Notes under the pieces: model-generated | Database searches by the model: none | What the model was told of the DNA's origin: nothing | What the model saw: only the letters and a program-made list of their open reading frames with translations | Shown here: positions 1-29,806 of the stretch, in pieces | Position numbering within the stretch: position 1 is the first letter of the stretch | Layout: every line of letters begins with the position of its first letter | Assembly (NCBI GenBank): GCA_037144235.1 | Contig: JBAWXC010000001.1 | Location: forward strand, 1 to 29,806 | Length of the DNA stretch: 29,806 bases | DNA from: Candidatus Tayloriibacteriota bacterium | GTDB taxonomy: Bacteria; Patescibacteriota; Minisyncoccia; Phycocordibacterales; PALSA-1337 | Reading direction: 5' to 3' | Translations under genes and position numbers: made by a program

Positions 1-1692
1 GATTGAAGGAGTAGATGGTTGTGAAGATTGTGCCGCAACATTCTTCAAATCTTTCAAAGAAGAAAGGGTTTTGAATCCTTCTGTGTTGTCAGGCTGTATA
101 GTAGGTGCAGGAATGACCTGTTCGCTCTTTTGAGCAGATGTATTCTGTGGCTCTACTTTTTTTGTGGTATTCAAAACTGACTTCAACGCTGAAGCGATGG
201 CGCTTGATGTTGCTGAGGAAATAACTGCTGTTTTATTTTTTGGTGATGAAACTGATTGTTCTGTCTTTGCTTGAATAGGTGAGGGTTTTGAGATCTTGGT
301 ACTTGTAGTTTCTGGAAGTTTCGGAGATGGAGACTGTGGAGCTGTTACAGAGGCTGGAGCACTGACCAGTGTAGGAGCTGGCTTCTTCGCTGGTGTTGAT
401 TCGTGGAATTTGACGATACCCTCTTCGACTGACGCACGAGCACCTGCGAACTGCTCACGTGATGCAGCAATGATTTCTTTGACGTATGAGATATCTGGAT
501 GAGCAATCGGTGGCAATGTTGTCGCTGAAAATGGTGCTGAACTCAAGCCATCAATCATGAGTTTGAGATAGAGTTGATATTTGCCCAAATTGACGAAATC
601 TTCGATTTCAAACTGTGGTGCAAATTCTTTTTCGAGAGCTTCTGCATCGGTAGCACCGACACGAAATGCGATCATCGTACCGACGTTACCGAACACTGCA
701 GGACGTACGAGTTCATCCATCTGTTCGATGTATTGGTGCGCAATCGTAAGATTGAGTTTATATTTGCGTGCTTCTGAGAGAATATCTGCAAATGAGGCAT
801 TGGCGAAGTTTTGGAATTCATCGACAAAGAGATAGAAGTTCGGTAAGACCTTCATGACACGATCAGGTACATCGGCGCGTGACATAGCAGCGAGATATAT
901 CTTGGTAACCAAGAGACCTCCGAGGAGCTTCATGTTTTCATCACCAATCTTTCCCTTGGACAAGTTGATGATGATGATCTTGCGACTGTCCATCGCCTCA
1001 CGGAAATTGAATGACGACTGTGGTTGGCCAATCATATTTCTGATCAATGGATTGGCTGTGAACTGACCGACTTTGTTCTGGATCGCAGGCACCGCTTCAG
1101 CCGCTTGACGTTCGGTATAACTCGCAAATTCTTTGACCCAAAATGCTTTGACTGAAGGATCTTTGATCTGAGCGACGACTTCATTGCGATACTGTTTGTC
1201 TGACAACATACGGTTCACGCCGAGGAGTGTCGAGCCAGGAGCATCCATGAGTGCGAGAAGTGTGTTAGTGAGAATATACTCCATGCGGGCTGACCACGCA
1301 TCAACCCAAATCTTCTTGAAGGTACTCATGAGTCCTGATACAACGAGATGCTTTTTACTATCATCGACATTTTCGAGCACATTAAAAGAGATAGGATACT
1401 CCACATCAAATGGTGCGATGTATATAACGTCACGAATACGTTCTTTTGGAACATATTCAAGAAGGAGATCTGCGGTCTTTCCGTGAGGATCAATGAAACA
1501 CATTCCCTGTCCGCTCTGTATATCTTGAGCGGCCATATTTTCGAGCAAGGTAGATTTTCCCATACCCGTCTTTCCGATGACATAGACATGGCGAGTACGA
1601 TCTTCGGCTTTTATGCCAAATTTAAGCTTGCGGTTGCGCGCATCTGTTTCCGCAAAATAGGTTATGCGATTGTCATCATGAAATCCTGGCAT
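1..1692 (-). CDS. VirD4/TraG/TrwB-like (DUF87/HerA-FtsK superfamily) P-loop ATPase; 3' end runs off the window
   Basis: Absent from the ORF track because no stop falls in the window. Hand translation from the ATG at 1692 gives MPGFHDDNRITYFAETDARNRKLKFGIKAEDRTRHVYVIGKTGMGKSTLLEN (Walker A) ... LFVDEFQNF (Walker B) ... ILSEARKYKLNLTIAHQY, then a Pro/Ser/Thr-rich tail open to base 1. Confidence 0.9.
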   Translation of the reverse strand, partial: MPGFHDDNRITYFAETDARNRKLKFGIKAEDRTRHVYVIGKTGMGKSTLLENMAAQDIQSGQGMCFIDPHGKTADLLLEYVPKERIRDVIYIAPFDVEYPISFNVLENVDDSKKHLVVSGLMSTFKKIWVDAWSARMEYILTNTLLALMDAPGSTLLGVNRMLSDKQYRNEVVAQIKDPSVKAFWVKEFASYTERQAAEAVPAIQNKVGQFTANPLIRNMIGQPQSSFNFREAMDSRKIIIINLSKGKIGDENMKLLGGLLVTKIYLAAMSRADVPDRVMKVLPNFYLFVDEFQNFANASFADILSEARKYKLNLTIAHQYIEQMDELVRPAVFGNVGTMIAFRVGATDAEALEKEFAPQFEIEDFVNLGKYQLYLKLMIDGLSSAPFSATTLPPIAHPDISYVKEIIAASREQFAGARASVEEGIVKFHESTPAKKPAPTLVSAPASVTAPQSPSPKLPETTSTKISKPSPIQAKTEQSVSSPKNKTAVISSATSSAIASALKSVLNTTKKVEPQNTSAQKSEQVIPAPTIQPDNTEGFKTLSSLKDLKNVAAQSSQPSTPSI

Positions 1693-1701
1693 TTGAGTAT
1701 T

Positions 1702-1710
1702 ATTATACCA
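1702..1710 (-). promoter_or_regulatory. Extended -10 promoter element (TGgTATAAT) for the VirD4-like gene
   Basis: Minus-strand TGGTATAAT ends 9 nt upstream of the ATG at 1692. Confidence 0.65.
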
Positions 1711-1738
1711 TATCCATGGACTTGGAATAGTTGTGAGA

Positions 1739-1864
1739 AAGCCCCTGTACCACATTCGGTCATATGAAGCTCTTCGTTCATTAAATAATATGGCTAAAGA
1801 ATATTCCTAGTTGGTACACTCCCGCTGGGAATGCTTCATATGACCGAATGTGGTACAGGGGCTT
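1739..1864. repeat. 32-bp perfect inverted repeat with a 62-bp spacer
   Basis: AAGCCCCTGTACCACATTCGGTCATATGAAGC (1739-1770) is the exact reverse complement of 1833-1864. Confidence 0.95.
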
Positions 1865-1883
1865 AAACACCTATATACACCTT

Positions 1884-1924
1884 AATAAAAACGGAAACCC
1901 GAGGCGCGTGGTAACGCCTCGGGT
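1884..1924 (-). terminator. Rho-independent terminator downstream of ORF 1939-2214
   Basis: 10-bp GC-rich stem ACCCGAGGCG (1897-1906) / CGCCTCGGGT (1915-1924) with an 8-nt loop, followed on the minus strand by TTCCGTTTTTATT. Confidence 0.8.
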
Positions 1925-1938
1925 CAAACGGTCAAAAG

Positions 1939-2214
1939 TTATACCATGACTCGGCGATCGAGGAAGATCTGATCGCGAGGATCACGCGGCTGCACGTGCA
2001 ACCTGCTCGTTGACGCCTGCCGGGAGGCGTTGATTTTTTCGATGATATGCGGAGGAAGTTGGAATTTGCCCTGACGGAAGAGGACCAATTCCTGACGCGT
2101 AGCGAAGTGGTATCCGTGCTGGATCGCTTCAGCGACTTTCTTGCATTCATCTGAACCAACAATGGGAACTTGCTCACCATTGTCGCCAACTGTTACTTTC
2201 AGTTTCGATGCCAT
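1939..2214 (-). CDS. Hypothetical protein (91 aa)
   Basis: ATG start, AT-rich upstream region and a dedicated terminator directly downstream. No family recognised. Confidence 0.6.
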   Translation of the reverse strand: MASKLKVTVGDNGEQVPIVGSDECKKVAEAIQHGYHFATRQELVLFRQGKFQLPPHIIEKINASRQASTSRLHVQPRDPRDQIFLDRRVMV

Positions 2215-2366
2215 AACTTTATATGTTTTATTTTTTCAACTGCGAACTGCAACTTTATTTACAAACGGCATCCCAATATCCATTGGGCGTCGTATATGTT
2301 CAAGAAAAATGCTACCACTCATATATAAGATATGCAAGGGCTATCTGTGCGTATCACAGCTGCGCA

Positions 2367-3623
2367 TTATTTACGTACTGTTGTAGATGTCGCGGAAGAT
2401 CCTGCCCCAAGTAAATAGTCTTTTTTGTACACACTGGCAGCATTCCAGATCATCCAACTGGTCAGTCCTGAATCGTAGGTTGCTTTCATCTGCGCACGAA
2501 CCATATCCGGTGTGTAAACTGTACCGAGATCAAACGCTTGAATCCATGTACGCAACTTGAGAGGAGATGTTGAAGCAGTTACTGCACGCTCAACTGCCCT
2601 ACTCATAGAAGACAGGACGACTTCATAAGGATGCTTTGCGGGTTCGGCGAAACCATTAAATCCTTTTGCAAAATGAGATGGATACACCATCGGAGCTACA
2701 TAATCGAAATATGGAAATGTATTTTCGAGGACCTGACCAATGCCCATATCATCAAGAGCACTTGTTGTAAGACCGAATAAATCGGCCGAAGTGACTATGT
2801 GTGTTTTCGATTGAACAACAGTTGATGTTCCCTGTGTTACTAGAGACGGATCAAGATTGTCATGAAGGTACACAAAGAATTCTTTCAAAATAGATGCTTT
2901 GATTGATGAGGCGGTATGAGGAATCAACATATCAGACAACACACCATCAGATGGGAAACGAATATAATCAAAGTTAATCTCATCAAAACCGATATCATAC
3001 GCTTCACGACTCATAGCGACCACATGATCCCAATATGCTCGTGCTCCTGGATATATATATGCCAAACCATGTGTATCTTTCCACGTCATGCCTGGATGAG
3101 ACTTGCTCTGTATAGCCACATCTATATGTTGTGATGCATACAAAGGATCCTGGAATGTTGTGATACGAGCTATTGTATACAAACCAAATCCATGTAATTC
3201 AGCGATAAACTCTGGTAGATCAGTGATGCGACACCCCTTTCCGGCAGATTGAGGAGATTGCAACGTCGTCGAAGCATAGGAAATAGTACCGGTATAATCT
3301 TTGTAATCGATTACGATTGAATTGATCTCCGTATCACGGATAACTGCAAACACTTTGTCTCGAAGACGTTTCTCAGAAGCAATGCATGCGGTCATGTATA
3401 TCGCTTTGACTGCACGAGGTGTCTCTCTATGAATAACAACTATTGGTTCTTGCTTTATTGGAGTAGATGATCCAGTCACACTACTATCTTGTTCCAAAGA
3501 AAAAGAAATGCGTCCAAATGGCAATAAACATGCGAGCATATACACTCCACCGAGTACTATGCATGTAAGCACAACGAGTGTGAACAGTTTTGTAGCACCA
3601 TGTTCCCACACACGAGAGATCAT
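2367..3623 (-). CDS. Putative glycoside hydrolase, DUF4015-like TIM barrel with N-terminal membrane anchor
   Basis: Motifs NSIVIDYKDYTG, YTIARITTFQDP, GFDEINFDYIRFP, ADLFG, APMVYPSHF, LRTWIQAF and WMIWNAASVY. ATGA overlap with the upstream gene at 3620-3623. Confidence 0.8.
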   Translation of the reverse strand: MISRVWEHGATKLFTLVVLTCIVLGGVYMLACLLPFGRISFSLEQDSSVTGSSTPIKQEPIVVIHRETPRAVKAIYMTACIASEKRLRDKVFAVIRDTEINSIVIDYKDYTGTISYASTTLQSPQSAGKGCRITDLPEFIAELHGFGLYTIARITTFQDPLYASQHIDVAIQSKSHPGMTWKDTHGLAYIYPGARAYWDHVVAMSREAYDIGFDEINFDYIRFPSDGVLSDMLIPHTASSIKASILKEFFVYLHDNLDPSLVTQGTSTVVQSKTHIVTSADLFGLTTSALDDMGIGQVLENTFPYFDYVAPMVYPSHFAKGFNGFAEPAKHPYEVVLSSMSRAVERAVTASTSPLKLRTWIQAFDLGTVYTPDMVRAQMKATYDSGLTSWMIWNAASVYKKDYLLGAGSSATSTTVRK

Positions 3624-3919
3624 GTTGTCATCGAATGATCAGTGCCAGTAATAGGAGTATCAGTAGGTTTGTCTGCAGGAATAGGTTGGATCTCGGATAT
3701 AGCTGACGACTCAACTTTTTGTGATGGTGATTTGTGTTCAACAAATGGAACTGCGGATTCATCGGTAGTCTTTGCAATAGGAGCTGTACGATACGCCATG
3801 ATGACAATAACCAATCCTGTTATAACAGCGAATACCTGTTCCCATGCGAGAGAAAAACCGAGAAATAAAAAGGCTATAACCCATACACCAATAAGCATTG
3901 TGATTTGTCTGTGTGACAT
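3620..3919 (-). CDS. Small two-TM membrane protein with a Pro/Thr/Ser-rich tail
   Basis: Two hydrophobic segments (MLIGVWVIAFLFLG; VFAVITGLVIVIMAY). Start placed at ATG 3919 because TATAAT lies 9 nt upstream; the track start is 3943. Confidence 0.7.
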   Translation of the reverse strand: MSHRQITMLIGVWVIAFLFLGFSLAWEQVFAVITGLVIVIMAYRTAPIAKTTDESAVPFVEHKSPSQKVESSAISEIQPIPADKPTDTPITGTDHSMTT

Positions 3920-3928
3920 AGTACATCC

Positions 3929-3951
3929 ATTATAGCGTGTCATGGTAGAAT
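3929..3951. promoter_or_regulatory. Back-to-back divergent -10 elements
   Basis: Minus-strand TATAAT at 3929-3934; plus-strand TGgTAGAAT at 3943-3951, followed by an AGAGGA SD-like motif before ATG 3969. Confidence 0.55.
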
Positions 3952-3968
3952 AATGCTAGAGGAAATAT

Positions 3969-4400
3969 ATGTTCACCAAAAAAATCAGCTCTGTTCCCCT
4001 CACTCGGGACGAGCTTACACGATTCTCTTCGACGCAAGAAGAGATCGTTGCCCGGATCACCACCTGCAACCAAGATTGGTATGCGGGACATGTGTATCGC
4101 ATGGGGATATTGCGTGAGTTTTTCTATATCGTTTTAGAATTACCCTACCACTATCACCCGTCCGAACACATTTCCAAAACGGGATCATGCTCCCCTGCAT
4201 TGTTTTCAAATGAAGACATCGCTATCCGCAAAGTGCCCTATCGAAAACGATTCACACTCTTTTTCACAGACACATTACGGATCGTGACACCCAATACACC
4301 ACCAGAAATACTGGTGTTTCACTCACACACCGAACGGATCGTGTGCTCAAAACGAATTATTGACATCGAGTCAATCAAACGAATCGTCAGCTTCACCTAA
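3969..4400 (+). CDS. Hypothetical protein (143 aa)
   Basis: Preceded by an extended -10 and an SD-like motif, and followed by a terminator hairpin. No family recognised. Confidence 0.65.
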   Translation: MFTKKISSVPLTRDELTRFSSTQEEIVARITTCNQDWYAGHVYRMGILREFFYIVLELPYHYHPSEHISKTGSCSPALFSNEDIAIRKVPYRKRFTLFFTDTLRIVTPNTPPEILVFHSHTERIVCSKRIIDIESIKRIVSFT

Positions 4401-4434
4401 CCACATTGTATATATACGATGTGGTTACTTTTTT
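4398..4434 (+). terminator. Intrinsic terminator between convergent genes
   Basis: 13-bp stem TAACCACATTGTA / TACGATGTGGTTA (one G-U pair), 4-nt loop, then CTTTTTT. Confidence 0.75.
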
Positions 4435-5125
4435 ATGAGACAATCACTACAAATTCGCCTTTTATTTTATCTGGATGTAATTCAAAATAGGCACGAATTT
4501 CTTGCGCTGTACCAGCAACGGTCTCTTCAAATATTTTTGTAAGTTCACGACATACGGTCACCTTTTTTGTATCACGGACATGTTCAATAAGTGATTCGAT
4601 CGTCTTCATGATTCTATGTGGTGATTCATAAAAAACCATCGTACGTTCTGCAGAAGCTATTTCCTTGAATAACGTCTCTCTTCCCTTTTTATGTGGCAAA
4701 AAACCAAGAAAGGTAAAATCTGCACACGAAACCCCAGCGATCGACAATGCGGTTGTCACTGCTGATGGTCCTGGAATACCTTCTATCTTCAATTCACCAG
4801 AGTCTATTTCTACTTTCAATTCTTGACGAATAATTCTCACCAGTTCACTCCCTGGATCTGATATACCTGGAGTGCCTGCATCAGAAACGAGAGATACATG
4901 TTTCCCTTCTTTGAGTAATGAAATGATTTCTTCTACGCGAGATATTTCACTATGCATATGATACGACTTGGTCGGTACTGAAATAGCGTGACGATCGAGG
5001 AGTCGTTTGGTCATGCGAGTATCTTCACACAAGACGACATCCGAAGTAGCGAGCACTTTCAACGCTCGAAGTGTGATGTCTTCGAGGTTGCCGATAGGAG
5101 TTGCGATTACTGAAAATAAAGCCAT
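4433..5125 (-). CDS. rsmI: 16S rRNA (cytidine1402-2'-O)-methyltransferase
   Basis: ATPIGNLEDITLRAL, CEDTR, LVSDAGTPGISDPG, FLGFLP, FYESPHR, CRELTKIFEE and KGEFVVIV. Confidence 0.97.
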   Translation of the reverse strand: MALFSVIATPIGNLEDITLRALKVLATSDVVLCEDTRMTKRLLDRHAISVPTKSYHMHSEISRVEEIISLLKEGKHVSLVSDAGTPGISDPGSELVRIIRQELKVEIDSGELKIEGIPGPSAVTTALSIAGVSCADFTFLGFLPHKKGRETLFKEIASAERTMVFYESPHRIMKTIESLIEHVRDTKKVTVCRELTKIFEETVAGTAQEIRAYFELHPDKIKGEFVVIVS

Positions 5126-5137
5126 GGGAATACACTA

Positions 5138-5362
5138 CTACTCTTCGCCCACAAAAACAAACCTCGGAACTTTTATCCCGTTCACCTCTACTTCTTCAAG
5201 AAACATACGTTCTGGTCGGACCCATGCTTTTGAAATAGGATTCTCATACTGAGCTTCATAGACGACCATATCCTCGAGTGTCTCTGAGTGTTTCGCATTA
5301 GCAATAACTCGATATAACGTACCTTTCTTGGAGTGTTTATATATGCCGAGACGAATAGCCAT
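5138..5362 (-). CDS. DUF1653 domain protein
   Basis: GIYKHSKKGTLYRV...AKHSETLEDMVVYEAQY...WVRPERMFLEEV...VPRF is the characteristic pattern. Confidence 0.9.
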   Translation of the reverse strand: MAIRLGIYKHSKKGTLYRVIANAKHSETLEDMVVYEAQYENPISKAWVRPERMFLEEVEVNGIKVPRFVFVGEE

Positions 5363-5368
5363 AACAAA

Positions 5369-5421
5369 ATTATAACACGTGCTGTATTCGACTTTGCACT
5401 TTTAGCTATAAACTGTAAACT
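5369..5421. promoter_or_regulatory. Divergent sigma70-type promoters (DUF1653-rsmI leftward, ATP-grasp operon rightward)
   Basis: Minus-strand TGtTATAAT at 5369-5377, 6 nt before ATG 5362. Plus-strand TTGCAC (5394-5399)-N16-TAAACT (5416-5421), 6 nt before ATG 5428. Confidence 0.6.
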
Positions 5422-5427
5422 ACTTAC

Positions 5428-6627
5428 ATGAAACCTATCACCTATATTACCCGCGATATTGAACGTGCTCTTGGCGTGAAGCCATCTGCTACGTATCATA
5501 TCGTTACCAATACTTGTCCGTATTCCGAAGAAATAAAGAAGCAATACCCTGATTTGGTGACCCTGATTCCCGCTTCTACAAAATCACTCGGCACCGCTGA
5601 TCTGATCACTCAATACAAAGAAATCCACAAACCTGACGTGTCTGCATCTGATCTTCTTGTCTTCAAAAATACGGGCCGTGTCGAACCTGTCGCACAAGGA
5701 GCTGGTTGGCATCTCCTCAATCCAAAGGCATCTCTCGCAGATACGATCGAAAACAAACTCACTCAGGTTGAATGGCTCGGTGAACTCGGTAAAACATATC
5801 TCCCACGACATGCAATTGTAGAAGTCAAAAATCTTACGTGGACCAAAGAACCTTTCATCATCCAATGGAATCATGGATACACTGGCGGTGGTACACTCCT
5901 CATCAGTTCAGAACAAGAACTTCAAGCAATCAAACAAAAGTTTCCAATGCGCGTTGCACGTCGTACTGATTTTATTCGTGGTCCATCGTTTACCGTGAAT
6001 GTCGTTGTTGCGGCAAACAAAATTCTTGTTGGAAATATCAGTTATCAAATCACCGGAACACTTCCTTTTACAGACAATATGTTCTCAACCGTAGGCAATG
6101 ACTGGGGTCTCACTCATAGCCTCCTCAATGAAGAAGAAGTTGGCTATATCCAAGAGATGGCACACAAGATTGGTACCAAGATGAATATTGCAGGATGGCG
6201 TGGATTGTTCGGTATAGATGTGATTCGCGACGATGATAATAACAAAATATACCTGATAGAAATAAACGCTCGCCAACCAGCTTCAACAACTTTCGAATCA
6301 TTCTTGCAAGAAGAAAATCGTCGCCACGGTGTCACAGGAATCACCACATTTGAAGCTCATCTCAAAGCATTGCAAGGTCAGACTATTTCTGATGATCTCA
6401 TCCTCATCAATGACGGCGCACAAATCATACAACGTATCACCGCACAGACAACTTCTATTGTTCCTCAAAAAATAGCCGACCTCAATTCCAACGGATACAT
6501 CACCATATCGTACGCAAATACCATGATCAAAGAAGACCTCCTCCGTATCCAAAGTATGCAAGGCATCATGGAAACTCACACAAAATTCAATGCCCGGGGA
6601 AAGAAAATTCTTGATATACTTTCCTAA
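5428..6627 (+). CDS. ATP-grasp domain carboxylate-amine ligase of unknown specificity
   Basis: ENKLTQVEWL, PFIIQWNHGYTGGGT, FIRGPSFTVN, GWRGLFGIDVI and IYLIEINARQ (E-x-N-x-R metal/ATP motif). Confidence 0.88.
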   Translation: MKPITYITRDIERALGVKPSATYHIVTNTCPYSEEIKKQYPDLVTLIPASTKSLGTADLITQYKEIHKPDVSASDLLVFKNTGRVEPVAQGAGWHLLNPKASLADTIENKLTQVEWLGELGKTYLPRHAIVEVKNLTWTKEPFIIQWNHGYTGGGTLLISSEQELQAIKQKFPMRVARRTDFIRGPSFTVNVVVAANKILVGNISYQITGTLPFTDNMFSTVGNDWGLTHSLLNEEEVGYIQEMAHKIGTKMNIAGWRGLFGIDVIRDDDNNKIYLIEINARQPASTTFESFLQEENRRHGVTGITTFEAHLKALQGQTISDDLILINDGAQIIQRITAQTTSIVPQKIADLNSNGYITISYANTMIKEDLLRIQSMQGIMETHTKFNARGKKILDILS

Positions 6628-6635
6628 TACTATAT

Positions 6636-7406
6636 ATGAGTACTATTACCCTTTCGCCACAGGCACTTTCTATTATCGAAAAATATCTCCATTTTCAAGT
6701 TGGATCTGCTGTATGTTCTATTCCCTATTTCAACAACAAAACACTACGTTCACGCGCAGGACTTCGTGCATTGATCGGCAAAGGTAGTATCAAAGATATC
6801 ACCGATGAAGTTCACGCCTTCATGGTCAAACAACACATCTCACCTGAAACCATTTCAAGTGAAAGTCTCAAGAAATTACTCGTCGATATGAAGATTGGTA
6901 TCGATTGTTCTGCATTCACGTATTACGTTCTCGATGCAGAATTGGCACAAACACAACGAGGTTCACTTAAGTCACGCATTCATTTTATTCACAGCACAGG
7001 TATTATCGGCAACATACGTACTATGATGAGACCTATCGAAAATTGCGACGTGGCAACATTCGCTGATGATTCCAATAGTTCAATCGTTCCTATTTCTGAA
7101 GTCAAACCAGGAAACATGATCACTATGCTCGGTGGGCCAGATAGCATGAATCGTGATCATATTCTCGTCATTCATGCAGTTGATATACACGAAAACATTC
7201 CTCAAAAAATCTATTACTCACATACCATGGCATATCCAGAAGATGGTGTGTACGGCACAGGCATCAAACAAGGAACAATTTCAATTACTGATCCTGCGAA
7301 AGATATTATTGATCAAGAGTGGAATGAAAATGGAAAACATGGCATTGATCTTCCCCTCTTCACACGAGCACAAAAGTCTACCACTCAGCTCCGAAGACTA
7401 AAATAA
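6636..7406 (+). CDS. NlpC/P60 (papain-like) superfamily peptidase/amidase-like protein
   Basis: IPYF...GIDCSAFTYYVL (candidate catalytic Cys, codon 6906-6908) and downstream DHILVIH, in the order expected for NlpC/P60. No signal peptide seen. Confidence 0.65.
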   Translation: MSTITLSPQALSIIEKYLHFQVGSAVCSIPYFNNKTLRSRAGLRALIGKGSIKDITDEVHAFMVKQHISPETISSESLKKLLVDMKIGIDCSAFTYYVLDAELAQTQRGSLKSRIHFIHSTGIIGNIRTMMRPIENCDVATFADDSNSSIVPISEVKPGNMITMLGGPDSMNRDHILVIHAVDIHENIPQKIYYSHTMAYPEDGVYGTGIKQGTISITDPAKDIIDQEWNENGKHGIDLPLFTRAQKSTTQLRRLK

Positions 7407-7433
7407 TAAGAGACGGAAATATCCCCGTATTCC

Positions 7434-7463
7434 TTGTTTCAGGCCTTATTTTCATGCTATTCT
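7434..7463 (+). promoter_or_regulatory. Promoter for mraY (TTGTTT-N18-TATTCT with TG extension)
   Basis: TGcTATTCT at 7455-7463 ends 6 nt before ATG 7470. Confidence 0.55.
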
Positions 7464-7469
7464 GTATAC

Positions 7470-8624
7470 ATGATAACTATCCTTCAAGGAACAGCTGATT
7501 TGGCTTATATTCTCGGTTTTTCCCTGATCGGGGCTGTTGTTGGTTTTCTCTGGGCACCACTTCTCAACCGAGTATTGTACAAATACAACATTATCAAAGG
7601 AGCAAAATCTGAACTCTCAGCTCTTGGTTCTCATGCTTACAAAGCAAATACCCCCGTCATGGGAGGTCTCTTGGTTATCATCACCGTCGCGGTCATTACG
7701 TATTTCTTGAATTGGAATCGCAGTTTTACATTCGTACCTGTCGGCGTGATGCTCTTGTCAGCCGCATTGGGTGCATTTGATGATCTTCTCCACATATATG
7801 GCTCTGAACGTCATTCTCGAAAACTCAAACATGTCTGGGCACTCATTCGAGTCCACAAAGATCTCAAGATGCGCATCTGGTATAGCTTCACATTACCATG
7901 GACTGTATTCAAGAGACTCTCAGTCTGGTTTGGTTCACGTCCCGGAAAAGGAGTATTTGTTCACGAAAAACTCATCCTTCAGTTTATTGCTGGATCACTC
8001 ACTGCATGGTGGATTTATGCCAAACTCGGACCTGCATGGCATTTTATTTATTTCCCTCATTTTTATATATTAGGCAACCTCGTTGGATTTGCTGACTGGA
8101 ATGCAGGATGGTTCATCATTCCTATTATCATTTTTATCGTCATGTTCACCGCAAATGCAGTTAACATTGCAGATGGTATGGATGGTCTTGCGGGAGGTAT
8201 GCTCATCATCACCTTTAGTGCACTCACACTCCTTTCATGGATCAACGGCTTTGGTGAAATTGCTATTTTGAACGCAACCACGGTTGGTGCACTGGTGGCG
8301 TATACGTATTTCAATATCAAACCTGCCCGCTTTATGATGGGAGATGTTGGCTCTCTAGGACTTGGTGCTCTTCTCGCCGTCAATGCAATGGCTATCGGGG
8401 AAGTAAGTTCCCTCTTATTCCTCGTCTTTATGTTCTATATCGAAGCTTTTTCAGTTGTTATACAAGTATTTTCAAAATACACATTCGGTCGTCGCATCTT
8501 CCGCATGGCACCACTTCATCACCACTTTGAACTCAAGGGCTGGAGTGAAGAAAAGACCGTCATGCGTTTCTGGGTAACTCATTTCTTGTTCGTCGTCTTT
8601 GGATTCTGGCTCGCTCTCCACTAA
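7470..8624 (+). CDS. mraY: Phospho-N-acetylmuramoyl-pentapeptide transferase
   Basis: HAYKANTPVMGG, GAFDD, NAVNIADGMDGL, MGDVGS and MAPLHHHFELKGWSEEK, with about ten hydrophobic helices. Start at ATG 7470 preferred over the TTG at 7434. Confidence 0.95.
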   Translation: MITILQGTADLAYILGFSLIGAVVGFLWAPLLNRVLYKYNIIKGAKSELSALGSHAYKANTPVMGGLLVIITVAVITYFLNWNRSFTFVPVGVMLLSAALGAFDDLLHIYGSERHSRKLKHVWALIRVHKDLKMRIWYSFTLPWTVFKRLSVWFGSRPGKGVFVHEKLILQFIAGSLTAWWIYAKLGPAWHFIYFPHFYILGNLVGFADWNAGWFIIPIIIFIVMFTANAVNIADGMDGLAGGMLIITFSALTLLSWINGFGEIAILNATTVGALVAYTYFNIKPARFMMGDVGSLGLGALLAVNAMAIGEVSSLLFLVFMFYIEAFSVVIQVFSKYTFGRRIFRMAPLHHHFELKGWSEEKTVMRFWVTHFLFVVFGFWLALH

Positions 8625-8625
8625 T

Positions 8626-9273
8626 ATGGACTATCTTCACTGGGATGAAAAAGTAATAACTAACTTCTCTGACATAGCAATTTCTGATTTGTATGCACGA
8701 GGATATGTCTTCACGCGCATCGGCAAAGGTGCGATGCAACAAACACGCTCATCACGTATCGATTTGTCAGCATTTGAACTCACGAGTGAAAATAGACGTA
8801 TCTTGAAAAAAGTCTCAGATCTTACTCTCAAAGAAAACCTTATTCCCTACGCAGGATATGATTTTACTATCGGCAAACTCGGCAAGGATTTTTATGACAC
8901 CAAGTTTGGTTCAGGAATTATGAGTGCTCAAAAGATCAAAGAAATGATGACTGATTCAGCAAAGAGCAACTTCACAACACTTATCACCTACGGCGTAACT
9001 GGTCATGTGATCGGATACGTCATCACGTACAAAAATAAAGATATAATGCATTATTCATATCCATTTTATGATCTCACTGCCTCAAAGGATACTGGCCTCG
9101 GCATGATGACTCAAGCTATTCAACACGCCAAAGAACAAGGTTTGAAATATATATATCTCGGCTCTCTCCAACGCCCGAGTGATACCTACAAACTCCAATT
9201 CAAAGGACTTGAATGGTTCGATGGAACTTCATGGAAAACAGATCTTGAAGAAGTAAAGAATATCTTGAAATAA
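8626..9273 (+). CDS. ATE/Bpt-like aminoacyl-tRNA-dependent transferase (GNAT-like fold), cysteine-free
   Basis: MDYL...LYARGY...SRIDLSAFELTSENRRILKK..DL matches the ATE_N pattern. YSYPFYD...GLGMM...A...GLKYIYLG...TYKLQF..LE...W matches ATE_C. ATG lies 1 nt after the mraY stop. Confidence 0.75.
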   Translation: MDYLHWDEKVITNFSDIAISDLYARGYVFTRIGKGAMQQTRSSRIDLSAFELTSENRRILKKVSDLTLKENLIPYAGYDFTIGKLGKDFYDTKFGSGIMSAQKIKEMMTDSAKSNFTTLITYGVTGHVIGYVITYKNKDIMHYSYPFYDLTASKDTGLGMMTQAIQHAKEQGLKYIYLGSLQRPSDTYKLQFKGLEWFDGTSWKTDLEEVKNILK

Positions 9274-9274
9274 C

Positions 9275-10693
9275 ATGTCTCAACCCCTCCCAAAACATGT
9301 CCACGTCATCGGTATCTGCGGTGTCGCCACCAGCGCTCTCGCAATCGCTTTCAAAGATGCCGGCGTCATCGTAACTGGTTCTGACAAAGGATTCTTTCCC
9401 CCTGTTTCAACAGAGCTAGAAAAACACAATATCTCTTTTTATGCAGGATGGCATCCAGAATTGATGATTAAAGACGGGGTCCCTGACGTCATTATTGTTG
9501 GCACCGCATCTGGTAGTAACAATCCTGAGACTATATACGCCAAAGAACATGCTATTCCTATGTATTCTTTCGCTGAAGCAATTGGCACATTCTTTTCCAA
9601 GAAAAATTCAATCGTCTGTGCAGGAACATGGGGCAAGACATCCTCATCGGCACTTCTTTCTTACATCCTTATCCATGCACAATTCAAACCAACGTATATG
9701 TTTGGCGGTGTTTCTCTTTCTCATGAAGCATCCGCTCAACTCACTGACAGTGACTGGAGTGTGTTCGAAGGTGATGAATACAAGAGTGGACCAACTGATC
9801 CAACTGCAAAATTCTTCTATTACAAACCGACTCACCTATTGTTGAGTGCGGTGTCATGGGATCATGCAGATCTGTATCCAACAGAAGAATCCTATTTTCA
9901 GATATTCAAAAAGCTTCTTGCGCAAATTCCCCAAGATAGTTTCATCGTCGGCTGCGCAGATCATATGGGTGCCATGAGTCTCTTGAATAATTTTACTGGC
10001 AAAAAAATCCTCTACGGCCACGAAGGAACAAAAGATGCTACCTATACCTACAGTAATGTAATCCAAACACAACATGGTCTCGATCTCGAAATCCAAAACC
10101 AAACCAATCATTGGCATATCCATTCCCCTATGTTAGGAACGTATCAAGCAGAAAATATTACTGGGTGTTTCGCTATGGCCATGGAACTCGGAGTAAGTCC
10201 GGAGAAAATTGTAGAGGCAATCGGTTCATTCAAGGGACTCAAACGTCGTCTCGAAAAACGCCTCGATGGTGACATATCTATATTCGACGATATTGCACAT
10301 TCTCCTGAAAAAGCTTCGTCTGTTCTCCATACTCTCCGTCAGATTTATGAAGGAAAAATCATTACTATATTCGAACCGAATATTGGCGGACGTGAGCGTG
10401 AATCTGCTGCAAAATATGATAATGCATTCAAAAACTCAGATGTCGTTATTATTCCTCGTCTCACCAAACTCAAAGTTGCACACGATGAACAAGAACAACC
10501 AATGGATGGATCTGCATTGGCAGATGTGATCAAACGTACTCACAATAATGTAGTGCACATAGACAACGATGAAGAACTCGTTTCATTCTTGAAATCACAT
10601 ACTACAAAAGGCGATGTGATCGCCTTTCTCGGAAGTCATGGGTTCAGAGGAATGATAGAGGAAACAGTGAAAATGTTAAATTTTCAAGGTTAA
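9275..10693 (+). CDS. mpl: Mur ligase of the Mpl/MurC group (Mpl-like murein peptide ligase)
   Basis: HVIGICG, VTGSDKGFFPPVST, AGTWGKT, EGDEY, KFFYYKP, WDHADLY, GLKRRLE, DDIAHSP and IFEP. The GICG, GSD..x.PP and KF..Y.P motifs resemble Mpl more than MurC. Confidence 0.75.
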   Translation: MSQPLPKHVHVIGICGVATSALAIAFKDAGVIVTGSDKGFFPPVSTELEKHNISFYAGWHPELMIKDGVPDVIIVGTASGSNNPETIYAKEHAIPMYSFAEAIGTFFSKKNSIVCAGTWGKTSSSALLSYILIHAQFKPTYMFGGVSLSHEASAQLTDSDWSVFEGDEYKSGPTDPTAKFFYYKPTHLLLSAVSWDHADLYPTEESYFQIFKKLLAQIPQDSFIVGCADHMGAMSLLNNFTGKKILYGHEGTKDATYTYSNVIQTQHGLDLEIQNQTNHWHIHSPMLGTYQAENITGCFAMAMELGVSPEKIVEAIGSFKGLKRRLEKRLDGDISIFDDIAHSPEKASSVLHTLRQIYEGKIITIFEPNIGGRERESAAKYDNAFKNSDVVIIPRLTKLKVAHDEQEQPMDGSALADVIKRTHNNVVHIDNDEELVSFLKSHTTKGDVIAFLGSHGFRGMIEETVKMLNFQG

Positions 10694-10762
10694 AGGTTAA
10701 AGTCCCCAAACCAAACGAAGATCTAGGTCTAATTGAAAATTTGACCTTTAACCTTGAAAATT
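10679..10762. repeat. Inverted repeat A of the TTTTCAAGGTTAAA family (23-bp arms, 22/23 match)
   Basis: AATTTTCAAGGTTAAAGGTTAAA (10679-10701) / TTTGACCTTTAACCTTGAAAATT (10740-10762). It lies between the convergent stops of mpl and the small Zn-ribbon gene. Confidence 0.9.
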
Positions 10763-10765
10763 GGC

Positions 10766-10939
10766 TTATTTTCCTTCATCAACAATCTCAGTCTTGACTG
10801 CCCCATCAGAAGCAATCTCTTTGATCGCGAGTGTCATACCGCAATGATTGCACTCGATCACCATACCAATGGCGAGATTCTGATATTTTGAAGTATCAAC
10901 AGTATTTTTACATTCAGGACATACACACGTTGTTTTCAT
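10766..10939 (-). CDS. LysW-like zinc-ribbon protein (57 aa; putative carrier protein) ending in -IVDEGK
   Basis: Below the length cutoff of the ORF track. Hand translation: MKTTCVCPECKNTVDTSKYQNLAIGMVIECNHCGMTLAIKEIASDGAVKTEIVDEGK. It has CPEC...G..I.C..CG..L spacing like LysW and a canonical promoter upstream. Confidence 0.8.
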   Translation of the reverse strand: MKTTCVCPECKNTVDTSKYQNLAIGMVIECNHCGMTLAIKEIASDGAVKTEIVDEGK

Positions 10940-10999
10940 AGATAAATAGATTAGTAGATAATGATGTGAATAAATAACAAAACGGCTATATAACCGTAC

Positions 11000-11033
11000 T
11001 TCACATAGTACCCAAAAAATAGTAGGATGACAA
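11000..11033. promoter_or_regulatory. Overlapping divergent sigma70-type promoters
   Basis: Minus strand: TTGTCA (11028-11033)-N17-TACTAT (11005-11010) toward the LysW-like gene. Plus strand: TTCACA (11000-11005)-N17-TAGGAT (11023-11028) toward the PLP enzyme. Confidence 0.6.
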
Positions 11034-11035
11034 TA

Positions 11036-11108
11036 TCAAGTTTCAAGGTTAAATTCCAAAGGTTAAATTATTTTTGACTTTAATTGAAAATTTAACCTTG
11101 AAAATTGA
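11036..11108. repeat. Inverted repeat B of the TTTTCAAGGTTAAA family
   Basis: TTTCAAGGTTAAATT (11041-11055) / AATTTAACCTTGAAA (11089-11103) is a perfect 15-bp pair, extendable to 19/20. It ends 6 nt before ATG 11115. Confidence 0.9.
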
Positions 11109-11114
11109 ACATTT

Positions 11115-11987
11115 ATGTCAACTCCCCTCGAATCATACCCTGAGCTTGCCCGAGCTATCGGCGTGCCAACTCTCTACTTCAAGCGAGATGATCTTCATGA
11201 ATATGGTTCTCACAAAGGCCGTTCCATTCCTGTCATGATAGATTTGTACTATGCATCTGGTGACAGAGAATTCGTCATCTCTTCTTCTGGAAATGCTGCC
11301 CTCGCCGCTGCTCTGTATATCAAAGAGCTTAACAATCGTTCAGATGAAAAAGCTTCTCTTGATATCCTTGTCGGTATCCATATCGCCCCACACAAGCTAG
11401 AAAAGCTCAAAAAGCTCGAGGACAAGTATATACGCATTTTGAGCAAAGAACGCCCTCTACAGGCCATTTTACAGGCTACAGACGAAGGTAAACGCAGCCT
11501 TCGACAGTCTACCGATGATACTGCCCTTATAGGGTACGAATCTCTCGCACAAGAGCTTCTCGATATCAAAAATCTCGGGGCTGTATTTATCGGGACTTCT
11601 TCAGGTACAACTGCTCAAGCACTCGCATCCTATTTCGCCACTCACAAACATCCAGTTCAAGTTCACATTGTACAAACATCTTCATGCCACCCTCTTTCTG
11701 ATACATATAGCGTATATGATGGACCAGAAGAACGTTCAATTGCCGATGCGATCGTAGACATTACTGCGCACAGAAAAAAATATCTCCTTCCTCTCATAGA
11801 AAAAACGGGAGGATATGGTTGGGTGGCAACCAATGAACAGATCGAAGCTGCTCAGACTATTGTTTGGGACAATGAACAACTCGAAATTTCTACGAACAGT
11901 GCCCTTTCAGTCGCAGGACTGATGCAAGCGGTCTATACCGGACGAGAAATCACCGGTGCAGTTGTGTGTATGATTTGTGGAGAGTGA
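11115..11987 (+). CDS. PLP-dependent enzyme, fold type II (threonine synthase/cysteine synthase/Ser-Thr dehydratase superfamily)
   Basis: LYFKRDDLHEYGSHKGR (Schiff-base Lys), SSSGNAALA, GTSSGTT (phosphate loop) and STNSALSVAG. Catalytic core only. Confidence 0.88.
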   Translation: MSTPLESYPELARAIGVPTLYFKRDDLHEYGSHKGRSIPVMIDLYYASGDREFVISSSGNAALAAALYIKELNNRSDEKASLDILVGIHIAPHKLEKLKKLEDKYIRILSKERPLQAILQATDEGKRSLRQSTDDTALIGYESLAQELLDIKNLGAVFIGTSSGTTAQALASYFATHKHPVQVHIVQTSSCHPLSDTYSVYDGPEERSIADAIVDITAHRKKYLLPLIEKTGGYGWVATNEQIEAAQTIVWDNEQLEISTNSALSVAGLMQAVYTGREITGAVVCMICGE

Positions 11988-11997
11988 AGAAATTTAC

Positions 11998-12453
11998 AAT
12001 TTTCAAGGTTAAAGGTTCAATTAATCACACAGTTGATTTTGATGAGCGAATTATCTTGGAGAAGATCAATAAGAGTTCACCTGCTTCTTTCCATAGAATG
12101 ACAAGATTGTCTCTATGACTAGGATTTGATGTAGCGATTAAGCGTAACCAATGCTTTGTCTCACGTATCTCTTTCTTGGCAATAGATACTTTGTGAATAA
12201 AATCTTTTTTACTTTCAGCTTCAATGGCTTCACAATAATTTGCCCCTATTGAGCCAGATGAACCAACAACTTGTTCAATCAATCTACAATTAACTGAATC
12301 TATTTTTATTGATCGAACAAAATGAATAACTTGCTCAGCAAATTTGGCAGTCCTGTCTTCCAAATCGTATTTCTGTTTTTTATTCTCCATAGATAATATG
12401 CCAGCAAAAAATTGCCTTAATTATTTATAATTTAGCCTTTAACCTTGAACATT
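11998..12453. repeat. Inverted repeat pair C bracketing the four-helix-bundle gene
   Basis: AATTTTCAAGGTTAAAGGTT (11998-12017) / AGCCTTTAACCTTGAACATT (12434-12453), 18/20 match, plus an extra TTTAACCTT unit at 12452-12460. Confidence 0.85.
12025..12390 (-). CDS. Four helix bundle protein (23S rRNA-IVS / Avd-like family)
   Basis: YDLEDRTAKFA...QVVGSSGSIGANYCEA..AESKKDFIHKVSIAKKEIRETKHWLRL...EAGELLLIF. Confidence 0.92.
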   Translation of the reverse strand: MENKKQKYDLEDRTAKFAEQVIHFVRSIKIDSVNCRLIEQVVGSSGSIGANYCEAIEAESKKDFIHKVSIAKKEIRETKHWLRLIATSNPSHRDNLVILWKEAGELLLIFSKIIRSSKSTV

Positions 12454-12459
12454 TAACCT

Positions 12460-13779
12460 TTATAGACCTCTCACCGCTTTCACAAACCTTTCCCCTCTTT
12501 CCTTACGTGAACGGTCGAAACCACCAGCTTCAAATCCTGGACTAAAAAGTACTTTGTCACCTGGCTGCGCATGTTCATACGTAAGAATAGTTGCTTCTTC
12601 AAGAGATTGAACTGTAGTGATCTTTACATCTTGAATGGATTGAAGGGTGAGACGTTCCTTCATCGTGCCACTTCCTGGGAGAAGAATGACTTCCTTTACA
12701 TGTGTAGGTAACAAACCGTACAACACTCCATATTCACATCCTGTATCTACCCCACCAAATACGAGAATAGTATTTTGGGCTGATCCAAAAGTTTGTACTG
12801 CTGACTCAGTCGAATATGAACATATCGAAGCTGTGTCATTGTAGAACTCAATATGTTTTACCTTTTTGATAAATTCAAGTCTTCCCTTAAGTGCTTTCCA
12901 TGATTCGAATAGAGACTGAGCTGTTTCATCAGGAACTTTGAATAATCGTGCAGTCTGAAATGCGAGCGCAGCATTGTCACGATCATGTGAAGCACGAGCA
13001 TTGGGCAACCATGCTTCAGGGACCAACGATCTCTTGGTACGCAACATCTTTGCTTTGGGCTGGAATTTCATGCGATGTGTTGCATCGATCACTTCATCAG
13101 AAGCAACGATGAAATTGTTGTACGTCTGATATGTCACAATCTCAAACGGATTGGTGAAGTATGCTCCCTTTGGTGGAATAGTCGTGAATATTGCCACGTG
13201 CGGACTGATACGCATCTCGAACAATTCTTTCATGATCAGATCGACGATGCGAATGAGAATAATGTCTCCGCTTTTTGCCTTTTTGAGATGTGACAACGTG
13301 CCCAGAGCTGTCTCTGGATCAATCACAAAGAATCCCTGCCCTTCATGTGCATCACATGCACTCTGGAGCAATGGTTCGAGCATAGAGACAACCGTCGCCT
13401 TGCCACATGACCCCATCACACCTACGACGGTAAGTGGTGGAGCGAGTTTGAAGAATAATGTTTCTGGATATTCAATCTGTATCTTTTTTTCTTGAGCAAC
13501 TTTGAGGAAACGAGAGGTGCGTGGATATTCATGCGAAAGGATGATGAGATCCATATCGAGAAGATCGTCCGCAGGGATAGAACCGCACACATAGTTTGCC
13601 AAGCCGATTGAACGCAAGAATACGAGATGATTTTTGAGACGTGCTTCACTGCGCACATCATACACAGCCACCAAAGCACCTGCTTTTATCAGGAATTTGA
13701 TGTCAGTGATCATTTCTCCATGGGGACCAAGGCCGATCACAGCCACACGTTTTCCTTTGAAATAGTCCCGGGAAGTCAT
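12460..13779 (-). CDS. murD: MurD-like ligase with degenerate catalytic motifs
   Basis: GKRVAVIGLG, LIILS, GVMGSCGKATV, WKALKGRLEF, FYND and VLFSPG...ERGERF give the MurD architecture, but several key motifs are substituted. Confidence 0.8.
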   Translation of the reverse strand: MTSRDYFKGKRVAVIGLGPHGEMITDIKFLIKAGALVAVYDVRSEARLKNHLVFLRSIGLANYVCGSIPADDLLDMDLIILSHEYPRTSRFLKVAQEKKIQIEYPETLFFKLAPPLTVVGVMGSCGKATVVSMLEPLLQSACDAHEGQGFFVIDPETALGTLSHLKKAKSGDIILIRIVDLIMKELFEMRISPHVAIFTTIPPKGAYFTNPFEIVTYQTYNNFIVASDEVIDATHRMKFQPKAKMLRTKRSLVPEAWLPNARASHDRDNAALAFQTARLFKVPDETAQSLFESWKALKGRLEFIKKVKHIEFYNDTASICSYSTESAVQTFGSAQNTILVFGGVDTGCEYGVLYGLLPTHVKEVILLPGSGTMKERLTLQSIQDVKITTVQSLEEATILTYEHAQPGDKVLFSPGFEAGGFDRSRKERGERFVKAVRGL

Positions 13780-13785
13780 ACGAAT

Positions 13786-13794
13786 AATATAGCA
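13786..13794 (-). promoter_or_regulatory. Extended -10 (TGcTATATT) of the murD-like gene
   Basis: Ends 6 nt before ATG 13779. Confidence 0.55.
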
Positions 13795-13823
13795 CGTTTT
13801 TGTACCACATCACCAAACAATAA

Positions 13824-14204
13824 CTATTTTAATCCACTGGTGATAAGTTTTTTGATCTTCAGCAATTCTTGTAATAATGCCTGCAACTTGATCGAATCTT
13901 CAGATGAAACATCAGCTTGCATTATGAAACTCGAAAACTTCTTCAAAAACACGTTGTGAATGTCATGAAAATACTGTTCCAACACTTTTGTTTCATGCTC
14001 AGAATATACTATACGAGTATTTCTTCGGGCTGGACTGTCGAGTGCTCGCAATACTTCATTGGGTCGACGAATCCCTTCATAGACAATTGAATAATGGTTG
14101 AGAACTCCTTCGAGTGAAGGAGATATAAGTTGATAGTCACGCATGGTGGAAGGAGGTAAGAGGTATGAAATAAGAGATAGGAATATCCTATGTTCGTACC
14201 TCAT
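13824..14204 (-). CDS. Hypothetical protein (126 aa; start uncertain)
   Basis: Fills the gap between radC and the murD-like gene on the same strand, with an amphipathic helical C-terminus. No family recognised. Confidence 0.55.
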   Translation of the reverse strand: MRYEHRIFLSLISYLLPPSTMRDYQLISPSLEGVLNHYSIVYEGIRRPNEVLRALDSPARRNTRIVYSEHETKVLEQYFHDIHNVFLKKFSSFIMQADVSSEDSIKLQALLQELLKIKKLITSGLK

Positions 14205-14224
14205 AGCTCTTAGCTCGTTTTATG

Positions 14225-14959
14225 TTAATAATTAGCATTCACACTCTGGAATGTATCTGCGGTAACAATGATATGATCGAGGACACGAATACCGACGATC
14301 TTGCCTGCATTGATGAGTTGTTCAGTAACTGCGATATCTTCTGCAGAAGGAGTAACTTCTCCTGAAGGATGATTGTGAGCAAGAATGACTGCTACAGCGT
14401 TGCACTCGATAGCGATACGGAAAATCTCACGTGCATGAACGATGTTCGCATTGACAGTGCCGATAGATATGACTTCATCGCGAATGATCTTGTTGTGTCC
14501 ATTCAAGTACAACCCTCTCAACTGTTCACGAGGAAGTTGTCTCATGTCTGCGAGATACGTATACGCATCCTGTGCATTGCGAATCGTGGTAAATCCATAA
14601 CTTCCTTGATTGTAGAGTCTGCGATACAACTCCCCTGCAGCCACGATAGTACACGCTTTGACTATCGGTATACCGAGGTCGTGTGTGAGTTTTTCTGGGT
14701 TACGTTCTGCGAAGATATTCTTTTCTCCGTATTCCTTGACGATACGTGAAGCCATTTCGAGAACATCTTCTTTGATCGTACCAGTCACCAGCAAAAGCGC
14801 TGTCAATTCTTTGACTGAAAGAGCTTCTGGCCCTTGGGCAAGAAGTTTTTCACGTGGCTTTTCGTCCGAAGGCAGGTCTCGGAGCATGAGTGGATACTCA
14901 CGCACCGATCGGTCGAGAAACAACGTTGTCTCAGGAATTATATACATGCTCTTTTGCAT
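14225..14959 (-). CDS. radC: RadC family JAB-domain protein (full length)
   Basis: DLPSDEKPREKLLAQGPEALS..EL..LL, EQLRGLYLN and HNHPSGEVTPSAED...G..VGIRVLDHIIV. Confidence 0.95.
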   Translation of the reverse strand: MQKSMYIIPETTLFLDRSVREYPLMLRDLPSDEKPREKLLAQGPEALSVKELTALLLVTGTIKEDVLEMASRIVKEYGEKNIFAERNPEKLTHDLGIPIVKACTIVAAGELYRRLYNQGSYGFTTIRNAQDAYTYLADMRQLPREQLRGLYLNGHNKIIRDEVISIGTVNANIVHAREIFRIAIECNAVAVILAHNHPSGEVTPSAEDIAVTEQLINAGKIVGIRVLDHIIVTADTFQSVNANY

Positions 14960-14965
14960 GTCTGA

Positions 14966-14974
14966 ATTATATCA
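14966..14974 (-). promoter_or_regulatory. Extended -10 (TGaTATAAT) of radC
   Basis: Ends 6 nt before ATG 14959. A TTGACA at 14986-14991 is only 14 nt from the -10 hexamer. Confidence 0.6.
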
Positions 14975-14989
14975 GAGTTAAGTAGTGTC

Positions 14990-15110
14990 AAGCAAAAGTA
15001 ACATATGCACAGTATGAGGACACTGCGAGCGCGACTGGCGCGACGCACTAGGAATTTTTCAGCAGAAAAATATCCGCGTCCTCATACTGTGCATATGTTG
15101 CTTTTTGCTT
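14990..15110. repeat. Long inverted-repeat element with an internal hairpin
   Basis: AACATATGCACAGTATGAGGAC (15000-15021) / GTCCTCATACTGTGCATATGTT (15078-15099) is a perfect 22-bp pair, extendable to ~32 bp with one G-U pair and one bulge. The loop holds ATTTTTC-AGCA-GAAAAAT. Confidence 0.93.
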
Positions 15111-15117
15111 CTACCGA

Positions 15118-16536
15118 CTAAATAGTCTCAACTATAATTGTATTTACCTCTTTTGCTTCACCAAATGGCATACCGCCAACAATAACCACTTTCTCTCCCT
15201 TCTTTGCAAATTCATTTTCAATTGCTGACGTTCTCACAATATCGAGGATCTGTTCTATATTCTTGAATGTAGGAACAACCATAGGATAACAACCAAATGA
15301 GAGCATGAGCTTGTTTGCATTTTCAGCCTTGTCTGACAAAGCAAGTATGCGTTCTGCAGGTCTGTAACGAGCGATCATACGTGCACTCGAACCTGAGCGT
15401 GTAAGAGCAACAATCAATCGTGCACCAACATTGTGAGCAGCACGAACTGCTGATTGTGAGATGACATCAGTAATACCATGAGATTGATCATACTCAGCGA
15501 TCGTGTCACAGGTATACACTTCTTTTTCAACACGGCACGCAATCTTGGTCATCATTTTGACTGCTTCGACTGGATAATCACCGAGCGTTGTTTCTTCTGA
15601 GAGCATGATAGCATCTGTTCCATCGATGATCGCATTGGCGATATCAGAGACTTCAGCGCGAGTTGGGATAGGACTCTTGATCATTGATTCCAACATCTGT
15701 GTCGCAGTGATGACTGGCTTGCCAACTGCATTACACTTACTGATCATGAGCTTCTGAGCAAGTGGAACTTCTTCTGCAGGAATTTCGATCGCGAGGTCAC
15801 CACGAGCAACCATGAGACCGTCTGATGCGGTAATGACATCATCGAGTACATCGAGTGCTTCTGGTGTTTCAATCTTTGCAATGATCTGAGCATGTGATCC
15901 TGCCTTCTTCAAAATATCACGGAGTTCGATAATATCTGATGCACGACGAACAAATGACAATGCCACGAAATCAACTTTATTTTTGATACCAAATTCCAAA
16001 TCTGTGCGATCTTTTTCTGTGAGAGAACTGATAGAGAGGTTTGCCCCAGGAACGTTGACTCCTTTCTTGCCCTTGAGCTCACCACCAACGATAACTTTAC
16101 AAATGATGTCATTTCCTTTTACTTCAAGAACTTCGAGACGCTTGCGTCCATCTTGGATCATAATAGCTCCACCAACTTTAACTTCCTTTGGCAACAACGG
16201 ATAGTTGATGTGAACCTTTTCTGCGGTTCCTTCAAATGCATCTGTGGTGAGAGTGAATATCTGACCTTCTTTGAGAACGATACCCTTGTCATCCTTGAAT
16301 GTACCAATACGAATCTTTGGACCGCCGAGATCTTGGAGCATGGCGACTGTTTTGCCGGTCTGCTTCATAACTGTCTTCAAATTGTCGACGCGGTTTTGAT
16401 GTTCTGCGAAGTCGCCGTGTGAGAAATTCAAGCGCATAACATTCATGCCTGCCTGCACGAGCTGTGTAAGCTTTTCGACACTTTCTGTTGCGGGACCGAT
16501 GGTACAAACGATCTTTGTTTTCTTTCCGAGATTCAT
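15118..16536 (-). CDS. pyk: Pyruvate kinase
   Basis: KTKIVCTIGPA, RLNFSHG, DLGGPKIR, IIAKIET, MVARGDLAIE, ATQMLESM and DAIMLSEET. Confidence 0.98.
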   Translation of the reverse strand: MNLGKKTKIVCTIGPATESVEKLTQLVQAGMNVMRLNFSHGDFAEHQNRVDNLKTVMKQTGKTVAMLQDLGGPKIRIGTFKDDKGIVLKEGQIFTLTTDAFEGTAEKVHINYPLLPKEVKVGGAIMIQDGRKRLEVLEVKGNDIICKVIVGGELKGKKGVNVPGANLSISSLTEKDRTDLEFGIKNKVDFVALSFVRRASDIIELRDILKKAGSHAQIIAKIETPEALDVLDDVITASDGLMVARGDLAIEIPAEEVPLAQKLMISKCNAVGKPVITATQMLESMIKSPIPTRAEVSDIANAIIDGTDAIMLSEETTLGDYPVEAVKMMTKIACRVEKEVYTCDTIAEYDQSHGITDVISQSAVRAAHNVGARLIVALTRSGSSARMIARYRPAERILALSDKAENANKLMLSFGCYPMVVPTFKNIEQILDIVRTSAIENEFAKKGEKVVIVGGMPFGEAKEVNTIIVETI

Positions 16537-16609
16537 AGGATATAGGGTTACGTATTAATTAAATAATGAGAATCTATCATACTACATAATGTTTATTTCT
16601 CAAAGGCTA

Positions 16610-17911
16610 TTAGGAAATATTCGCCTTTCGCACATAAGAGCGAAGATAGAAGAAGATAGCGACTGCAATTCCCAAAACAACAAGTACCAAGAGAATATTC
16701 AAGAGAATTTTATGTGACTCTGTAAATGGAATTACAGGGCCAGCTGGAGTTACATATAATGGATTCACGGATTCCAAGCCGACATTTACGATAGGCAGTG
16801 TTCCCTCCTCAATATACGAAGACAAACTTGCAATATCATATTGGGGTTGTTGTGCATTTGGATTTCCATAATAAAGAGTATACGAACTTCCTGTTCGTGC
16901 CTCAAAGATGACAGAAATGACTGGACTCAGTAGTGTAACTGATGGAGTAAGAGATAATGGCGGATTGTCATCATTAACAATTGAGAATCTCATGTAACGA
17001 GAACGTTGTTCTGAATATGTAATTTGACTTGAAGCTCCCTGAAATACTGAAGTTGATACACGAGAGATTGATCCTTGTCCAACATATGTCCATGAAGAAG
17101 TTGCTGAATTTGTATTTGAGACATCAACAACTACACGACGATTATAATTTGAATCTGAAGCCCACAATGTCGCAGAATTATTTATAATACCCTCTGCACC
17201 GAGATCGATAGTAACTTCTGTGGTCTTTTTGTCAGCATTGTTATAAATGACAGCATTCACTTCACGTGAATATTGTTCCGTTGAAATTTTAGTATCACGA
17301 TATATTGTTGCATCAGAAACAGATACGGCTCCTTCTGGACCAGAACCAATTACAACTTTGAAGTATCGAGAAGCATTTCTTGGAAAAGTCACATCGTCTT
17401 TTCCAGAAACAAAACTCAAACGTGGGTCAGAAAATTTGAACATGAAGCCATCATTCGTAACAAGGGACCAACGTTCATCATGCATAGGAATCAATGATTC
17501 AGAAGCATATATCTTTACCTGACGTCTGAAATTTGGTGAATTGGTATTGATATGCAACCCTGTAAATACGCTGCCACTCTGTCCTGTATCAATAATAAAC
17601 TCTGTTGAACCATCAGATGTTGAGGATAGATTGAGAATACTAACTGGAACTACTGGACCAGAAGATATGCTTCTTGTGAGAAAATACGGTGTCTCATTGC
17701 CTTGCGTATCAATGATACGAAGATCAGCAAAACCATTTCCAGTCCAATGCATATCCTGTGGAAATGAAAACGTGACCATACTCTGTTGAGTTGGAAGATT
17801 GGATATTGGTCTTGTATAGTGCCATTCACGTGGTGTAAATGCTGCAAAAGCTACCGTAGAAATTCCCAGAATAACAGATGTGAGCAATGCGATACTTTTT
17901 TTCTTTTGCAT
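16610..17911 (-). CDS. DUF3999-like surface protein (signal peptide, C-terminal TM anchor)
   Basis: Signal peptide ending VAFA, DLRIIDTQGNETPY, YTLYYGNPNAQQPQYD and a C-terminal hydrophobic helix. Follows a DUF2339 gene. Confidence 0.65.
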   Translation of the reverse strand: MQKKKSIALLTSVILGISTVAFAAFTPREWHYTRPISNLPTQQSMVTFSFPQDMHWTGNGFADLRIIDTQGNETPYFLTRSISSGPVVPVSILNLSSTSDGSTEFIIDTGQSGSVFTGLHINTNSPNFRRQVKIYASESLIPMHDERWSLVTNDGFMFKFSDPRLSFVSGKDDVTFPRNASRYFKVVIGSGPEGAVSVSDATIYRDTKISTEQYSREVNAVIYNNADKKTTEVTIDLGAEGIINNSATLWASDSNYNRRVVVDVSNTNSATSSWTYVGQGSISRVSTSVFQGASSQITYSEQRSRYMRFSIVNDDNPPLSLTPSVTLLSPVISVIFEARTGSSYTLYYGNPNAQQPQYDIASLSSYIEEGTLPIVNVGLESVNPLYVTPAGPVIPFTESHKILLNILLVLVVLGIAVAIFFYLRSYVRKANIS

Positions 17912-17926
17912 ATAGATGAGAAATAA

Positions 17927-19855
17927 TTACACAATTTCTTTAAGGCGATCCTTGTACTTTACATACGCGAACGATGCAGCAAGAGCAATCAAGCCGAATA
18001 CAATAAATGAGATAATGCGATACAACTGTCCGAGACTCCACACATCAACAACTACTTTAACGGCAGTAATCACGAATAGTACAAGACCCATGCGTCTCAA
18101 ACTCGCAATACGACGAGAAAAACCGACTGCTGTGAGAATCGCAGCATACAATGTCCACAAGATAGAAACGAGGGTGTTAGACTGATTTTGAGTACTCGAC
18201 ATATCAGCATAATATGCATTACCCAAATCACTTTGCTTTTGTGATGTGTCATATCCATTTGTATATCTCTGCGTATCACGTGATTGAACACTATATGTTT
18301 CCGCTTTCAAACTGAGTTGTGCTTCGTAGTACGAAGTAATCTGTATCGTGAGTGCAAACAAAGAAAGAACATTTGCTATGACTACAAACACTATTATTCC
18401 ACGTTTCATTATGTCTTCCTTGATACTGCCAAATCTACGGTACATATAAGCGATGACATACGCAGCAATAATTGCTAACAACAAAACACCGAAGGTTGTA
18501 TTGAATACTGGAACAAAATTATTGGTATGCGATGTTATTGAATACCACGTGAGGAAATCGAAAAGTCCCAATACGTACACTACAACACCCATCACTTGGA
18601 AACCTCTATTACTAATAACTGATGCAATACCGTACAAGAAACATGCTTCAACGAACCATGCAACCGCTATCCAAGGACCAGAGAATTGAAGTGGAACTGC
18701 GATTGACAGGAATGTAACTGCGAGACCTGGCAAGAATATATTCAATGCCGTATCCTGTGGATTTGCTTTATTAACTACAAAGGCAATCAACATATACACA
18801 ACCGCAACAATAACTGAGAAGAAACCAAGAATGCCATGGTATTGTGGGTTGAGAAGTGCATACACCATAGATGCAAAAGCAAAAGCATTTGCACACATCA
18901 GGAGATAATCTGCTTCATCAGCTTTTGTACCCGCAGCAAGACCTCGAGCAACTTGAGCCACAAGGAAGATAAGGAATGTGATAACACAGAACAACAACGT
19001 CGGCATCAGAACACTTGGGTTATAGAAGGCTCCAAACCACATCATAAAGTTAATCGCTGTTCCGATAAATGAAGCAAGGTTTAAACGTGGCCACTTCTTG
19101 AAGAAAGAAATACCGAGCACACCTGCATTGATAATGGTCAGATACGCAAACAACATTCCCATCGCATTATCATGTGAGCCAACCAAGGTCGGTGTCGCAA
19201 AAGCACCAATCACTGAAACGAGAGCAAGTGTCTGTGTTGCATTCACAATACTAATAGCAAATGCGAGTAACGTCACTATAAACATGAATATACCTGTGGT
19301 CCCCGAATCGATAAGATTGTAGAACGAGTGTGCGGAAAATACTGACAAATATAAAACCGCTATACCTCCACCCATAAGAAGATCTGAATACTGGAGATAT
19401 TTTGTACGAATATATTGCCCAACACCCAAGAAACCTACACCAACGAGAATACCAATCATCACCCTTCCTGCTGGACCGATCCAATTATTATCAAACGCGT
19501 ACTTAAGGAAAAATGCGACACCAATCAAAACTGCAGCGACACCAATGCGACCAAGAATTTTTCCTGATGAATCATCTGAAGAAATTTTTTCTACAGGAGC
19601 AACTGGCGCTGAAGAAGTAACGGGAGAAACGACCGGAGCAACATACTCTTGATTGACTTGTTGTACAGGCACAACATTCACATTAGCAACGGGAGTTTCA
19701 CTCTTGGCTATTGTTACCCCTCCTTTTATTAATCCTTTCAATTCTGCAACTGATTTTTCGAGTGCCTTAATGCGAGAGGATTGCTGAGAAGTCATGTACA
19801 TTGCCACAACCGGTAAAACAAGGAGAAGTATTGGAATCAAAAAAAATATAGCCAT
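17927..19855 (-). CDS. DUF2339 family multi-pass membrane protein
   Basis: RIKALEKSVAELK coiled coil, GRIGVAAVLIGVAFFLKYAFDNNWIGPAGR, LMGGGIAVLYLS and C-terminal KVVVDVWSLGQLYRIISF. Confidence 0.88.
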   Translation of the reverse strand: MAIFFLIPILLLVLPVVAMYMTSQQSSRIKALEKSVAELKGLIKGGVTIAKSETPVANVNVVPVQQVNQEYVAPVVSPVTSSAPVAPVEKISSDDSSGKILGRIGVAAVLIGVAFFLKYAFDNNWIGPAGRVMIGILVGVGFLGVGQYIRTKYLQYSDLLMGGGIAVLYLSVFSAHSFYNLIDSGTTGIFMFIVTLLAFAISIVNATQTLALVSVIGAFATPTLVGSHDNAMGMLFAYLTIINAGVLGISFFKKWPRLNLASFIGTAINFMMWFGAFYNPSVLMPTLLFCVITFLIFLVAQVARGLAAGTKADEADYLLMCANAFAFASMVYALLNPQYHGILGFFSVIVAVVYMLIAFVVNKANPQDTALNIFLPGLAVTFLSIAVPLQFSGPWIAVAWFVEACFLYGIASVISNRGFQVMGVVVYVLGLFDFLTWYSITSHTNNFVPVFNTTFGVLLLAIIAAYVIAYMYRRFGSIKEDIMKRGIIVFVVIANVLSLFALTIQITSYYEAQLSLKAETYSVQSRDTQRYTNGYDTSQKQSDLGNAYYADMSSTQNQSNTLVSILWTLYAAILTAVGFSRRIASLRRMGLVLFVITAVKVVVDVWSLGQLYRIISFIVFGLIALAASFAYVKYKDRLKEIV

Positions 19856-19931
19856 GGTGATTACGGGTGTATACCCTTTATTAATATGCCATGAATTATA
19901 GCAAATAATCCGTATAAACGTTTTATTAGCA

Positions 19932-21482
19932 TCACTTCCTAGAAGCTGTCTTCTTGATGCCTCTTATCTTATGGATAAAATGTACTATTGTGAATGTAAT
20001 ACCGCCAATCGCTAATATCGATAGTATAATCAATGAAAGCCAGTTCAATATGAATGAATTGAGTGTAGATAACATAGATTTCTTGACTAGTATAACAACT
20101 GGTTCTGACAAATTACTCTTGGCACCACGACCATCAATAGCTCTCAGTTCCAAGGTATATGTACCATGTGGTAAATTATTTGCCCACATTGTCTGGAACG
20201 TCCCATCATCAGCAACATTGACCATCTGACCAACCTCACCTCCAAGACTATCCTTGAGGATTATTTCAACACTCGTCAAAGGATATGATGTACCCCGGAG
20301 ATAGAGAGACTCCCCTTCAGATAATTCATGAGGATACTTTGATAACCTAGGTGTATTCAAAGGTAAAACAGAGAAATTGGTACTCTGAATGGTCTCATTG
20401 CCTGCCTTATCAACAGCTTTTACGAGCAGTGTATGATCTCCTGGATCCTGCACTGGCAATGCATACACATTTATGTCTGTGGACGATGAAACTGATATGA
20501 ACTTGCTGTTATCTGTCTTTATTTCATAATGATCAATACCAGAAAGATCATCCGTTGTCTTGAAACTTACGAGAGGTCTCGGATCGTCACCTGCACTACC
20601 CTGTGGTAATGAAATACTAAACGCATGTGGTGCGACCGTATCGACTTGAATCTTGAAACTACTGACTGGACCCCAACCATTTTTATTCTTGAAGCGAAGA
20701 TTGAAATAAGATACACCATCAGAAATATCTGTTATCTCTTTATTTGCAATAGGAGGATTGTAGACTACTTTTGGAGTCGAAGGAGTCTTACTCAAGCCGG
20801 CTGAGACAGCCGCAACATCATCTGGAACATCCCATGTTAGTGATACATCTTTGGTGTTATACCATTTATTCTGATCAGGATGTGTCGAAGAGACAATCAC
20901 TGATGAAACATTCTTATCACTAACTGTCGAAGTAGCTACTGTGCTCGTAGAGAGTGTGTCCGGAACTACATTCTGTGCATCAGTTATCTTCACTGAACTA
21001 GATACTTTGGAAGCGAGAACATCAGTGCCCAAACCATCGTTTGCACGGACTGCTGAATCAGCAAAGGCTATTGAACTTACACCTTTCTTTTTTGCCTTGA
21101 ATGTAATCGATAGTATCTGACCACTCTTTCCTGTAAATCCTGGATTTGGTAATCCTCCATCAAAGGTCACTGTTCCATCGAGATTGGAATATTTTGGACT
21201 CTCAACCCACATTGAGAATATAGACGAGCTCGTATCTATCGATGTTACACTCAACAAGTCTTTGGGAAATGAAATGGTTGTATTAGCTGTATTTATAGCT
21301 GCACCATTTGTATTGACCAATACTTTGGCAGTGAAAGTAGAACCGACAGTAGAAGTTATCGACGCCGGAGAGATATACAATGTTGCAGCAGAGGCATTTT
21401 TTGCAAACACAGAAGAAAACGCGACTATGCACATTATGAACAATGCTCTATGGATATATACTCTGTTGAATACCTTATGCAT
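19932..21482 (-). CDS. Cohesin-domain surface protein with Ig-like domains and C-terminal TM anchor
   Basis: ATLYISPAS...VGSTFTAKVLVNT...INT....ISFPKDLL.V.SID...SIFSMW...GTVTFDGGLP.PGF.G..G.IL.ITFKA, followed by HPDQNKWY and VDTVAP modules. Confidence 0.8.
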   Translation of the reverse strand: MHKVFNRVYIHRALFIMCIVAFSSVFAKNASAATLYISPASITSTVGSTFTAKVLVNTNGAAINTANTTISFPKDLLSVTSIDTSSSIFSMWVESPKYSNLDGTVTFDGGLPNPGFTGKSGQILSITFKAKKKGVSSIAFADSAVRANDGLGTDVLASKVSSSVKITDAQNVVPDTLSTSTVATSTVSDKNVSSVIVSSTHPDQNKWYNTKDVSLTWDVPDDVAAVSAGLSKTPSTPKVVYNPPIANKEITDISDGVSYFNLRFKNKNGWGPVSSFKIQVDTVAPHAFSISLPQGSAGDDPRPLVSFKTTDDLSGIDHYEIKTDNSKFISVSSSTDINVYALPVQDPGDHTLLVKAVDKAGNETIQSTNFSVLPLNTPRLSKYPHELSEGESLYLRGTSYPLTSVEIILKDSLGGEVGQMVNVADDGTFQTMWANNLPHGTYTLELRAIDGRGAKSNLSEPVVILVKKSMLSTLNSFILNWLSLIILSILAIGGITFTIVHFIHKIRGIKKTASRK

Positions 21483-21490
21483 AATACTAT

Positions 21491-22387
21491 TTATTTTTTA
21501 AAGTATCTCTTATATATACCGACTGCAAGCAATAGTATTATCACTGCAATAATGATTCTATACCAATGAATTGGTTGTGATTCTAAAGTATGTACCAGTG
21601 GATATGTAGCTGATCTCTTATTACCAGCTTTATCATAGGCAGTCACATTCAAAGTAGCATTTCCACTCTGATCTTGAAATACATATGTACTTCCACTTCT
21701 TACGACTGGTCCACCATCTTCAGAGACATCATAATGATCTATTCCCGACTGATTGTCGACAGCGGTAAAGTATACGAACTTTTTGCCTGAGAAAAGAGAA
21801 TTGTCTTGACCATCAACTATACTAAATGGTTCTGGTGAAATACGATCAGTAGATATCATATCTAGCCAATCATTGCTTGTAACGGAGTTTGAACTCTTTG
21901 GATCGATCTTTATATATACACCTTTGATAATAACAGGTGCTTTTGTTCCACTGCCATCATTCAAATATACAGATATAGTGCTTGGATCTACACTCACACT
22001 GCCCGCTTTTGTCGCTTGGACAATTATCTTGAACATCGTAGTACCTTCTATACTGAATCCTCCAGGAACTCCCCCAACAAATGATACCGTATGACCATCA
22101 GTCGACAATGAAGGTGTCCGTGGCCACAAACCAAACGAAGAACTAGCAAGACTAAATTCCTTGATGATCAAATCCCCCGGATTACCTTTGAATGTAATAT
22201 CGCCTTCTACACTATTCAAGACTGCAGCATCTGCGTTTATCTTGACTGAAATGACCGCTGTATCACCCACTGAAATAGTATTTCTGGATGATTCTATATA
22301 TACCGTCGCTGCAAATGCATGAATCGGTGCAATACCAAGAATCGATACTGCTATGACCAAGATATTTTTGCAAGTAAGACGTTTCAT
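21491..22387 (-). CDS. Cohesin-domain surface protein with C-terminal TM anchor
   Basis: ATVYIES...SVGDTAVISVKIN...NSVEGDITF...FGLW..TP...VSFVGGVPGG...FKIIV, plus AVDNQSGIDHYDV and a C-terminal hydrophobic helix with a basic tail. Confidence 0.75.
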   Translation of the reverse strand: MKRLTCKNILVIAVSILGIAPIHAFAATVYIESSRNTISVGDTAVISVKINADAAVLNSVEGDITFKGNPGDLIIKEFSLASSSFGLWPRTPSLSTDGHTVSFVGGVPGGFSIEGTTMFKIIVQATKAGSVSVDPSTISVYLNDGSGTKAPVIIKGVYIKIDPKSSNSVTSNDWLDMISTDRISPEPFSIVDGQDNSLFSGKKFVYFTAVDNQSGIDHYDVSEDGGPVVRSGSTYVFQDQSGNATLNVTAYDKAGNKRSATYPLVHTLESQPIHWYRIIIAVIILLLAVGIYKRYFKK

Positions 22388-22419
22388 ATGTTTCTATTAA
22401 TGTGATCAGTTTTTATAAT

Positions 22420-25400
22420 TTATTTACCCCAGTTATACAACAATATTGAGAAATCAACCGCATTTACTTTTCCATCTTTATTGATATCAACTGATGGATT
22501 ACTAAATGGTGATTTCGTCTTCCAGAAATACAACAATATTGAGAAATCTATAGAATTGACCTTACCATCTCGATTGAAATCCGCCTTGTTACCAGCTTTG
22601 ACTTGTCCGAATATTCCAAATTTTGAGAAATGATTTACGGTAGCAGTAAGAATCTTGGTGTACGTATCGAGAGTTGTAGGTAATACTTCCCATTTCTTTG
22701 TCTTCTCATTGTACCAATATACCTTCAAGGTATTTTCGATCAGACCATTGATCTGAGCGTTATTATACTTGAATGTGAGAGTTATAGGTTGACTGAATTG
22801 AGTCTGATTATTTGAAGACTTGATATCGAAAACCATGTTTGCCGCTTCCAAAAGACCCGGATTTACTGGGACAACAGGTTTCGTAGGATTATTCTCGACT
22901 ATAGGAGTAACGGTAATAACAGATGGTGTCGAAATTGTATTTTGACTCACTGCAACTGTCAGTGTTCCACCGAGAACTGTAGTAGCTTTTACGGTACCTG
23001 CTTGATTGGAATCAAATTTCGTAGAACCAACCGTAGCCACTGTTACAGGAACTGCGTATATATCACTATTGGTATTGGTTGAAACCGGTGCTCCACTTGA
23101 TCCACTACCACCCCCACCACCTCCACCACCACCACTATTTCCTCCAGTATTTGTTGGAGCTGTCGCAGTAAATGATCTATATGATATAGAACTTTCCGTT
23201 CCGAAATATGCAATTACCTTGAAGTAATAAGTGCCCGCATTTGGAACGGTCGCCGTAAGAGTTGTATTGAAATCTTGTCCAGCATTTATATATTTTGCAG
23301 CGACTGCGTCGAATACATTATGACCACTTCCACATGGATCATTGAGATCAGAGACAACACACCATTGATATTGATATTCATTACCACTCAAACCTTCGTT
23401 GGTTATAGTTATATTTGCAGATATATTTGGAGTTACTGTATTTGAAATATTATTTATAATAACCTGAGCAGGTGTAGTCACTACAGTCCAATAATCATTT
23501 CCTGGAAGAGTCTTACCAGTCTCTACGTTTGCAGAGAAAACAGTCTCCCATGTACCTGCTGGAGCATTTCCTGGTGTTGTATATGAATAACTATATGTTC
23601 CAGTAGCAACACGTGTCATGGCTACATTGTTTGCAATTATGTTACGAGATGGATCGTAAACAACGACAGTTGGCAAACTGAGAGAGTCTGTGAGTGTGCC
23701 GTTGTATATTGTATTAACAGTAGCAAGATAATTACCTCCAGCAACCACACTACCGAAATCAGATGTAGTAACTGTCCATGGTGATGCAGAAGAAAGTGTG
23801 AGTGATGTGAGTGTTCTAGTTGCAGAGTTCCAAATATCTGTTGCTAAATTTCCAGCTGAAGAAAGTGTTCTTGTGCTATATGACCAGACATTAGCTGGGA
23901 TAGAAGCAACACTAGCTACGAGAGAACTGAGCGTTGAACCGAGTGAACTAGAAGCTGCAAGGACATTTGCATTGGTTGTATTGATATTGGTATTAGCTGT
24001 AGCAAGAGTTGCGCCGAGTGACGATGAAGCATTACTCAACTGAGTACTGAGGGCTGCAATATCAGTCCATGTAATAGTATCAGTCTTGGTTTTGATGCCG
24101 GTAACATTTGTCCAATCAATCGTATCTGTCTTTGTTTTAATACCAGTGACATCTCCCCATGCAATAGTATCAGTCTTAGCTTTGATCAAACCATTTGAAG
24201 TAACGAGACCTGTGACATCAGACCAGGCAATACTATCTGTCTTGGTTTTGATAGCTGATATATTACTTGTACCATTTTCTGTGATGAGAGTGGCCGCATT
24301 TGCTTTAACTGTTGTGACGTCTGACCAGTTGATGGTGTCGGTTTTTGCTTTAACAGCGAGAGTGATAGCAGCAAGTGAGGTTGAGGCGAGGTCGGTGTGT
24401 GCATTAATTGAAGAGATAGCTGAGGCAACCTGAGAATCTGTGTGACTATTAACCGCTGTTGTTCCAGCATTGATACTGGCAGCCAAACTAGATGAAGCAT
24501 TTAGAACATTCGCAGCTGTAGCCAAGGAACCCGAAGTCAATGATGCATCAGTTAGGTTACGTGTTGCATATGACCAGACATCTGAAGCTGTTAGAGTTGA
24601 ACCAACTGAGGTTAGAGTCCTCGTGCTATTTGCCCATACATCTGCAACCAACGTGCCGAACGTGGTAAGCGAACGACTACCTGATGACCAAACTGCAAGA
24701 GGAATAGTTGAAGCAAGAGAAGTTGAAGCGGTGAGCACTGTTGCATCAGTATGGTTGTTGATAGTTGAAATACCAGTTGTAAATTGTGAATCTGTATGAC
24801 TGTTAATAGCCGTAATAGCTGAAACAACTTGTGAGTTGGTATTTGTATTTACGTTAGTGGTTTCAGTAGTAATTGCTGAACCAAGTGAACTCGAAGCCGC
24901 AAGGACATTTGCATTGGTTGTATTGATATTGGTATTAGCTGTAGCAAGAGTTGCGCCGAGTGATGAGGATGCATTACTCAACTGAGTACTGAGTGCTGCA
25001 ATATCTGCCCAAGCAATAGTATCAGTCTTGGTTTTGATACCTGTCACATCAGACCAGTTGATAGTGTCAGTCTTGGTTTTGATACCAGTGACATCAACCC
25101 AGGCAATGGTGTCTGTCTTAGCTTTGATTTGACCTGAAGTTGTAACGAGGCCAGTAATATCAGACCAGGCAATACTGTCTGTCTTGGTTTTGATAGCTGA
25201 AATATTGCCTGTACCAATTTCGGTGATGAGGGTGGCTACGTTTGCTTTGACTGTTGTCACGTCTGACCAGTTGATGGTGTCGGTCTTGGTTTTGACGGCA
25301 AGAGTGATAGCAGCAAGTGATGTCGAGGCAAGGTCAGTGTGTGCATTAATTGAGGAAATGGCTGAGGCGACTTGTGAGTTGGTGTTTGTATTTACATTCG

Positions 25401-26190
25401 CAGTTTCAGTAGTAATTGCAGACGCAAGTGACGATGAAGCACTTGTCACGTCAGACTGTACTGCAAGTGATCCTGAATTGAGACCTGCACCAGTGAGAGT
25501 ACGTGTCGTTGCACTCCAAACATCAGTTGCCAAGGTTCCGAAGGTGGTGAGGGAGCGTGTACCAGCAGACCAAACCGCTGTTGCAATATCTGATACCAAG
25601 GTACCAAAACTCGTCAATGTACGACCTGTATAATTCCATACGAGAGATGGTAATGATGAAGCCAAAGATGAAGAAGCGTCTACAACTGTTGCCGCAATAG
25701 AACTTGAAGCGTTACCGACAACTATATTTGTATTAGCATTCACAACTGAGGCAATAGATGAAGTCGCAGAACTATTCCAGACACTATTTGCAATATCTGT
25801 AGTTGAAGCACTGACATATCCAATCGTAAAAGTCTTGTCCAAGTTAGCCAGATCACCTCCCGCTACACTTCCACATGTCATGGTAGCTGGCCAGATACCC
25901 TGAGCTGTTAATGTTGTCGTACTGTAATAATGCCAACCAGTAGATAAGGCTGTCATAGGAACACTCGAAGCTACGATACTATTTGAAGGATTGTAAATAG
26001 TTATGGTACAAGGAGAAGTCGTAGCAACCAAGTTATCGTCATACACGAACTCACCTATTATGATCGTATCACCAGGAGCATATTTGTTTGTAGCGGCATG
26101 AACATGAGCCAATCCAATAAGGCCAAAAAAAATACATGCGCTTATACACAAAAATATACCGCATGTGTTTTTGTATACATTTCTAATCAT
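22420..26190 (-). CDS. Large secreted Ser/Thr-rich repeat protein (1256 aa) with C-terminal dockerin (paired EF-hand) domain
   Basis: Signal peptide ending HVHA, ten K[TA]KTD[TS]IxW repeats, VWxxxxRxLT repeats and a Gly linker. C-terminal ADFNRDGKVNSIDFSILL / VDINKDGKVNAVDFSILL. Confidence 0.85.
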   Translation of the reverse strand: MIRNVYKNTCGIFLCISACIFFGLIGLAHVHAATNKYAPGDTIIIGEFVYDDNLVATTSPCTITIYNPSNSIVASSVPMTALSTGWHYYSTTTLTAQGIWPATMTCGSVAGGDLANLDKTFTIGYVSASTTDIANSVWNSSATSSIASVVNANTNIVVGNASSSIAATVVDASSSLASSLPSLVWNYTGRTLTSFGTLVSDIATAVWSAGTRSLTTFGTLATDVWSATTRTLTGAGLNSGSLAVQSDVTSASSSLASAITTETANVNTNTNSQVASAISSINAHTDLASTSLAAITLAVKTKTDTINWSDVTTVKANVATLITEIGTGNISAIKTKTDSIAWSDITGLVTTSGQIKAKTDTIAWVDVTGIKTKTDTINWSDVTGIKTKTDTIAWADIAALSTQLSNASSSLGATLATANTNINTTNANVLAASSSLGSAITTETTNVNTNTNSQVVSAITAINSHTDSQFTTGISTINNHTDATVLTASTSLASTIPLAVWSSGSRSLTTFGTLVADVWANSTRTLTSVGSTLTASDVWSYATRNLTDASLTSGSLATAANVLNASSSLAASINAGTTAVNSHTDSQVASAISSINAHTDLASTSLAAITLAVKAKTDTINWSDVTTVKANAATLITENGTSNISAIKTKTDSIAWSDVTGLVTSNGLIKAKTDTIAWGDVTGIKTKTDTIDWTNVTGIKTKTDTITWTDIAALSTQLSNASSSLGATLATANTNINTTNANVLAASSSLGSTLSSLVASVASIPANVWSYSTRTLSSAGNLATDIWNSATRTLTSLTLSSASPWTVTTSDFGSVVAGGNYLATVNTIYNGTLTDSLSLPTVVVYDPSRNIIANNVAMTRVATGTYSYSYTTPGNAPAGTWETVFSANVETGKTLPGNDYWTVVTTPAQVIINNISNTVTPNISANITITNEGLSGNEYQYQWCVVSDLNDPCGSGHNVFDAVAAKYINAGQDFNTTLTATVPNAGTYYFKVIAYFGTESSISYRSFTATAPTNTGGNSGGGGGGGGGSGSSGAPVSTNTNSDIYAVPVTVATVGSTKFDSNQAGTVKATTVLGGTLTVAVSQNTISTPSVITVTPIVENNPTKPVVPVNPGLLEAANMVFDIKSSNNQTQFSQPITLTFKYNNAQINGLIENTLKVYWYNEKTKKWEVLPTTLDTYTKILTATVNHFSKFGIFGQVKAGNKADFNRDGKVNSIDFSILLYFWKTKSPFSNPSVDINKDGKVNAVDFSILLYNWGK
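23939..25377. repeat. Intragenic direct duplication (~500-bp copies, 942-bp period)
   Basis: About 23939-24435 aligns to about 24881-25377 at a constant 942-bp offset; e.g. CAAGGACATTTGCATTGGTTGTATTGATATTGGTATTAGCTGTAGCAAGAGTTGCGCCGAGTGA is in both copies. Confidence 0.9.
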
Positions 26191-26932
26191 GATTTACGTC
26201 TATTATATCAGATGTTCTCCTATAAGAAGAATTGATCCATATCGTGAGTTGATACAGAAGAACCAAAGGTAACGCTTCGATCAATGTCGAGAATATATCA
26301 GGCGGAGGAAGGAACCCGACAAAAATAAATATCATTGCTATAGCATAAAATCTCTTATCTCTCAGGAAATCTACACTCAACAATCCCATTCTTATGAGGA
26401 ACGTAAGCACTATCGGAAATTGAAAGAATAGTCCTAAACACAAGGACGCAATTATTATTTGTGACATAAAACTACTAATATCCCACACGTTTTTTATGCC
26501 AAAGGCGAGATTTATAGTAGAAATAGAATTCAAGTAAAAAAACAATATTCCTACACAGTACGAAAAACCAATAAGAAACAACGTGAATCCTGATGGTAAT
26601 AGTATAAAAAATAATTTCTTCTCATCTTTATTCAAGCCATCTTTGATGAAATCATAGATATGATATATGACGACCGGAATACAGACGATGATGCCACTAT
26701 ACAGACCAACTTTCGTCGATAGATCCAAGAACTGAAACGGCGATGTTGTCACTATAGATACATCACCGAGATTAAAGATACTGATTATTCCCTTGAGGAT
26801 ATTACCCGCTTCAAAGAAACCACAAACAAAAGAGACAGCAAAAAATATAGCTGTACTGAACAACTTCTTTCTCATATGTTCGAAATATTCACTATAACCA
26901 GAGAATTTTTCTTTAAATGTTTCCATGGGCAA
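26183..26932 (-). CDS. tatC: Twin-arginine translocase subunit TatC-like protein
   Basis: EHMRKKL, TSPFQF, IYHIYDFIKDGLNKDEKK (F and E spaced like E. coli F94/E103), GLFFQFP and FLPPPD...LYQL, with about six TM helices. Confidence 0.85.
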   Translation of the reverse strand: MPMETFKEKFSGYSEYFEHMRKKLFSTAIFFAVSFVCGFFEAGNILKGIISIFNLGDVSIVTTSPFQFLDLSTKVGLYSGIIVCIPVVIYHIYDFIKDGLNKDEKKLFFILLPSGFTLFLIGFSYCVGILFFYLNSISTINLAFGIKNVWDISSFMSQIIIASLCLGLFFQFPIVLTFLIRMGLLSVDFLRDKRFYAIAMIFIFVGFLPPPDIFSTLIEALPLVLLYQLTIWINSSYRRTSDIIDVNHD

Positions 26933-26945
26933 ATAAAATAATCTG

Positions 26946-28067
26946 CTACGCCCTATTTCTTCTTATGCGGATTTTATTATAAGCCTGGGTAGTACTTGCC
27001 TCAGCATCTTGAGTTGAACTTGCGTTTGTTGTTGTACTAGAAGCTGCAGGTGGAACAGGGGTCGCTGGTGTACTTGAGGCAGAAACTGATTGTGTACTTG
27101 TAGCTGAAGTCGTAGAAGCCACATCTGTTGTACTACTTGCTGTTGGTGATGTTGAAGTTGCGACAGGAATTGTGGTCGTCGCCACTGGCAGTGTCGAAGA
27201 AGCTGTTACATATATTGAAGTAGAATCTGTCGATGTAGCATTACTTTGCGGAGTCGAATTCGCTGTCGTTGTTGCTGTATTCTGATTTGAGGTAGTCGCT
27301 GTGTCTTGTGTTGAAGATGCGGCTACAAAATTGATTGGTGGTGGTAATGATATTGGTAAAGATTCTGTACTCGTAGCAGTAGTACTTGTTGCCACATCTG
27401 TAATAGTAGGTGTGATTAGAACTTCTGGAGGAACTATGCGATGACGATTGAGCCATTCTGCAACAGCTGCCACCCCTTCTGCCCATGATCCGAATGTTTG
27501 TGTAGAAGTCCCTGTATTGCCTACGTTGCCTGGATTGAACGTCTTTGCACCCACGCCTAATGTACCGAAATTTGAATCATTTCTCATAATTGCCAACAAC
27601 AAATACAGATCGATATTGTAATTTTGTGCTGCGGCATAAACCATATTCCCTGTCAGAGGACTTCCTGGAGCTACACTCTGTATATAGGTATCAATATCTC
27701 CTGTATTGACGAACGTTGGCATAGAGCTCAATATATTCAATATCTTTTGTTCATAGAGAACGTCAGTAGCATATGCAGATATATTGTATCCATTGATAAC
27801 TGCATTTGCTGATGGACCTTGAGTCTGATTTTGTATAGCTTGAACACCGCTCGCAACAACTGCTGCTGGTGTAACATTGTTAACGGTTGCAGCTTGGGTG
27901 ACATCAGTGAGTAGATTGAGTTGAAGCAACGTATTATTTACACCGAGCAATTCCTTGTCTATTGCATTCATACCTTCGAGATCTCCAACCGAAAAAGCTT
28001 GGGCCTTGGCATTATTCAAGATAATTACTTTCTTCTGTAAGATCTGTATTAAATAAGGTATATCCAT
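26946..28067 (-). CDS. Lysozyme-like (GH73/SLT-like) domain protein with long Ser/Thr-rich tail
   Basis: SPLTGNMVYAAAQNYNIDLYLLLAIMRNDSNFGTLG...NPGNV...FGSWAEGVAAVAEWL. No signal peptide seen. Confidence 0.6.
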   Translation of the reverse strand: MDIPYLIQILQKKVIILNNAKAQAFSVGDLEGMNAIDKELLGVNNTLLQLNLLTDVTQAATVNNVTPAAVVASGVQAIQNQTQGPSANAVINGYNISAYATDVLYEQKILNILSSMPTFVNTGDIDTYIQSVAPGSPLTGNMVYAAAQNYNIDLYLLLAIMRNDSNFGTLGVGAKTFNPGNVGNTGTSTQTFGSWAEGVAAVAEWLNRHRIVPPEVLITPTITDVATSTTATSTESLPISLPPPINFVAASSTQDTATTSNQNTATTTANSTPQSNATSTDSTSIYVTASSTLPVATTTIPVATSTSPTASSTTDVASTTSATSTQSVSASSTPATPVPPAASSTTTNASSTQDAEASTTQAYNKIRIRRNRA

Positions 28068-28076
28068 AAAAATATA

Positions 28077-29806
28077 TTAGTAGAATAACAATTGTTTAAA
28101 GCATTCTACGTTTGAATGACGATTGAGCCATAGGTATTTGAGACCATCTGCAGTCGTGAATATTTCCATACGATTGCCCAGTATTGCTGTACCTGCAGTA
28201 TAAGGATACATGCCCGCACCGTGTATTGTCGATTTATCGACATCGAGATAATACACACGCTGAGTTACTTCTTTTGTGAAATAGATGCGATCACCACCAT
28301 CATATGTGTACATAGATCCTGTAGTGAGTGTTTCGAACTGTGGAGTTGTAGACATGAGATCCCATGAATCTGTCTGAATATTCAATCTATCAAAACCGAG
28401 AACACCTCCACCTCTTGGAACAAAGATGTAACTACCACGTCTAGTTGTGTCCGACATGCCGAAAGCCCAAGTCATGGCTATACCTGCACCTTTTACTGGA
28501 GCTTGGAGAATAGCGTAAGGGGTAGAACCAGTTGCTCCTGCTGTTGCGGCTGAAAATGTTAAAGTGTTACCAGTGTTAGCTGTAATAGTCAATTCCTGAT
28601 ACTGACCTGTTCCACCGAGGAACTTTAGTTTTCTGTTCACAAAAGCATTTGTTGGCCAGAATGTACCGGTAACAGTTGCACCAGATAGAGTCGTAGTAGG
28701 TACAGATGAAACTGTGAATGTAGTACCACTGTTTATAGCTGTCACCTGAACAGACGTGACGTTCGTACCACCTCCAGAGACAAATGCTCCTGTACCTCCA
28801 GTCACCGCAAGATACATACCGACTTGCAGACCAGATGTTTGGTTACCAGATCCTGATATAGTGACCGTGGTACCAGAACTTGAACAAGAAGTAGCTGCAG
28901 ATGTCCACAATTTTGTAGTATCAACAAGAGTTGTAGTTGATTGAGTACCAACAGCGACTCCTCCATCAATAGCACCAATGCAATTTTTATAAGCAATTTG
29001 CATCGGTGAAGTGATCACATAACGAGACACTGCCTGAGTAGGAGCTGTACCTGCAACAGCAAAGAACAATGTGTTGGAAGTATTTGCGATAACATACGCA
29101 GAAGTAACGGCAGCAATACCAGTTGCCTGTGCTACCGCAGCTGTTGTATATGTCACCACTGATCCGGCAAATTGATTTGTTATCCAACTCTTTGAAGCAT
29201 CAACAAGAGTGGTCGTGGACTGAGCAGTGACGGTAATGTTTGCACTACCAGCACCAACACTATACGTAAAAGTGTTGGCACCAGTAACGGTAATCGTCGC
29301 TGTAATGTTGTTGAGAGATGCACCAGCTCCCGTATCACCTGCAATAGTTATACTCTGACCTGTTTTGAAGTTGTGAGGATTGACGGTAGTTATGGTCATC
29401 GTTGGGTTTACATAGGAACCTGATGATACGGCTATAGGTGGATAGTCAGAGAATCGGGCAGTAACACCTGCGGCGGCACCATAGTCTTCCATGCGACCAG
29501 TTGTGATAACATCTGAGGCTATATTGTAATTAAATACTGTAGCTGATGCTCCAAATGCAAAATAAAGTTTATCTGGATCACCTTGTATTTCATAAATAGA
29601 GGTATTATCTGGAGTCGTGGTCCAGTTTGGCACAACAGCTATCACTCCTCCGCCTGGAGTCTGATATGTTCCCTGTATAGAACGAACTTGACCTTTACCA
29701 GTACCACTCGTTATACGTACAGCGAGATTGTTCCATCTGTTAGTTGTCCAACCGGTCTTCGTTGAATCAGTGAGTGTTGCAACACCTGTGCCCGTAATAG
29801 TCGTAC
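28077..29806 (-). CDS. Large Thr/Gly-rich beta-repeat protein resembling phage virion/tail-associated proteins; 5' end lies outside the window
   Basis: The frame is open upstream of the track's GTG at 29645 to the window edge (…TLTDSTKTGWTTNRWNNLAVRITSGTGKGQVRSI…). It has repeated TTLVDxxKxW units, a TTVNPHNFKTGQSITIAG module and a propeller-like C-terminus. Confidence 0.7.
   Translation of the reverse strand, partial: TTITGTGVATLTDSTKTGWTTNRWNNLAVRITSGTGKGQVRSIQGTYQTPGGGVIAVVPNWTTTPDNTSIYEIQGDPDKLYFAFGASATVFNYNIASDVITTGRMEDYGAAAGVTARFSDYPPIAVSSGSYVNPTMTITTVNPHNFKTGQSITIAGDTGAGASLNNITATITVTGANTFTYSVGAGSANITVTAQSTTTLVDASKSWITNQFAGSVVTYTTAAVAQATGIAAVTSAYVIANTSNTLFFAVAGTAPTQAVSRYVITSPMQIAYKNCIGAIDGGVAVGTQSTTTLVDTTKLWTSAATSCSSSGTTVTISGSGNQTSGLQVGMYLAVTGGTGAFVSGGGTNVTSVQVTAINSGTTFTVSSVPTTTLSGATVTGTFWPTNAFVNRKLKFLGGTGQYQELTITANTGNTLTFSAATAGATGSTPYAILQAPVKGAGIAMTWAFGMSDTTRRGSYIFVPRGGGVLGFDRLNIQTDSWDLMSTTPQFETLTTGSMYTYDGGDRIYFTKEVTQRVYYLDVDKSTIHGAGMYPYTAGTAILGNRMEIFTTADGLKYLWLNRHSNVECFKQLLFY

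Follow-up and report, generated by a model that had tools for sequence, protein, structure and literature searches.

The window, by which we mean the whole analysed stretch of 29,806 nucleotides, comes from the 0.62-Mb MAG of an uncultured bacterium, Candidatus Taylorbacteria, and holds the core peptidoglycan-precursor operon of this genome. ORF and family searches confirm the eight genes that an earlier note on this DNA had placed between positions 5428 and 13779:

5428-6627, + strand: ATP-grasp ligase of 399 aa (PF02655, 2e-10), the first gene of the operon
6636-7406, + strand: putative papain-like (NlpC/P60/CHAP-like) cysteine hydrolase of 256 aa, with invariant motifs and no Pfam match
7470-8624, + strand: MraY (ORF opening with TTG at 7434; TIGR00445 171 bits, PF00953 83 bits)
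8626-9273, + strand: ATE/Bpt-like aminoacyl-tRNA transferase-fold protein of 215 aa, ATE_C/Acetyltransf_6-like
9275-10693, + strand: three-domain UDP-MurNAc ligase, Mpl-type by sequence (247 bits with the murC model, 188 bits with that of mpl)
10766-10939, - strand: LysW-like zinc-ribbon mini-protein of 57 aa, CPEC...CNHC (weak LysW match, 20 bits)
11115-11987, + strand: fold-type II PLP enzyme of 290 aa (PALP, 110 bits)
12460-13779, - strand: MurD-like protein, an eroded homolog (TIGR01087 128 bits, under cut-off)

Direct reading of the sequence bears out the spacing of a single nucleotide between mraY, the ATE-like gene and the ligase gene (TAA-t-ATG at 8622-8628, TAA-c-ATG at 9271-9277), and the LysW-like and PLP genes are divergently oriented. 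The product of mraY, the only glycosyltransferase-4 gene of the window, is 72-80% identical in most genus relatives, whose alignment begins at the ATG at 7470. Profile searches find no murE, murF, murG, ddl or ftsW in the window, as the earlier note had stated; in the same genome, murE and alr lie on contig C43, murF on C60 and ddl on C8. A canonical dcw cluster elsewhere, a possibility which that note had raised, is absent from the genome, and its sole mraY, MurC-like and MurD-like genes are those of the window.

Conserved clustering across Patescibacteria

In at least seven families of Patescibacteria, mraY and the ligase are clustered with the ATP-grasp ligase, the papain-like hydrolase, the fold-II PLP enzyme and the LysW-like zinc ribbon, and the ATE/Bpt-like transferase accompanies the set in all but one of these families. 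The seven genes are all present in 34-35 of the 35 related loci that span 16 kb or more and recur in other orders in distant families, an arrangement which is far beyond chance. Families f187 and f114 share the gene order of the window. The order is ligase / LysW / PLP-ATPgrasp-NlpC-mraY-ftsW-murG in f66, murE-ATE-ligase-NlpC-mraY-(LysW)-PLP-ATPgrasp in f128, ATE-ligase-NlpC-mraY-(LysW)-PLP-ATPgrasp in f151 (with murE about 1.7 kb upstream in genome G323) and PLP-ATPgrasp...murF-ddl-NlpC-mraY in f222; in these four families the PLP gene stands directly upstream of the ATP-grasp gene, and in f128 and f151 the proteins share only 20-35% identity with those of the window. The NlpC-like gene, which lies directly upstream of mraY in nearly all the cluster loci read, was found in 21 of the 400 genomes of the phylum, 16 of which hold an ATP-grasp homolog within 6.4 kb of it on the same strand.

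The earlier note had named as evidence against its proposal a failure of the non-Mur genes to accompany mraY and mpl in related genomes; the survey finds them together with mraY and an Mpl-like ligase even in distant genomes, and the proposal therefore stands on this point. These genes do form a conserved unit linked to peptidoglycan, and our literature search found no paper on the set; the note, too, had been able to name no described system with this combination.

The ATE-like gene acts in part as a module of its own. It adjoins a Mur ligase in genomes G033 and G088, in families f128 and f151 and in five of eight metagenome representatives, and in unrelated lineages, of which one is TGA-recoded, it again neighbours MurC/Mpl- or MurE-type ligases. 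Genome G087 holds the four-gene core without it; in G033, G088 and several metagenome contigs it occurs with a Mur ligase only, and G033 and G088 lack the core.

The ligase and the loss of MurD

The ligase scores 247 bits with the murC model TIGR01082 (cut-off 335.1) and 188 bits with the mpl model TIGR01081 (cut-off 388.7), the ligases of relatives reaching 170-263 bits with the latter. Its best PDB match is 3hn7 (PaMpl), to which the Mpl-specific loop aligns free of gaps, whereas MurC structures need a 7-residue gap at this place. This loop, (S/T)AFFDKRSK, follows the DEY motif and is missing from MurC-F (PMC3060825). It is present in all nine ligases from MurD-less genomes, with a partly conserved sequence (SGPTDPTAK in the window, SSNTDNKSK in genome G025), and absent from all five ligases of MurD-positive relatives, which score 396-435 bits as MurC. 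A bona fide MurC identity was rejected for the window ligase on its subthreshold score and the presence of the loop, and no bona fide MurC was found in the four Mpl-type genomes checked. Judged by these sequence features, the UDP-MurNAc ligase is of the Mpl type and not of the MurC type, though it could be annotated as murC.

Canonical MurD (E<=1e-35) is found in none of the 19 cluster-bearing genomes and in 321 of the 382 others (Fisher p = 7.5e-15 for the association of its absence with the cluster, or about 3e-6 when the 7 families are counted as independent). The 61 remaining cluster-less genomes also lack MurD, among them the 100% complete G025, which has only the Mpl-type ligase, MurE and MurF, so that MurD can be lost without the module being present. 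MurI is absent from all 41 genomes of the order and from all five cluster genomes of other families, and a Dat-like gene from the 24 genus relatives, save for one weak partial match in G019. Many MurD-positive relatives are likewise without MurI and Dat, and the missing D-Glu source is therefore not specific to the cluster genomes.

The local MurD-like protein was considered as a canonical MurD and rejected: it reaches 128 bits with TIGR01087, under the cut-off of 212, without a Mur_ligase_M match. It aligns over its full length with canonical CPR MurD at 29% identity and with a 19-residue deletion, and both the ExSSxQL and the DHLxxH motifs are missing in the alignment with six canonical CPR MurD sequences. 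Its gene is conserved in the genus and restricted to it, being not found in the five cluster-bearing genomes of other families. The earlier note had counted it as a member of the pathway; confined to the genus, deprived of the catalytic motifs of its central domain and outside the conserved set, it no longer has this place.

The accessory proteins

The best NCBIfam match of the ATP-grasp enzyme, PRK06524, is far under its cut-off; the AF2 model (pLDDT 92) has as nearest PDB folds PurK/PurT/PurD and the L-amino-acid ligases 3vot and 4wd3, and the enzyme is not of the LysX/RimK type. For the PLP enzyme, all the named equivalog models remain far under their cut-offs beside the PALP match. Its PDB sequence matches are threonine synthases, Ser dehydratases and Asp/Ser racemases, the nearest being the threonine synthases and not the racemases, and its GSHKGR lysine motif and SSSGN are invariant or nearly so.

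The hydrolase carries the motif GI(D/E)CS(G/A)F with Cys91, which is invariant together with His175, His196, PYFNN and GKGSP. A few homologs bear PF00877 (NlpC/P60), and structure searches (Atlas, Foldseek) return only weak papain-like, CHAP and NlpC matches (Foldseek E>1e-3). No signal peptide is seen, and the protein is read as cytoplasmic. NlpC/P60 enzymes classically cleave gamma-D-Glu-diamino-acid bonds.

In LysW systems, a carrier is loaded by an ATP-grasp enzyme, followed by modifying enzymes and a hydrolase for release. The mini-protein matches the LysW profiles weakly (PF21344 at 5.6e-4 and 19.9 bits for a threshold of 27; NF041070 at 20 bits for 75); its two CxxC pairs, CPEC and CNHC, are invariant, as is the C-terminal IVDEGK within the genus. 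Every copy found in the seven families terminates in Lys (DEGK, EEEK, VEK, VQK, IEK, IQK), and the counterparts ending in EK or QK adjoin the PLP gene in f66, f128 and f151 and lie about 2.4 kb from it in f222.

The ATE-like protein scores at or under the cut-offs (ATE_C 24.2 bits for a cut-off of 25, Acetyltransf_6 28, arginyltransferase NCBIfam 47), the G033 copy reaching 30.3 bits with ATE_C, and the predicted models match Bpt-like models with a TM of 0.80-0.88. The Pfam scan gives only Acetyltransf_6 and ATE_C, with no match to the FemAB domain (PF02388) or to the ATE_N domain with its conserved cysteines; the protein is without any cysteine. The acceptors of ATE1 and Bpt are N-terminal Asp or Glu.

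A possible start of the stem peptide and its relation to known systems

The set suggests that the peptidoglycan peptide is begun by a route not yet described. The model we propose, in which our confidence is evenly balanced, is that this conserved arrangement of the Patescibacteria replaces MurC and MurD, the start of the stem peptide being made off the nucleotide and loaded by the Mpl-type ligase. The opening residues of the stem (L-Ala-D-Glu or something equivalent) would be made or supplied by the accessory proteins before any attachment to the nucleotide, probably on the Lys-tailed carrier; the ligase would then load the ready-made peptide onto UDP-MurNAc, and MurE, MurF/Ddl and MraY would proceed as usual. 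More speculatively, the ATP-grasp enzyme would tether the gamma-carboxyl of Glu to the epsilon-amine of the terminal Lys of the carrier, with the LysW polarity reversed; the PLP enzyme would work on the free alpha-amine, for example by epimerisation; the ATE-like enzyme would add L-Ala from Ala-tRNA to the N-terminal Glu; and the NlpC/P60-like enzyme would cut the gamma-Glu-Lys bond and free the dipeptide. Given G087 without the ATE-like gene, and G033 and G088 without the core, this four-step scheme is not obligatory as written. If the reading is true, MurC, MurD and MurI would be bypassed. In favour of the model are the shuffled but conserved clustering, the absence of canonical MurD and of MurI, the Mpl loop, the terminal Lys of all the carrier copies and the recurrence of the ATE-like gene beside Mur ligases. 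Against it weigh the MurD-less genomes without the module, an ATP-grasp enzyme outside the LysX/RimK type, the nearness of the PLP enzyme to threonine synthases, an NlpC/P60 assignment based on motifs and weak fold matches, the subthreshold LysW similarity, the MurD-positive relatives that also lack MurI and Dat, and the conserved MurD-like gene of this genus. The earlier note's idea that the locus produces a peptide or amino acid and attaches it to UDP-MurNAc is still the best reading, with the change that the canonical first steps would be replaced; nothing shows the non-canonical stem peptide or the cross-bridge which it had envisaged, and replacement is the stronger pattern.

The peptide could instead be salvaged: imported host murein peptides would be trimmed by the cytoplasmic NlpC/P60-like enzyme (to L-Ala-D-Glu or a tripeptide, for example) and reused by the Mpl-type ligase, and the ATP-grasp, PLP and LysW-like proteins would do another task of amino-acid tailoring or supply. 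YkfC-type cytoplasmic NlpC/P60 enzymes do function in murein peptide catabolism. MurI, Dat and MurD are missing, and the genomes of the G025 type have the Mpl-type ligase with zero accessory genes, so that an external source of peptide seems needed there; salvage may be the base state. Mpl is, moreover, by definition a recycling ligase (PMC3060825). We nevertheless consider salvage rather unlikely, because it leaves unexplained both the operon linkage of the carrier, PLP and ATP-grasp genes in seven families and the tRNA-dependent transferase, because the clusters read have no conserved peptide importer, and because MurE is retained.

In a decoration reading, which develops the main idea of the earlier note and which we hold to be unlikely, the ligase would start the stem conventionally and a branch or an unusual residue would come from the additional genes, the ATE-like protein acting as a FemX-like enzyme on the position-3 amine, the ATP-grasp enzyme as an Aslfm-like D-Asp ligase and the PLP enzyme as the maker of a D- or unusual amino acid. 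The ATE-like gene does directly follow murE-type ligases in loci L161 and L162 and in f128, fold-II PLP enzymes include Asp and Ser racemases, and a GNAT-type fold is common to ATE, Bpt and Fem enzymes; but the missing FemAB match speaks against this idea, which explains neither the absence of MurD and of a bona fide MurC nor the Lys-tailed carrier and the cytoplasmic hydrolase.

An improbable variant would reduce the core to two enzymes, the PLP enzyme racemising free Glu and the ATP-grasp enzyme acting as an L-Ala:D-Glu dipeptide ligase ahead of loading by the Mpl-type ligase, with the zinc ribbon as a regulator or partner and not a covalent carrier. The adjacency of the PLP and ATP-grasp genes in f66, f128, f151 and f222 and the likeness of the ATP-grasp model to L-amino-acid ligases would suit it, and Mpl accepts L-Ala-D-Glu, though poorly (PMC3060825); yet the mini-protein's acidic tail and universal terminal Lys would have nothing to do in it, nor would the conserved Cys hydrolase, and the known racemases are not close to the PLP enzyme. 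That the genes are mere neighbours by descent in compact genomes, as the synteny within the genus of all 15 kb, with pyk, radC and rsmI among them, might suggest, is very improbable and already contradicted by their re-clustering in other orders and classes at 20-35% identity, where pyk, radC and rsmI do not follow, and by their perfect anti-correlation with MurD.

Like Mpl of E. coli and Psychrobacter arcticus (3hn7), the window ligase is a three-domain MurC-like enzyme with a loop after DEY, and its presumed role is the loading of a ready-made peptide on UDP-MurNAc. Unlike Mpl, it is far under the mpl equivalog cut-off (188 vs 389 bits) with the loop only partly conserved, and it is embedded with mraY; as the sole MurC/Mpl homolog of the genome, it would be essential and not a recycling accessory. 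The LysW/ArgW systems (LysW, LysX, LysZ/Y/J, LysK) share with the window a small zinc ribbon of the CxxC...CxxC type whose C-terminal tail is acidic and whose gene is clustered with those of an ATP-grasp ligase, a PLP enzyme and a hydrolase. The window carrier differs in its subthreshold scores and in ending in Lys in place of the Glu of the EDWGE-type tail, the LysW attachment site, which implies a reversed polarity of the tether; its ATP-grasp partner is of another type than LysX/RimK, its hydrolase appears papain-like and not an M20 peptidase, and its context is the cell wall and not the synthesis of Lys or Arg. With FemX/FemABX/MurM and ATE1/Bpt, the ATE-like protein would share a GNAT-type, ATE_C/Acetyltransf_6-like fold, and its gene has its place among peptidoglycan-precursor genes; it differs from these enzymes in giving no FemAB Pfam match and in consisting of one domain of about 215 aa that lacks the ATE_N cysteines. 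Finally, Xanthomonas MurD2/MurL provides an alternative D-Glu route (PMC8788868), in which a MurD homolog is still used and an ATP-dependent epimerase works on the nucleotide dipeptide, whereas no functional MurD is evident in the window and the NCBIfam scan gives no MurL-named match for its proteins. In that route, residue 2 is installed by an alternative way in bacteria without MurI and Dat, as it would be here.

Layout of the genes in the window and in the genome

The gene calls, which were made from six-frame ORFs and family scans, place five genes in a tight operon on the plus strand, followed by four more in either orientation.

Genes of the cluster and its immediate neighbours in the window (called by ORF and family scan unless noted)
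5428-6627, plus: ATP-grasp ligase
6636-7406, plus: 256-aa protein without a Pfam match (NlpC-like)
7434/7470-8624, plus: mraY
8626-9273, plus: ATE_C/Acetyltransf_6-like protein (ATE-like)
9275-10693, plus: three-domain Mur ligase
10766-10939, minus: zinc-ribbon ORF of 57 aa (LysW-like), downstream of the five-gene operon
11115-11987, plus: fold-II PLP enzyme
12025-12390, minus: 23S-rRNA-IVP/bAvd-like four-helix-bundle gene, between the PLP and MurD-like genes
12460-13779, minus: MurD-like gene

The 1-nt spacers between mraY, the ATE-like gene and the ligase are genuine when the sequence is read (TAA-t-ATG and TAA-c-ATG), and the ORF and family scans found no murE, murF, murG, ddl or ftsW in the rest of the window. 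The genes, the spacers and the missing mur genes had all been described in an earlier note, whose observations prove correct in every particular.

The window makes up contig 1 of a genome of 0.62 Mb that is 87% complete and in 93 contigs, and the homologs of the window genes bear the names Candidatus Taylorbacteria, Parcubacteria or Paceibacterota. Elsewhere in this genome, contig C43 carries murE and alr, C60 carries murF and C8 carries ddl, and the only MurC, MurD and MraY homologs are those of the window. The window genes therefore belong to the housekeeping pathway, which is dispersed across the genome, and do not represent an additional copy of it. As a canonical ddl is present on C8 and in 40 of 41 relatives, the idea of the ATP-grasp enzyme as a Ddl substitute was rejected. 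On C43, murE and alr sit together with an MvdD/MvdC-type ATP-grasp RiPP maturase (L004:1828-5855). The window further codes for a 1256-aa dockerin/MG2-domain surface protein, a glucosaminidase-like protein adjoining tatC and, at its edge, a type IV secretion coupling-protein-like ATPase; these three genes lie on the minus strand, at 1-1755, 22420-26190 and 26946-28067.

Conserved clustering of the accessory genes

The accessory genes (LysW-like, ATP-grasp, PLP, NlpC-like and, usually, ATE-like) form a conserved set that is tied to mraY and the ligase. Of the 35 genus loci that span at least 16 kb, 34-35 contain all seven genes; taken alone, this is weak evidence, because synteny within the genus extends over the entire region, with pyk and radC. 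The one genus member without accessory genes, G011, is uninformative as a case of co-loss, since its homologs of mraY and of the window ligases are also missing and the whole region is absent or unassembled. It is distant genomes that supply the decisive evidence. The profile of the 256-aa protein matched 21 of 400 other Patescibacteria genomes, and 16 of these 21 carry an ATP-grasp homolog within 6.4 kb on the same strand.

Gene order of the cluster in other families
f187, f114: same order as in the window
f66 (genome G087): ligase / LysW-like / PLP-ATPgrasp-NlpC-like-mraY-ftsW-murG
f128: murE-ATE-ligase-NlpC-like-mraY-(LysW-like)-PLP-ATPgrasp
f151: ATE-ligase-NlpC-like-mraY-(LysW-like)-PLP-ATPgrasp; murE about 1.7 kb upstream in genome G323
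f222 (genome G601): PLP-ATPgrasp ... murF-ddl-NlpC-like-mraY

The proteins of f128 and f151 share 20-35% identity with those of the window, the flanking housekeeping genes are not carried along with the set in distant loci, and certain pairs are kept: mraY comes after the NlpC-like gene, the LysW-like and PLP genes are neighbours, and the ATE-like gene adjoins the ligase. Judged from gene order, the re-clustering of the same families in differing arrangements is a classical signature of functional coupling. The earlier note had seen in the interleaved Mur and non-Mur genes a candidate undescribed stem-peptide pathway, and the proposal withstands the neighbourhood survey, in which the non-Mur genes do co-occur with mraY and the ligase in distant genomes.

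The G087 cluster (L169:3526-7399) runs on into ftsW, murG and a glutamyl-tRNA synthetase gene; that of G601 (L170) takes in ddl and murF and stops at the leucyl-tRNA synthetase gene. Both lack the ATE-like gene, and no DUF1611 was found in their scanned ORFs. A four-helix-bundle 23S-rRNA-IVP/bAvd-like gene also occurs within the G087 cluster (L169:11960-12316), between the Mpl-type ligase and the LysW-like gene, and its presence both here and in the cluster of the window looks as if a small gene, possibly a mobile one, had been inserted repeatedly.

The ATE-like gene forms a semi-independent module, absent from G087, where the other accessory genes are present, and found without them in genomes G033 and G088. 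In these two genomes, at 27-30% identity, the ATE-like gene again abuts the ligase, and in G033 it also lies beside a YfiH/PgeF-type gene and murA. It is rare: of 200 other genomes in the class, one has it. In metagenomes, a Mur ligase is directly adjacent in 5 of the 8 50%-cluster representatives looked up, and one of these five comes from a TGA-recoded lineage. On another contig, the ATE-like gene is accompanied by murA, murE, a further murE-like gene, an Mpl-like ligase and two NlpC-like paralogs. At L187:5001-7225, a Mur ligase gene comes after an ATE-like gene; the genes of this contig, from a recoded lineage, can be translated only if TGA is taken to encode an amino acid. A contig scan with the ATE-like alignment returned close relatives only and no distant context. 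The 809-aa protein P0196 is a fusion of an ATE-like domain with PPDK_N and PEP-utilizer domains.

An Mpl-type ligase and the absence of canonical MurD

The window ligase scores 247 bits with the murC model (cut-off 335) and 188 bits with the mpl model, and in the PDB it is best matched by 3hn7, the Mpl of Psychrobacter. It aligns with 3hn7 without a gap through the (S/T)AFFDKRSK loop, described as Mpl-specific in PMC3060825, whereas MurC structures require a 7-residue gap. Among 14 aligned ligases, the loop is present in all nine from genomes without MurD (e.g. GDEYPSSNTDNKSKFLHY) and in none of the five from MurD-containing families of the same order, which score 396-435 bits as true MurC. 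These alignments show the window ligase to be, by its sequence, of the Mpl type, standing in place of MurC.

At E<=1e-35, canonical MurD was detected in 321 of 401 sampled Patescibacteria (including the unpublished G386, on which no claim rests) and in 0 of 19 cluster-bearing genomes belonging to 7 families, an anti-association with a Fisher p of 7.5e-15, or about 3e-6 with families as independent units. The MurD-like gene of the window can be aligned end to end with CPR MurD (29% identity), but two motifs of the ATP/Mg domain, ExSSxQL and DHLxxH, are missing from it. By these motif comparisons, no functional-looking MurD is present. The MurD-like gene is missing from the cluster genomes of other families and lies outside the module; as it is kept across the genus, it probably does something. 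A Lys-to-Ala change in its NDSK motif was dropped as a sign of altered substrate, since this Lys is likewise missing from canonical CPR MurD proteins. The short MurE (minus about 68 N-terminal model positions) was rejected as an indication of chemistry off the nucleotide: MurE is short throughout the order, also in MurD-containing families. A MurD2/MurL-type route was likewise rejected: the window proteins have no MurL-named family match and the MurD-like gene is without catalytic motifs.

MurI was found in none of 41 genomes of the order and in none of 5 cluster genomes of other families that were searched. A few relatives possess a Dat-like aminotransferase, and in the MurD-containing G039 this fold-IV enzyme, encoded directly beside canonical murD (G039:C4:59698-61850), is a likely source of D-Glu. 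Among 24 genus relatives, a single weak partial Dat-like match was obtained, in G019.

A candidate route to the first part of the stem peptide

The zinc-ribbon mini-protein resembles LysW weakly, with scores under thresholds. All copies found share two CxxC pairs, a tail of acidic character and Lys as the last residue (DEGK in the window, f187 and f114; EEEK in f66 and f222; VEK or VQK in f151; IEK or IQK in f128). LysW-type carriers end in Glu, so the invariant Lys suggests the opposite tether polarity. The predicted ATP-grasp model (pLDDT 92) is like PurK/PurT and L-amino-acid ligases and unlike LysX/RimK; that of the 256-aa protein (pLDDT 85) gives only weak papain-like, CHAP and NlpC/P60 matches, and the protein has an invariant Cys-His-His. 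Threonine synthases, Ser dehydratases and Asp/Ser racemases come closest to the PLP enzyme, to which no named activity could be assigned. Among PDB sequences, the profiles of the ATE-like, NlpC-like and ATP-grasp proteins found nothing useful.

We give an even chance to a model in which the accessory proteins supply a ready-made peptide, L-Ala-D-Glu in the simplest case, that the Mpl-type ligase would load on UDP-MurNAc, after which MurE, Ddl/MurF and MraY would act as usual. A reverse-polarity LysW-type carrier scheme (tether, epimerise, alanylate, release, load) would be one form of it, unlikely to hold in exactly these terms. The ATP-grasp enzyme would join the γ-carboxyl of Glu to the ε-amine of the carrier's terminal Lys; the PLP enzyme, acting on the free α-amine, would epimerise the bound Glu; the ATE/Bpt-like enzyme would N-alanylate it with L-Ala from Ala-tRNA; the NlpC/P60-like isopeptidase would free L-Ala-D-Glu, and the essential Mpl-type ligase would put it on UDP-MurNAc. 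ATE/Bpt relatives take N-terminal Asp/Glu as acceptor and NlpC/P60 relatives cleave γ-D-Glu-diamino-acid bonds; the proposed scheme would assign to each protein a chemistry typical of its own family.

Against the model and this scheme, the ATE-like and four-gene modules can occur separately, several family assignments fall below threshold, and MurI and Dat are also missing in many MurD-containing relatives. The strongest rival is the salvage of host peptides. MurD is also missing in 61 of 382 cluster-less Patescibacteria genomes, and G025 (L156-L158; 100% complete, 4 contigs) has only an Mpl-type ligase, MurE and MurF and no accessory genes; with such genomes, salvage may therefore be the base state. 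Branch decoration of the stem peptide and a simple racemase with a dipeptide ligase are further rivals, to be weighed against the missing MurD and the Lys-ended carrier, respectively. A chance neighbourhood has to face the re-clustering in distant families.

MurC, MurD and MurI are textbook enzymes held to be near-universal, MurC and MurD being treated as universal, essential peptidoglycan steps and as targets for antibiotics. In a large clade of ultra-small bacteria, the stem peptide seems to begin with an Mpl-type ligase that a carrier-protein/tRNA-dependent module supplies. If the carrier scheme is true, a large part of the Patescibacteria could do without all three enzymes. The module could help to explain how CPR bacteria come by a D-Glu-containing wall peptide without a known racemase. 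Full-text searches found no report on this gene set, as the earlier note had supposed, or on the MurC/MurD gap in CPR bacteria; they did find the MurD2/MurL route (PMC8788868), Mpl (PMC3060825) and the FemX/ATE literature. A start from such a module, if real, would be a second way to begin a textbook pathway and would reveal new chemistry in three families, LysW-like, ATE/Bpt and NlpC/P60.

Follow-up and report, generated by a model that had tools for sequence, protein, structure and literature searches.

Genes and features of the locus

The window, i.e., the whole stretch of 29,806 nucleotides that was analysed, belongs to a genome of 619 kb that is 87% complete. It codes, in this order, for an ATP-grasp ligase (5428-6627, forward strand), a protein of 256 residues (6636-7406, forward), MraY (7434-8624, forward), an ATE/FemX-like protein (8599-9273, forward), a MurC/Mpl-like Mur ligase (9275-10693, forward), a mini-protein of 57 residues (10766-10939, reverse strand), a PALP-fold PLP enzyme (11115-11987, forward), a 23S-rRNA-IVP four-helix-bundle protein (12025-12390, reverse) and a MurD-like ligase (12460-13779, reverse). 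The mini-protein is referred to below by its proposed function, as the carrier. Its gene is convergent with that of the MurC/Mpl-like ligase and divergent from that of the PLP enzyme, the sole PALP gene found in the genome. MraY is the sole GT4 gene found, the remaining Mur ligases of the genome are MurE and MurF, and Ddl and Alr are also present. This is thus the only precursor pathway of the organism.

A canonical promoter had been attributed to the carrier gene in a sequence-only reading of this DNA. This has to be toned down to promoter-like: upstream of the gene, at 11005-11046 (reverse strand), there are two overlapping sigma-70-like sites (TTGTCA-17-TACTAT and TTGAAA-16-TACTAT), each of which matches at 9 of 12 positions, and the DNA is AT-rich. 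Between these sites and the start codon, the 5' leader contains a terminator-like hairpin (10982-10997, reverse strand; a 6-bp stem followed by a T-run), which could be an attenuator or a leader structure. A 23-nt inverted repeat with 96% complementarity (10679-10762) separates the convergent stop codons of the MurC-like and carrier genes and is likely a bidirectional terminator. The 23S-IVP gene, flanked by the PLP gene and the MurD-like gene, occurs in only 3 of 80 related loci and lies among TTTCAAGGTTAAA-type inverted repeats (10679-10762 and 11036-11113). For these reasons, it looks like an insertion into the module that is specific to this lineage. Sampled sequence words of the locus were absent from both of two tiny metatranscriptomes from the source sample.

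A zinc-ribbon mini-protein ending in lysine

Re-reading of 10766-10939 confirmed the 57-residue open reading frame of the sequence-only reading, with its CPEC motif (residues 7-10), its CNHC motif (residues 30-33) and its IVDEGK end. The predicted pI is 5.1, and a variable linker precedes the invariant tail. The open reading frame is a genuine gene, well past chance. A word-indexed search returned 249 protein clusters of homologues at approximately 65-85% identity, all from Patescibacteria (with Paceibacteria or Taylorbacteria labels), and a pattern scan placed relatives in 299 species-level genomes. An exhaustive search among 50%-identity representatives gave 45 matches.

Conservation is concentrated at the C-terminus. 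In 33 aligned close homologues, IVDEGK is invariant as the last six residues, while the linker before it varies. When the alignment is extended to 37 mini-proteins, down to 30% identity, the invariant positions are the terminal lysine, the four cysteines and a few core residues, and the tails read IVDEGK or IVEEEK. The terminal lysine singled out by the sequence-only reading is thus conserved across all 37 representatives. More distant copies retrieved from genomes end in LIEEEK, LLVEK, LMIEK, LYVQK, TNLGK or VDEEK, so that the final lysine alone is universal, and each PALP-linked member that was examined has lysine as its C-terminal residue. One copy (L104:3913-4083, reverse strand, in genome G213) has lost all four zinc-binding cysteines but keeps a beta-hairpin pattern and a tail ending in DYLLVEK; its gene is head-to-head with a PLP gene.

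Two kinds of matches were not included in the family. A LysW-like match in genome G208 (L100) is a different zinc ribbon, with DDFF as its C-terminal residues and without module genes in its vicinity, and the large multi-ribbon proteins P0134, P0147 and P0163 were judged to be generic zinc-ribbon repeats.

Relation to LysW

LysW and related amino-group carrier proteins bind the amine of their substrate through the gamma-carboxyl group of a C-terminal glutamate, and they are loaded by an ATP-grasp enzyme (LysX or ArgX). In terms of polarity, LysW offers a carboxylate to the amine of the substrate. The best Pfam and NCBIfam matches of the single carrier sequence are LysW models, both below threshold (PF21344: E 5.6e-4, 19.9 bits, cut-off 27; carrier_LysW_Arch: E 5.4e-4). 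Many homologues carry a precomputed PF21344 match. The family profile (A2), when compared to PDB sequences, selects two solved LysW chains first (5k2m_E at 8e-7 and 3wwl_A at 1.9e-5), which bears out the LysW-likeness noticed initially; the next zinc ribbon follows at 3e-3, and those of RNA polymerase and the ribosome at 0.1 or worse.

The carrier shares with the LysW/ArgW proteins that work with LysX/ArgX (Thermus, Sulfolobus and Thermococcus, and the AmCPs of Streptomyces) a homologous zinc-ribbon globule of about 55 residues (CPxC...CxxCG), and in both cases a variable linker leads to an attachment motif that is invariant at the C-terminus, with an ATP-grasp enzyme and a PLP enzyme encoded alongside. 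LysW ends in EDWGE and the carrier in lysine, so that the gamma-carboxyl attachment site of LysW is missing. The loader is of the RimK/LysX type for LysW and an ATP-grasp_3 protein (PF02655, PurK/Lal-like) here; the PLP partner is the aminotransferase LysJ for LysW and a fold-type II enzyme here; and the context is lysine or arginine biosynthesis for LysW and peptidoglycan precursor synthesis here.

Kinases, reductases, aminotransferases and carboxypeptidases of the LysZ, LysY, LysJ and LysK types were found neither among the 24 scanned open reading frames of the window nor in the module neighbourhoods of other lineages. The statement that the window lacks a lysX/Z/Y/J/K set therefore holds for these 24 frames; 1-1755, 1939-2214 and 22420-26190 lie outside the scan. 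RimK-like matches in the window's genome are confined to Ddl and one graspetide-type maturase on another contig. Three defining features of LysW systems are thus missing (the terminal glutamate, a LysX-type ligase and LysZ/Y/J/K partners), and the carrier is not a canonical LysW.

Graspetide-type maturases make side-chain amide bonds between lysine and glutamate or aspartate. One MvdC/MvdD-like maturase of this type is encoded on contig C43 of genome G000 (L109:1828-2820, reverse strand), beside alanine racemase and MurE, and scores 196 bits against TIGR04187, which is under the cut-off. A graspetide-like macrolactam within the carrier tail was considered and rejected, because tails of the LYVQK type have no conserved acidic partner and the maturase is unlinked.

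A conserved module in or beside the murD slot

Linkage was analysed in 301 evenly sampled Patescibacteria genomes. An ortholog of the PALP gene occurs in 23 of these, which belong to 12 GTDB families, and all 23 have a mini-ORF ending in lysine within 1.3 kb. This mini-ORF is directly adjacent to the PALP gene and divergent from it in 22 genomes. The ATP-grasp ortholog, which in the window is separated from the PLP gene, lies directly downstream of it in most other lineages: this holds for 15 of 21 distant loci, often with an overlap of 4-8 nt. It should be noted that synteny extends over the entire region in the 80 nearest loci, so that these carry little weight on their own and the distant members are the informative data. 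In two of the latter, L082 and L108, the carriers are only 37% and 36% identical to that of the window, and yet their genes are head-to-head with an operon that codes, in this order, for PALP, ATP-grasp_3, a protein of about 255 residues and MraY. The proposed linkage to PLP and ATP-grasp genes thus persists over at least 12 GTDB families, among which the order of the genes is rearranged.

These distributions bear on the simplest alternative, namely that the mini-protein is a generic zinc ribbon (RpoP, ribosomal or rubredoxin-like) which acts non-covalently and owes its synteny to phylogenetic inertia. JGI names many of the homologues RPC12/RpoP, and the synteny of the 80 closest loci would be expected. 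However, the carrier is present in only about 8-10% of the sampled Patescibacteria and is always beside the PLP gene despite differing gene orders, its tail lysine outlasts the zinc ligands, and LysW scores far better than the zinc ribbons of RNA polymerase and the ribosome. The PALP linkage, the varied gene orders and the lysine-ended copy devoid of cysteines largely refute this alternative, and we consider it very improbable.

Two layouts can be distinguished. In type A, which includes the window, the set comprises a divergent NlpC/P60-like protein, an ATE-like gene and an extremely divergent MurD-like ligase. In type B, the set is placed within the wall-gene (dcw) cluster, at the position of murD. 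An example is the single-contig genome G050, with the order MraY ... PgeF, NlpC/P60 (cytoplasmic, PF00877), MurD, carrier (reverse), PALP, ATP-grasp, FtsW, MurG, MurC, MurB. In this cluster (L087:1772-4098), genes for an amidohydrolase and a PgeF/YfiH-type protein (Cu-oxidase_4) are directly upstream of that for NlpC/P60; they may be further members of the module.

The 256-residue protein of the window is probably an NlpC/P60-like cysteine peptidase or amidase with a papain-like fold. It is without a Pfam match, and its structural neighbours are NlpC/P60 and CHAP clusters (TM 0.61-0.9). It has the DCS motif (in GIDCSAF) with a downstream histidine, is devoid of a signal peptide and is thus taken to be cytoplasmic. 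Orthologs are present in 15 of the 23 module genomes and in none of the 278 others. The type B counterpart, encoded just upstream of MurD, is a clear member of PF00877 and is also cytoplasmic. In genome G087 (family f69), a natural fusion of 695 residues (L092:9386-11473, reverse strand) joins a MurC/Mpl-like ligase (residues 3-413) to a C-terminal NlpC/P60-like domain. A 704-residue open frame at the NlpC/P60-like match in G148, from the same family, appears to be a similar fusion.

The MurD-like ligase of the window, which was placed by HMM scores, is very divergent (128 bits at a cut-off of 212) but retains a P-loop-like GSCGKAT. MurD is divergent in all module genomes. The type A ligases match TIGR01087 only at about 1e-15 to 1e-26 and the type B enzyme at about 1e-70, while values from 1e-90 to 1e-128 are usual in genomes that lack the module.

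The ATE-like gene codes for an ATE/Bpt- or FemX-like aminoacyl-tRNA transferase with a GNAT fold and had also been put forward as a partner of the carrier. This applies to type A, the only layout with which it is seen, and not to type B: it was not found in five type B genomes, nor in five genomes devoid of the module. In L108, a plain FemAB gene is present in the module neighbourhood.

The module consists of the carrier, the PLP enzyme, the ATP-grasp ligase, a cytoplasmic NlpC/P60 protein and a divergent MurD, and it is situated in or beside the murD slot. The most informative partners of the carrier, which are absent from the sequence-only reading, are the cytoplasmic NlpC/P60-like protein and the divergent MurD-like ligase; the missing route to D-glutamate (see below) is likewise absent from it.

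The PLP enzyme and the ATP-grasp ligase

The PLP enzyme is threonine-synthase-like. Its conserved residues are the PLP-binding Lys34, an SSSGNA loop (residues 56-61) in which Ser-Gly-Asn is invariant, S163-G164 and S259, and its phosphate loop is conserved as well. Against PDB sequences, it has only weak matches to the N-terminal part of threonine synthases. Threonine synthases are also the nearest folds of its structural model (pLDDT 95), closely followed by serine dehydratases, serine racemases and a PLP-dependent aspartate racemase, so that the fold search does not separate racemase, dehydratase and synthase chemistries. The predicted fold and the conserved residues are compatible with inversion at C-alpha, which is short of proof.

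PALP enzymes can bind the C-terminal tails of partner proteins; in the CysE-CysK complex, the C-terminal isoleucine of serine acetyltransferase plugs CysK. By analogy, the terminal lysine of the carrier might plug the active site of the PLP enzyme, making the mini-protein an inhibitor or a regulatory subunit. The strict head-to-head pairing with the PALP gene and the conserved free C-terminus would agree with this. Its globular domain is, however, homologous to a carrier family, and a simple inhibitor would need neither the co-transcribed ATP-grasp ligase, a typical carrier loader, nor the co-inherited peptidase. A purely regulatory role thus appears rather unlikely.

For the ATP-grasp ligase and the 256-residue protein, there were no matches among PDB sequences. 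The nearest folds of the ligase model (pLDDT 94) are PurK, PurT, PurD and L-amino-acid ligases, and LysX and RimK are absent from its top 50 fold neighbours. With PurK, PurT and L-amino-acid ligases, the activated group is a small carboxylate and the acceptor is an amine. An ortholog from a 100%-complete genome (G018:C4:260454-261608) contains one in-frame TGA; a sequencing error, pseudogenisation or recoding might account for it.

The type of ligase is relevant for the polarity of attachment. Many ATP-grasp enzymes, such as RimK and LysX, act on C-terminal carboxylates, and the sequence-only reading had offered as one alternative that residues are added to the C-terminus of the carrier. The ligase would then activate the alpha-carboxylate of the terminal lysine and add an amino acid through the amine of the latter. 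The alpha-amine of the substrate, on which the PLP enzyme depends, would be blocked in this case, and it would be unexplained why lysine in particular is invariant; moreover, neither by sequence nor by fold neighbours does the ligase belong to the RimK/LysX type. We regard this alternative as quite unlikely. As the PLP enzyme requires that the alpha-amine of its substrate is free, tethering of the latter has to involve a carboxyl group. In the tail, nothing but a side-chain amine is invariant. The most economical model is therefore attachment to the epsilon-amine of the terminal lysine, with a polarity inverted relative to LysW, and this would also fit a ligase that resembles PurK, PurT and L-amino-acid ligases rather than LysX/RimK.

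The missing route to D-glutamate

The genome of the window has neither an Asp_Glu_race (PF01177) nor an Aminotran_4 (PF01063, D-amino-acid transaminase) gene. Because Ddl, Alr, MurE and MurF are present, the supply of D-glutamate is the only unexplained precursor step. Glutamate racemase (PF01177) is found in 129 of the 301 sampled genomes, but in only one of the 23 PALP-positive ones, compared to 128 of the 278 others (one unpublished genome, G150, being counted among those without the module). Fisher's P for this depletion is about 3e-5, a value that overstates the association, because the module-bearing lineages are related and their genomes are not independent. In a wider set of 29 module genomes, two have PF01177 (G273 and G266). 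Both PF01177 and PF01063 are absent from five module genomes with at least 99% completeness, three of which are single contigs. In family f52, MurI occurs in a single genome (G119), which is devoid of the module and whose MurD is normal (5e-113). Its three relatives with the module have no MurI, and their MurD is of the divergent kind (about 1e-76). It should be noted that about half of the sampled Patescibacteria have neither MurI nor the module. The missing route to D-glutamate is thus not specific to module genomes, and other solutions must exist.

There is a precedent for such a gap. Xanthomonas has no glutamate racemase and no D-amino-acid transaminase; it has a divergent MurD2 and, encoded next to it, the ATP-dependent epimerase MurL, which came to light by complementation of the D-glutamate auxotroph E. 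coli WM335 (PMC8788868). As in the module genomes, peptidoglycan is made without either D-glutamate enzyme, a divergent MurD is beside novel genes, and the conversion from L to D is ATP-dependent, as proposed here for the module. The gene sets differ, the module being composed of carrier, PLP enzyme, ATP-grasp ligase and peptidase, of which the PALP, ATP-grasp and NlpC/P60 proteins belong to families other than MurL.

A proposed carrier-based route

Given that module-bearing Patescibacteria have no known route to D-glutamate and that the linkage of these genes is locked, the module probably marks a carrier-based step of cell-wall synthesis that has not been described so far. We are fairly confident that the mini-protein is a covalent carrier or a scaffold that works with the module enzymes in precursor synthesis. 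The best overall explanation, for which confidence and doubt are about balanced, is that it is a LysW-derived carrier (scaffold) of a peptidoglycan-precursor module which supplies residue 2 of the stem peptide.

The following scheme for D-glutamate is more tentative, and we place it at or slightly under the midpoint between belief and disbelief. The flexible tail of the carrier would present the epsilon-amine of its lysine as a tether. Via a carboxylate activated by the ATP-grasp ligase, a free amino acid would be joined to this amine. The amino acid is most likely glutamate, attached via its gamma-carboxyl group, which is a guess; in L-glutamate bound in this way, the alpha-amino acid end would stay accessible to the PLP enzyme for an L-to-D inversion of the tethered C-alpha. 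D-glutamate, either free or still tethered, would then be used by the MurD-like ligase. NlpC/P60 enzymes normally cut bonds between gamma-D-glutamate and a diamino acid. The module's member of this group would cut the gamma-D-glutamyl-lysine amide and thus regenerate the carrier. On balance, residue 2 of the stem peptide would be supplied via a carrier and at the expense of ATP.

The terminal lysine might alternatively be the substrate itself, on a pearlin-like scaffold. The PLP enzyme and the ATP-grasp ligase would then modify the protein-bound lysine, for example by beta-replacement on its epsilon-amine to yield a lysinoalanine-type diamino-diacid, the peptidase would release this product for position 3 of the stem peptide, and a ligase would re-add lysine. 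An invariant terminal lysine and a peptidase in the module are what one would expect in this case, and the PALP enzymes include amine-accepting beta-replacement enzymes; the type B enzyme gave a weak SbnA-family match. Against this, the genome has an ordinary MurE above the family cut-off, the linkage is to MurD and not to MurE, and the unexplained step is D-glutamate. In addition, NlpC/P60 enzymes cut gamma-glutamyl amides, not Gly-Lys or Glu-Lys alpha-peptide bonds. Such a use of the lysine seems fairly improbable.

It is tempting to extend the D-glutamate scheme one step further, so that part of the stem peptide would be built on the carrier instead of on UDP-MurNAc. ATE-like enzymes act on N-terminal aspartate or glutamate. 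Glutamate, gamma-tethered to the terminal lysine and epimerised there, might receive L-alanine from Ala-tRNA at its free alpha-amine by the action of the type A ATE-like enzyme, which would make for a protein-templated and partly tRNA-dependent precursor route. The fusion of an NlpC/P60-like domain to a MurC-like ligase in some relatives may be cited alongside. We consider this extension unlikely.

Precedents and significance

Individual elements of the favoured reading, a lysine-tethered carrier, have precedents elsewhere. In the CysO-CysM system of Mycobacterium, a small protein likewise works with a PALP-fold enzyme: the C-terminus of CysO enters the PLP enzyme and carries the product, and a peptidase releases it. 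CysO is, however, a beta-grasp (ThiS-like) protein with a Gly-Gly thiocarboxylate end and serves sulfur-transfer chemistry, whereas the carrier is a zinc ribbon that ends in lysine. D-aspartate ligase (Aslfm) and the graspetide maturases are ATP-grasp enzymes that join a side-chain carboxylate to the epsilon-amine of lysine, one of them in peptidoglycan synthesis. They use the stem peptide or the core of a ribosomal peptide as acceptor and not a LysW-like carrier, and the likeness to the module ligase is one of chemistry.

Literature searches on LysW-like carriers, on the supply of D-glutamate in Patescibacteria and on lysine-tailed carriers retrieved no description of the module. The most fitting description is a cell-wall synthesis module with a carrier that derives from LysW and has a lysine tail. 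Added by the present analysis are the split into types A and B, an NlpC/P60-like ortholog that is exclusive to module genomes, and a carrier that has lost its cysteines and kept its lysine.

If the proposal is true, LysW-type carrier metabolism would extend from lysine, arginine and secondary-metabolite synthesis to an essential step of wall synthesis, and its attachment chemistry would be reversed, with the carrier providing an amine instead of a carboxylate. It would also explain how residue 2 of the stem peptide is supplied in many ultra-small CPR bacteria with complete pathways for peptidoglycan and neither a glutamate racemase nor a D-amino-acid transaminase.
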